Shown: positions 1 to 47,573 of the stretch, piece by piece
Position numbering within the stretch: the first letter of the stretch is position 1
How the letters are laid out: each line of letters begins with the position of its first letter
From: Terriglobia bacterium
Lineage (GTDB): Bacteria > Acidobacteriota > Terriglobia > Versatilivoradales > Versatilivoraceae
Reading direction: 5' to 3'
DNA: 47,573 nt
Assembly (NCBI GenBank): GCA_035541995.1
Contig: DATKMG010000802.1
Coordinates: 1-47,573, forward strand
Program-made: the position numbers and the translations under genes
Notes under the pieces: generated by a model
What the model saw: the letters and a program-made list of their open reading frames with translations, nothing else
Told to the model about the DNA's origin: nothing
The model's database searches: none

Positions 1-1860
1 GGAGTCACCAAGATCAGTCAGATTTCCTTCTATTCGAAGGAGATGGAGCAGGCCGAGAACTTCCGCAAGATGTTTCTAGCAATGGTGGATGATATCCGGG
101 TTGTCCTGGTGAAACTGGCTGACCGGCTTCACAATATGCGCACCCTGCAGTTTCTCTCACCAGAGCGACAGCATAGCATTGCCCAGGAAACCATGGAGAT
201 TTATGCTCCCATTGCTCACCGGCTAGGAATGGGAAAACTGCGGGGTGAACTCGAGGACCTGGCATTCAGCTTCATGGAACCCGAAGCCTACCAGGAGATC
301 AAACAGGAAATCGAGAGCAAGCGCAAAGTCAGGGAGGAGTTTCTGGATGAAGTCAAGGAACTTATTGTTCAGAAGCTCCAGGAGCATGATACCCCTTGTA
401 CGGTCGAGTCACGGATAAAGCGCATATACAGTGTTTACCAGAAAGTTAAGCGACAGAAGATTTCCATCGAACAGGTCTATGATCTCATGGCCATCCGGAT
501 TATCACGGGCACAGTTCACGACTGTTACGCCGCCCTAGGGATCATCCACAACTTGTGGAGACCTGTTCCCGGCCGAATTAAGGATTTCATTGCCATTCCG
601 CGCCCCAACCTCTACCAGTCTCTCCATACTTCTGTTATTGGTCGTCACGGACAACCTTTTGAAGTGCAGATCCGAACCTCAGAAATGCATCGCATTGCTG
701 AGGAAGGTATTGCCGCACATTGGAAATACAAGACCGGCAAGGGTCTCGATGAGAAGGACGATCAACGCTTTCAGTGGCTCCGACAACTGGTAGAGTGGCA
801 ACAGGAAATGCAGGATCCTAGTGATTTCTTGAGTACACTGAAGTTCGATCTCTATCCGGAAGAAGTTTATGCCTTCACACCCAAGGGAAAGGTCATTATC
901 CTACCGCGCGATGCCACCCCTGTAGATTTTGCGTATGCCATCCACACTGAAGTGGGACACACTTGCATCGGGGCCAAGGTCAATGGCCGAATTTTGCCGC
1001 TTAAGTCAAAATTGAAGAATGGTGATATTGTGGAGATTCAGACCCAGCCTGGTCACACTCCAAGCCGAGACTGGTTGTCATTTATCAAGACGACTAAGGC
1101 CCGCAACAAAATCCGGCATTTCATCAATGTCAGCCAGAGGACGCGCTCCGTAGAGATCGGCAAAAAAATCCTGGAAAAGGAAGCGAGGAAGTTCAAAGTC
1201 AACCTCAAAAAACTGCTGGATGAGGGCCAGCTGATGAAGGTTGCGCCAGACTACGGTTGCACCAAGCTCGACGACATTTACTCGGCTCTAGGTTTTGGAA
1301 AAGTCTCCGCTAAAGTGCTTCTTAGCAAGCTCATCCCACAAGAAGAAATGCAGGAACCTCAGGAAGAGAAATTCTCCCGGCTGACCTCGGCGGTCAAGAA
1401 GGTTTTCGGAATTTCGTCGGACGCTGCGATTAAGGTCAAGGGAATCGACGACTTGTTGGTGTACCGGGCCAAATGCTGCAATCCGATTCGCGGTGAAGAA
1501 ATTGTTGGTTATATCACTCGGGGGAAAGGTGTGGCCGTACATGCCAAAAGATGTGCCAATGTTTCCAATCTGCTTTATGAAGCGGACCGCAGGATCGAAG
1601 TTCAATGGACGGGAGGTGGTGAGACTACTTTTGCCGTCAAGCTCTCTATTTCGGCGGAAGACCGTCAAGGACTGCTCGCTGAGATCACTTCAACCATTTC
1701 CGACACCCAAACCAATATCAAAAACATCGAAGCGCAAGCATTTGAGGACCATCGCGGAATGATTCATCTGACGATTGAGATCTCCGACCTCAAACATTTG
1801 GAGAAGGCCGTCCATTCGATTAAGAAAATACGCGGCGTGCACGAAGTAGAATGGCAGTGA
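1..1860 (+). CDS. Bifunctional (p)ppGpp synthetase/hydrolase RelA/SpoT family, 5'-partial (starts outside the window)
   Basis: Frame 1 is open from base 1. It shows the HD-domain tail (LADRLHNMRTL), a synthetase core (RIKRIYSVYQK, YQSLHTSVIG), a TGS region (ILPRDATPVDFAYAIHTEVG) and a C-terminal ACT-like region. Confidence 0.9.
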   Translation, partial: GVTKISQISFYSKEMEQAENFRKMFLAMVDDIRVVLVKLADRLHNMRTLQFLSPERQHSIAQETMEIYAPIAHRLGMGKLRGELEDLAFSFMEPEAYQEIKQEIESKRKVREEFLDEVKELIVQKLQEHDTPCTVESRIKRIYSVYQKVKRQKISIEQVYDLMAIRIITGTVHDCYAALGIIHNLWRPVPGRIKDFIAIPRPNLYQSLHTSVIGRHGQPFEVQIRTSEMHRIAEEGIAAHWKYKTGKGLDEKDDQRFQWLRQLVEWQQEMQDPSDFLSTLKFDLYPEEVYAFTPKGKVIILPRDATPVDFAYAIHTEVGHTCIGAKVNGRILPLKSKLKNGDIVEIQTQPGHTPSRDWLSFIKTTKARNKIRHFINVSQRTRSVEIGKKILEKEARKFKVNLKKLLDEGQLMKVAPDYGCTKLDDIYSALGFGKVSAKVLLSKLIPQEEMQEPQEEKFSRLTSAVKKVFGISSDAAIKVKGIDDLLVYRAKCCNPIRGEEIVGYITRGKGVAVHAKRCANVSNLLYEADRRIEVQWTGGGETTFAVKLSISAEDRQGLLAEITSTISDTQTNIKNIEAQAFEDHRGMIHLTIEISDLKHLEKAVHSIKKIRGVHEVEWQ

Positions 1861-2003
1861 GACCTGCAGAATAACTGTCTATAATTGAAGGCTGGGTATA
1901 AACCCTGGGGCGAGAGACCAAAATAGTCTCATCGTGGGAGAACTGGAGTGGGCCTCGTCGACTTATGCACAAGAACACACTCGCAACAAGTGAGCATTGC
2001 GAA

Positions 2004-2195
2004 TCAATGCGACTTAACAACCCGGCCGTCACGAATGCAGGAAGCACACACCCAGGCGCGCTTATGAATGCCGCTAACTATCACTCGGACTCTTTGCAGG
2101 TTGGGATTCCAGCGTCTTTTTGTGACATTATGGGCATGACTGACATTGTTTCCGAATAGTGGCCCTTTCCCACAGATTTCACAACGAGCCGCCAT
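2004..2195 (-). CDS. rpmB: 50S ribosomal protein L28
   Basis: The 63 aa product carries the L28 signature [26 protein letters not shown] (2201-2206, minus) lies 5 nt upstream of the ATG. Confidence 0.95.
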
Positions 2196-2567
2196 AAATG
2201 CCTCCTGATGAATAATTCAAAAACAAGTAATCTAGCAGAATCCGTCCAGCTGGTCAAACCAAACTGCGCGTTTTTAGTAAAGACGTGGTCAAAGGGGGAA
2301 TCGGCTCCGTCAGGAGCCAAAGGTTGATATTGCAAGGCAGACATCATTCCATTGATCTCCGCCGTCCGGACGGTGCGGGGTGAAAACCCGCATTCCGTGC
2401 CGCTCGAACGGCGGGCCTCTTCGGGGGTCTCCTTAATCTACAAACAGGGGACTCCTAACTAAGGGAGCCCTCACCGATGACCCATTTCAATAGTACCGCC
2501 AGCTCGCCTCGAGCCCGCAGCGGCGGGATGTTGTCGGAAAAGAGGGGCGATAAACGGGATTAAGTTC

Positions 2568-3722
2568 ATGTCTCATTTGACTCTCGGAATCGAGTCTTCT
2601 TGTGACGAGACTGCAGCAGCGGTCCTCAGAGACGGGAGTGACGTCCTATCGAATGTCGTGGCTTCCCAAGTGTCGGTTCACCGTAAGTATGGAGGCGTCG
2701 TCCCGGAGCTAGCCTCCCGCCACCATCTGCAGAACATCTCGTATGTCGTCAAGGGGGCCCTTGAAGATGCGGGAATACTTCAGGAAGACCTGAATAGTAT
2801 TGCGGTAACCCAGGGCCCAGGGTTGGTGGGATCGCTGCTAGTGGGAATCAACTACGCGAAAGCTCTTAGCTATGCCTTAAAGGTGCCTCTGATAGCGGTC
2901 AATCATCTTGAAGGGCACATCTATTCTGTCCCTCTGCAATTGGCTGGAGGAGAGGAGGGAACCCAAGTCCCTTGGTCCGAATGGAATCGTCTCTATCCAT
3001 CATTGGTGCTGGTTGTATCAGGCGGACACACCAGCTTGTTTCATGTCGGGCAGCTCGGAACTGATGATAAGCACGCTGGGGTCTACCAGCTGATCGGTCG
3101 GACTCGAGATGATGCTGCCGGAGAGGCCTTTGACAAAGTCGCGAAATTATTGGGTCTCGGTTATCCGGGTGGTCCGGTGATCGACAGGCTGGCCAGGAAA
3201 GGAAGCCCCAGCTCCGTCCGATTTTCCTCGACCAAGATCAGTGATGGCCGCCTTGACTTCAGCTTCTCTGGAATAAAGACTGCAGTGCTGCGGCATGTTC
3301 AGTCCAACCTCTCATTGGAGCTGGTAATGGTACGCAACCGTCAGCACGATTCGGGCTTCCTCAACCATCTTCCCCAACCTATCTATGATCTGGTCGCAAG
3401 CTTCCAACAGACTGTGGTGGACACCTTGCTCGACCAAGTTCTTCGAGCTGCAGAGATTTTCCGCCCACGCACTATCATGGTCGCGGGCGGGGTTGCCTCG
3501 AATAGTCAACTTCGGGCCCGCTTCACTGCGGCATTTCGAGAGGAAGCCTTACCTGTCTACTTTCCGTCCCCCATACTATCCACCGATAATGCTGCGATGA
3601 TTGCCGCCGCTGGATATCCAAAATTCCTGGCCCGCAATTTTGCTGACATGACGCTGAATGCTGATGTCCACTTGAAGTTGGGAACACCAGCGATGCTCCC
3701 TTGGCCCTTTCCTAGACCATAG
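2568..3722 (+). CDS. tsaD: tRNA N6-adenosine threonylcarbamoyltransferase TsaD (Kae1/Gcp family)
   Basis: The N-terminus [14 protein letters not shown], the SGGHT motif and the ASKHA-fold layout are typical of TsaD. Confidence 0.92.
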
Positions 3723-3872
3723 TGGCGATTCGACCCCGAAAGAACAGGCTTAAGAATCGTGGCTTCCATTTCATCGATCGAACAGATCCCTATGCAGAAT
3801 TGCCTGCGATTTATCCAATTACCTCTTAGTTGATCGGTTGTGTTTTGAGGGGAATTCGATTAGATTTACGCC

Positions 3873-5201
3873 ATGCTTGCGCAACTCAAGTGTATTGAAG
3901 AAAGCTGCCAGGGGATTATGCCCGCCTCTAGCAAGGCCTATGTCTGTCCACGTTGTGGAGGACTGTTAGATGTGGTTTACGATTTTCAAATCACCGACCC
4001 TGAAGCGCTGAAACGAGAGTTTCGACAACGCCGGCTGTCAGATGACCCGTTGGATATGAGTGGTGTCTGGCGCTATCGTGAGCTTCTGCCCTTCTGCACT
4101 GATTTGACTAAAGTGGTCACAATGCAGGAAGGCAAGACTCCTATATTTGATGCCCCGCGTTGCGCCGAATATACCGGACTGAAGAAACTCTGGCTGAAGC
4201 ACCAGGGTTTGAATCCGACTGGATCCTTTAAAGACAACGGCATGACGGCGGGAGTGACTCAGGCTCGCCTGATGAACTCCAGGATCGTAGCTTGCGCCAG
4301 TACCGGCAATACCTCAGCTTCTATGGCTGCTTACGCAGCTCGGTCTTGCCTCAAAGCAGTTATCTTCATTCCTGACCAACAGATAGCTTTTGGAAAGCTC
4401 TCGCAGAGCCTGGATTACGGAGCCCTCACTCTACAGATCCAGGGTGATTTCGACGAAGCCATGAGACTGGTGAAGGAAATCACCGAAGAGACCGATGTCT
4501 ACCTGCTGAATTCCATCAATCCCTTCCGGCTGGAAGGGCAGAAAGCGATCATCATTGAAATGCTCGACCAGCGAGGCTGGGCCATACCGGACCGAGTTGT
4601 GGTTCCAGGCGGGAACTTAGGAAACAGTTCGTCCTTTGGAAAGGCCATCAAGGAGCTTTATGACCTTGGGTTCATCAACAAAATGCCGATGGTTACTATC
4701 ATTCAGGCCCAGCGGGCCAATCCGCTATACCGAACCTTGATCTACCATTCTCCCCGTCTGATTCCGATGGAGGCCCATACGCTTGCCACAGCCATCAAGA
4801 TCGGGAACCCGGTATCCTGGAAGAAAGCTGTGCGTGCCATGGACTGGACTAATGGTTGGTGCGACGTAGTCAGCGAACAGGAAATCGCCGACGCTAAGGC
4901 CATGATCGGACGTGACGGTGTGGGCTGTGAACCGGCCTCCGCCACGACGGTTGCTGGAATCAAAAAACTGATACAGACCGGTGAGATCGATAAGGACGAG
5001 GACGTCGTGGCGGTTCTGACAGGAAACCTATTGAAAGACCCCGACTATACTGTCAATTACCACCAGGATTCCCTCTATGAGAAGGCAATCTATCGTAACG
5101 AACTCGTCGAACGCCAGGGCAAGATTCAATCCACCTTTGCCAACGCCCCTATCAAGATTAAACCTTCCAAACAAGAGATTCTGAGGACCATAGGTGTCTG
5201 A
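3873..5201 (+). CDS. thrC: Threonine synthase with an N-terminal Cys4 zinc-ribbon
   Basis: The PLP-lysine motif GSFKDNGMT and a fold-type II PLP layout are present. The N-terminus carries CIEESC...CPRCGG. Confidence 0.88.
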   Translation: MLAQLKCIEESCQGIMPASSKAYVCPRCGGLLDVVYDFQITDPEALKREFRQRRLSDDPLDMSGVWRYRELLPFCTDLTKVVTMQEGKTPIFDAPRCAEYTGLKKLWLKHQGLNPTGSFKDNGMTAGVTQARLMNSRIVACASTGNTSASMAAYAARSCLKAVIFIPDQQIAFGKLSQSLDYGALTLQIQGDFDEAMRLVKEITEETDVYLLNSINPFRLEGQKAIIIEMLDQRGWAIPDRVVVPGGNLGNSSSFGKAIKELYDLGFINKMPMVTIIQAQRANPLYRTLIYHSPRLIPMEAHTLATAIKIGNPVSWKKAVRAMDWTNGWCDVVSEQEIADAKAMIGRDGVGCEPASATTVAGIKKLIQTGEIDKDEDVVAVLTGNLLKDPDYTVNYHQDSLYEKAIYRNELVERQGKIQSTFANAPIKIKPSKQEILRTIGV

Positions 5202-5441
5202 GCATTCTGTGCGGCTGACCGCCAGGAAGAGGGAATAGCCCCGGAGCCTGTTCTTGGTGATTCTCCACGGGGTTGTGGCTTGTTATTCTGACACTAATTC
5301 CTGGACTGGAATTCTTTGGTGTATTGACTTGCCTGATTGACCTTGGGGGGAGTGCAGTATCTTTGGCAAAATCCGCTACAGGTCTGGAGAGAATATGAAA
5401 CGGGAGGTTGATGTTGCTCGTTATGCCGGTCGGGCAAGGAT

Positions 5442-5466
5442 CGCTGCTTCCCCAGCGCATTTTTTG
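5442..5466 (+). terminator. Weak intrinsic-terminator-like hairpin
   Basis: CGCTG-CTTCCC-CAGCG is followed by CATTTTTTG. The stem is only 5 bp, so this is tentative. Confidence 0.3.
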
Positions 5467-5633
5467 CTTAAGTATTCCTAAACCATCTGGTATATTTAGT
5501 GGAAAAGGGACTTCCGTAAATCGAATGAGATGATGGAAGGAGTCCTGGGTCTCGGGCTTGATGACGTATTTTCTGAAACAAAGGGCGGGTAGCACATGTT
5601 AGGGATGTTAATTTTAATCGTGGAGGAATGTTT

Positions 5634-5867
5634 TTGCTCACTATTCGACTAACCCGAATGGGTACAAAGAAGAAGCCAGCTTACCGGGTTGTGGTTATCG
5701 AGAAGTCCAAGGCGCGGGACGGCAGGTTCCTTGAGGTCTTGGGACACTATAATCCGAAACGGGATGGAACGGTGGTCGATCTGAAGAAAGAAAAATACGA
5801 CTATTGGATTTCCAAAGGGGCACAACCCAGTGAGACGGTAAGGAGTCTTGTGAGAAAAGTCAGCTAA
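5634..5867 (+). CDS. rpsP: 30S ribosomal protein S16
   Basis: A TTG start at 5634 gives MLTIRLTRMGTKKKPAYRVVV, colinear with the canonical S16 N-terminus. GGAGGA (5622-5627) lies 6 nt upstream. The ATG at 5628 in the ORF track abuts the RBS and is less likely. Confidence 0.93.
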   Translation: MLTIRLTRMGTKKKPAYRVVVIEKSKARDGRFLEVLGHYNPKRDGTVVDLKKEKYDYWISKGAQPSETVRSLVRKVS

Positions 5868-5948
5868 TCGACGCACGCAGCTGCTTCCTGCCAAGCGGAT
5901 TCTCAACCCTTCATCACGCTTTGAACTGACCATCACCTGGAGGTGGCT

Positions 5949-6179
5949 ATGAAAGAGCTAATTGAACAGATTGCGAAAGCGCTGGTGGACAATCCTGATC
6001 AAGTCTCGGTCAGACCGATCGAAGGTGAGCAGACCACTGTTCTTGAGCTGAGAGTGGCCCAGAGTGATTTGGGAAAAGTAATTGGCAAGCAGGGGCGAAC
6101 AGCACGCTCGATCAGAACCATCCTCGGTGCAGCGGGAATGAAGCTAAAGAAGCGTTTTACCTTGGAGATTCTGGAGTAA
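5949..6179 (+). CDS. KH-domain RNA-binding protein (UPF0109/YlqC-like)
   Basis: The GxxG KH motif [13 protein letters not shown] is present, and the gene holds the conserved position between rpsP and rimM. GGAGG (5939-5943) lies 5 nt before the ATG at 5949. Confidence 0.85.
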
Positions 6180-6187
6180 TTAGGACA

Positions 6188-6712
6188 TTGGCCGGACCCC
6201 GGTATCTCTCTATTGCCAAAATCCTCCGGAGCAGAGGTAACCGGGGCGAAGTCACAGCTGAAATACTCACGGACTTTCCGAAGCGCTTCGAGATCCTCAA
6301 ATCCCAAGAAATCTCACTCTGGAAGGAAAACGCACATCCGTTTCACCTAACCCTTGAGTCCTACTGGTTCCATAGAAACAGGATAATCCTGAAATTCCAT
6401 GGAGTAAGTTCGATCTCAGACGCTGAAGCTCTGCGAGACTATGAACTTCAGATTCCACGCGACGAGGCAGTTTCGCTCCCGAAAGGAGCTTACTTCCAAT
6501 TCGATCTCTTGGGATGCGCTGTGAAGGACCCCAGCGGCACCACTTACGGTGAGGTAAAGGAGGTAATCGAGCAGAGATCAGGTTATCTTCTGAAGGTCGA
6601 GTCGAAGGAGCGAGAGATCCTGATTCCGTTTGCGGAGGAGTGGGTGGTTCGAATCGACATTGAGGCCAAGGAACTCGTCCTCAACCTCCCAGAGGGGCTT
6701 GTGGACATTTGA
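6188..6712 (+). CDS. rimM: 16S rRNA processing protein RimM
   Basis: The product contains RGNRGEVTAEILTDFPKRF (RimM N-domain) and a PRC-barrel-like C-terminus. The operon context is rpsP-KH-rimM-trmD, and the start is TTG. Confidence 0.88.
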   Translation: MAGPRYLSIAKILRSRGNRGEVTAEILTDFPKRFEILKSQEISLWKENAHPFHLTLESYWFHRNRIILKFHGVSSISDAEALRDYELQIPRDEAVSLPKGAYFQFDLLGCAVKDPSGTTYGEVKEVIEQRSGYLLKVESKEREILIPFAEEWVVRIDIEAKELVLNLPEGLVDI

Positions 6713-6745
6713 GACTTCTCGCCCCTTCCCTTTAATTCCAAGGCC

Positions 6746-7522
6746 ATGAGTCTTCTCCACTTCGATATTGTCACCATTTTTCCCGGTTTCTTTGCGGGAC
6801 CCTTAGACTTCGGCATGGTTAAGCAAGCACAAAAGAAGGGAAGGATTACCGTGTCGATTCATGATCTGAGGGCCTTTGCCACCGACAGGCACAAGTCGGT
6901 GGACGACCGGCCCTTCGGGGGGGGCGAAGGCATGGTCTTGAAGCCGGAACCGCTATTCCGTGCTGTGGAACACATTTACGCGGCAAGACCTGGATCGAAT
7001 CGGCGTGTGATTTTGCTCTCCCCGCAGGGACGTAAGCTTGGTCAATCCGTGGCCCTTGAGCTATCCCGCTGCCTACAATTAACCCTGATCTGCGGACGAT
7101 ATGAGGGGGTCGATGAACGAGTGGCGGAGTACTTGGCCACCGATGAGGTCTCCATTGGTGATTACATCTTGACGGGGGGAGAGTTGGCCGCGTGTGTCAT
7201 CCTTGATGCAGTGACCCGGTTGATTCCCGGGGTCTTGCACAACGAGTCAAGCGCGCAAAAAGACTCCTTTGGGCCAGCGTTGGGCTCTAGGAGTACTCAT
7301 TTGGAAACCCCTTTGTTGGATTGCCCCCACTACACACGGCCAGAGGTTTTTAGAGAGATGAGAGTCCCGGAGGTCCTCCTGTCCGGTGATCACTCCAGGA
7401 TCCAAACCTGGCGCAATCGGAAGGCTTTAGAAAAGACTTTGAAGAATCGACCGGATCTATTAAAATATCAAAGTTTGTCTGAATCGGAAAGAGCATTACT
7501 AGAAGTCGAAAGCGAGTTCTGA
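6746..7522 (+). CDS. trmD: tRNA (guanine37-N1)-methyltransferase
   Basis: FDIVTIFPGFF, GRYEGVDERV and IGDYILTGGE are TrmD SPOUT-knot motifs. Confidence 0.93.
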   Translation: MSLLHFDIVTIFPGFFAGPLDFGMVKQAQKKGRITVSIHDLRAFATDRHKSVDDRPFGGGEGMVLKPEPLFRAVEHIYAARPGSNRRVILLSPQGRKLGQSVALELSRCLQLTLICGRYEGVDERVAEYLATDEVSIGDYILTGGELAACVILDAVTRLIPGVLHNESSAQKDSFGPALGSRSTHLETPLLDCPHYTRPEVFREMRVPEVLLSGDHSRIQTWRNRKALEKTLKNRPDLLKYQSLSESERALLEVESEF

Positions 7523-7544
7523 ATTAGTATTCTGAGGTACGAGC

Positions 7545-7892
7545 ATGAACCCGTTAAGTGCCATTGAAAAAAAGGAATTGCGGGCTGACGTCCCCGAGTT
7601 TGGGGTAGGTGACACGGTCCGGGTCCACGTCAAGATCAAGGAAGGCGATAAAGAACGCATTCAGGTTTTTGAAGGGATTGTTATTGCCTACAAACGAGGT
7701 GACACTCGTTCGACCTTCACAGTTAGAAAGACCTCGTTTGGGCAGGGAGTTGAACGAATTTTCCCCCTTCATTCTCCAGTGATCGACAAGATTGAGTTGG
7801 CCCGGAAGGGCCGAGTCCGCAGAGCTAAGCTTTATTACCTCCGCAATTTGAAGGGGAAGGCTGCACGGATTAAGGAAGTGAAGGCCAGTTAG
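7545..7892 (+). CDS. rplS: 50S ribosomal protein L19
   Basis: [26 protein letters not shown] and RRAKLYYLR are L19 signatures. Confidence 0.95.
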
Positions 7893-7991
7893 AAACTGCA
7901 GGGTGTTTCCTCTCGAAGGTTAGTTCTTGGTATTGCGAGGACTAGCCTTTTTTTCATTTCTCCGGTCAGACATTCGACCGGCTTAGCCCGG

Positions 7992-8681
7992 ATGAACAAT
8001 TCCGCTCTATTTGACTGGATACCTGACTCTCCGCTCTGTTGTGACCTGAGGTTCGAGTCGTCAGCTATGGCGGAAGGATACTTTAGAATCGCCGGGATTG
8101 ATGAAGTTGGAAGAGGCGCGCTTTTTGGTCCGGTTTGCGCGGGTGCCGTTGTTTTCGATCTGGACCGGGTCCCTTCGGGTATCGATGATTCCAAGAAACT
8201 CAGTGTTAAGCAAAGGGAGCGATTGGCCGAAAACATAAGAGAAGCGGCTCTGGATTTTTCCATTGCCTTTGTGGCGGCCACCACGATCGACAGAATAAAC
8301 ATCTTGGAAGCAACAAAAGAGGCCATGCGGCTAGCCCTTCGAGGACTCAAGCAGCAGCCGGAAATCATTCTTTGCGATGGTCTGTTCATTGATGGGATCA
8401 CAATTCCTCAGAGGCGAATTATTAAGGGGGACGCCCGCTCAATGTCAATCGGGGCTGCCTCCATTCTGGCCAAGGTGGAGCGTGATCGGCTCATTACAGG
8501 CCTGGCCGCCCAATACCCAGGTTATGATCTAGCGAGAAACAAAGGCTATGGGACTGACCGGCACTTGGAAGGGCTCAAACGGCTAGGCCCTACTCCCCTA
8601 CATCGCCTAACGTTTCGTGGGGTGTGTCCGGAGGGCGATCGAGTGGAGAGAGCAAGCCAGATTCAACTCGGAAGGTTTTAG
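7992..8681 (+). CDS. rnhB: Ribonuclease HII
   Basis: The active-site motif GIDEVGRGALFGPV and DSKKLS are present. The start is uncertain, because an internal Met at about 8067 is also possible. Confidence 0.88.
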   Translation: MNNSALFDWIPDSPLCCDLRFESSAMAEGYFRIAGIDEVGRGALFGPVCAGAVVFDLDRVPSGIDDSKKLSVKQRERLAENIREAALDFSIAFVAATTIDRINILEATKEAMRLALRGLKQQPEIILCDGLFIDGITIPQRRIIKGDARSMSIGAASILAKVERDRLITGLAAQYPGYDLARNKGYGTDRHLEGLKRLGPTPLHRLTFRGVCPEGDRVERASQIQLGRF

Positions 8682-8841
8682 AGCGGCTGGCACAATAGCC
8701 TAGGGGGAGCCCAAGGTCTTACGGTTCGTACCCAGTCCCGGTCAACTCTGGCGGGTTCGGACGCATGTGGTCCGAACCTTTGGAGGTAACCATATCAATG
8801 TTTGGGCGGACTTTTAGCTCAGTCAGGGAGAAGGTTGAGGG

Positions 8842-11502
8842 ATGGCTTTAAACAAGGCCAAAGTATTAAAAGCTGCCGAGAAATACGTCATCCAAGGAAA
8901 AATCAGCCACGCTATTGCCGAATATCAAAAGCTGATTAAAGAGGACCCGACAGATCTCCCTCTGGTTAATACTTTGGGAGACCTGTATGTCCGGATCGGT
9001 AATATTGCGGAAGCAGTCAAATGCTTTACCCGGTTGGCAGAGAGCTATGACAATGGTGGGTTTGTGGTGCGCGCTATTGCCATGTACAAAAAGGTCTGCA
9101 AGACCGACCCGGCTCAAACAAACTCTCTGGTTCGCCTGGCTGATCTGTATGTCCGTCAGGGGTTGATGAGTGATGCCCGTTTCCATTATTTGCAGGCCGC
9201 CGATGTTCTGCTTCGCAAGGGAAATCTCAAGGAGGCCGCGGCGACTTTGAGCAAGACCGTCGAGGTGGATCCTGAAAACCCAGGCATCGACGGGCGTTTG
9301 GGAGAGGTAAGCCTGAAGCTGGGACAGAATGATGAGGCCCTTCGTGCTTTCCATTCCGCAGCCCGGAAGTCAAGGAAAAAGGGGGCACTAGCAGAAGCAG
9401 AAGACTATTTGCGGCGGGCCTTGGAGATCAACGAGGCCGATGTCGAGGTGGCCTTGACTTACTCTCAAGTCATCAGCGACTTGGGGCGTACCGAAGAAGC
9501 GCTGGCCCATCTGGACAAAATCCAGTTTCACGAATTCAACCAGGACATCTTGGAAGGGCGGTTTCGGATCCTGCTTAAAGCCGGGCAACTGGACGAAGCG
9601 TTGAAAACGGCCGACCATTTGATGGAGTTGGATAGCCAGTATTATAAGCTGAAGCTGAACCTTGGCGAGGCCCTCTGTAGTCAGGGGCAGCTGGACCGAG
9701 CTGCCCGTCAGGCTGGTGCAGTTGTCGACGCTGCCCTGGAGAGAAGTGAAGGTGAAGCGGTTGAAAACCATCTGAAATCGATCCTTCAAACAGAAGCTGA
9801 TCACATTCCAGCAATGTTGGAGTTGATTCGGTACTATTCGGCTGCCAATCTTACTCACAACCTCCCGGGTTTGCTGGAAAAGGTAGGAAATAGTTATCTC
9901 AGAAACGAACAGTTCGCAGAGGCCGCCAGCATATATACCCAATTGACTCGCCTCGAACCGGATCATCCGTCCCACCGCGAAACACTGAGACAGATCAAAG
10001 ACAAGCTTGGCATCGAGGGCGCGGATATCGAGCTTCCCCGTCTGATTCCGGATATGTCTACCATTGCCGAGAAGTTCGTCACGGAGCCCACTATCAGGAC
10101 CATAAAATCGGAAGTTCCGGAAGAAGGTACCGAGAGGGCGGCTGTTGAGGGATCTGAGTATAGCTCGGAACAGCTCCAGAGCTTGATTGTGGAGGGAGAC
10201 CTATTTGCCGGTTATGGGTTGTTTGAGAAGGCTGTTGAACAATACAAACGGATCCTGTTGTGGGTCCCTCATCACATTGAGGCCCACGAAAAGATCCGAG
10301 ACGTTTACGCTCGCGCCGGCGAATTACGCGAGGCGGCCCAGGAATGTTTGATCTTGGCCAGCATCTACACGGCTCGTAAAGATACAGAAAGCGCAAACCA
10401 CAACTTCGCGTTGGCTTATCAGTACGATCCGGATCTTCACCAACAGCCAATTTACCATGATGAGACGGGAGCGGTCGTTCCTGAAGTAGCCGCGACGACT
10501 CCCAAGAAACTAGTTTCCGCTGCCGAGCAGGAACGGCTGAAAGGCTTGGGAGAGGAGTTCGACTTTTACCTTGAACAAAACTTCCTTCCTGAAGCCAAAA
10601 GGTGTTTGGACGAGTACCTGCTGTTGGATCCCGATGGCCCGGAAGGCCAACTAAGATTGGAGCGGTACCAGCGCCAAGTCAAGAATCAGCCTCAGCCGGC
10701 CGGTGAAGAAGTCGCAGCGGTGCAGGCGGATGGCGAAAAACCATTTGCCGAGGAGATCAGCATCGAAGAGATCGAAGCTCCTTCGGCCCCTCCCAGCGAG
10801 GAGAAATCCCCCAAGGAAATCAATGTCCCGGCTGAGCCTGTCATCCCGGCCGGATTCGACAGATCACGGGAGGCTGAAGCCGAGGCGAAAAAAATCGTAG
10901 TCTCAGCTCCTGCAGCACCCTTTGCCGAGATGATGGATCATCTGGATTCCGAACTGGCCGACTCATCCCTGGAGAGGCCGGCATACCCCGCCAACGGCAG
11001 GGAGGAATTGCCGCATGGAGAGGCCCGAAAAGGATTGACGGAAAGTTCGAGTTTAGCTGAGATCTTCGCCGAATTCAAGGAAGGGTTAGAGGACGAAGAA
11101 AAGGAAGAGTCCGATTTTGAGACCCACTATAGTTTGGGCATTGCCTTCAAAGAAATGGGTCTTCTTGAGGAAGCTATCGCCGAGTTTCAGAGGGCGCTGA
11201 AAGGCCACTCGTCGACGGAGGATGGCGAGGAGTTCATGAAATGCTGCAACATGCTGGGCCTCTGTTTTGTTGAAAAAGGATTGCCACAGGTTGCGATTAA
11301 ATGGTTTACTAAGGGATTGGAAAGTCCCGGACGGGATGAAGAAACTTATCAGGCCTTACGCTACGATTTGGCGTGTGCCCACGAGAAGGCTGGCAACTGC
11401 AAAGCAGCTCTGGAGACCTTCCTGGATGTCTACGGGGTCAATGTCAATTATCGCGACGTAGCAGAGAAGATCGAGTCTCTGAAGAAGTCAATGAATGGTT
11501 AA
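8842..11502 (+). CDS. Large TPR-repeat protein with an acidic or low-complexity central linker
   Basis: The 886 aa product has repeated 34-residue A/L/Y-rich helical pairs at both ends and an E/P/A-rich linker at roughly aa 600-740. Confidence 0.8.
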   Translation: MALNKAKVLKAAEKYVIQGKISHAIAEYQKLIKEDPTDLPLVNTLGDLYVRIGNIAEAVKCFTRLAESYDNGGFVVRAIAMYKKVCKTDPAQTNSLVRLADLYVRQGLMSDARFHYLQAADVLLRKGNLKEAAATLSKTVEVDPENPGIDGRLGEVSLKLGQNDEALRAFHSAARKSRKKGALAEAEDYLRRALEINEADVEVALTYSQVISDLGRTEEALAHLDKIQFHEFNQDILEGRFRILLKAGQLDEALKTADHLMELDSQYYKLKLNLGEALCSQGQLDRAARQAGAVVDAALERSEGEAVENHLKSILQTEADHIPAMLELIRYYSAANLTHNLPGLLEKVGNSYLRNEQFAEAASIYTQLTRLEPDHPSHRETLRQIKDKLGIEGADIELPRLIPDMSTIAEKFVTEPTIRTIKSEVPEEGTERAAVEGSEYSSEQLQSLIVEGDLFAGYGLFEKAVEQYKRILLWVPHHIEAHEKIRDVYARAGELREAAQECLILASIYTARKDTESANHNFALAYQYDPDLHQQPIYHDETGAVVPEVAATTPKKLVSAAEQERLKGLGEEFDFYLEQNFLPEAKRCLDEYLLLDPDGPEGQLRLERYQRQVKNQPQPAGEEVAAVQADGEKPFAEEISIEEIEAPSAPPSEEKSPKEINVPAEPVIPAGFDRSREAEAEAKKIVVSAPAAPFAEMMDHLDSELADSSLERPAYPANGREELPHGEARKGLTESSSLAEIFAEFKEGLEDEEKEESDFETHYSLGIAFKEMGLLEEAIAEFQRALKGHSSTEDGEEFMKCCNMLGLCFVEKGLPQVAIKWFTKGLESPGRDEETYQALRYDLACAHEKAGNCKAALETFLDVYGVNVNYRDVAEKIESLKKSMNG

Positions 11503-11746
11503 CAAGATCCTGGTAGTGGTCTTCATCTTTTTCTGTTTTGAGTTGGGCTTTTTCCTGATCATCTTCCCGTGGTCTAAATATTGGGAAGACAACCTGTTCT
11601 TGCTGTATCTTCCCACCATTCGCGACGTCCTCCTCAATCACTATTTTCGTGGGGCCGTTTCCGGTTTGGGGCTAGTGGACATTGGGCTCGGCCTTTGGGA
11701 AGCCATGCATTTTAAGTTGGCTGTGACCTACCTGGACCAGAAGTAG
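11495..11746 (+). CDS. Small integral membrane protein (hypothetical)
   Basis: The 83 aa product has two hydrophobic segments. Its start overlaps the TPR gene stop (ATGGTTAA), which suggests translational coupling. Confidence 0.45.
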   Translation: MVNKILVVVFIFFCFELGFFLIIFPWSKYWEDNLFLLYLPTIRDVLLNHYFRGAVSGLGLVDIGLGLWEAMHFKLAVTYLDQK

Positions 11747-11747
11747 C

Positions 11748-12413
11748 GTGGCCTGGACTTACTACATTACTGATCGTAAAACCTGCCCTATTCCTCTCAT
11801 TGAGAATATTCGCCAAGCCATTGAAGCCTCAGTGGATATCATCCAGATTCGAGAAAAAGACTTGCCGGCACGGGAATTGTTTTCCTTGGCAGTCCAAGCC
11901 GCGACGCTCGCTAGAGGACGTTCGACTCGAGTCCTGGTCAACGACCGGTTGGACGTCGCCCTGGCAGCAGGTTTCGATGGTGTCCATCTGGCTCAGAACT
12001 CTGTCGGCCCTCGCTCCATCCGCCAACAACTCCACGCTTCCGAATTCCTGATTGGGGTATCGACCCATTCGATCGAGGAAATCCGGCAGCTCGAGGATCA
12101 AGGAATGAGTTTTGTTACCTTTGGTCCAGTATACTATACTCCTTCCAAGGCGGCTTACGGGGTCCCGGTTGGACCGGAGGCACTGCGAGAAGCAGTCCGG
12201 GCGTCTCGGATTCCAGTGCTGGCATTAGGAGGCATCGACGAGGGGAACTACCGCCAGTGCCTGGCGCTCGGGGCCGCCGGAATTGCTGCTATCCGGTTAT
12301 TCCAGAACCCTAACGGCTTTCCGGGGGCATTGGTGGAGGCCGTGCGCCGGTTCCCCCTCTGCATGACGTCTCAGCCGCAAGCCGACGGGGGGGCATGCCC
12401 ACGTCGAAATTGA
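11748..12413 (+). CDS. Thiamine-phosphate synthase (ThiE/TenI family)-like protein
   Basis: VDIIQIREKDL, a TIM-barrel phosphate-binding pattern, and VLALGGI...N near the C-terminus are present. The start is GTG. Confidence 0.72.
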   Translation: MAWTYYITDRKTCPIPLIENIRQAIEASVDIIQIREKDLPARELFSLAVQAATLARGRSTRVLVNDRLDVALAAGFDGVHLAQNSVGPRSIRQQLHASEFLIGVSTHSIEEIRQLEDQGMSFVTFGPVYYTPSKAAYGVPVGPEALREAVRASRIPVLALGGIDEGNYRQCLALGAAGIAAIRLFQNPNGFPGALVEAVRRFPLCMTSQPQADGGACPRRN

Positions 12414-12430
12414 AATACTCAGGAGGGACC

Positions 12431-13843
12431 ATGCGGATATTTCCGCTTCTTGTCCTGATTATGTCGCTCGCTGTTTCAACTCCTGTCTTTGCTCAGGATA
12501 TCGTGACGGTTCGTCCGACGGAGAGTGACGATGTTCTGGTGAACCCTGGGATCGGATTCATGACCTTCCAACGGTTCAATGGAGACGCTTTGAATGCGGG
12601 AACCCGATGGACAGAGGGATATCCCCTCGAATATCGGGACTTCAATGGGCGACTGAAAATTGCCGATTATCCCCTCACCTCCCTGGCGTATTTTCGGGTC
12701 TACTGGAAGTACGTCGAGCCTGAAATGGGAAAGTACCAGTATGACATGTTGGACAAGGCGCTGAAAACAGCGGCTAGCCGGGGGCAGACGCTGCTGCTTC
12801 GGATTGCGCCTTACGGCACTGAATCCGACAATGATGCGCCCTTGTGGTATCGTCAAATGGTGGGCAGTGAGAGCAGCAAGCACCTGCCGGAACGGAAATG
12901 GCGCACGGATCCCGAGGATCCCCGTTACACCCAGTATTTCGGTTCCATGATCCGGGCCTTGGGTCGGCATTTTGACGGGCATCCGGACCTTGAGAGCGTC
13001 GACCTCGCCATTGTGGGAGCTTGGGGAGAAGGAGCAGGCTCGGAACTCCTTTCTCAGAGAACTCGTGAGGCACTGGTCTCAAGCTACCTCGAGTCTTTTC
13101 CAAATACCCCATTAATCATGCTCCTGACCGATCGGAAGACTAACCTTTGCGGGCTTTCGAGACGGGATGTGGGGTGGAGGGTGGATTGCCTTGGCGACAT
13201 GGGAGGATTCAGCAAGTCCTGGTGCCACATGCTGGACGCTTATCCAGAAGGGATCATCAATTTCGGAATGGAGGGCGCTTGGAAAAGGGCTCCGGTGTCA
13301 TTTGAGGTGTGTTGGGTGATGCAGCACTGGAAGGATGAAGGATGGGATATCGACTACATCATCGATCAGTCACTCAAGTGGCACATCTCCTCCTTCAACG
13401 CCAAGTCCTCAGCGGTTCCCAATGACTGGTGGCCACAGGTGAACCGCTGGCTGAAGCACATGGGCTATCGATTGGTGTTGCGCAAGTTTACTTACCCTTC
13501 AATTGCCTCTCCCGGAGGCAAACTCGCCTTTACCTCCTGGTGGGAAAACAAAGGGGTAGCCCCGTGCTATCACTTCTTCCCTTTGGCTTTGCGGGTACAA
13601 AGCCCGAGGCAAGCTGAAATCCTCGTGACTCAGGCGGACATCCGCTCCTGGTTGCCTGGCGATTCCCTTTATGACGATGCAGTCTTCCTTCCGGCGGACT
13701 TGGCTCCGGATGATTATGACTTGAGCCTGGCCCTGCTCGATCCTTGGACTCGCAAGCCCAAAGTGAAATTCGCCAATGCCGGCATGCAGGCGGATGGTTG
13801 GTATCCCCTGGGCAAAATCAAAATCGAAGGTCGGGGCCACTGA
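12431..13843 (+). CDS. Secreted glycoside-hydrolase-like protein (GH42/GH5-like TIM barrel; resembles the DUF4832 family from memory)
   Basis: AGGAGG (12421-12426) precedes the ATG at 12431. The signal peptide is MRIFPLLVLIMSLAVSTPVFA-QD. The segment YWKYVEPEMGKYQYDMLDKAL resembles clan GH-A hydrolases. Confidence 0.55.
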   Translation: MRIFPLLVLIMSLAVSTPVFAQDIVTVRPTESDDVLVNPGIGFMTFQRFNGDALNAGTRWTEGYPLEYRDFNGRLKIADYPLTSLAYFRVYWKYVEPEMGKYQYDMLDKALKTAASRGQTLLLRIAPYGTESDNDAPLWYRQMVGSESSKHLPERKWRTDPEDPRYTQYFGSMIRALGRHFDGHPDLESVDLAIVGAWGEGAGSELLSQRTREALVSSYLESFPNTPLIMLLTDRKTNLCGLSRRDVGWRVDCLGDMGGFSKSWCHMLDAYPEGIINFGMEGAWKRAPVSFEVCWVMQHWKDEGWDIDYIIDQSLKWHISSFNAKSSAVPNDWWPQVNRWLKHMGYRLVLRKFTYPSIASPGGKLAFTSWWENKGVAPCYHFFPLALRVQSPRQAEILVTQADIRSWLPGDSLYDDAVFLPADLAPDDYDLSLALLDPWTRKPKVKFANAGMQADGWYPLGKIKIEGRGH

Positions 13844-14036
13844 ATCGGCACCCTGACCAGATGACCTCCTGCTGCAGGAAGAATTACGTCGGAAGTAGGT
13901 TTGGGCATCGACCGGTGATAGGCTGCCAGCTATGTCCGCGCCGCCCCCTCTCGAGAGGGATATCGCAACAACCTCCGATCGATTTTCTTAACAGTGTGAT
14001 AGTTATCCGTGCCGCCTGACAAATCTGGTCTTAACT

Positions 14037-14366
14037 TCATTTTTCTAGATCCTCCACCGGTCCCACTTTTTCAATTTGCTTCTCCCACGAGTCTTGACTA
14101 TTCTTCTCTTGGTCATTTATTCCTTGGTCGGCCACCTCATGATCGGAGGCTTCCAGATCATGACATGCCCCGTTTATCATCCAATTTTGCTATAAGCTCG
14201 CCTTTGGCTGTGCTGCAAAATGAATTAAATGATCATTTCTGTCATGTTGCGAATTTGTCACGTACCACATGGCGTAGGAACGTTCCAGATTGTTATTCAT
14301 GATGGTCAATTCCTTGAAGCCAATGAATACAAGGTTCTCCCGAGCCACAATATCCTGCAGTTTCAT
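14037..14366 (-). pseudogene. Hypothetical ORF interrupted by one in-frame TAG (58 codons, stop, 50 codons); the C-terminal half is acidic
   Basis: My own translation of the minus strand gives MKLQDIVARENLVFIGFKEL...QPKASL, then TAG at 14190-14192, then QNWMINGACHDLEASDHEVADQGINDQEKNSQDSWEKQIEKVGPVEDLEK. The ORF falls below the 60 aa cut-off of the track and is divergent from radC. Confidence 0.3.
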
Positions 14367-14395
14367 ATTGGTAGGTAACTCCCCCAGGGACAGGA

Positions 14396-15127
14396 ATGAG
14401 ATTAGCTTCCGTTAAAGATTTAGGTAATGGTTCGATGAAATCATCCCTTGATAAGTACACAGACCCGGCTGGACACAGAAAACGCTTGCGAGAGCGTTTT
14501 CTGAAGGCTGGTCAAACCTCCCTCCCTGATTACGAACTGCTTGAACTGCTCTTGACCTATGCCATCCCCCGCGCCGATACAAAGCCAATAGCAAAAGCCA
14601 TTCTTGATAAGTTTGGTAGCTTCATCAATGCGCTCCAACAGCCGAGTGAACGTTTGGCAGAAATCAAGGGAGTTGGGCGGAATACGGTTTCTTTACTTCG
14701 TGTCGTTCGGGCTTGTCTGATCCGATGTATGGAGATGGAGGTTGAAAAACAATCATCCATTTCCGGGCCTGAGGACGTCTTTGCCTTTGTCCGGATGCAT
14801 TTGGGCTCCCACGCTAAGGAATGCATCTATGTTTTCTATCTCAACGAGACTAGGCAAATCGTTCACCACGCTGAGATTGTGGCGGGAACGGTTGATAGGG
14901 CACCCTTCTATCCGCGGGAAATCCTGAAACCAGCAATGTTATATAACGCAACTGGACTAATCCTAGTTCATAACCATCCCGAAGGCCAGCCCGCCCCTTC
15001 TGACCAGGATTTTGAAATGACGAGGAAGCTGGAGGACATTGCAGCCCTTCTTGGTATCAAATTACTGGACCATTTGATTGTGACACCACAGCAGGCGTAC
15101 AGCATTAAGACGGGCAAGCTCTTATGA
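14396..15127 (+). CDS. radC: RadC-like JAB-domain protein (HhH plus JAB/MPN metalloenzyme fold)
   Basis: The HhH motif is LAEIKGVG and the JAB motif is HNHPEGQPAPSDQD. The start may instead be the ATG at 14435. The stop overlaps the next ATG (ATGA at 15124-15127). Confidence 0.88.
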   Translation: MRLASVKDLGNGSMKSSLDKYTDPAGHRKRLRERFLKAGQTSLPDYELLELLLTYAIPRADTKPIAKAILDKFGSFINALQQPSERLAEIKGVGRNTVSLLRVVRACLIRCMEMEVEKQSSISGPEDVFAFVRMHLGSHAKECIYVFYLNETRQIVHHAEIVAGTVDRAPFYPREILKPAMLYNATGLILVHNHPEGQPAPSDQDFEMTRKLEDIAALLGIKLLDHLIVTPQQAYSIKTGKLL

Positions 15128-17114
15128 GTTCCTTTGCAGATCTAAAATCCTCGTGTCCGGGAATTATCGTTCCGGGGACCCTCGCCTCAGGAGCACAAGC
15201 CGAAGAACCCGTGGCTGCCCTTGAGAGAGTGCAACTTCTAGGCGAACACGTTATCCGGTGCATTCTGGCATTTGAGGGGCTTGAAGATCGAGATGGCATC
15301 ACACAAACTGACCGGCTCAATACGCTGAGCAATCGCGGCTTACTGCCATCTACGCTTCTGCCATTCTTTCACGCCATAAACGAAACAAGTCAAACGGCGG
15401 GTATGCCGCCTGCGGCTCTCCAGATGCGAGTAGCGCTGACAGCGAAGCTTGCAGAGCGCTTGGCGACCTGGTTTGCAAAGTCCTACGGCCCGCAACTCTC
15501 AGTTACTGCAAAGTCTGCCTCTAACGCGGAGAGTGCTATCAAAGCCATCCGTGAAAGTACGTCTTCCGATGGTATCCGGCGATCAGCTCGAGAATCAGCT
15601 GCACGCCGTGCAAACACGATGCAGCTAGGCGAGGATGAAACACGGGTTCTTATCGACTTTCAGTTGCGGGCTGCGGGTTGGCAGACCGACACTTGGGCTA
15701 TTCGCCATTCCCAGGGTGCACGTCCCGAAAAGGGGAGCAACAAGGCTATAGCCGAATGGCCAACCGAGACTGGCCCTGCAGACTATGCCTTGTTTTCTGG
15801 ACTCGATTTGGTTGGCGTCGTGGAAGCCAAGAAGATGGGAAAGGATGTGATTGCCCACCTCAAGCAGAGCAAACGTTACTCGCACGGGATCACGCTGGAT
15901 GCGGAGGCCCGCTTCGTAGGAGGCCCCTGGGAGGATTACCGGGTTCCGTTCCTCTTTTCGACCAATGCCCGCCCCTATCTGGATCAACTCAAGGAAAAGT
16001 CCGGCATTTGGTTTCTTGATGCACGTTGCCCCACCAATCATCCTCGCCCGCTTCTGGGATGGTACTCGCCCGAGGAGCTTCTTGATTTGCTCCAGCAGGA
16101 CGTTTTGGCCGCGGAGGAAAGACTTGCCAACGAGCCCCTGGACTACCTTGGGCTCCGCGACTACCAGCAAAAGGCTATCCGTAGGATCGAATCTGCTCTT
16201 GACCAGGGCCAAAGTCGACTCTCGTGGCCATGGCGACCGGAACTGGGAAAACCCTCCTCGCTATTGGGCTCATCTATCGGCTGATCAAGTCCCAACGTTT
16301 TCGACGGATCTTGTTTGTGGTCGACCGTAACTCCTTGGGAGAACAAGCTGGAGACAAATTCAAAGAAATGCGCCTGGAAGAGCTGAAGACCTTTGATCAG
16401 ATTTATGATCTCAAGGAAGTGGATGATTCAGGCATCGAACCCACTACTAAGGCTAGGATTGCCACTGTACAAGGCTTAATGCACGCAATCATGTACGCTT
16501 CGGATGTCTATGAAGTTCCTAGCGTCGGGCAATTCGACTGCATCATTGTTGACGAAGCCCATCGTGGCTATACGCTAGACCGCGAACTTCAGGACGATAC
16601 GCTTCCTTACCGCGACCAGAATGATTATCTGAGCAAGTACCGCCGCGTGATCGACTATTTCGACGCGGTCAAGCTCGGGCTGACGGCCACACCAGCTCCG
16701 CACACCGTTGAGATCTTTGGCAAGCCCGTATACACCTACAGCTACCGGGAAGCTGTCATCGACGGGTGGTTGGTGGACCATGAGCCTCCACATCAGCTCG
16801 TCACACGCTTGGCCAAAGAGGGGATTAAATGGGAGAAGGGTGACACTATTCCAGTCTATGACCCGGCCACAGGGCAAATCACCAATATTGAGAATATTCC
16901 GGATGAGGTCAAGCTCGAAATCGAGCACTTCAACAAGCTTGTCCTTACCGAGAACTTTAATCGCACTGTAGCCCGCGGCGAGCTTGTCCCCCAGGAACCG
17001 GATGATGAGCCGGCTTCGGTGTTGCTTGAACGCTTACGAGAGGAAAAGGCGCGGATTGCTACGGATCAGAAAACCAAGATCATGGATGTGACCGAGTCAA
17101 TGTCTACTTGTTGA
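15124..17114 (+). pseudogene. hsdR: Type I restriction enzyme R-subunit-like nuclease/helicase, frameshifted, truncated and fused to an HsdS-like conserved helix
   Basis: The N-terminus is helical and DUF4145-like. A PD-(D/E)xK motif follows (ADYALF...VVEAKK). The frame breaks at 16219-16223 just before Walker A MATGTGKT. DEAH (VDEAH at 16548-16562) and TATP are present, but helicase motifs IV-VI are absent. The last about 46 aa (GELVPQEPDDEPASVLLERLREEKARI) match the HsdS central conserved region. Confidence 0.8.
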
Positions 17115-17170
17115 CACTCGCAAAAAGCGTGCACCCACCGCCTGGGAAGGAGAATATAATAGAGTTTCCT

Positions 17171-18238
17171 ATGGAATCTTCTCAATCACAGATTACACGC
17201 CTCGAACAGCGGCTCGGAGCTGACTGGAACTTTATTCGAGAAGCGCGAGTACGTACCCAGAAAAAACGCGATGAGTTGAGATCGGTTCTGGCTGGATTTG
17301 ATTCAGAGGACACAAGCATCGTGGTATTCGGATCATTAGCGCGAGACGAATTCACTGAAGGAAGCGATATCGACTGGACACTCCTCATCGACGGCTCCGC
17401 TGATCCCAAACATCTTGAACTAATACCTCAAATTACAGAAGTCATTAGCAAGGCCTCTGCGAAAGATCCAGGGCGTGAGGGTACATTCGGAAACATGGCA
17501 TTCAGCCATGAGTTGATACATCTAATCGGAGGCGAAGATGATACAAATCGGAACACGACTCGTCGGATATTGCTCTTGTTAGAGTCTGATGTCGTTGGCC
17601 GACCCGAGGCTTATGATCGCGTAGTTAAGAATGTTCTTCAACGTTACTTAAATGAAGATCGGGGTTTTCTTCGTGGTACGGCACAGCATCATGTCCCACG
17701 CTTTCTCTTAAATGACCTCGCGCGGTATTGGCGAACTATGGCAGTTGACTTTGCCTACAAGCAAAGAACTCGTTTTGGCAGGGGCGGAGCCATAAGAAAC
17801 ATCAAGTTGCGGATGTCCCGTAAGCTCATCTATGTTTCTGGGTTGCTGACTTGTTTTAGCTGCCAGTTGGGATTTGGGGAAGTTCTAGGTCCAATCAATT
17901 GTCACAGGACTAATGGCTCCCTCGAATGCATCGAATGCCTGCGAAGATTCTTACGGCGAACACCGCTCGAGATCCTGGCAAGTGCATTTTTGCATTTTGA
18001 GCACTTGGATGAGACTGCGCGAATGGTCGTCGATGCGTATAATGCGTTCTTGGGAATACTTTCAGACCAAAGCCTTCGAGAGCACCTCGAAAATCTTCCT
18101 CCTGATCCCGATCAATCCGACGAAACCTTCCAGAAAGCTCGGAAATTGAGTCATGTTTTCCGAGACGGGTTGCTGGAACTGTTCTTCGACGAAAAGACAG
18201 AATTGTGTCAATTGACTAAAACGTATGGAGTTTTCTAA
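17171..18238 (+). CDS. Pol-beta superfamily nucleotidyltransferase with a GlnD/GlnE-like helical substrate-binding region
   Basis: The signature is VVFGSLARDEFTEGSDIDWTLLID, with GS at 17330-17335 and DID at 17366-17374. Downstream elements TTRRILLLLESDVVG and GGAIRNIKL resemble GlnD/GlnE. The start is uncertain, either the ATG at 17171 or upstream in the ORF that opens at 17108. Confidence 0.78.
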   Translation: MESSQSQITRLEQRLGADWNFIREARVRTQKKRDELRSVLAGFDSEDTSIVVFGSLARDEFTEGSDIDWTLLIDGSADPKHLELIPQITEVISKASAKDPGREGTFGNMAFSHELIHLIGGEDDTNRNTTRRILLLLESDVVGRPEAYDRVVKNVLQRYLNEDRGFLRGTAQHHVPRFLLNDLARYWRTMAVDFAYKQRTRFGRGGAIRNIKLRMSRKLIYVSGLLTCFSCQLGFGEVLGPINCHRTNGSLECIECLRRFLRRTPLEILASAFLHFEHLDETARMVVDAYNAFLGILSDQSLREHLENLPPDPDQSDETFQKARKLSHVFRDGLLELFFDEKTELCQLTKTYGVF

Positions 18239-18948
18239 TGCGAACGATTGGTTTCTCAACTGGCGCTCTAGCCTATGCAGATTTCCGAGGTGGTGTAGGA
18301 ATGCTCCGTGGGAAGAGCATCCATGCCATTGAACTTTCTGCTTTGCGACAAAAGGAGCTCCTTCCGATGCTCCGAGGCCTTGACGAACTCGACTTGTCTC
18401 AATTCAACTATATTGCTGTTCATGCCCCAAGTGAGTTCAGCAAGGAGGACGAGAGGGAGATCGTGATGATGTTACTGACAGTCAGCCAACGGGGTTGGCC
18501 AGTCGTTCTGCATCCAGACACCATCCACGACTTCTCACTCTGGAGAGAATTGGGTAAATTGCTCTGTATTGAGAATATGGACAAACGCAAGCCGAGAGGG
18601 CGCACATCTCTTGAGCTTTCATACATCTTTAGCAGTCTGCCTGAAGCATCCTTTTGTTTCGACATCGCTCATGCGCGGCAAGTAGACAGCACAATGACTG
18701 AGGCCTACTTCATTCTTAAGGACTTCGGACCTCGACTCCGACAGCTCCATGTGAGCGAGGTGAACACGCGAAGCAAGCATGACCCCCTTTCTCTGGCATC
18801 AATTCTTGCGTTCCAGGAAGTGGCTGACCTGATTCCTGAGTATATACCCTTGATCCTTGAGACACCCGTTCCGGCCGAACAGATCGAGGCCGAAATGGAA
18901 CGGGCAAGGGAAGCATTGCCAGTACACGAACAGGCGTTTGCTTATTAA
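18238..18948 (+). CDS. Xylose-isomerase-like / endonuclease-IV-like TIM-barrel protein (AP_endonuc_2-type fold, inferred)
   Basis: The product starts IGFSTGAL. Spaced candidate metal ligands run VHAP, LHPD, IENM, FDIAHA, LHVSE, ILETP. GGAG lies 8 nt upstream of the ATG, which overlaps the NTase stop (TAATG). Confidence 0.68.
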   Translation: MRTIGFSTGALAYADFRGGVGMLRGKSIHAIELSALRQKELLPMLRGLDELDLSQFNYIAVHAPSEFSKEDEREIVMMLLTVSQRGWPVVLHPDTIHDFSLWRELGKLLCIENMDKRKPRGRTSLELSYIFSSLPEASFCFDIAHARQVDSTMTEAYFILKDFGPRLRQLHVSEVNTRSKHDPLSLASILAFQEVADLIPEYIPLILETPVPAEQIEAEMERAREALPVHEQAFAY

Positions 18949-19224
18949 TTCCTCGTAGTGCCCCCATGCCCCCTGTTCATTCACTGTGACATTTGGAGAA
19001 GCGTGTGAAAATTTTTACTTTCCCTGATTCACCACTTCCCCAGGTACAGTTCGCTGTTTACTGTTGAATGTTCGAGGCCAGTTTTTTCCTTCTTGATGGC
19101 TCCAAAGAAGATGCTTCCAAGATGATCCGCCGGTCCCGGATCAAGAGATATATGACAATAGACTATTGATCGTTGGCACTTCTTGGGGCGTATCATTCAT
19201 AAGTGAGAAAACTGGAGAACCCTT

Positions 19225-21132
19225 TCATTCATCCAGGACCGCCAGGGTTTTCTCCCATTCGCTATAAAGGCTCTCAAGGCGCTGTGTCAGTTCACGATGC
19301 TGATGGCTCAGCTTATGGAGTTGAAGAAAGTCACTGGCCAAAGCCGGATCGCTCATCTGACCGAGTGTCTTGTGGGCCAGTCCTTCGATCTCCCGGATCT
19401 CGTGTTCCAGAGAGGCGCACTGAGTCTTCAATCTGTTCAACTCGTTCTTGCTGAGTTTCTTTGCGCGGATTAGGGGGGAGGTGGAAGACTCTTCCAGCTT
19501 GACTCTTGGAGAACGGAGAGCGTAGGCCGTTTCTTGCGCCAATCCAGTCTCGAATTCGTGGTAGGTACCCTCAAACCAGCGACAGCCACCTTCTCCATCC
19601 AAGTAAAGGACTCGGTGGCAGATCCTGTTAATCAAATATCGGTCGTGGGACACGATGACTAACGTGCCCGGGAAATCTTGGAGAGCCGCTTCCAGAGCTT
19701 CGCAGGACGGGATATCCAGATGGTTCGTGGGCTCATCGAAAATCAGGGTGTTAGCCTTCCCAAAAATCAACTTGGCTAGGGCCAACCGGCTTTTTTCACC
19801 TCCACTCAACGAAGCCACGTTTTGAAAGACTTCATCTCCGCGAAAAAGAAAGCGGGCCAGATAACTCCGCAGGGTCTCGTCGCTCAGTAGAGGGGAAATG
19901 GACCGTATTTCGTCCAGAGCTGTGGCCGCAAGATCGAGTTGTTCCAACTGTTGGTCATAGAATGCCACCTCGACCTTGGGACCCACTTGGATCTCTCCGC
20001 GAAGCGGACGCGTCTTACCGAGGAGAGTCTTGACCAGCGTCGTCTTGCCTGAGCCGTTTGGGCCAATAACCCCCAACCGATCACCCCGGTAAAGATGAAA
20101 ATCAATTCCCTTCACCACAGGGGTCTCGTATCCGATTTCCAGTTCCGAAATGCGGAATACCAGATTGTGGCTCGGTCTGTCCATATCGAAGCGGAATCTG
20201 GAAGGAGTCGCATCCGAGGCTACCGGCTCCAGGCGCTCCAGCTTCCTCAGCATCTTCCTGCGCGATTGGGCCTGGCGGGCCTTCTGACCGGCCAGGTTAC
20301 GTTGGATGAAATCTTCAGTCCTATCGATGAGTTGTTGTTGAAACTCGTAAGCTTTCCGGTGCTGCGCGAGACGACCTTCGCGCTCCCTCACGTACCACGA
20401 GTAATTGCCGGGGTATTCTTCCACACGGTTATCGGCGAGTTCCAGAATTCGTTTGATCGTGGCGTCGAGAAAGTACCGATCATGGGAGATCACGATGCAG
20501 GCATGCGGGTAGTCGACAAGGAAGTTCTCCAGCCAGCGGACCGCAGGGATGTCCAGGTGGTTAGTGGGTTCGTCCAGGAGGAGAAGATTCGGCTCGACCA
20601 GCAGGAGTTTGGCCAAATTGACTCGGTTCTTTTCCCCACCGCTAAGCTGCGAAGCGTCTCGATCGAGATCGGGCCTTGAGAATCCCAGTCCAAAGAGAAC
20701 AGCCTCAGTCCTGGCTCTGTAATCGTACCCTCCCTCCACTTCCCATCGAGTCTGCGTCTGGCTGTATTGGTCGAGCAAGGATTGTACTTCGGGACCCCTG
20801 GCCTTCAGTTCGATTTCGGCTTCCAGGCGATTGATCTCTTGTTCCATTTCCTCTAGTCGTCGAAAAACGGAGAGGGCCTCGCCAAACAGGGTCTTCTCAG
20901 AATTCAGCCGTGCAATCTGCTGCATGAAACCGATGCGTAGGTGGGGATCACGTTGAATCTGTCCCTGGTCGGGTTCTGTTTCTCCCAGAATCAGGCGAAG
21001 GAGCGTCGTTTTCCCCACGCCGTTTCGTCCTACCAGACCCACCTTATCACCGGGGTTGATTTGAAACGTCACATCCCGGAAGAGTTCGTTTGACCCAAAA
21101 GCCTTACTGACTTGGTTTAGATTTACTAACAT
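19225..21132 (-). CDS. ABC-F family ATPase (two ABC domains, no TMD, C-terminal coiled coil)
   Basis: There are two Walker A motifs (GRNGVGKTT, GPNGSGKTT), two LSGGE signatures, and an inter-domain linker. Confidence 0.9.
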   Translation of the reverse strand: MLVNLNQVSKAFGSNELFRDVTFQINPGDKVGLVGRNGVGKTTLLRLILGETEPDQGQIQRDPHLRIGFMQQIARLNSEKTLFGEALSVFRRLEEMEQEINRLEAEIELKARGPEVQSLLDQYSQTQTRWEVEGGYDYRARTEAVLFGLGFSRPDLDRDASQLSGGEKNRVNLAKLLLVEPNLLLLDEPTNHLDIPAVRWLENFLVDYPHACIVISHDRYFLDATIKRILELADNRVEEYPGNYSWYVREREGRLAQHRKAYEFQQQLIDRTEDFIQRNLAGQKARQAQSRRKMLRKLERLEPVASDATPSRFRFDMDRPSHNLVFRISELEIGYETPVVKGIDFHLYRGDRLGVIGPNGSGKTTLVKTLLGKTRPLRGEIQVGPKVEVAFYDQQLEQLDLAATALDEIRSISPLLSDETLRSYLARFLFRGDEVFQNVASLSGGEKSRLALAKLIFGKANTLIFDEPTNHLDIPSCEALEAALQDFPGTLVIVSHDRYLINRICHRVLYLDGEGGCRWFEGTYHEFETGLAQETAYALRSPRVKLEESSTSPLIRAKKLSKNELNRLKTQCASLEHEIREIEGLAHKTLGQMSDPALASDFLQLHKLSHQHRELTQRLESLYSEWEKTLAVLDE

Positions 21133-21197
21133 GAGAAGAAACTAGCCGTCTCAAAAGACGGACATCCTCGACCAAAACCGAATTGGCAGGGGGCAAG

Positions 21198-21221
21198 AAA
21201 AAAGGGCAGCCGAAACTGCCC
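21198..21221 (-). terminator. Rho-independent terminator downstream of the S41 protease gene
   Basis: The minus strand reads GGGCAG-TTTCGG-CTGCCC followed by TTTTTT, 93 nt after the stop at 21314. Confidence 0.6.
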
Positions 21222-21313
21222 TCTGTGGTTCTTTCAACTTCTCGTGGAGGAGTTGTCGTCCAAACTCCTCCTGATTCGTGCCGATTGTGCCTATAGGTCC
21301 TATGGATCGGTAA

Positions 21314-22564
21314 CTAGGCTGCTTTTTGCCGTTCCACTGGAGAAGCAGTCAATATCTCGATGGCTTTCTTTAGCTGGCGATCCTCTTGTGTTTCCGGTTT
21401 GGCCTCGGTTCCAGAGGGGCTCTCGACCGAATCATCGTCGTCTGAAGATTCGATATCTCCTTTAAAGGCCTCCAGCCCGTCTTTCACCTCTTGGTCGGGA
21501 GCTACCCCATTGTCCTGAATGACCTTTCCGGATTGCGAATAGAATTTGGCCACCGAAAGCAAGACGGCAGTGTCATTGTCAAGGGGGAAAATCTTTTGCA
21601 ACGATGCTTTGCCGAAACTGCGGACCCCCACGACCTCCCCCCGCCGGTTCTCCTTGATGGCTGCAGCGACAATCTCTGCCGCCGCTGCACTTCCGTAATT
21701 CTGGAGCACAGCCAGGGGCTGCCGCGTGACGTTTTTCGTGGCATCGGCCACATATTCCCGCTTGACTGATTTCTGGCCTTGGGAGTACGCGATTACGCCA
21801 TGGTCCAGGAAAAGATTAGCTACCTTGATGCCCTCTTCGTACTCGTCGCCTCCGCAATTTCGGACATCAAGAATAAAACGAACAGCCCCGTTTTTAGTGA
21901 GATGCAATATTTTGCTGCGAATTTCTTCGCTGACTCCTGGAGTAAACCGGTAGACTTTTAGGTACCCTATTTTACTCTCAAGCAAAGTGGCTTTCACGGG
22001 AGGGATGCGGTCCTCCTCACGAACCAAACTCAAATCCAAAGGCTCGTTTCGACCTCGGCGCAGCAACTTCAATTTCACTGACGAGCCAACGGGACCCGTT
22101 AGCAAGGCTTCGGTTTGAAGCAGGCTGATGTCGCGAGTCGAGACGTCTTCAATCGATTCAATGACATCCCCCGCCTTGACACCAGCACGGGCCCCCGCAC
22201 AACCTTCTATTGGATGCACGACGTAAGCGTAACCCAGTAATTTCTCCTTGGAGAGATCCAGCCCGACATCTCCATTGCCATTGGTCTTGTGTTTCTTGTA
22301 GCGATCATATTCCTCAGCGGTCAAGAAAGCACTGTAAGAATCCAACGATTCCAGTAGGCCGCGCAAAGCACCGCGCATTACCTCAGTGATGTTGGGTTCT
22401 TCCACATAACTGGACCGAATCTTGGATAGCACTTCCTGGAAAACGGAGAGCTGCGAGTAGGCTCCTTCCTTGGCAGTTACTCGTCCAAGCAATCCCCCGA
22501 CCACTGCGTAAAATACGAAAATGGTCGATATCAGTATTAGAGAAAACTTGTTTCGATAACTCAT
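21314..22564 (-). CDS. Carboxy-terminal processing protease (S41 family, PDZ domain)
   Basis: The product has an N-terminal TM anchor, a PDZ region, the catalytic-Ser context NYGSAAAAEIVAAAIK and the Lys context SFGKASLQ. I chose the ATG at 22564 because GGAGGA sits just upstream. The ORF track begins at GTG 22585. Confidence 0.87.
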   Translation of the reverse strand: MSYRNKFSLILISTIFVFYAVVGGLLGRVTAKEGAYSQLSVFQEVLSKIRSSYVEEPNITEVMRGALRGLLESLDSYSAFLTAEEYDRYKKHKTNGNGDVGLDLSKEKLLGYAYVVHPIEGCAGARAGVKAGDVIESIEDVSTRDISLLQTEALLTGPVGSSVKLKLLRRGRNEPLDLSLVREEDRIPPVKATLLESKIGYLKVYRFTPGVSEEIRSKILHLTKNGAVRFILDVRNCGGDEYEEGIKVANLFLDHGVIAYSQGQKSVKREYVADATKNVTRQPLAVLQNYGSAAAAEIVAAAIKENRRGEVVGVRSFGKASLQKIFPLDNDTAVLLSVAKFYSQSGKVIQDNGVAPDQEVKDGLEAFKGDIESSDDDDSVESPSGTEAKPETQEDRQLKKAIEILTASPVERQKAA

Positions 22565-22855
22565 CGTTCCTCCAAACGGATCCACTATAAAAACACGATA
22601 TATTATAACAGATTCACTTCAATGAACATGAGATTCTCAGGAAACAGGATGTAATCCAAGGGTGGCTGGAGACGCCACACAACTGCGGCGTGTTGCCTCG
22701 AGCGGGGCAAGAAAGTCCTGCCTCCGCGGATTTGGAGTCCTTGCGACCCGCAGCAAGAGAACCGCCAAATATTAAGCCCTATCTGTCGCACGTTGAAGTA
22801 CGCTCCAGGCAATGCCCTCAGTGTGCCATGTTTCGGGCAGACAAGGTGGATTGTT

Positions 22856-24478
22856 TCAATTCGGAATGACCCATGGAATCCCGTAGGCGTATAACATGAC
22901 CAGGAGACCTACCAGTGTCGCCAATAAGATGCTATGTTTGAAGATTGCTTTGAATAGATCAGCCTCTTTGCCTTCTTGCTTAGTCGCGGCCGTGGCCACA
23001 ACGATACTCTGTGCAGCAATCATTTTGCCCATGACGCCTCCTGCGCTGTTGGCCGAAGTCATCAGGACCGGGCTTAAGCTGAGTTGTTCTGCTGTTACCT
23101 TCTGAAGATTACCAAATAGCGCATTGGAGCCAGCATCAGTGCCAGTCAGTCCGACTCCCACCCATCCCAGCAGCGTCCCGAAGAAAGGGTAGACCCACCC
23201 TGTATGGGTCAGGCTGAGGCCAATGATCGTGTCCGTTCCTGAATAGCGTGTGACGAAGGCGAGTCCTACCATGAAACAGATGGCCAACAGCGATGGGACC
23301 AACTGGCGGAAGGTCTTGCCAAACACCCTGAAAGCACTGCGAAAGGTAAGGCCCAATATCGGTACTGAAAGGAAGGCTCCGACAAACACAGCAGTTCCAG
23401 GCAATGCTAGCACGTTCAAATTCATTCTGGCCTCTTCTGGGATTGGACGAGGGACTGCCGGTGGAACTCTCATCACCACGTTGTGCAAGCCTGAAAGCGG
23501 AAAGGTCAATGAAGCGAAGCGAAGTCGCTGGTTGACTGATGGTAGGCCGGCCAAGAAGATACAGAAGGATGCTAAAATAAAAGGAGACCATCCCTTCAGG
23601 ATCGTCAGGAATGAATGACAATTCCCGTACCTCGAGGGAGTCTCAGGGTCGATTTCCATGGTGCGGGATGGCTTCCAGACCTTAAGGAACCCCACCATGA
23701 TCAGGAGAGTGCAGGTCCCCGACAAAATGTCGACTAGGCCCGTCTCCCCGTAGTTAGCCCACAAAAATTGCACTCCCGCGAAACAAGCTCCACTGACCAG
23801 CAATGCTGGAAAGACTTCCCGAGTTTGCTTCCAACTCACAGTCGTTCGCATGAGCCAGAGAGGAAGGATTAAGGAAAAAGGCGGGAGGATCCGACCCAGC
23901 ATGGCGTTGATCATGGGCTCTGACAAGCCGGTCACTCCCACTAAAACCCGCACTGGATTGCCTACGCCGCCCCAGGCCACCGGGGCCGTGTTCGCCAAGA
24001 GGCAAATGGTTGCTGCCTGAAAAGGGGGAAAACCAAGTCCGATTAAGAACGAGCCGGCGATTGCGACAGGGGCTCCTCCCCCCCCAGTGCCTTCCAGGAA
24101 TGCCCCAAAGCAGAAGGCAATTAAGATCATCTGGATTCGCAAGTCGGAGGAAACAGAGGCAATGGAATGCTTCATCACCTCAAACTGCCCGGTTTCAACC
24201 GCGATATTGTACAGGAAAATGGAAGAGATAATGATCCAGGCGATTTGTAGAAAGCCGAATACCACTCCGAGCCAGGCGGCCAGTGAGATCAACCCGCCAG
24301 GCATTTTCAACACCAGGCCAGCTACCAGGATTGCCGTGGCCATTCCACACATCGCGGAAAACCAGACGCGCTTTTTTAGTACCAGGAGGGCGAAGAATAG
24401 TACCAGGACCGGCAGTGTCGCCACTGCCGTTGACAAAGGCCAATCACCGAAGGGATCATAATTTTGATGCCAGTTCAT
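22856..24478 (-). CDS. L-lactate/glycolate permease (LctP family)
   Basis: The 540 aa polytopic membrane protein has the N-terminus MNWHQNYDPFGDWPLSTAVATLPVLVLF, typical of LctP/GlcA. Confidence 0.87.
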   Translation of the reverse strand: MNWHQNYDPFGDWPLSTAVATLPVLVLFFALLVLKKRVWFSAMCGMATAILVAGLVLKMPGGLISLAAWLGVVFGFLQIAWIIISSIFLYNIAVETGQFEVMKHSIASVSSDLRIQMILIAFCFGAFLEGTGGGGAPVAIAGSFLIGLGFPPFQAATICLLANTAPVAWGGVGNPVRVLVGVTGLSEPMINAMLGRILPPFSLILPLWLMRTTVSWKQTREVFPALLVSGACFAGVQFLWANYGETGLVDILSGTCTLLIMVGFLKVWKPSRTMEIDPETPSRYGNCHSFLTILKGWSPFILASFCIFLAGLPSVNQRLRFASLTFPLSGLHNVVMRVPPAVPRPIPEEARMNLNVLALPGTAVFVGAFLSVPILGLTFRSAFRVFGKTFRQLVPSLLAICFMVGLAFVTRYSGTDTIIGLSLTHTGWVYPFFGTLLGWVGVGLTGTDAGSNALFGNLQKVTAEQLSLSPVLMTSANSAGGVMGKMIAAQSIVVATAATKQEGKEADLFKAIFKHSILLATLVGLLVMLYAYGIPWVIPN

Positions 24479-24659
24479 TCACGGCGTCCTTATAGGAGCA
24501 GTGTCGTGGGAGGCAGCCGGGGTTGGTGGCTCCAACATCGATTAGATTGGAAAGTCTCGCTCGAAAGCTGTGGCAGTAGCCCAATGACTGAAGGTACTCT
24601 ACCCAAAACTTACTCGAATTGAAAGGACTAAAATCCCCTAAACACGGTAGAATCCTGGC

Positions 24660-25451
24660 ATGAGGAAACCTCGCATCTCGATTGTGTCGTACCTGAATTC
24701 CTACCCTCTTTCGTGGGGGTATATCTGGGGACGGCAGAAAGAACAATTTGAACCGGTATTCTCGTCGCCGTCGCAATGCGCAGACTGGCTGGCAGCCGGA
24801 ATGGTCGATGTGGGGTTGATTCCGGCCATCGAATACCAGCGGATCCCTTCACTCAAAGTGGTACCCGCACTCTCACTGGCCGCCAAGAAACAAGTCCGGA
24901 GCGTCCTCCTATTGAGCAAGCTCCCTGTCACACAGGTACGGACAGTCGCACTCGACAGCTCTTCGAGAACCTCGGTGTCTTTGCTTCAGATTCTCTTTCG
25001 CGACCGATTCCACCTCCAACCGGTTATGAACTCGGTTGCCCCGAATGTGGAGGTCATGCTTCAGACCCACGACGCGGCCTTGGTCATTGGTGACGTTGCC
25101 TTAAAGGCCAGCGATCATGGATTATTCAAGTATGATTTGGCTGAGGAATGGCGGGCCTTGACTGGCAAACCATTTGTCTTTGCTTTTTGGGGAGTACGAA
25201 AATCGAGTCAGATTTGCGACCCCTTCCCCTTCCTTGACTCCTTCCAACAAGGACGTGAACATCTTCAAGAGATTGTCAGCCAACAATCTATTAAACTCCA
25301 GCTTCCTGAAGAGTCTTTGTTGAGCTATCTATGCGATGCGATGAATTATAGTTTAGACGACGAAAATCTGGAAGGACTGGAATTGTTTTACCAGTCAGCC
25401 CACCGGTTGGGGCTGGTCAGTGAACTCAAAGACATAGAATTCCTTTCTTGA
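24660..25451 (+). CDS. mqnA: Chorismate dehydratase MqnA (futalosine menaquinone pathway)
   Basis: ISIVSYLNSYPL...G at the N-terminus and a periplasmic-binding-protein-like fold pattern match the MqnA/DUF178 family. Confidence 0.78.
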   Translation: MRKPRISIVSYLNSYPLSWGYIWGRQKEQFEPVFSSPSQCADWLAAGMVDVGLIPAIEYQRIPSLKVVPALSLAAKKQVRSVLLLSKLPVTQVRTVALDSSSRTSVSLLQILFRDRFHLQPVMNSVAPNVEVMLQTHDAALVIGDVALKASDHGLFKYDLAEEWRALTGKPFVFAFWGVRKSSQICDPFPFLDSFQQGREHLQEIVSQQSIKLQLPEESLLSYLCDAMNYSLDDENLEGLELFYQSAHRLGLVSELKDIEFLS

Positions 25452-25620
25452 ACATCCTATCGCTGTAAAGGCAAGCCTTCAGGTTGTGTCCTGGCTCGTC
25501 CAGATAAACCGATGCACTCGTAACAGCAGACTCTTATTGTTGAATGCCGGACACCAGGTATGTCACTCCTTCAAAAGGGGCTTGGCACATTATTTCTATT
25601 AGTGTGTAGGGAAGTGAAAG

Positions 25621-26181
25621 CTAGGCAGTGTCATCCGAGTCTGAGGGCTCGAGGATGAGTGTGAGGCGTGCGCCTTCTGGGATTGCCACTGGCTCGATGG
25701 GTTTGAAACAACCATTGCGGAACACTACCTTCACCCGGAAGGAATTGGGCGAACTCGGCTTCCGGGGTTGCGACGGGGACAAGGACTGGTCCATTGCCTT
25801 ATTCGCCAGCCGGTCTGCTTCACGGTTCCGGTCGCGGGGGATTTGTTGAATGGAGAAAGATCTTAGTTCAGCTATGAGCCGACATGCTCTGTGATGAAGT
25901 AGCTTCAACTCCGGGTTTTTTACATTGTAAGTGCCATTGATCTGGTTAACCAACAGTTCCGAATCGGAAAAAACCTGCAATCGGTCGATCTGGCCGGCAT
26001 GAGCAAATTCGAGGGCAGCAATTAAGGCGGAGTATTCAGCCTGGTTGTTGGTCCTGACCCCCAGCGGTCCTGACAGCTCTGCCATGAGGCGGCCTTGGTC
26101 ATCCAGCAGGTGCACACCATAGCCAGCGCAGCCGGGATTTCCCCTGGATCCCCCGTCAATATAAGCGGTACAAAGCGTCAA
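25621..26181 (-). CDS. rnhA: Ribonuclease HI fused to a C-terminal DUF104-like (AF2212-type) small beta domain
   Basis: YIDGGSRGNPGCAGYGV, NNQAEYSALIAAL and NREADRLAN mark the RNase H domain. The C-terminus FRNGCFKPIEPVAIPEGARLTLILEP is DUF104-like. I chose the TTG at 26181, with AAGGA 6 nt upstream and 5 nt after the upstream stop. The ORF stays open up to 26262. Confidence 0.82.
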   Translation of the reverse strand: MTLCTAYIDGGSRGNPGCAGYGVHLLDDQGRLMAELSGPLGVRTNNQAEYSALIAALEFAHAGQIDRLQVFSDSELLVNQINGTYNVKNPELKLLHHRACRLIAELRSFSIQQIPRDRNREADRLANKAMDQSLSPSQPRKPSSPNSFRVKVVFRNGCFKPIEPVAIPEGARLTLILEPSDSDDTA

Positions 26182-26185
26182 AGGA

Positions 26186-26920
26186 TCATCCTTGGCCAGA
26201 AGCCTCGTAGGGAGCGTCAACTTTCCAGTACAGAATTCGATCGCAGCTGTCACAGGCAACAATCGTCTCGCCCGACATGACTAAGCTTAAGAGATGGGGC
26301 CTGATTCGAACGTGGCAAGCTTGGCAAGATTCATCGACAGCCCGAGCCAGGGCCAATCCTTTCCTGAAACTGGCGATCTGCGTGTACCTGTCATATATTG
26401 CGGGATCGATTAATTCAACCAGACGGGTCCGATCCTCCTCAGCAGCGGCTAAGAGCTTGCGATCCTCTTCCACTTCGGTTTTCGCAGCCTTCTTTTCTCC
26501 ATCCACGGCATCTTGTTCCTTGGCCAACTGCCGTTCGATCTGGGTGACATCCCGCCGAATGCGCTCTTCCTCTTCCATGTTCAGCAGGATCTCGTCCTCG
26601 ACCTTGCGGACCTGATTGCTCCCAAACTCAATTTCATTGAGGAGAGACCGGTACTGTTCGTTGGTCTTCACCTCTGTCAACTGGCTTTTGTACTTGGAAA
26701 TCTTCTGTTCCAGATCCTGGATAGACCCTTCCAGCTTGCGTTTTTCCGAAGCCAGCTTTGTCAGTCGATCTTTGTGGGATTTGAGTTGCTGCTGGGTGCC
26801 GTTCAGTTTGCCCTCCAGTTCCGCCATTTTCACGGGCAACTGCTCGATGCGCTCTTCGTACTGTTTGATTAGAAGCTCTGTCTCTTGGAGTCGAATAAGT
26901 CTTTCGAGGTCTGGGTGCAT
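26186..26920 (-). CDS. Coiled-coil zinc-ribbon protein (COG1579/DUF164 family)
   Basis: A long heptad-rich coiled coil is followed by CQACHVRI...CDSCDRILY (C4 ribbon). Confidence 0.8.
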   Translation of the reverse strand: MHPDLERLIRLQETELLIKQYEERIEQLPVKMAELEGKLNGTQQQLKSHKDRLTKLASEKRKLEGSIQDLEQKISKYKSQLTEVKTNEQYRSLLNEIEFGSNQVRKVEDEILLNMEEEERIRRDVTQIERQLAKEQDAVDGEKKAAKTEVEEDRKLLAAAEEDRTRLVELIDPAIYDRYTQIASFRKGLALARAVDESCQACHVRIRPHLLSLVMSGETIVACDSCDRILYWKVDAPYEASGQG

Positions 26921-26941
26921 GATCCAAAACTACAGGTGAGG

Positions 26942-27018
26942 TGGTGGGCCCACTAGGACTCGAACCTAGGACTGCCCGGTTATGAGCCGGGAGCTCTAAC
27001 CAACTGAGCTATGGGCCC
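26942..27018 (-). tRNA. tRNA with CAT anticodon (elongator Met or lysidine-modified Ile2), CCA encoded
   Basis: The minus strand reads GGGCCCA-TA-GCTC-AGTTGGTTA-GAGC-T-CCCGG-CTCATAA-CCGGG-CAGTC-CTAGG-TTCGAGT-CCTAG-TGGGCCC-A-CCA. All four stems are fully paired and G1-C72 argues against an initiator. Confidence 0.92.
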
Positions 27019-27084
27019 CTTTCTGAAACGACAACAATAACACCCTATTGGTGGTTTGTCGAGATACGAACAGCTGCCAGTCAC

Positions 27085-28830
27085 TCACTCTCTGAAAGTA
27101 CCATCCAAAAAAGGCCGGAGTTTGCGACTGCGTGAAGGATGACGCAATTTACGCAGGGCCTTGGCCTCAATTTGTCGGATGCGTTCGCGGGTCACAGCAA
27201 AATTCTGCCCTACCTCCTCCAGGGTATGATCACTGCCATTATCCAGGCCAAAGCGCATTTTAATGACCTTCTCCTCCCTGGGGGTGAGCGTCTTCAGAAC
27301 ATTTTCGGTCATCTCTTTAAGGTTGATGTTGATCACCGCTTCAGCTGGGGAGACAACTTGACGGTCTTCGATGAAGTCACCCAGATGAGAATCTTCCTCT
27401 TCGCCGATGGGTGTTTCCAGGGAAATCGGTTCCTGGGCGATCTTGAATACTTTGCGGACCTTCTGCACGGGGATATCCATGCGCACCGCGATCTCTTCGG
27501 AAGTGGGCTCCCGACCTAGCTCTTGCACTAGGCTTCGGGAGGTCCGGATCAGTTTGTTGATTGTCTCGATCATATGAACCGGTATGCGAATGGTCCTGGC
27601 CTGATCGGCGATGGCCCGAGTAATGGCTTGGCGGATCCACCAGGTGGCGTAGGTCGAGAACTTGTATCCGCGTCGATACTCGAATTTGTCAACGGCCTTC
27701 ATCAGTCCGATGTTCCCCTCCTGAATTAGGTCGAGAAACTGCAACCCTCGGTTAGTGTATTTCTTGGCGATAGACACGACTAGACGCAAGTTCGCTTCCA
27801 CAAGCTCCCGTTTGGCCTCGTTGGCTTCGACGTCCCCCCGTTCAATGGTTTGAAGAGTCTTTCTTAAGTCACTCCCTCGTGTCTGTGACTCTTCTTCGAT
27901 AGTCGAAATCTTCTCCCGGACCCCCCTTAACTCCTTACTGATCAGGTTCAGGTTTTTCTTGTCTTTGGTGTGTTCCCTTTTCTTCTGCAGACGGGCCCCT
28001 TCCTTCTCCAGCGGCTTGAAGGCCTCGTACATGCGGCGAATCTGGTCAATTAGCCGGTTTCGCTCAGATGGGGTAAACTCCAGCCTTCGAACAGCTCGTG
28101 AAATGTGGATGCGCTGCCGTGCTAAGGCAAGGCGCTGTTTTCGCACCAGTTTGGCGCTCTTGCCGCGGAGTGGACCCTGAAACTTCAGACCCATTTGATT
28201 CAGCTTCTTGAACATTTTCTGGATCTCTTCGACACTTTGGACCGTCTCTCGAAGCTGATCTTCCGCTTTGTCATCCGCAAGCATGTCATCGTTGAGAACG
28301 ATAACATCGCTGATGGCGCGTTCTCCACGCTGCAACTGTCCCCCCAAGTTAATGATTTCCTTAATCACAATGGGGGAGCGGGACATGGCTTTTAGGACAC
28401 TCAGCTGACCTCGCTCGATCCGCTTGGCAATCTCCACTTCCCCTTCTCGAGTCAACAGCGGAACGGTACCCATTTCCCTCAAATAAAGCCGAACCGGATC
28501 ATTGGTCTTGTCGAGTGCTCCGGGTGTCAGGTCCAGCTCGATGTCATCCGGAGTTTCCTTGTCGAACCCCAGTTTCTCGGCCTCGGATATCTTAGGTTCT
28601 CCGTCCACCACTTCAATTCCCTGGGATCGGAAAATGGAGAACATGTCGTCGAGCTCGTCAGAAGAAGTCACATCAGAAGGCAACAAGTCGTTGACTTCGT
28701 CATAGAGGAGGTAGCCCTTCTCCTTCCCCATGTCGATCAGTTGTTTGACCTCGTCGTACTTGTCATCGAGCCCGAGGGTCAGACTCCGCTCCAGGGAATC
28801 TATTGTTTCGTTGTCGTCAATGTTTGCCAT
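27085..28830 (-). CDS. rpoD: RNA polymerase primary sigma factor (sigma-70)
   Basis: Region 2 ([38 protein letters not shown]), regions 3/4 ([20 protein letters not shown]) and an acidic region 1.1 are present. Confidence 0.96.
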
Positions 28831-28919
28831 TTTTGTACGTTCCTTAGTTCATTAATATGCCGGTTCTCCGGTCTCAGGCCTCGCCCAGGCTGCAACTCTG
28901 TCGAGTGACAGCCGGGTTT

Positions 28920-30671
28920 TCAACGAGCCATGTTCTTCTTCAACTCGATCTTCCGGCTATGTAAGCTGGCCAGCAGTTCGTAATCCCTGGCATTTTCGGC
29001 GTGCTGAATCTGTTTCTGTAACGAGGCAATTTCTTGTTTTGTTTTTTGCCGGTGAATTGCTTCAAGGCAACGAGCGGCCTCTACCGGGTTTAATTCGTCA
29101 AAAAGCGCCTGGCTCAAAAGAAGTTGGTCCTGCTCGTTCTTTAGCCGATTCTGGAGATCTGCTATGTCAATCCTTCCCCGCTCGCGATAGAGAGAAATGA
29201 TTTCCTGAAAAAGACCTTCTGACTGAAGACCTTGGTGGTCCCCGGAAGCCGCCAGTTCCGGGATGACCTTCGAGGCAATCGTTTCATCCTCAAGGACGGC
29301 TTTCAGCAGATACTTCTCCGAGCATTTCAGACCGGCACGAATTGCGGCCTTCGAGATTGCGGAGGGTTCCCGATTCTCAGTCTTGGCATTCTTCAATTCC
29401 TCCCTTATCAAGGATTCTTCAATTCCAAAAGCCTCAGCCACCTTTCTGGCCAGTTCCGTTTTCTCGATTCGATTGGATATCCGTGCCAGGTAGGGCAACA
29501 TGAAACTCACGGCACCCACCTTTCCCTCGGTGGCCTTCAAGTCATGCGCCGAACGGGCCCTTTCCAGCAGGTAATCGAAATACTGGGGTGCCGACTCCAG
29601 AAGACGAAGGTATTCTGTAGCGCCATGCTTTTTGATAAACGAGTCAGGGTCTTCCCCGTCGGGCAGGGCAAGCACTCTGATTTGAAAGCCGCTTTCCAGG
29701 AAGATGTTTAATGATCTTAAGGCCGCGGCAGTCCCGGCTGAGTCCGGGTCAAAGTTCACCACGATTCTGTCGGTAAAGCGGGCCAGCACCCTAGCTTGGA
29801 GTTCGGTCAGGCTGGTTCCGCAGGAGGCCACGGCGTTTTCAATCCCCGCCTGGTGGAGGGCTATACAGTCCATGTACCCTTCCACGAGGATGGTACAATT
29901 CTTACGCCGTATCGCTTCCCGCCCATGATATAAGCCGTACAGCGTGCGGCTCTTGGAGTAAATAGCAGTTTCGGGAGAATTCAAGTATTTGGGTTGGCCC
30001 TCTCCCAGGATGCGCCCTCCGAATGCGATGACCTTTCCGCTTTCATTGCGAATTGGAAACATGACCCGCTTACGGAAGCGGTCAAAGCAGCGGGAGTCAA
30101 AATCACTGGATAGCACCAAGCCACTTCTCAACAATAGCTCGGTAGAGAATTGCTCGTTCAATCGCTGATATAGGGCATTGGAAGCGGTCTGAGCATATCC
30201 GAGGGCAAACCGTTCGATGGTCTGAGAGGACAGTCCTCTCTCTCTCAAATAGCTAGATGCTTGGCGGCCTTCCCGGCCACGCTGTAACTGCTCGGAGAAG
30301 AACGAGGCAGCTTTCTCGTGAATCTCCAGGAGCTTCAACCTCTCCTGTCCGGCCTCATCCGGCTCGGCCTCAAATGCAGTCTTGGGCAGCGGAATCCCAA
30401 AACGCTCCGCCAGGAACCTAACAGCTTCGGGAAAAGAGAGCCGCTCAACGGATTGGATAAACTTGATCACATCACCCTTTGCATCGCAACCAAAGCATTT
30501 GTAATACTGTCGTCCCGCGTGGACATTGAAGGACGGGGTCTTCTCTGAGTGGAATGGGCATAGCCCGATATAGTTGGCACCAACCTTGCGAAGACGCACG
30601 TACTCGGAGATCACGCGGACGATGTCCACATTGGATTTGACTTGATCGACAAAACTGTCATTAAACCGCAT
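28920..30671 (-). CDS. dnaG: DNA primase
   Basis: A zinc ribbon (CPFHSEKTPSFNV...YKCFGC) and a TOPRIM domain (ILVEGYMDCIAL, DPDSAG) are present. Confidence 0.93.
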   Translation of the reverse strand: MRFNDSFVDQVKSNVDIVRVISEYVRLRKVGANYIGLCPFHSEKTPSFNVHAGRQYYKCFGCDAKGDVIKFIQSVERLSFPEAVRFLAERFGIPLPKTAFEAEPDEAGQERLKLLEIHEKAASFFSEQLQRGREGRQASSYLRERGLSSQTIERFALGYAQTASNALYQRLNEQFSTELLLRSGLVLSSDFDSRCFDRFRKRVMFPIRNESGKVIAFGGRILGEGQPKYLNSPETAIYSKSRTLYGLYHGREAIRRKNCTILVEGYMDCIALHQAGIENAVASCGTSLTELQARVLARFTDRIVVNFDPDSAGTAAALRSLNIFLESGFQIRVLALPDGEDPDSFIKKHGATEYLRLLESAPQYFDYLLERARSAHDLKATEGKVGAVSFMLPYLARISNRIEKTELARKVAEAFGIEESLIREELKNAKTENREPSAISKAAIRAGLKCSEKYLLKAVLEDETIASKVIPELAASGDHQGLQSEGLFQEIISLYRERGRIDIADLQNRLKNEQDQLLLSQALFDELNPVEAARCLEAIHRQKTKQEIASLQKQIQHAENARDYELLASLHSRKIELKKNMAR

Positions 30672-33064
30672 CAGGATTTCAGGGAGACCACAGTAACGGC
30701 CTTACCGCCTTCGCCGGGAGGCGCAGGATGAAACTCTTCGACATAGGGCTGGGAGGACAGCCATTCAGAGATGGCTTTTTTCAGTATCCCCATCCCATAG
30801 CCATGAATCAAGCGCACTGATGTAATGGAGGCCAGAAAAGCCTGATCCAAAAATTTGTCTGTCCGGCGGATAGCATCTTCCACGGTACAGCCCACCAGAT
30901 TAAGCTCATTGCCGGCTAACTCCGGAGTGTTCAGGCGTACCGTAATGTGTGAAGGGGCTGAACGCTCCAGGCTGGAGTCAGGTTCCACCGAACCAGTCAA
31001 TTCGAGCTCTGCCGCACTCAGGACACATTTCATATTGCCAACTGCAACCTCCCACTGGTCCTCTTTGTGGGCTGCAATAACCATCCCGGGTTGGCCGAAA
31101 CGCTTGACTTGGACCTTGACACCGGGTTTCAATTGACGCCCGCAATCCACCCGCACAGTCGGGAGGGCAGTTCCCCCGGGTTCCGTTGGCCGGTCTAACT
31201 CGCTTTGAGCGTGTTCCCGAAGACGAGCGGTCTTCCGCTCGATCTCCCTTCTAGCTTTAACTGCCAAGAACTTGTCCTTGACTTCTGCCAACAGCTGGCG
31301 AGTCTCTTGCTCGAAAGTCTGGAAAGCGCGCTGCCAGTGCTGTCCGACCCTCTGACGTTCGTCTTCTATCAACTGCCGATGCTCCAGTTCCAGTGCCGCT
31401 CGGCGCTCTTTGAGTTGGCGTAGTTCCACGCTGAGCTGTTCCTGAGTCTGTCGAACCGAATCAATCTGTTCATGGAGCTGTCTGGAGAACCGGGCAATCG
31501 ATATTTCATCCTCCGAGATTTGACTTCGGGCATAGTCGAGTAGGGCTTCTTCCAATCCCAACCTTCTGGCAACCTCAATACCGCTACTATTGCCGGGGAA
31601 CCCGTGAAGAAGACGGAATGTAGGCTGCAGCGTAGCCTGGTCAAACTCCATACTCCCATTGGAAACCCCGGGCGTCCGAGACGCATACATTTTCAGACCG
31701 TTATGATGCGTCGTCGCAACCGTTATAGCGCCTTTGCTTCGGAGACTATCGACAATGGCCACCCCTAGAGCCGACCCTTCAGCCGGGTCAGTTCCTGTCC
31801 CCAGTTCATCCAGCAATACCAGAGCTGGAGGGGAGACTTTCTCGAGAATGTCCCGGATATTGATTAGATGCGACGAGAAAGTACTCAGATTTTCGGCGAT
31901 CGACTGTCGATCACCAATATCGGCCAGAACTTGATGAAAAACGCAGCAATCAGCGAACTCAGCAGGCACTGGAATGCCCGAAAGTGCCATCAGTGTGAGA
32001 AGCCCGACTGTTTTCAAGGCCACCGTCTTTCCACCGGTGTTGGGTCCGCTAATGATCAGGATCTGTCGTGAGTGGTTCAGTTGCACGGAAATGGGTACCA
32101 CTTCTTTTCCTTGGGTTTGGAGTGCATTCTCCAAAATGGGGTGACGTCCTTCAACCAAGGTAAGAACCCCATCCTTATTGATACTCGGCAGGGTGCAGCG
32201 ATGTTTCTTGTGGAAGCGTGCTCTAGCCTGGAGTGAATCGAGAAGCCCCAATACCTCATGAGTTTGCAGCAACTGATCCAGATGCTCCCGCAATTGCTGG
32301 GTCAGGAATCCCAGGATCCGCCGGATTTCCTCACTTACCTCCTCCTGGAGACGAACCATGTGGTTGTTCAGTTCTATGGTCTCTAACGGCTCCACGAAAA
32401 CAGTCAATCCGCTGGAACTGGTTCCGTGAACTACACCGGTCAGTTCTTTCCGCTTTTCGGCCCGAACTGGGACCACGAAGCGCTCATTGCGGACCGTGAT
32501 CACTTCGTCCTGCAGAACCTGCGCTCCATTGAGTCTCCTGGATATGTCTTCAAGCGAACGATAAAGCCGCCCCCGAAGCGTAATCACTTCTTTCCTTAGC
32601 CGCCTCAATTCCGGGCTAGCATTGTCGTCGACTTCCCCCGTCTCATTAATCTTGCCTTCAATCGATACAATCAGCTGGTTTAATTGCGGAATCTGCCGTT
32701 CCAATGCCTGCAGATTCGGACAGCCACTCCCCGCCTTCTGCAGCAGGCTCTTGGAGACCCGTCCAGCGTGCAGCAGACGGGTTAAAGACAGAATCTCCTG
32801 AGTCTCCAGAAGGGTTCCTCCAATCCTGAGTTTCTCAAAAATCGAAGCACAGTCCTCGATGCCGTCGAAGCAAGGGTTTTGGCCTGCTTCCATTAGTTGG
32901 AGCCATTCCCCAATCAGGGCAAGCTGTTTCTGAATTTCGCTGGGCTGCGTTAGAGGAGCCAGTCGTTCAATGACTTGCACTCCCAAAGGCGAATCCGACA
33001 ACTGAATGATGATGCCAATTAAGGCTCTGAACTCAAGTAACTCACAGTTATATTCAGGAGTCAT
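30671..33064 (-). CDS. mutS2: Endonuclease MutS2 (MutS ATPase plus C-terminal Smr domain)
   Basis: Walker A is ISGPNTGGKTV, followed by DELGTGTDP and a C-terminal Smr domain (LIHGYGMGILK). The stop overlaps the dnaG start by 1 nt. I preferred the ATG at 33064 over the TTG at 33082. Confidence 0.9.
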   Translation of the reverse strand: MTPEYNCELLEFRALIGIIIQLSDSPLGVQVIERLAPLTQPSEIQKQLALIGEWLQLMEAGQNPCFDGIEDCASIFEKLRIGGTLLETQEILSLTRLLHAGRVSKSLLQKAGSGCPNLQALERQIPQLNQLIVSIEGKINETGEVDDNASPELRRLRKEVITLRGRLYRSLEDISRRLNGAQVLQDEVITVRNERFVVPVRAEKRKELTGVVHGTSSSGLTVFVEPLETIELNNHMVRLQEEVSEEIRRILGFLTQQLREHLDQLLQTHEVLGLLDSLQARARFHKKHRCTLPSINKDGVLTLVEGRHPILENALQTQGKEVVPISVQLNHSRQILIISGPNTGGKTVALKTVGLLTLMALSGIPVPAEFADCCVFHQVLADIGDRQSIAENLSTFSSHLINIRDILEKVSPPALVLLDELGTGTDPAEGSALGVAIVDSLRSKGAITVATTHHNGLKMYASRTPGVSNGSMEFDQATLQPTFRLLHGFPGNSSGIEVARRLGLEEALLDYARSQISEDEISIARFSRQLHEQIDSVRQTQEQLSVELRQLKERRAALELEHRQLIEDERQRVGQHWQRAFQTFEQETRQLLAEVKDKFLAVKARREIERKTARLREHAQSELDRPTEPGGTALPTVRVDCGRQLKPGVKVQVKRFGQPGMVIAAHKEDQWEVAVGNMKCVLSAAELELTGSVEPDSSLERSAPSHITVRLNTPELAGNELNLVGCTVEDAIRRTDKFLDQAFLASITSVRLIHGYGMGILKKAISEWLSSQPYVEEFHPAPPGEGGKAVTVVSLKS

Positions 33065-33411
33065 TGATGATGCGAGCCTCAATTCTGGCTGCAGAGAAAA
33101 CCCCTTATTCTAACCTCACAGCATCTGGGTGTCAACTCCATTATCAGATCCCCCGGCATCATTGTCAAATCCTTGGCAGAGAAAATCTATGCAAAGAGAA
33201 CTCTCTTCTCTCTGCTCGCCTCTACAAACTCAACTCATAGAGCTGCTCCCGGCAGCAGTAAGGAAAGGAGAGACGTCTGTTTTTTAAGCGGATGTAAGAG
33301 TGAAGGGTATCCGGGCGGAGAAAAGTGGTAACTCGGCAGAACCTCTTGCTTTTTAACCTACCTGGTCAATCGACCAGAAAGAACCCGCAAGAACCAACGA
33401 AAAGAAAACGA

Positions 33412-33585
33412 TCAGGGAAAAATCTGATCACGAAAGTCCAACATCTTGACCCAAACGGCGGCTACTACAACCAGAGTCAAACTGACTGCCAAGTTCTTTT
33501 CCATCAGGAATTTCAAAAAATATCCGCCCGCAAAGCCAATCAAGCCCAGCATGGCGAAAATCCCGCTGGTAAATAACCGTTTCAT
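33412..33585 (-). CDS. Small (57 aa) two-TM membrane protein, hypothetical
   Basis: My own translation is MKRLFTSGIFAMLGLIGFAGGYFLKFLMEKNLAVSLTLVVVAAVWVKMLDFRDQIFP. GAGG lies about 5 nt upstream. The ORF is below the 60 aa cut-off of the track. Confidence 0.3.
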   Translation of the reverse strand: MKRLFTSGIFAMLGLIGFAGGYFLKFLMEKNLAVSLTLVVVAAVWVKMLDFRDQIFP

Positions 33586-33883
33586 CGCGCCTCGAAGCCC
33601 TTTCTATATGCCCCAGTTTCATGAGGGTTTCTATGGAGTAACCTTCTCATTGGTATTATTCGACACAACATAACAGAAAACCACAGAAATGACATTTGAC
33701 ACTCATAACTGCAAGCAATTCAATCTATTACAATCTTCCCAAGGCTGCATCTAATCTTTTGCCTAGACCATTGCCGCGTCGACCTTATGCTAGACTCCCC
33801 GGCATGAGTACTATGTACGATTTCAGCACAAGCGGCGTGAGTATGGAGCGGTGATAAGCGAGTCCATTTGCAGGAGACAACGG

Positions 33884-34807
33884 CTAGTGGCAAGAACGCA
33901 TCTCCTGATGCCTGAGGCTGACTTCCTCAAGCTGGATGGTGGTGTGGTCGATTCCGAAGTGACCCCGCATGATTGTACTCAATTCTTCCAGAATCTTGTG
34001 CCGGTCCTTCTCTCCGCAAAGAACTGCATGGCAGCTCATTGCATGGATGCCGGAGGTCAGTGTCCAGATGTGAAGGTCGTGGACGGACTCTACCCCATCC
34101 ACTCGACAGAGGGTGTCTGTAACTTCTACCAGATTGATGTGTGCTGGAGTTCCCTCCAGCAGAATGTCGGCCGAGTCCTTCACGAGTCGCCACGCACTAT
34201 AGAGAATAAGCACTCCCACCAGGACGCTGGTAAGCGGATCGGCCCATAACCAGCCTTTCCACCACATTAATAGTCCGGCTGCGATGGTTCCAATAGAACT
34301 GGCCGCATCACCTACCACGTGGAGGAACGCGCCCTTCATGTTTATGCTGGAGTGATGGCACTGGTGAAGGGCGTAAGCACTCAAGATGTTGACCAGCAAC
34401 CCAACGATGGCGATCCACAACAGGAGACGACTGTTAACCGGTGGCGGATTCACAATGCGGTGACAAGCTTCGTAGAAGATCAGGAGGGACAAAACAATCA
34501 ACCCAGCACCATTCACCAAGGCTGCCAGAATTTCTACACGGAAGAAGCCGTAAGTTTTGGCTGGAGTGGCGGGACGCGAGGAAAACCACAAAGCAAACAG
34601 ACTGAGCCCGAGGGCTGCTGCATCGGTGAGCATGTGTCCTGCATCGGCCATCAGAACCAGACTGTTGGCCACCATTCCGCCGATGAACTCCACGATCATG
34701 AAGACAACAGTCAATATCAGAGCCGTCTTCAAGGCAGAACGCTCAGCGATTCGGGAAGGATGGGCTGAGGATTCGAGATTAACGAGCTTAACTCCCTTCC
34801 ACGTCAT
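33884..34807 (-). CDS. Cation diffusion facilitator (CzcD/ZitB-type) metal efflux transporter
   Basis: The product has six TM segments, the motifs HMLTDAAAL and HVVGDAASS, and a C-terminal cytoplasmic domain (VHDLHIWTLTSG). Confidence 0.9.
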   Translation of the reverse strand: MTWKGVKLVNLESSAHPSRIAERSALKTALILTVVFMIVEFIGGMVANSLVLMADAGHMLTDAAALGLSLFALWFSSRPATPAKTYGFFRVEILAALVNGAGLIVLSLLIFYEACHRIVNPPPVNSRLLLWIAIVGLLVNILSAYALHQCHHSSINMKGAFLHVVGDAASSIGTIAAGLLMWWKGWLWADPLTSVLVGVLILYSAWRLVKDSADILLEGTPAHINLVEVTDTLCRVDGVESVHDLHIWTLTSGIHAMSCHAVLCGEKDRHKILEELSTIMRGHFGIDHTTIQLEEVSLRHQEMRSCH

Positions 34808-35858
34808 TGCGAGAACGGTTCTTTACACGATACATGGCCTGGTCCGCCAGGCGGACCAGTTCTACCTTACTGATGGCATTCTCAGGATATGCTGCCACTC
34901 CAAAACTGGCAGTGATTTTAACCTTGATGTCGTCGTCCAATTGGATGGAGGTTTTGTCAAGCAGGTCACATAGTCTACGGGCCACCAGCAAAGCATTCTC
35001 CTTTGATGTTTGGGGGAGCAGGAGGATGAATTCGTCGCCTCCATAGCGGTAGGCCGTGTCGATATCACGGAGATGCTTTCGTACCAGGTCTCCGATTTCC
35101 CGAAGCAGACGGCTGCCGCATAAGTGCCCAAAGGTGTCGTTCACTAATTTGAACCGGTCCAGATCAAAAAAGATAATTGCGAATTTGTAATTGTAGCGTT
35201 TGGAACGGCTCAACTCAGCGTCAATCATGTAGTTGAAATAGCGAGAATTGTAGAGATTGGTACAATCGTCGGTGATGGTGAGCTCTTGGATTTTCCGGAC
35301 GTACATCGCATTCTCAATGGCAATGGCGGCATAGTCTGCCAAGGAGGTCAACATAGACAGATCCTCTTCCGGAAAGGCTCCCTCAAAGCAATTGATCAGT
35401 TCGATCACGCCCAGGGTTCTCTCTTTGCTGGTCAAGGGGACACATACAACCGATTTGATGTCGCGATAAACCTGACCATCGGCGTCGACCGAAAAACGAG
35501 GGTCCATCGAAACATCACCGCAGATCACTGGCTTGCCATGCTGAGCCACCCAGCCAGCTATGCCTTGCCCAATCTTAATTCGGCTTTCTTTAATCTGCTC
35601 CGAGTCTTTACCCACCGCGATCTGGAAAAGAAGCTCCTGCTTCTTGTCGTCAATCAGGAGTAGTGACCAGGTAGTCGGTTGAAGTAGTTCGCTAATTTTG
35701 CCCATAATCAGAGTAAGCACTTCCTGTAGATCCAAAGTCGATGTTAGCGCTTTTCCAACCTGGTGGAAGATCGAAAGCTCTTCAACCTTTTTTTCCAAAT
35801 CCTTAATCTGGTTTGGGCTCAGCATTTGGGAGAATGATAGAGTATTTTGCGGTAGCAC
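34788..35858 (-). CDS. GAF-domain diguanylate cyclase (GGDEF)
   Basis: An N-terminal GAF region is followed by a GGDEF domain with YGGDEF and RYNYKFAIIFFDLDRFKLVND. Confidence 0.88.
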   Translation of the reverse strand: MLPQNTLSFSQMLSPNQIKDLEKKVEELSIFHQVGKALTSTLDLQEVLTLIMGKISELLQPTTWSLLLIDDKKQELLFQIAVGKDSEQIKESRIKIGQGIAGWVAQHGKPVICGDVSMDPRFSVDADGQVYRDIKSVVCVPLTSKERTLGVIELINCFEGAFPEEDLSMLTSLADYAAIAIENAMYVRKIQELTITDDCTNLYNSRYFNYMIDAELSRSKRYNYKFAIIFFDLDRFKLVNDTFGHLCGSRLLREIGDLVRKHLRDIDTAYRYGGDEFILLLPQTSKENALLVARRLCDLLDKTSIQLDDDIKVKITASFGVAAYPENAISKVELVRLADQAMYRVKNRSRNDVEGS

Positions 35859-36028
35859 GCATAGGACTTTCCAAGAGCCGGGTGTTCCAGGCCCAGAAGA
35901 CCATCAGATTCATCATATCGGAACCCATGATCATTTAGCTTAGAACTCGTTCAGAATTCAAGAATTGACTTTAGAGTGAGTCCCAGCAAAAGGCTCCAAA
36001 TCTCTAACGTTTTTTCAGGAGGTTCTCG

Positions 36029-36253
36029 ATGCAGCCAAAGTTTCGTCTCCTACCCTTTCTGAAGTCCCTGGTCGCGGTTGTGGGTGGAAACATTGTTTAT
36101 CTTTACATAAGAAAGTGGTTACCCGAATCGTTGAGGCACGAGCCCTTTCGTCTGGATTGGGGGATTGTGGCTGACTTCTGGATTTGTGTGGCGTTGTGGG
36201 GACTCTTGGACCTCGCCCATAATGTAGTCAGGAAACTACGAAGTGGACCTTGA
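36029..36253 (+). CDS. Small membrane protein (hypothetical)
   Basis: AGGAGG lies 6 nt upstream of the ATG. The 74 aa product has two hydrophobic helices. Confidence 0.45.
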   Translation: MQPKFRLLPFLKSLVAVVGGNIVYLYIRKWLPESLRHEPFRLDWGIVADFWICVALWGLLDLAHNVVRKLRSGP

Positions 36254-36344
36254 GCGATTATATTGACCTTTAGCTTATAAGGTTGAATTAATCGGCATGC
36301 TGGCGGACAATGAAGACTGAGTCGCTCGATCGGAAGGAAGGTTC

Positions 36345-38045
36345 TTGGGATTCATGAAATGGAAACTGGCAAGTCCTGACCCGACAGTGGTAAAGGAACT
36401 GACAAGAGGCCTGGGAATCCCCGGGTTGGTAGCCACCCTTCTTGTCAACCGGGGGATTGTCAGCGCCTTTGAGGCCAGAAGGTTTCTTCAGCCTCAATTC
36501 GAGCACCTGCGCGATCCGTATGGTATGAGGGATCTTTCCATTGCCGTCCACCGCGTTTTGGATGCGATTGAACGGAACGAGAAGATTTTGATTTACGGCG
36601 ATTACGATGTGGACGGCGCGACGGCTGTGGTCATTCTGAAAAAGGCCCTCGATTTGTTGGATGCCAGGACTTCATACCATATCCCACGTCGGTTGTTGGA
36701 CGGCTACGGAATGAAATCGGACGTTGTCGAGCGGGCGGCAATCGAGGGAGTACGGCTAGTCATCAGCGTGGATACCGGGATTAAAGCATTTGACGTTGTC
36801 GAGAAGGCGTCCCAACTTGGAGTAGACTGCATCATCACGGACCACCATCTCCCCGAAAATGGTCTCCCCCACGCTTTGGCAGTTCTCAACCCGAAGCGAC
36901 CGGATTGCTCTTATCCAGACAAAAATCTCAGTGGGGTAGGAGTGGCGTTCAAGCTGGTCCAGGCACTGCTCATGAAGGCGGGCCGAGAGAAACTGCTTCC
37001 CTCCTTCCTGAAGATTGTTGCGATTGGGACGATTGCAGATGTGGTTCCTCTGATAGGGGAAAACCGCGTGCTTGCCAAACTGGGGCTCGAGGGTCTTCAA
37101 GTACCCGTCAACTTCGGGTTGAAATCGCTGATTGAGGCGGCAGGGTTGGATGGTAAAGCCATCACTAGTTCGGATGTGGGCTTTCGAATAGCCCCGAGAA
37201 TTAACGCCGTAGGAAGGTTGGGGGACGTTGAACAGGTCATCCGACTTTTTACATCGACGGATGAAGAACAGACGCGTATCCTGGCCGGGGAGATGAATCG
37301 GCTCAATCGGGAACGTCAACAGATCGAAGACCAAATCCTGAAATGCATCGAGGACCGGTTCGATGCGGAGCCTGAGTTAGTCAGTGACTGGGTCATCGTC
37401 GTAGACGGCGAGGGATGGCACCGCGGGGTCATTGGAATAGCTGCGACCAAGTTGACCGAGCGGTTTCATCGGCCTGTTCTGGTTATCTCCAGGGAGGGAG
37501 ATCAGGGATATGGCTCAGGCCGGGCTCCCAACGGGTTTCAACTGCTTTGTGCCTTGGACCATTGTCGGGATCTATTTGGGCGGTTTGGGGGTCATGCCCA
37601 GGCTGTCGGTTTTCAGCTGCCGATCAGCCGATTGGGCGAGTTACGCCGAATCGTCAATGATTATGCCCGGCAGACTATCCAATTGGAGGATCTTCAACCC
37701 AGCCTTGAGGCAGAAGCTGAGCTTCGGCTTTCCGACGTCGATCATGCCCTGTTCGAACAGATCCAGCGCTTGTCCCCCTTCGGTATGTCCAATCCACAGC
37801 CGCTTTTTTTGGTTCGCGACGTTCGCGTAATCGCTGATCCCAGGGTGCTAAAGAACCGCCATCTGAAATTCCGTGTTGAGCAGGACGGGAAATCTATGGA
37901 TGCGATCGGTTGGAATATGGCCCAACATTGCCAGCCAATCGTGGAGTCCAGCCAACTCCTTTCGTTGGCCTTCGAACTGTCGGAAAGTACCTTCCAGTCG
38001 ATGAAATCCCTGCAATTAGTTGTGAAGGACATCCACATTCACTGA
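36345..38045 (+). CDS. recJ: Single-stranded-DNA-specific exonuclease RecJ
   Basis: DHH motifs (IYGDYDVDGATA, VDTGI, ITDHH) and a DHHA1 region (GGHAQAVGF) are present. The start is either TTG 36345 or ATG 36354. Confidence 0.92.
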   Translation: MGFMKWKLASPDPTVVKELTRGLGIPGLVATLLVNRGIVSAFEARRFLQPQFEHLRDPYGMRDLSIAVHRVLDAIERNEKILIYGDYDVDGATAVVILKKALDLLDARTSYHIPRRLLDGYGMKSDVVERAAIEGVRLVISVDTGIKAFDVVEKASQLGVDCIITDHHLPENGLPHALAVLNPKRPDCSYPDKNLSGVGVAFKLVQALLMKAGREKLLPSFLKIVAIGTIADVVPLIGENRVLAKLGLEGLQVPVNFGLKSLIEAAGLDGKAITSSDVGFRIAPRINAVGRLGDVEQVIRLFTSTDEEQTRILAGEMNRLNRERQQIEDQILKCIEDRFDAEPELVSDWVIVVDGEGWHRGVIGIAATKLTERFHRPVLVISREGDQGYGSGRAPNGFQLLCALDHCRDLFGRFGGHAQAVGFQLPISRLGELRRIVNDYARQTIQLEDLQPSLEAEAELRLSDVDHALFEQIQRLSPFGMSNPQPLFLVRDVRVIADPRVLKNRHLKFRVEQDGKSMDAIGWNMAQHCQPIVESSQLLSLAFELSESTFQSMKSLQLVVKDIHIH

Positions 38046-38058
38046 GACCGGTCGGCCC

Positions 38059-40347
38059 ATGGAATCAAGACTGACAAAATGGGGACAGGCAGCCACCATC
38101 GTGGTCCTGGTAGCTGTATCCATTGCGGTGATGCTGAGCTATTACCAGCGTACTCATCTATTCCCGCAAGGCGAACGAGGAGAGGGCAGAATCCTTCCCT
38201 CCAATGTAACCATGCACACGAAGGGATTTTATTACTCCCAATCCGAAAATGGTCAGGTGACCTTCGATGTCACGGCAGACGTTAACCTTGGATACAAGGA
38301 CAATAAAAACCTTCTGGAACAAGTCAAAGTCAGGGTCTTAGGCAAAAATGGAAACCGCTACGACACGATTACAAGCCAGCGCTGCGAATTCGACCAGGGA
38401 AGTCAGGACATCACTTTCTTGGGGGAAGTGGTTATTACTTTAGGCAGCTTAACCCCTGTACAGAATCTCTCTGTCATTAGACCGTCCGAAGAGACTGCAA
38501 CGATTCTGAAACTGGAACGAATCACTTACTCCCAAAATAAGAACTTGGCGGAGACCGACGACGTGGTTCATTTCTCCCGAGCTCGGATGCACGGAAGTTG
38601 CCGCGGTTTGGCTTACGACACACGGACCGGCTCAGTCTGGCTACGGTCGAACGTAGACATTACTGTTGATTCTGAAGAACCTGAGGATCCACCGATCCAG
38701 CTTAAGAGCAGTTCCCTGGACTATAGCAAGGAGTTAAACCTGGTCGAGATTCATTCCAATGTTTCCGTCACCAAGGCTTTGGACGAAGTCCGGGCGGACC
38801 TGATTAAAGTTTTCCTGGATAAAGTAGACTCCTCGGTACAGCGGATAGAAGCCAGCGGCCAGGTGCAATCTATCTTCAGAGATCCTCGTTATCTCCTCGA
38901 AATGGATGCACAGCAGGTATTCTACTACCTCAAGGGAGGTGGACGCTGGATCGACGGAATCGTGGCCCAGGACAATGTGAGAACCCACTCCCTGGACCCC
39001 TCGGTCAAGCGCAATCTCTCGGCACGGAACTTGGAAATTACCTTTGCACCTGAGACGAATATTGCTCAGAAGGTGAAGGCCTCCGGTGAGGTTCGCTGTG
39101 TTTTTGCCGACAGCAATGAGCGGCCTCCCGGTCCGTCCCCCTCCAATCTGGAAGGATTTGAGGCAGGTGACAAAGTGCTGGATTCCCCACTGGTTGTTGC
39201 TACCCTCAAGAGCGACGGGCGCCAAGTGTCGCGTGTTACCGCTCAAGGGCCCAGCGTTCTACGAGAGTTCCCACTGAGTCCGAAGGAAGAGAAGAAAAGG
39301 CTTTCAGCCAGGGCTATTGAATTCCTCTTTTCACCCGGAACAAACACGCTGGAAAAGCTTATCGCCAACAATCAGGTGAAGGTGGACCTCGTTCCAGAAA
39401 CCGGTAACGCCAAGAAAACCCTGAGCGATCACTTGGACGCAACCTTTAATCAGGAAACGCACCAGATCGATCAACTGGTGCAGTCTGGGAATTTCCACTA
39501 CTTCGAAGGCCAGCGGGAAGCCACAGCTGACCAGGCCCACTATTCCACGGCCGAGGATACGGCCGTGCTGGATGGCCATGCCCAGTTTCATGACACTCAG
39601 GGAAGAACGGTGGCCGACTTGATCGAACTCCACAAGCAAGAGGACCTGGTCACAGCCCGCGGATCGGTTCGCTCCGTCATGGTCTCCATGGAATCTCCAA
39701 CTCAAGCCGGCTTGTTCAAGACCAGTTCTCCCGTCTTTGCGTCTTCCGATTTCATGGAAAGTCACACCCGGAGCGGCATTGCCAAGTATTGGGGCAAGGC
39801 CAAGCTGTGGCAGGAAGACCAGGTTGTTCGTGCGCAAACCATCACGCTCTTTCGGGACGAAAGGAAAATGGTCGCGGAAACCGATGTCCACACGGTCTTT
39901 CACCTGAAACCCCAGCCCCAGCATGGCCAACGTCAGTCGAATTCAGGTCCCGTGATGACCGAGGCTGCTCAGCTCGTTTATGAAGACAACCTGCAGCGAG
40001 CCCGGTTCGAGACCCGCGTGAAGGTGATCAGCTCAATGGGTCAGATGACTGCTGACCAGGCTGATCTTTTCCTGAGCAAGGAGGGGGACCAGACCACGAT
40101 CTCGCGCATGTTAGCCCAGGGAAACGTCAAGATTCAGCAGGAAGGACGCAGGTCCTTCTCCAACACTGCCGAATATTTTGCTGCGGACGGCATGGTGGTT
40201 TTGACGGGCGGACTGCCCAGAATCATAGATCCAGTGCGGGGTTTCAGCTCCGGCCCTCGGTTGACAATGCATCTGAATGATGATAGGATTGCGGTCGAAG
40301 GCGATTCCGAGATGCGCACCATCACGAGGCAGAACGTCGCACGTTAG
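38059..40347 (+). CDS. Membrane-anchored LptC/LptA (OstA)-like repeat protein
   Basis: An N-terminal TM anchor precedes about 730 aa of beta-rich repeats with recurring D/A-x-YxxxxxxAxLxGxV-like OstA elements (ADQAHYSTAEDTAVLDGHAQF; NTAEYFAADGMVVLTGG). The gene lies directly upstream of lptB. Confidence 0.62.
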   Translation: MESRLTKWGQAATIVVLVAVSIAVMLSYYQRTHLFPQGERGEGRILPSNVTMHTKGFYYSQSENGQVTFDVTADVNLGYKDNKNLLEQVKVRVLGKNGNRYDTITSQRCEFDQGSQDITFLGEVVITLGSLTPVQNLSVIRPSEETATILKLERITYSQNKNLAETDDVVHFSRARMHGSCRGLAYDTRTGSVWLRSNVDITVDSEEPEDPPIQLKSSSLDYSKELNLVEIHSNVSVTKALDEVRADLIKVFLDKVDSSVQRIEASGQVQSIFRDPRYLLEMDAQQVFYYLKGGGRWIDGIVAQDNVRTHSLDPSVKRNLSARNLEITFAPETNIAQKVKASGEVRCVFADSNERPPGPSPSNLEGFEAGDKVLDSPLVVATLKSDGRQVSRVTAQGPSVLREFPLSPKEEKKRLSARAIEFLFSPGTNTLEKLIANNQVKVDLVPETGNAKKTLSDHLDATFNQETHQIDQLVQSGNFHYFEGQREATADQAHYSTAEDTAVLDGHAQFHDTQGRTVADLIELHKQEDLVTARGSVRSVMVSMESPTQAGLFKTSSPVFASSDFMESHTRSGIAKYWGKAKLWQEDQVVRAQTITLFRDERKMVAETDVHTVFHLKPQPQHGQRQSNSGPVMTEAAQLVYEDNLQRARFETRVKVISSMGQMTADQADLFLSKEGDQTTISRMLAQGNVKIQQEGRRSFSNTAEYFAADGMVVLTGGLPRIIDPVRGFSSGPRLTMHLNDDRIAVEGDSEMRTITRQNVAR

Positions 40348-40353
40348 GCGCTG

Positions 40354-41079
40354 ATGCAGATCTTGAAAACTGAAAACCTGGTGAAGTCCTTCAAAGGACG
40401 CCGGGTGGTGAATGATGTCTCGCTCGGAATCAAGCAGGGTGAAGTGGTGGGGCTGCTGGGTCCGAACGGCGCCGGCAAAACTACGACTTTTTACATCATC
40501 GTGGGATTGGCTGCTCCTGACACGGGTCAGGTGTTTCTTGATGGCCGGGAGATCACTCACCTGCCGATGTTTCTGAGGGCGAGAAGCGGAATCAGCTATC
40601 TTCCCCAGGAACCCTCGGTGTTTCGGAAGTTGTCGGTGGAGGAGAATGTTCTGGCGATCTTGGAAACTCTTCCCCTGAATGGCAAGCAGAGGAGAGAGCG
40701 GCTGGATGAACTGATCGAGGAATTGGGCCTCAGCCATGTTCGGAAGAACCAGGGCTACATGCTGTCTGGAGGGGAGAGACGCCGCGTGGAAATCGCTCGA
40801 TCTCTGGTCATTTCCCCTTTCTTCATTCTGCTCGATGAACCATTTGCCGGCATCGATCCGATTGCTGTCCTGGACATACAGAGGATCATTAACCACCTGA
40901 AGTCCAAACAAATCGGAATCCTCATCACCGATCACAACGTTCGGGAGACACTGAAAGTGACCGATCGGGCATACATCATTAACGAAGGCAAAATCTTTCG
41001 CTCCGGCACTCCCGGAGAATTAGCTTCCGACGAGCAGGTCAAACGACTTTACCTAGGCGAAGGTTTTCGATTAGATTAA
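40354..41079 (+). CDS. lptB: LPS export ABC transporter ATP-binding protein
   Basis: Walker [10 protein letters not shown], signature LSGGERRR, Walker [13 protein letters not shown], and the position upstream of rpoN all support the call. Confidence 0.93.
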
Positions 41080-41085
41080 CCAACC

Positions 41086-42585
41086 ATGGCTTTCCTGGAG
41101 CAGAAACTTAACGTCAAGCTCGCCCAGAAGCAAATTCTGACGCCGGGACTCGTGCAGATGGTTACGGTCCTGGCCTTGAACAAGCTGGAATTGACGGAAA
41201 TGATTTCCCAGGAACTCATGGAGAATCCGGTACTCGAGGAGGAAGCCGAAGCAACTCCTGGAACCGAAGAGGTGCAGGTCAAAGAGGAGCGGGCCACTGA
41301 TCCTGCTGATAAAGAGGTCATTGCCGTTGCCACCTCCACCGAGGGCCCGCCCGCGGATCCCTTCGAGGAAATTGATTATGGTTCTTTTTTTGACGATTAC
41401 CTGGACCCAGGCTTTCGGACCCAGATGCCTTCCGAAATCGTCGAAAAGCCTTCCTTCGAGAATTTTCTAGCCAAACCCACAACGCTTTACGATCATCTGC
41501 AGTGGCAGTTAAGCTTGTCGGTCCTGGAGCCTGCCATCGCAGATGCCGGCTATTCGATTATTGGAAATCTTAACGAGGATGGCTACCTTACGGCCACACT
41601 GGAAGAAATTGCCAGCACGGGGGAGCACAAAATCGAGGATGTGACTGCGGCTCTTCAGGTCATTCAAAGTTTCGACCCGGCGGGAGTGGGAGCTCGTGAC
41701 CTTGCGGAATGCCTGTTAATCCAGCTGGCCCATGTTGGGGAAGAGAATTCGGTGGCTGCGCAAATTGTTCGCCAGAATCTCAAACAGCTGCAAAACCAGC
41801 AGTACCAGGAAATCGCAAGGGCCCTGGGACGGCCGTTGAGCCTGATTCTGGCCCAGGTGAAAGTGATCAGGCATCTGGATCCGCGCCCCGGTCAGCGATA
41901 CAACAAAACCGAGAACCGATTGATTGAGCCTGACGTCTTTTTTGTCAAAGTCGATGACGGCTATTCCGTGGCTCTCAATGAAGATGACATACCCCAGTTG
42001 CGGCTGAGTCCCACCTACAAGAAGATGATCGAACAGGACGGCTCATCCAAGGAAGTGCGGGACTACGTAAAGGAGCGGTATTCCTCGGCCATTCAGTTCA
42101 TCAAGAACATTGAGCAGCGCAAGCAGACAATCCTTCGGGTTTGCGAGGCTATCGTTCGGCGACAAGTGGAATTTCTGGATAAGGGGATTGATTATTTGCG
42201 TCCGATGATGATTAAGGATGTCGCTGAGGAGGTAGGTGTGCATCCCTCCACGGTTAGCCGTGCTGTTGCCAATAAGTACGCACATACCCCGCACGGAGTC
42301 TACGAGCTCCGTTTTTTCTTCTCCGAAGCAGTACAAGGACCAGCCGGAACTGGCATTCCTCTCATTACGGCCAAACGCAAAGTGAAGAAACTGATCGAAG
42401 AGGAAGACCACTCCAGACCTCTCACTGACGAGCAGATTACCAAAATCCTAAATGATGAGGGCATTATGGTCACGCGGAGGACTGTCGCCAAGTACCGGGA
42501 AGATTTGAAAATCCCCAGTACTCACCAGCGTAGAGTTAAGATCAAGACCTCGGACCTCTTGTCACTCGATCGCCCAAATCAGTGA
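41086..42585 (+). CDS. rpoN: RNA polymerase sigma-54 factor
   Basis: The glutamine/leucine-rich region I and the RpoN box ARRTVAKYRE-like (TRRTVAKYREDL) with an HTH are present. Confidence 0.95.
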   Translation: MAFLEQKLNVKLAQKQILTPGLVQMVTVLALNKLELTEMISQELMENPVLEEEAEATPGTEEVQVKEERATDPADKEVIAVATSTEGPPADPFEEIDYGSFFDDYLDPGFRTQMPSEIVEKPSFENFLAKPTTLYDHLQWQLSLSVLEPAIADAGYSIIGNLNEDGYLTATLEEIASTGEHKIEDVTAALQVIQSFDPAGVGARDLAECLLIQLAHVGEENSVAAQIVRQNLKQLQNQQYQEIARALGRPLSLILAQVKVIRHLDPRPGQRYNKTENRLIEPDVFFVKVDDGYSVALNEDDIPQLRLSPTYKKMIEQDGSSKEVRDYVKERYSSAIQFIKNIEQRKQTILRVCEAIVRRQVEFLDKGIDYLRPMMIKDVAEEVGVHPSTVSRAVANKYAHTPHGVYELRFFFSEAVQGPAGTGIPLITAKRKVKKLIEEEDHSRPLTDEQITKILNDEGIMVTRRTVAKYREDLKIPSTHQRRVKIKTSDLLSLDRPNQ

Positions 42586-42694
42586 AAATCCGGAATCATG
42601 TGTCACTTCTCCCTGGCGGGGCCTCTCTGCCGGAGGAAGGAGAGCATCACAGTTCATTCGGAACGCGAGCGTCAAATCTCTCAGGGAGGCTAAC

Positions 42695-43231
42695 ATGCAA
42701 GTTGAATACACGGGCAGGCAAGTCGAGATCACCCTGGCCATCAAGGAATTCACGGAAAACCACTTGCGCAAGATTCGGAAAATCCTGGGCGAGGCCATCG
42801 ACGTTCATGTGATTCTGACTGTAGAGAAGTACCGACATATTGCGGAGATTAATCTCAAGTCGAGATCCTTCAAATTCAACGGGCTGGAAGAGACCCATGA
42901 CATGTATTCCTCGATCAATGCCGTCCTGGAAAAAATAGAGCGGCAAGCGCTCAAACACAAAGGGAAGAAGATCGCCAAGAAGCGGAAACCTGGCACCAGC
43001 CCGGTTGCAGCTGCCCCCGGGGAGGTGAGCCAGCCCGCCACGGTCATTCCGGGCACTCCCCGCGTGATACGGTCGCAATCTGTTTCCCCTAAACCGATGA
43101 CGGTTGAAGAGGCCGTAGAAGAGGTCTCTCAGTCCAAGGGCGAGTTTCTGGTCTTTCGAGATTCCGAGTCGGAACGGGTCAGCATCCTCTATCGACGCAA
43201 AGATGGCAATTTTGGATTAATCGAGTCGTGA
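42695..43231 (+). CDS. hpf: Ribosome hibernation promoting factor (long HPF)
   Basis: An S30AE N-domain and a C-terminal dimerisation domain (KPMTVEEAVEEV...FLVFRDSESERVSILYRRKDGNFGLIE) are present. Confidence 0.9.
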   Translation: MQVEYTGRQVEITLAIKEFTENHLRKIRKILGEAIDVHVILTVEKYRHIAEINLKSRSFKFNGLEETHDMYSSINAVLEKIERQALKHKGKKIAKKRKPGTSPVAAAPGEVSQPATVIPGTPRVIRSQSVSPKPMTVEEAVEEVSQSKGEFLVFRDSESERVSILYRRKDGNFGLIES

Positions 43232-44172
43232 GACATTTCAGCTCCAAACGGTCCGGCAGGCCGCCGTTCGTGATTATCACCGGCTTGAGCGGATCTGGGA
43301 AAGGCACGGTCTTAAAGGCCTTTGAAGATATGGGCTACTTCTGCGTTGACAATCTCCCGGTCGACCTGATCCTCAAGTTCGCGGAGCTCTGCAGTCGGGC
43401 GGGAGCAGACATCAAACGCGCGGCCATTGTGGTCGATGTCAGAGAAGGAGCCGAGTTCTCAAAACTCCCCAGGGTCGTCCGCAAATTGAAGAAATCCGGA
43501 TTGGGCGTTTGCCTTGTTTATCTGGAGGCGTCGGATGAGTCCTTGATCCGGCGGTACAGTGAAACACGCCGCCCGCATCCCTTGACTCACGATAGACCTA
43601 TTGGGGTTGCCTTGCGGGAAGAACGGGAACGTCTGGCTTCCATTCAGCAACTAGCCGATACGGTCATCGATACGACCCGATTCAACGTCCATGAATTGCG
43701 GCGCTACATTGCCGACAAGTTTCACACCGAATCCTTCAACGAGCCGCTGTTGATTTCTATCATCAGCTTTGGTTTCAAGTTCGGGATCCCTCTGGAGGCG
43801 GACCTGGTTTTCGATGTCCGTTTTCTTCCGAACCCGAATTTCGTGAAAACCCTGAAGGACCGCACCGGGCAGGACAAAGAGGTCGTCGCCTATATCAAGT
43901 CCTTTCCGCAGACCCACGAGTTCCTCAAGCGCCTTTCCGACCTCCTGCTGTTCTTGGTTCCAAACTACATGATAGAAGGGAAAAGTTACCTGTCGATTGC
44001 CGTGGGATGCACGGGTGGGCGACACCGTTCGGTAATGATCGGCAATGAAATTCACAGGCTGATGGCCGCTCACGGCTATAAGGCCAAGGTTCTTCATCGA
44101 GAGCTCAAGACAAGGGTAGCACCCGCCGTGCGAACCTACCCCTCTGTTGCCATTGGTAGTCCTCCATCGTGA
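43228..44172 (+). CDS. rapZ: RNase adapter protein RapZ (YvcJ/YhbJ P-loop NTPase)
   Basis: The P-loop is ITGLSGSGKG, followed by FDVRFLPNPNF and GCTGGRHRSV. The GTG start overlaps the hpf stop (GTGA). Confidence 0.9.
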   Translation: MRHFSSKRSGRPPFVIITGLSGSGKGTVLKAFEDMGYFCVDNLPVDLILKFAELCSRAGADIKRAAIVVDVREGAEFSKLPRVVRKLKKSGLGVCLVYLEASDESLIRRYSETRRPHPLTHDRPIGVALREERERLASIQQLADTVIDTTRFNVHELRRYIADKFHTESFNEPLLISIISFGFKFGIPLEADLVFDVRFLPNPNFVKTLKDRTGQDKEVVAYIKSFPQTHEFLKRLSDLLLFLVPNYMIEGKSYLSIAVGCTGGRHRSVMIGNEIHRLMAAHGYKAKVLHRELKTRVAPAVRTYPSVAIGSPPS

Positions 44173-44194
44173 AGTACGGATCGGATTCCCTCAA

Positions 44195-44749
44195 TCAGCC
44201 AGGTTCTGCCATTAGTCGACGCAGGTAAGACAACATTTCTGAATCCATCCAATTGGTTGAGCCAATTACTTTGAAAGCAACCTTCCCCTTCTTGTCGATG
44301 ATGTAGGTTTCGGGGAACTTGTGGGTGCCATAGAGCGTGGAGATCTTACGGTCAAAATCAGCGTAGACGGGCAAAGTGAAGTGATTCTCCGACATAAAAC
44401 GGTTGACCTCATCCCAGGATTGATCGACGCTGAAGGCCAGGATGGCTAACTGATCAAAGCCCGGCACTTGATGGAGATCGTTCATGGACGGCATTTCCTC
44501 TCGACAGGGTGCGCACCAGGTAGCCCAGAAGTTGACCAGGACCACCCGGCCCCGAAAATCCCTGAGAGACGCAACTCTGCCTGACGACGAAGAAAAGCTG
44601 AAGTCCGGCGCCATTTGATCCTCCAGGACCGGTCCTGTGGTCTCCGGGGATTTCAAGACACTGCAGCCCCCAACGGTCAATGACAAGAGCACGAGCGCCA
44701 GTACTTGAAGGGGGCACTTCATAGCGTCCAAATCGTAAATCATACCCAA
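44195..44749 (-). CDS. TlpA/ResA-like thiol-disulfide oxidoreductase (lipoprotein)
   Basis: The thioredoxin motif WATWCAPC and the lipobox-like LTVGGC are present. Confidence 0.85.
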   Translation of the reverse strand: MGMIYDLDAMKCPLQVLALVLLSLTVGGCSVLKSPETTGPVLEDQMAPDFSFSSSSGRVASLRDFRGRVVLVNFWATWCAPCREEMPSMNDLHQVPGFDQLAILAFSVDQSWDEVNRFMSENHFTLPVYADFDRKISTLYGTHKFPETYIIDKKGKVAFKVIGSTNWMDSEMLSYLRRLMAEPG

Positions 44750-44814
44750 TCTCTCAATCCAGATCGTCGAGGTCTAAGAGTGCGGTGACAGACCGATGCG
44801 CGGACAACAAGCAG

Positions 44815-45426
44815 TCAGACCTTGGAGAGAAGATGTCCTAGTTTTTCTTTTTTGGTCTTCAGATAGTGGCGGCTAGAGCGGCGGGGAGGCACTTCAATAG
44901 ATACCATTCGAACGACCCGAATGCCGGCCCGCTCAAGAGCCTTCATCTTATCAGGGTTATTGGAGAGTAGGCTAATCCGTAGGAAACCGAGGTCCTTTAG
45001 GATCTCTGCACAAGCCGAATAGTCCCTTTCATCATCGGCAAAACCCAGCCTCCGATTGGCCTCAACTGTATCGGCGCCTTGGTCCTGAAGTTCATATGCT
45101 CGAAGCTTATTCAGAATCCCGATGCCACGTCCCTCTTCCGGATGGTAGATGAGTGCACCGTTGCCGGCGCGCTGAATGGCACGCAGGGCCATTTTCAATT
45201 GGTCACCACAATCACAGCGAAGGGAAGAAAACACATCCCCAGTCAGACACTGGGAATGGATCCGAACTAAAGGAGCCGATGGCAATTCGGAAGTTACCTT
45301 CAATAAAACCACGTAAGCCCGTCGCTGGCTTCGAATCGCGGCTTCATAACCAATGATTTGAAAACGCCCCAGCCTTGTCGGCAAAACCGAAGTAGTCACC
45401 CTTTTTATTCGGACACCCGATCTCAT
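44815..45426 (-). CDS. ribA: GTP cyclohydrolase II
   Basis: The zinc site is RIHSQCLTGDVFSSLRCDCGDQL, followed by EGRGIGILNKL. Confidence 0.88.
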   Translation of the reverse strand: MRSGVRIKRVTTSVLPTRLGRFQIIGYEAAIRSQRRAYVVLLKVTSELPSAPLVRIHSQCLTGDVFSSLRCDCGDQLKMALRAIQRAGNGALIYHPEEGRGIGILNKLRAYELQDQGADTVEANRRLGFADDERDYSACAEILKDLGFLRISLLSNNPDKMKALERAGIRVVRMVSIEVPPRRSSRHYLKTKKEKLGHLLSKV

Positions 45427-45671
45427 ACCGGAACCAGCCTCTTAAAGGGTGGAGCCATTACCTTGCAGAACCCCGACCCAATCCGCAAATTCACCATGCT
45501 ACCGGATAGGACAAAGAATTGTCAATCCTGGTTGGCGCTGCGGGGCGCAAACAAAATAACGTGCAGAAACGCAGCATCGGGACTCTGATCGAAGCTATTA
45601 TGCTCATGCTCGTTGACCTTCTTCCTTAGTTTCTGGTAAAAGGGAGGACGGAAGAAAGGGGAACAAGCGCT

Positions 45672-45995
45672 ATGGCGTATTCATATGAGGAACTGAAGAA
45701 GAAAACCGTTGCTGAGCTCAGGGACATTGCTGCCGGCATTCAACACGACGCAGTCCAAGGACACACCCAGATGCATAAAGCCGACCTATTGGTAGCCCTC
45801 TGTAAGGCACTGAACCTCGACATGCACGAGCACCACGTGGCTAAGGTCGCTGAGAAAGCGGCTATCAAGGCTCAGATCCGACAGGTCAAGAAGAAGCGTG
45901 ACGAGGTGCTGGCGGCTCATAATCACACTCAGTTGAAGCAGGTCCGGCGAGAAATCCACCGCCTGAAGAGGCAACTCCGCAAAGCAATCGCTTAG
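45672..45995 (+). CDS. Small basic protein with a Rho_N/SAP-like N-terminal helix-extended-helix motif
   Basis: YEELKKKTVAELRDIAAGI resembles the Rho N-terminal domain, and the C-terminal helix is lysine/arginine-rich. Confidence 0.5.
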   Translation: MAYSYEELKKKTVAELRDIAAGIQHDAVQGHTQMHKADLLVALCKALNLDMHEHHVAKVAEKAAIKAQIRQVKKKRDEVLAAHNHTQLKQVRREIHRLKRQLRKAIA

Positions 45996-46142
45996 CTCGG
46001 ACTCAGCGGAATCAAAGGGAAACCCAGGCAGCAGACAGCATTGTGTCCCGAACTCCCTTTGGCTGACCCCTGCCCGCATTAATCTCTTATTCGTGGCCTC
46101 AGGTTTCCTGGCGTTAATGGTTGTCGATCGAGGAGAGTCGAT

Positions 46143-47063
46143 ATGCGTAATGTAGTCATTATAGGTTCCGGCCCAGCTGGCTATACGGCGGCCATTTACT
46201 CAGCTCGCGCTAATTTGAACCCGCTGCTGATTGCCGGCCTCGAAGTGGGGGGGCAACTATCCACCACGACAATAGTCGAGAACTTTCCAGGATTCCCCGA
46301 AGGGATTATGGGTCCGGACCTTATGGAGGCAATGAGAAAGCAGGCGGTACGCTTTGGCGGTGAAGTACTTCAAGCTTATGTTTCAAAGGTGGACTGTTCC
46401 AGAAGACCGTTCCTGATTTCCACCGATGACCAGGAAATCGAGGCCAAGACGCTGATTATCTGTTCTGGTGCATCAGCCAGACTGTTGGGTTTGGAATCGG
46501 AAAAAAAGTTGATTGGCTACGGCGTATCTACTTGTGCCACCTGTGACGGTTACTTTTTCCGTGGCAAAGAGATCATTGTAGTTGGTGGTGGCGACTCGGC
46601 TATTGAAGACGCTATTTTCCTCACTCGATTTGCAGGCAAGGTGAGTGTTGTCCACAGGCGAAACCACCTGCGGGCCTCGAAGATCATGCAGGACAAGGCA
46701 TTTTCCAATCCTAAGATTCAGTTCATTTGGGATGCGGTCGTCGAAGAGGTCTATGATGTTGGAGCCAGAACAGTCAGGGGAGTGAAGCTCCGTAACCTGA
46801 AAACAGGTGAAGTTCATGATTTCCCCTGTGACGGGGTATTTGTAGCCATAGGCCATACCCCGAACACTGCTATCTTCGAAGGACAACTTGAGATGGATCC
46901 CAACGGATACATCCTCACTCACGACGGTTGCAAGACTAATATTCCGGGCGTATTTGCTGCAGGGGATGTCCAGGATTCCGTCTACCGGCAGGCCATCTCA
47001 GCCGCCGGCAGTGGCTGCATGGCAGCCATAGACGCAGAGCGGTATCTGGAACACCATGGATGA
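46143..47063 (+). CDS. trxB: Thioredoxin-disulfide reductase
   Basis: FAD motif GSGPAGYTAA, redox centre CATCDG, NADPH motif GGGDSA, and GDV near the C-terminus are present. Confidence 0.95.
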   Translation: MRNVVIIGSGPAGYTAAIYSARANLNPLLIAGLEVGGQLSTTTIVENFPGFPEGIMGPDLMEAMRKQAVRFGGEVLQAYVSKVDCSRRPFLISTDDQEIEAKTLIICSGASARLLGLESEKKLIGYGVSTCATCDGYFFRGKEIIVVGGGDSAIEDAIFLTRFAGKVSVVHRRNHLRASKIMQDKAFSNPKIQFIWDAVVEEVYDVGARTVRGVKLRNLKTGEVHDFPCDGVFVAIGHTPNTAIFEGQLEMDPNGYILTHDGCKTNIPGVFAAGDVQDSVYRQAISAAGSGCMAAIDAERYLEHHG

Positions 47064-47068
47064 AATCC

Positions 47069-47101
47069 ATTTTCGATTTCCGATTTGCGATTGCCGATTG
47101 G
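47069..47101. repeat. Tandem CGATTNN heptamers (left arm of an inverted repeat)
   Basis: CGATTTC CGATTTG CGATTGC CGATTGG lies at 47074-47101. The segment 47069-47082 (ATTTTCGATTTCCG) is complementary to 47277-47290 at 13 of 14 positions. Confidence 0.65.
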
Positions 47102-47265
47102 CAGTCCAGGAAAGAATCTGAGTCCTGATTCGTTACCTCGAAGATTTAACGCGGCGTGTGGCCCAAACCAAGAACATGACGCAAAGATGCGAAAGCGCGG
47201 GGAAGAATTCCGACCTTAGCGGGTTGCCAATGAACGATGAATTGAAGGTAGGATTCTGAAATCTA

Positions 47266-47292
47266 AAATCGCCATTCGGAAATCGGAAATTC
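47266..47292. repeat. Inverted copy of the CGATTNN heptamer array (right arm)
   Basis: The minus strand reads GAATTTC CGATTTC CGAATGG CGATTT. The array ends 2 nt before the mutT-like ATG. Confidence 0.65.
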
Positions 47293-47293
47293 A

Positions 47294-47573
47294 ATGAAGC
47301 CCCATATTGAAGTGGCTGCCGCCATCATTTGGCGTCAGGGAAGGATCCTGATCTCCCAGCGGGATGTAAACGCTCACCTTTCCGGCTATTGGGAGTTTCC
47401 GGGTGGAAAGCGTGAAGCGGGTGAATCGTTCGAGGAGTGCTTGGTCCGAGAGGTCAATGAGGAGCTGAATGTCAGAGTCGGGATTCAAAAGCTTCTCGAC
47501 ACGATTTCCTATGAATATCCTGAAAAGCACGTGACTCTGAAATTCTTCTATTGTGATTACCTGGAAGGAGAAC
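47294..47573 (+). CDS. Nudix hydrolase, MutT-like (8-oxo-dGTP diphosphatase family), 3'-partial
   Basis: My own translation is MKPHIEVAAAIIWRQGRILISQRDVNAHLSGYWEFPGGKREAGESFEECLVREVNEELNV, which contains the Nudix box GGKx5Ex7REVxEEL. The ORF runs off the window end, so it is absent from the ORF track. Confidence 0.82.
   Translation, partial: MKPHIEVAAAIIWRQGRILISQRDVNAHLSGYWEFPGGKREAGESFEECLVREVNEELNVRVGIQKLLDTISYEYPEKHVTLKFFYCDYLEGE

What the first reader, a model, noticed from the sequence alone, without database searches (positions are those of the whole stretch)
17108..18948. Orphan two-gene module: GlnD/GlnE-like nucleotidyltransferase overlapping an endonuclease-IV/xylose-isomerase-like TIM-barrel gene, located where hsdM/hsdS should be
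Seen in sequence:
- Two long same-strand ORFs overlap stop to start (TAATG at 18236-18240).
- The first has the Pol-beta NTase signature hGSx10-12DhDh (VVFGSLARDEFTEGSDIDWTLLID). It continues into a helical region with elements I recall from GlnD/GlnE-type protein nucleotidylyltransferases (TTRRILLLLESDVVG; GGAIRNIKL).
- The second (236 aa) begins IGFSTGAL and carries H/H/E/D-H/H-E/E candidate metal ligands. Their order (VHAP, LHPD, IENM, FDIAHA, LHVSE, ILETP) matches endonuclease IV and xylose-isomerase-like TIM barrels.

Established knowledge:
- Type I R-M loci frequently carry embedded defence or TA modules, for example PrrC, MNT-HEPN and AbiE-like NTases.
- MNT-type NTases neutralise their partner toxins by nucleotidylylation.

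Inference:
- I know of no named defence or TA system that pairs this NTase class with an AP_endonuc_2-type TIM barrel. CBASS, Pycsar, AbiE and MNT-HEPN all use different partners.
- The pair could be a nuclease or phosphodiesterase effector controlled by nucleotidylylation.
- It could instead be an NTase that marks a target which the TIM barrel processes.
- A single hand-counted 120-nt sample (17401-17520) gave about 44% GC. Samples from neighbouring housekeeping genes gave 50-63%. This hints at foreign origin but is only indicative.
Basis: partly seen in the sequence, partly recalled or inferred. Interest (0 to 1): 0.8.

Follow-up and report, generated by a model that had tools for sequence, protein, structure and literature searches.

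The report
Catalogued but untested candidate defence pair
The two overlapping genes are real and always travel together, but the pair is already listed in the PADLOC database as the untested phage-defence candidate PDC-M70; comparing many genomes suggests the first enzyme is the costly, possibly harmful partner and the second is the one cells always keep.

Summary
Both proteins match PADLOC models PDC-M70A and PDC-M70B full length (E 6e-141 and 2e-102). So the pair belongs to a candidate defence system predicted by "guilt-by-embedding" (Payne et al. 2024). I found no paper that tests it.

- **A:** a Pol-beta-fold nucleotidyltransferase with a helical domain. Its closest folds are GlnE and DrrA, but weakly (TM about 0.4).
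- **B:** a confident TIM barrel (pLDDT 94). It conserves eight of the nine endonuclease IV metal ligands.
- **Pairing:** A sits directly upstream of B in 78 of 80 genome loci, and B follows A in 72 of 72 evaluable metagenome loci.
- **Cassette:** DNA similarity between loci stops at the two genes and flanks vary. Several contexts are defence or toxin-antitoxin islands; here it abuts a decayed type I R-M locus.
- **Asymmetry:** A is frameshifted, truncated or absent in 20 of 75 loci where B is intact. B is never lost where A is intact.

This argues against "B toxin, A antitoxin". It favours A as a harmful nucleotidyl-adding enzyme and B as a protective phosphodiesterase. That mechanism is inferred and untested.

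The parts
17171..18238 (+). Gene A: PDC-M70A nucleotidyltransferase, 355 aa. An alternative upstream TTG lies at 17108.
   Evidence: ORF. PADLOC PDC-M70A E 6e-141 over 1-355/355. Pfam NTP_transf_2 E 3e-7 at aa 44-88. AF2 pLDDT 86. Foldseek best matches are GlnE 3k7d, DrrA 6yx5 and GlnE 1v4a.
17330..17374 (+). Catalytic NTase motif G54-S55 ... D66-I67-D68 (hG[GS]x9-13DxD).
   Evidence: Read directly from the sequence. G54, S55 and D68 are invariant and D66 is >=90% conserved in 46 homologues.
17783..17809 (+). GGAIRNIKL motif in the helical domain (aa 205-213). It resembles GlnE 'GGIREIEF' and GlnD 'GGLRDIHT'.
   Evidence: The regex comparison places the motif about 150 aa after the catalytic motif in A. 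The offset is about 160 aa in GlnE and about 131 aa in GlnD. R209, N210, K212 and L213 are invariant.
18236..18240 (+). TAATG stop/start overlap (1 nt), indicating translational coupling of A and B.
   Evidence: The junction is T[GA]ATG in 45 of 59 evaluable homologous loci.
18238..18948 (+). Gene B: PDC-M70B, a xylose-isomerase-like TIM barrel (endonuclease IV / CbiR-like metallo-phosphodiesterase candidate), 236 aa.
   Evidence: PADLOC PDC-M70B E 2e-102. AF2 pLDDT 94 with eight beta/alpha units. Foldseek PDB matches PA2260, UlaE, Art22, MbnB, Endo IV 3aam and UVDE. Weak NCBIfam CbiR hit, E 8e-5, below cutoff.
18421..18861 (+). Span carrying B's candidate metal ligands: H62, H92, E112, D142, H145, H171, E174, H181 and E208, all at the C-terminal ends of beta strands.
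   Evidence: All are invariant in 45 homologues. HMM and hhalign mapping to E. coli Nfo gives E145=E112, D179=D142, H182=H145, H216=H171, H231=H181 and E261=E208. The 13-residue His/acidic set checked (these nine plus E32, D94, D115 and D182) is identical in 75 of 81 sequences.
15124..17114 (+). Decayed type I restriction gene. hsdR is split into two ORFs (15124-16284 and 16224-17114), truncated at about aa 687 of 1123, and fused to an HsdS C-terminal tail (about 16974-17078). This is context, not part of the cassette.
   Evidence: NCBIfam PRK11448 model positions 200-435 and 438-687. PADLOC REase_I plus Specificity_I hits at aa 251-285 of the second ORF. Tail sequence GELVPQEPDDEPASVLLERLREEK.
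14396..15127 (+). RadC-like JAB-domain gene whose end overlaps the start of the hsdR relic. This is context.
   Evidence: Pfam RadC E 1e-36. NCBIfam PRK00024 193.5 bits, above its cutoff of 180.

Best explanation
This is a member of the PADLOC candidate defence system PDC-M70. It is a self-contained, horizontally mobile cassette of two translationally coupled enzymes.

**Shown**
- A is a catalytically intact Pol-beta-fold nucleotidyltransferase with a GlnE/DrrA-like helical domain.
- B is a TIM-barrel enzyme with an endonuclease-IV-type multi-metal site, so phosphodiester hydrolysis is the expected chemistry.
- An intact A is always accompanied by B. B often persists without a functional A.

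**Inferred**
- A is the active and costly partner. It transfers a nucleotidyl group (most likely AMP) onto a macromolecular target, either a protein side chain as GlnE and DrrA do, or a nucleic-acid end.
- B is the protective partner. It hydrolyses that phosphodiester adduct.
- Together they form a writer/eraser, toxin/enzymatic-antidote pair with the logic of DarT-DarG, or of restriction endonuclease plus methyltransferase.
- During phage infection the balance would tip towards A. Growth or phage replication would be blocked (abortive-infection-type defence).
For: - **Identity as PDC-M70:** both proteins match the models full length. The candidate derives from embedding in BREX, DISARM or type I R-M loci.
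- **Obligate pairing:** A is directly upstream of B in 78 of 80 B-anchored genome loci. B is intact downstream of A in 72 of 72 evaluable A-anchored metagenome loci. Two of these (L110, L111) have an IS element inserted exactly at the junction, with B retained. The 1-nt overlap T[GA]ATG occurs in 45 of 59 loci.
- **Cassette limits and mobility:** DNA similarity between loci is confined to 17233-18923. Flanking genes are not conserved. The pair occurs on conjugative rhizobial plasmids and in several phyla.
- **Defence or conflict context:**
  - this window, beside a type I R-M relic;
  - a Mesorhizobium plasmid with SIR2+ATPase, a RecB-like nuclease and ImmA/IrrE;
  - a Sinorhizobium plasmid with AbiEii;
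  - McrBC;
  - MNT-HEPN, HEPN_Swt1 and PIN genes;
  - an Eco57I/MmeI-type methyltransferase, a PLD-helicase, an McrBC fragment, RelE and an SRA-domain gene;
  - about 11 of 147 immediate neighbours hit PADLOC models at E<=1e-8.
- **Enzymology:**
  - A keeps G54, S55, D66, D68 and candidate third carboxylates E103 and E138.
  - Its best fold matches are the protein-AMPylating enzymes GlnE and DrrA.
  - B keeps equivalents of Nfo E145, D179, H182, H216, H231 and E261. Its H62 and H92 motifs match Nfo H69 and H109.
  - B's closest curated sequence family is the phosphodiesterase CbiR.
- **Asymmetric decay:** A is frameshifted, nonsense-mutated, truncated or absent in 20 of 75 evaluable loci. Disruption positions differ between loci, and 12 of the 20 are not long-read assemblies. 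B in those loci keeps all ligands and scores as well as elsewhere (mean 377 vs 380 bits, p=0.72). The reverse case is 0 of 72 (Fisher p=5e-7).
- **Precedent:** a metallo-phosphodiesterase nuclease, RNase Z, acts as a protein deAMPylase (abstract of PMC12663964, seen).
Against: - No experiment exists for PDC-M70 in any paper I could find.
- The asymmetry compares two different collections, species genomes/MAGs against metagenome contigs. Each set was pre-selected for an intact anchor gene.
- B stays intact even where A has five in-frame stops (L024), and B homologues occur alone (L068; viral contig L090 next to a UDG-PolB). B therefore has value of its own and need not be only an antidote.
- A distant A homologue is the sole cargo of a 4.5-kb E. 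coli plasmid with no B.
- A's fold matches are weak (E 4e-3, TM 0.41). Neither the target of A nor the substrate of B is known.
- Most immediate neighbours in Acidobacteriota are ordinary genes, so defence association is moderate.
Confidence: 0.35

Rival explanations
1. Effector plus accessory. B is the working enzyme by itself: an endonuclease-IV-like nuclease or 3'-diesterase acting on phage or damaged DNA. A is a dispensable, costly sensor or regulator that modifies B or a target to boost or gate the response.
For: B persists intact, with unreduced profile scores, where A is a pseudogene. B homologues occur without A. One sits in a phage replication module beside a UDG-fused family B polymerase and a clamp-loader-like ATPase. 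B has the Endo IV-type ligand set.
Against: This model does not explain why an intact A is never found without B (0 of 72). B is 49 residues shorter than Nfo, and the N-terminal half, which holds DNA-contacting loops in Nfo, does not align. Foldseek ranks sugar-phosphate epimerases above Endo IV. The window's B gets no Pfam AP_endonuc_2 hit.
Confidence: 0.2
2. B is a toxic nuclease or phosphodiesterase kept inactive by A through nucleotidylylation, as in a type VII toxin-antitoxin system such as MntA-HepT.
For: The NTase-first gene order and translational coupling resemble MNT-HEPN operons. A shows weak MntA and MNT-like profile hits over the NTase core.
Against: In 20 of 75 loci A is disrupted or absent while B is intact with every candidate ligand. 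That should be lethal if B were a toxin neutralised only by A. A is 355 aa with a large helical domain, not a minimal MNT. The MntA model scores 20.8 bits against a cutoff of 60.
Confidence: 0.1
3. Not defence. The pair is an accessory metabolic, detoxification or resistance cassette. A nucleotidylylates a small molecule, as aminoglycoside or lincosamide nucleotidyltransferases do. B isomerises or hydrolyses a sugar-phosphate or nucleotide-linked product.
For: Foldseek also lists the ANT(9), AadA and ANT(4') aminoglycoside nucleotidyltransferases for A. B's top fold hits are sugar-phosphate isomerases and epimerases. A distant A homologue sits next to a histidine phosphatase inside a glycosyltransferase/MFS cluster. 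Most neighbours in soil Acidobacteriota are ordinary genes. The taxa are soil bacteria, where resistance cassettes are common.
Against: The ANT matches are poor (TM 0.23-0.26, rmsd about 16 A) compared with GlnE and DrrA. B carries the extra His ligands of the Endo IV-type site rather than only the E-D-H-E set of sugar isomerases. No conserved metabolic neighbour exists. The pair recurs in defence and toxin-antitoxin islands. Frequent pseudogenisation of A alone is unusual for a two-step pathway.
Confidence: 0.2
4. Nucleotide-signal system. A synthesises a nucleotide or short oligonucleotide messenger, as Hailong HalB or the CBASS CD-NTases do. B binds or degrades it.
For: HalB appears among A's weak fold matches. 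NTase-based signalling is common in defence systems (general knowledge).
Against: PADLOC shows no CD-NTase or other signalling-cyclase hit for A. HalB matches are weaker than GlnE and DrrA (prob 0.3-0.5, TM 0.2). B has no recognisable sensor or effector domain beyond the catalytic barrel. A degrader alone would leave the system without an effector.
Confidence: 0.07

Closest known systems
PADLOC phage defence candidate PDC-M70 (Payne, Hughes, Fineran, Jackson; bioRxiv 10.1101/2024.01.29.577857; cassette CAS_00217, FAM_01459>>FAM_02243)
   Same: Both proteins match the two models end to end (E 6e-141 and 2e-102). They are in the same order and on the same strand. They lie beside a type I R-M locus, which is the context from which the candidate was derived.
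   Different: Nothing differs at family level. The R-M locus here is a decayed relic, so the pair is adjacent rather than embedded. PDC-M70 is only a computational candidate (32 RefSeq instances). The source paper gives no tested phenotype and no description of its domains or mechanism.
DarT-DarG (ADP-ribosyltransferase toxin plus macrodomain hydrolase antitoxin, an anti-phage toxin-antitoxin system; from my own knowledge)
   Same: The proposed logic is the same. A transferase writes a nucleotide-derived adduct and an adjacent hydrolase erases it. The writer gene comes first. The system would be defence-associated.
   Different: The folds and chemistry are unrelated: Pol-beta NTase against ART, and TIM-barrel metalloenzyme against macrodomain. 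The resemblance is inferred from gene-decay asymmetry, not tested.
MntA-HepT / MNT-HEPN type VII toxin-antitoxin systems
   Same: A Pol-beta-fold NTase is encoded immediately upstream of its partner. The regulatory principle is nucleotidylylation.
   Different: A is 355 aa with a GlnE-like helical domain, not a roughly 100-140 aa minimal NTase. The partner is a TIM barrel, not a HEPN RNase. Natural loss of A with B intact contradicts an antitoxin role for A.
GlnE / GlnD protein nucleotidyltransferases and Legionella DrrA (SidM)
   Same: These are the best fold matches for A. The architecture is shared: an NTase core followed by a helical domain, with a GG-x-R-[DEN]-I motif at a similar offset. 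GlnD also pairs a writer (NTase) with a phosphohydrolase eraser (HD domain); this last point is from my own knowledge.
   Different: Sequence-profile similarity is limited to the catalytic core. There are no GlnE or GlnD_UR_UTase Pfam hits and no PII, ACT or HD modules. Foldseek E is only 4e-3 with TM about 0.4.
Endonuclease IV (Nfo), UVDE and the cobamide phosphodiesterase CbiR (AP_endonuc_2 / xylose-isomerase-like TIM barrels)
   Same: B is a TIM barrel. It has equivalents of eight of Nfo's nine metal ligands. CbiR gives the best curated-family hit. Endo IV 3aam and UVDE are among the fold hits.
   Different: B is 236 aa against 285 for Nfo. Nfo D229 is replaced by Ser179. The N-terminal half does not align by HMM. 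B scores below the curated thresholds of every such family. The same ligand pattern also occurs in the MbnB-type iron oxidases, which are also among the fold hits.

Membership tests
PADLOC PDC-M70 (candidate system) | Protein matching model PDC-M70A (PDLC04778). | tested here: met
   E 6.2e-141, 467.8 bits, residues 1-355 against model 1-355/355.
PADLOC PDC-M70 (candidate system) | Adjacent same-strand protein matching model PDC-M70B (PDLC04779). | tested here: met
   E 2.1e-102, 339.6 bits, residues 1-230 against model 1-230/238. The genes overlap by 1 nt.
PADLOC PDC-M70 (candidate system) | Association with BREX, DISARM or type I R-M loci (basis of the prediction). | tested here: met
   The pair lies immediately 3' of an hsdR/hsdS relic. 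Type I methyltransferases occur within two genes in about 3 of 80 related loci. Other defence contexts appear.
PADLOC PDC-M70 (candidate system) | Demonstrated anti-phage activity. | not testable with these tools
   No paper in the searchable library reports a test.
Endonuclease IV (Nfo) family | TIM-barrel fold. | tested here: met
   AF2 pLDDT 94 with eight beta/alpha units. Foldseek hits include T. thermophilus Endo IV 3aam (E 4.7e-6, TM 0.65) and UVDE.
Endonuclease IV (Nfo) family | Nine metal ligands: H69, H109, E145, D179, H182, H216, D229, H231 and E261 (E. coli numbering; list from my own knowledge, residue identities confirmed). | tested here: inconclusive
   Six ligands align to invariant B residues (E112, D142, H145, H171, H181, E208). 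D229 aligns to Ser179. H69 and H109 are matched only by motif (VHAP and LHPD against PHD and FHPG), because the N-terminal half is not aligned.
Endonuclease IV (Nfo) family | Curated family-model score (Pfam AP_endonuc_2 PF01261 or an NCBIfam nfo model). | tested here: not met
   No Pfam family at E<=0.1 for the window protein. The only NCBIfam hit is CbiR at 22.2 bits against a cutoff of 105. Some homologues do carry PF01261.
GlnE / GlnD protein nucleotidyltransferases | Pol-beta NTase catalytic motif hG[GS]x9-13DxD. | tested here: met
   G54-S55 ... D66-I-D68 is conserved. It aligns to the GlnD and GlnE motifs.
GlnE / GlnD protein nucleotidyltransferases | Family-specific helical domain (Pfam GlnE PF03710 / GlnD_UR_UTase PF08335). 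| tested here: not met
   No such Pfam hit at E<=0.1. hhalign aligns only the core (E 0.011-0.16). Only a short shared motif and weak fold similarity (E 4e-3, TM 0.41) support a relationship.
MntA-HepT type VII toxin-antitoxin | Minimal MNT antitoxin passing the MntA model, paired with a HEPN toxin. | tested here: not met
   MntA_antitoxin scores 20.8 bits against a cutoff of 60. The partner is a TIM barrel with no HEPN hit.
CBASS / other NTase signalling systems | CD-NTase (or HalB-like) synthase plus a signal-activated effector. | tested here: not met
   No CD-NTase model among the PADLOC hits for A. HalB fold matches are weak (prob 0.3-0.5, TM 0.2).

The most novel reading that the evidence does not exclude
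PDC-M70 is a real anti-phage system of a new mechanistic type. A GlnE/DrrA-like nucleotidyltransferase poisons an essential host or phage macromolecule by nucleotidylylation. A dedicated endonuclease-IV-fold metallo-phosphodiesterase erases the mark. This would be the first toxin/enzymatic-antidote pair built on reversible nucleotidylylation, and a new (de-nucleotidylylase) activity for the AP_endonuc_2 TIM-barrel superfamily.
Probability: 0.25. Interest if true: 0.75.

Novelty: new member of a known kind. Interest (0 to 1): 0.5.

Why it matters
The pair is widespread. B relatives occur in 385 of about 185,600 species genomes, and each protein has thousands of metagenomic clusters, mostly from soil Acidobacteriota. 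Yet it has no tested function.

If the writer/eraser reading is right, three things follow:
- Reversible nucleotidylylation would join ADP-ribosylation (DarTG) as a currency of bacterial conflict systems.
- The endonuclease IV fold would gain a new activity.
- A simple genomic signature, asymmetric decay of one partner, could be used to tell which gene of an uncharacterised candidate pair is the dangerous one.

If the reading is wrong, the value is modest: one more instance of a catalogued candidate.

Tried and rejected
- **Sequence search of PDB with profiles of A and B:** nothing useful.
- **hhalign of A against E. coli GlnE and GlnD:** only the catalytic core aligns, so family membership is rejected.
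- **BFVD fold search for A:** uninformative.
- **Phage collections:** no match in INPHARED and one contig in IMG/VR, so the pair is not phage-borne.
- **Rfam, tRNA, repeat, promoter and terminator scans around 13-20 kb:** no RNA element, island boundary or operator.
- **Literature searches:** PDC-M70 and NTase + TIM-barrel + anti-phage term combinations returned no paper describing this pair. Papers that tested other PDCs did not include M70.
- **CBASS, MNT-HEPN and AbiE membership:** rejected on model scores.
- **GC as evidence of foreign origin:** real but mild, so not relied on.
- **216-aa B variants in the protein database:** gene-caller artefacts that avoid the overlap, not truncations.
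- **My first integrity classifiers:** they miscounted cases such as L004. I replaced them with an open-frame test anchored at A's stop codon and checked it on individual loci.

Full report
**Observation**

The two ORFs exist as described. Gene A runs from ATG 17171 (an upstream TTG lies at 17108) to 18238 and encodes 355 aa. Gene B runs 18238-18948 and encodes 236 aa. A's TAA stop and B's ATG share one base (TAATG, 18236-18240). The hand-counted GC of 17401-17520 is exactly 44.2%. At whole-gene level the dip is mild. A has 47.5% GC (GC3 46%) and B 50.8% (GC3 54%). Flanking genes have GC3 of 56-64%, and the window as a whole is 52.1% GC.

**What it is**

A scan against PADLOC-DB v2 gave full-length matches to a two-gene candidate system. 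A matches PDC-M70A (E 6e-141, 1-355/355) and B matches PDC-M70B (E 2e-102, 1-230/238).

PDC systems come from the "guilt-by-embedding" study of Payne et al. (bioRxiv 10.1101/2024.01.29.577857). That study curated gene cassettes nested in BREX, DISARM or type I R-M loci into 145 candidates. Its Table S8 lists PDC-M70 as cassette CAS_00217, FAM_01459>>FAM_02243, with 32 RefSeq instances. The main text does not describe or test it. I found no other paper that names or tests it.

The system is, however, only a computational candidate.

**Protein A**

- Pfam sees only the NTP_transf_2 core at aa 44-88 (E 3e-7), with a weak DUF294 hit.
- The family is large, with 3866 clusters at E<=1e-3, and strongly conserved. 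G54, S55, R58, D68, E103, E138 and long stretches of the helical domain are invariant in 46 sequences.
- AlphaFold2 gives pLDDT 86: an NTase sheet followed by a helical domain.
- The best PDB fold matches are the C- and N-terminal adenylyltransferase domains of E. coli GlnE (3k7d, 1v4a) and Legionella DrrA (6yx5). All three are protein-AMPylating enzymes. The scores are weak (E 4e-3 to 1e-2, TM about 0.4). Aminoglycoside nucleotidyltransferases, Hailong HalB and MntA follow with poorer superpositions.
- Profile comparison with GlnE and GlnD aligns only the catalytic core.
GlnE has NIKLGAGGIREIEF, GlnD has DIKSSPGGLRDIHT and A has RFGRGGAIRNIKL. The three motifs lie about 160, 131 and 151 residues after the catalytic motif.

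I conclude that A has a GlnE/DrrA-like architecture but is not a member of those families.

**Protein B**

- The window protein has no Pfam hit, though some homologues carry PF01261 AP_endonuc_2.
- NCBIfam's only hit is the cobamide phosphodiesterase CbiR, at E 8e-5 and well below its cutoff.
- AlphaFold2 gives a confident eight-stranded beta/alpha barrel (pLDDT 94).
- Foldseek places it in the xylose-isomerase-like superfamily. Hits include PA2260, UlaE, Art22, MbnB, Endo IV 3aam and UVDE (E 2e-8 to 2e-5, TM 0.55-0.70).
- I mapped B's invariant His and acidic residues onto E. coli Nfo, after confirming that the nine known ligand positions hold the expected residues. HMM and hhalign alignments give E112=E145, D142=D179, H145=H182, H171=H216, H181=H231 and E208=E261. 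Ser179 aligns to D229.
- H62 (VHAP) and H92 (LHPD) resemble Nfo H69 (PHD) and H109 (FHPG) by motif and strand position only.

That makes eight of nine Endo IV ligands. It is more than the E-D-H-E set of sugar isomerases, and it points to phosphodiester chemistry. MbnB-type iron oxidases share a similar ligand set, so the assignment is not unique. The 13-residue His/acidic set checked is identical in 75 of 81 family members.

**Synteny, mobility and context**

- *B-anchored scan.* A scan of one genome per species found 385 genomes with a B relative. The best 80 are mostly Acidobacteriota, with single Rhodospirillales, Lentisphaeria, Planctomycetota and Polyangia MAGs. A lies directly upstream of B in 78 of the 80; one exception is at a contig edge. 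The junction is T[GA]ATG in 45 of 59 loci.
- *A-anchored scan.* The reciprocal scan of metagenome contigs found at least 568 loci. In the best 80, B is intact downstream in all 72 evaluable cases. Two of these have an IS element inserted exactly between A and B.
- *Cassette limits.* Nucleotide similarity between loci stops at the ends of the two genes (17233-18923). Flanking genes are not conserved: the largest neighbour family has 8 proteins in 6 loci. No sugar, inositol or nitrogen operon recurs.
- *Neighbours in Acidobacteriota.* Immediate neighbours are mostly ordinary genes. About 11 of 147 hit PADLOC models at E<=1e-8, including type III REase, HmaA, type I MTase, LmuB, ThsB and MkoA/C. 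Resolvases and integrases also occur. Type I MTases and MNT-like genes appear one gene further out.
- *Annotated or Pfam-labelled contexts.* These are more telling.
  - A conjugative Mesorhizobium plasmid carries the pair among SIR2+ATPase, a RecB-like nuclease, IS630, ThiF, HTH+ImmA/IrrE, an exonuclease and a DEAD helicase.
  - A Sinorhizobium plasmid places it after AbiEii.
  - Metagenome contigs place it between MNT-HEPN and DUF5343+HEPN_Swt1 or PIN genes.
  - One contig places it between a 1452-aa Eco57I/MmeI-type methyltransferase with a PLD-helicase on one side and an McrBC fragment, RelE/MqsA, an SRA-domain gene, PIN and MNT-HEPN on the other.
  - Another places it after P2-like prophage tail genes.
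  - Another places it downstream of McrBC.
- *This window.* The pair follows a RadC-like gene and a type I hsdR. The hsdR is frameshifted near 16220, truncated at about residue 687 of 1123, and fused to an HsdS tail. The R-M system has decayed while the pair stayed intact.
- *Phages.* The pair is essentially absent from phages.

**A natural-genetics test of the mechanism**

In the B-anchored set I measured the open reading frame that ends at B's start. It covers fewer than 310 A codons in 19 of 75 evaluable loci, and A is absent in one more. Individual cases show genuine frameshifts between the two halves of A (L018, L038, L042, L057). Others have in-frame stops: one each in L010 and L052, and five in L024. 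Others are truncations, such as L064, and L066 where McrBC lies upstream.

Twelve of the 20 come from assemblies that are not long-read, so sequencing error is an unlikely general cause. In all these loci B is full length with every candidate ligand. Its profile score equals that of loci with intact A (mean 377 vs 380 bits, Mann-Whitney p=0.72).

In the other direction, B is never disrupted when A is intact (0 of 72; Fisher p=5e-7).

There are caveats. The two directions use different collections, and each set was ranked on the anchor protein.

Taken at face value, the pattern "A never without B, B often without A" is that of a harmful activity and its protective partner. Restriction enzymes with methyltransferases and toxins with orphan antitoxins show the same pattern. 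It is the opposite of what an MntA-HepT-like arrangement predicts.

**Most likely mechanism**

The shown facts are these: two catalytically intact enzymes, an obligate and translationally coupled pair, mobility, moderate defence association, and asymmetric decay.

The inference is as follows. A transfers a nucleotidyl group to a macromolecule. The target would be a protein hydroxyl by analogy with GlnE and DrrA, or possibly a nucleic-acid end. This is costly or toxic. B hydrolyses the resulting phosphodiester. Together they form a writer/eraser pair with DarT-DarG-like logic that could act as an abortive-infection defence.

A metallo-phosphodiesterase nuclease acting as a protein deAMPylase has precedent in RNase Z (PMC12663964).

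Distant A homologues sit next to other phospho-adduct hydrolases, which fits the theme but is anecdotal. One is beside a histidine phosphatase in Rhizobium. Another is beside a convergent HIT protein and a type I R-M locus in Mycobacterium.

I put this model at about 0.35.

**Rivals**

- B as a stand-alone DNA-acting enzyme with A as an accessory: 0.2. This is supported by solo B homologues, including one beside a UDG-fused PolB in a 193-kb viral contig.
- A non-defence small-molecule cassette: 0.2.
- A nucleotide-signal system: 0.07.

**Novelty and verdict**

The finding is a real, correctly described gene pair, and the fold calls were good. It is an additional member of an already catalogued candidate (PDC-M70), not a previously unseen pairing. 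Its function remains untested.

This analysis adds three things: the ligand mapping, the strict reciprocal synteny, and the decay asymmetry, which gives a directional and testable mechanism. Interest is moderate at 0.5. It would be high for anyone choosing PADLOC candidates to characterise, but this is not a discovery of a new kind of system.

Noticed in passing
window 15124-17114: The type I restriction gene hsdR (PRK11448 type) is a pseudogene. It has a frameshift near 16220 and is truncated at about residue 687 of 1123. It is fused in frame to the C-terminal tail of a specificity subunit (GELVPQEPDDEPASVLLERLREEK, about 16974-17078). This implies a deletion that removed the 3' half of hsdR, all of hsdM and most of hsdS.
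   Followed up: partly
window 14396-15127: A RadC-like JAB-domain gene (above the NCBIfam cutoff) ends with a 4-nt overlap onto the start of the hsdR relic. It has low GC (48%). The 550-bp non-coding stretch upstream (13850-14395) is also low in GC and holds a palindrome at 14215-14250. This may be the left edge of the accessory region.
   Followed up: no
window 17558-17830 (A residues 130-220): This conserved part of A gives a weak PADLOC hit to Druantia DruA (DUF4338), E 2.3e-5, model positions 223-306 of 407. DruA may contain a related helical or NTase-associated domain.
   Followed up: no
L090 3956-8696 (IMG/VR UViG_3300027847_002834, 193 kb, 32% GC): This is the only viral contig with a B homologue (44% identity, passes Pfam AP_endonuc_2), and it lacks A. 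The homologue sits after a family B DNA polymerase with an N-terminal UDG domain and before a clamp-loader-like AAA ATPase. That suggests a DNA-repair or replication role for solo B-type enzymes.
   Followed up: partly
L085 711-1706 (E. coli plasmid pISHS7_5, NZ_CP092257.1, 4.5 kb): A distant A homologue (36% identity over 55% of the query, with all signature motifs) is essentially the only cargo of a small Rop-encoding plasmid. It has no TIM-barrel partner. An unannotated 157-aa ORF (211-684) lies just upstream.
   Followed up: partly
L111 5062-7379 (and L110): An IS element, with a DDE transposase ORF at 5469-6323, is inserted exactly at the A/B junction. It extends A's reading frame and displaces an intact B by about 2.3 kb.
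   Followed up: partly
L086 4938-6633 (Rhizobium sp. BT04 plasmid) and L083 5932-7421 (Mycobacterium sp. SMC-8 plasmid): Distant A homologues (28-29% identity) pair with other phospho-adduct hydrolases. In Rhizobium, a histidine phosphatase lies directly downstream inside a glycosyltransferase/MFS cluster. In Mycobacterium, a convergent HIT-domain gene lies beside an intact type I R-M operon.
   Followed up: partly
L081 6827-7529 (Mesorhizobium plasmid pMspAR02c); two of the 80 genome loci: A frameshifted 5'-nucleotidase (PF06189) lies just upstream of the pair on the Mesorhizobium plasmid. NT5C-type deoxynucleotidases are immediate neighbours in two other loci. This may be an occasional third component or a coincidence.
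   Followed up: no
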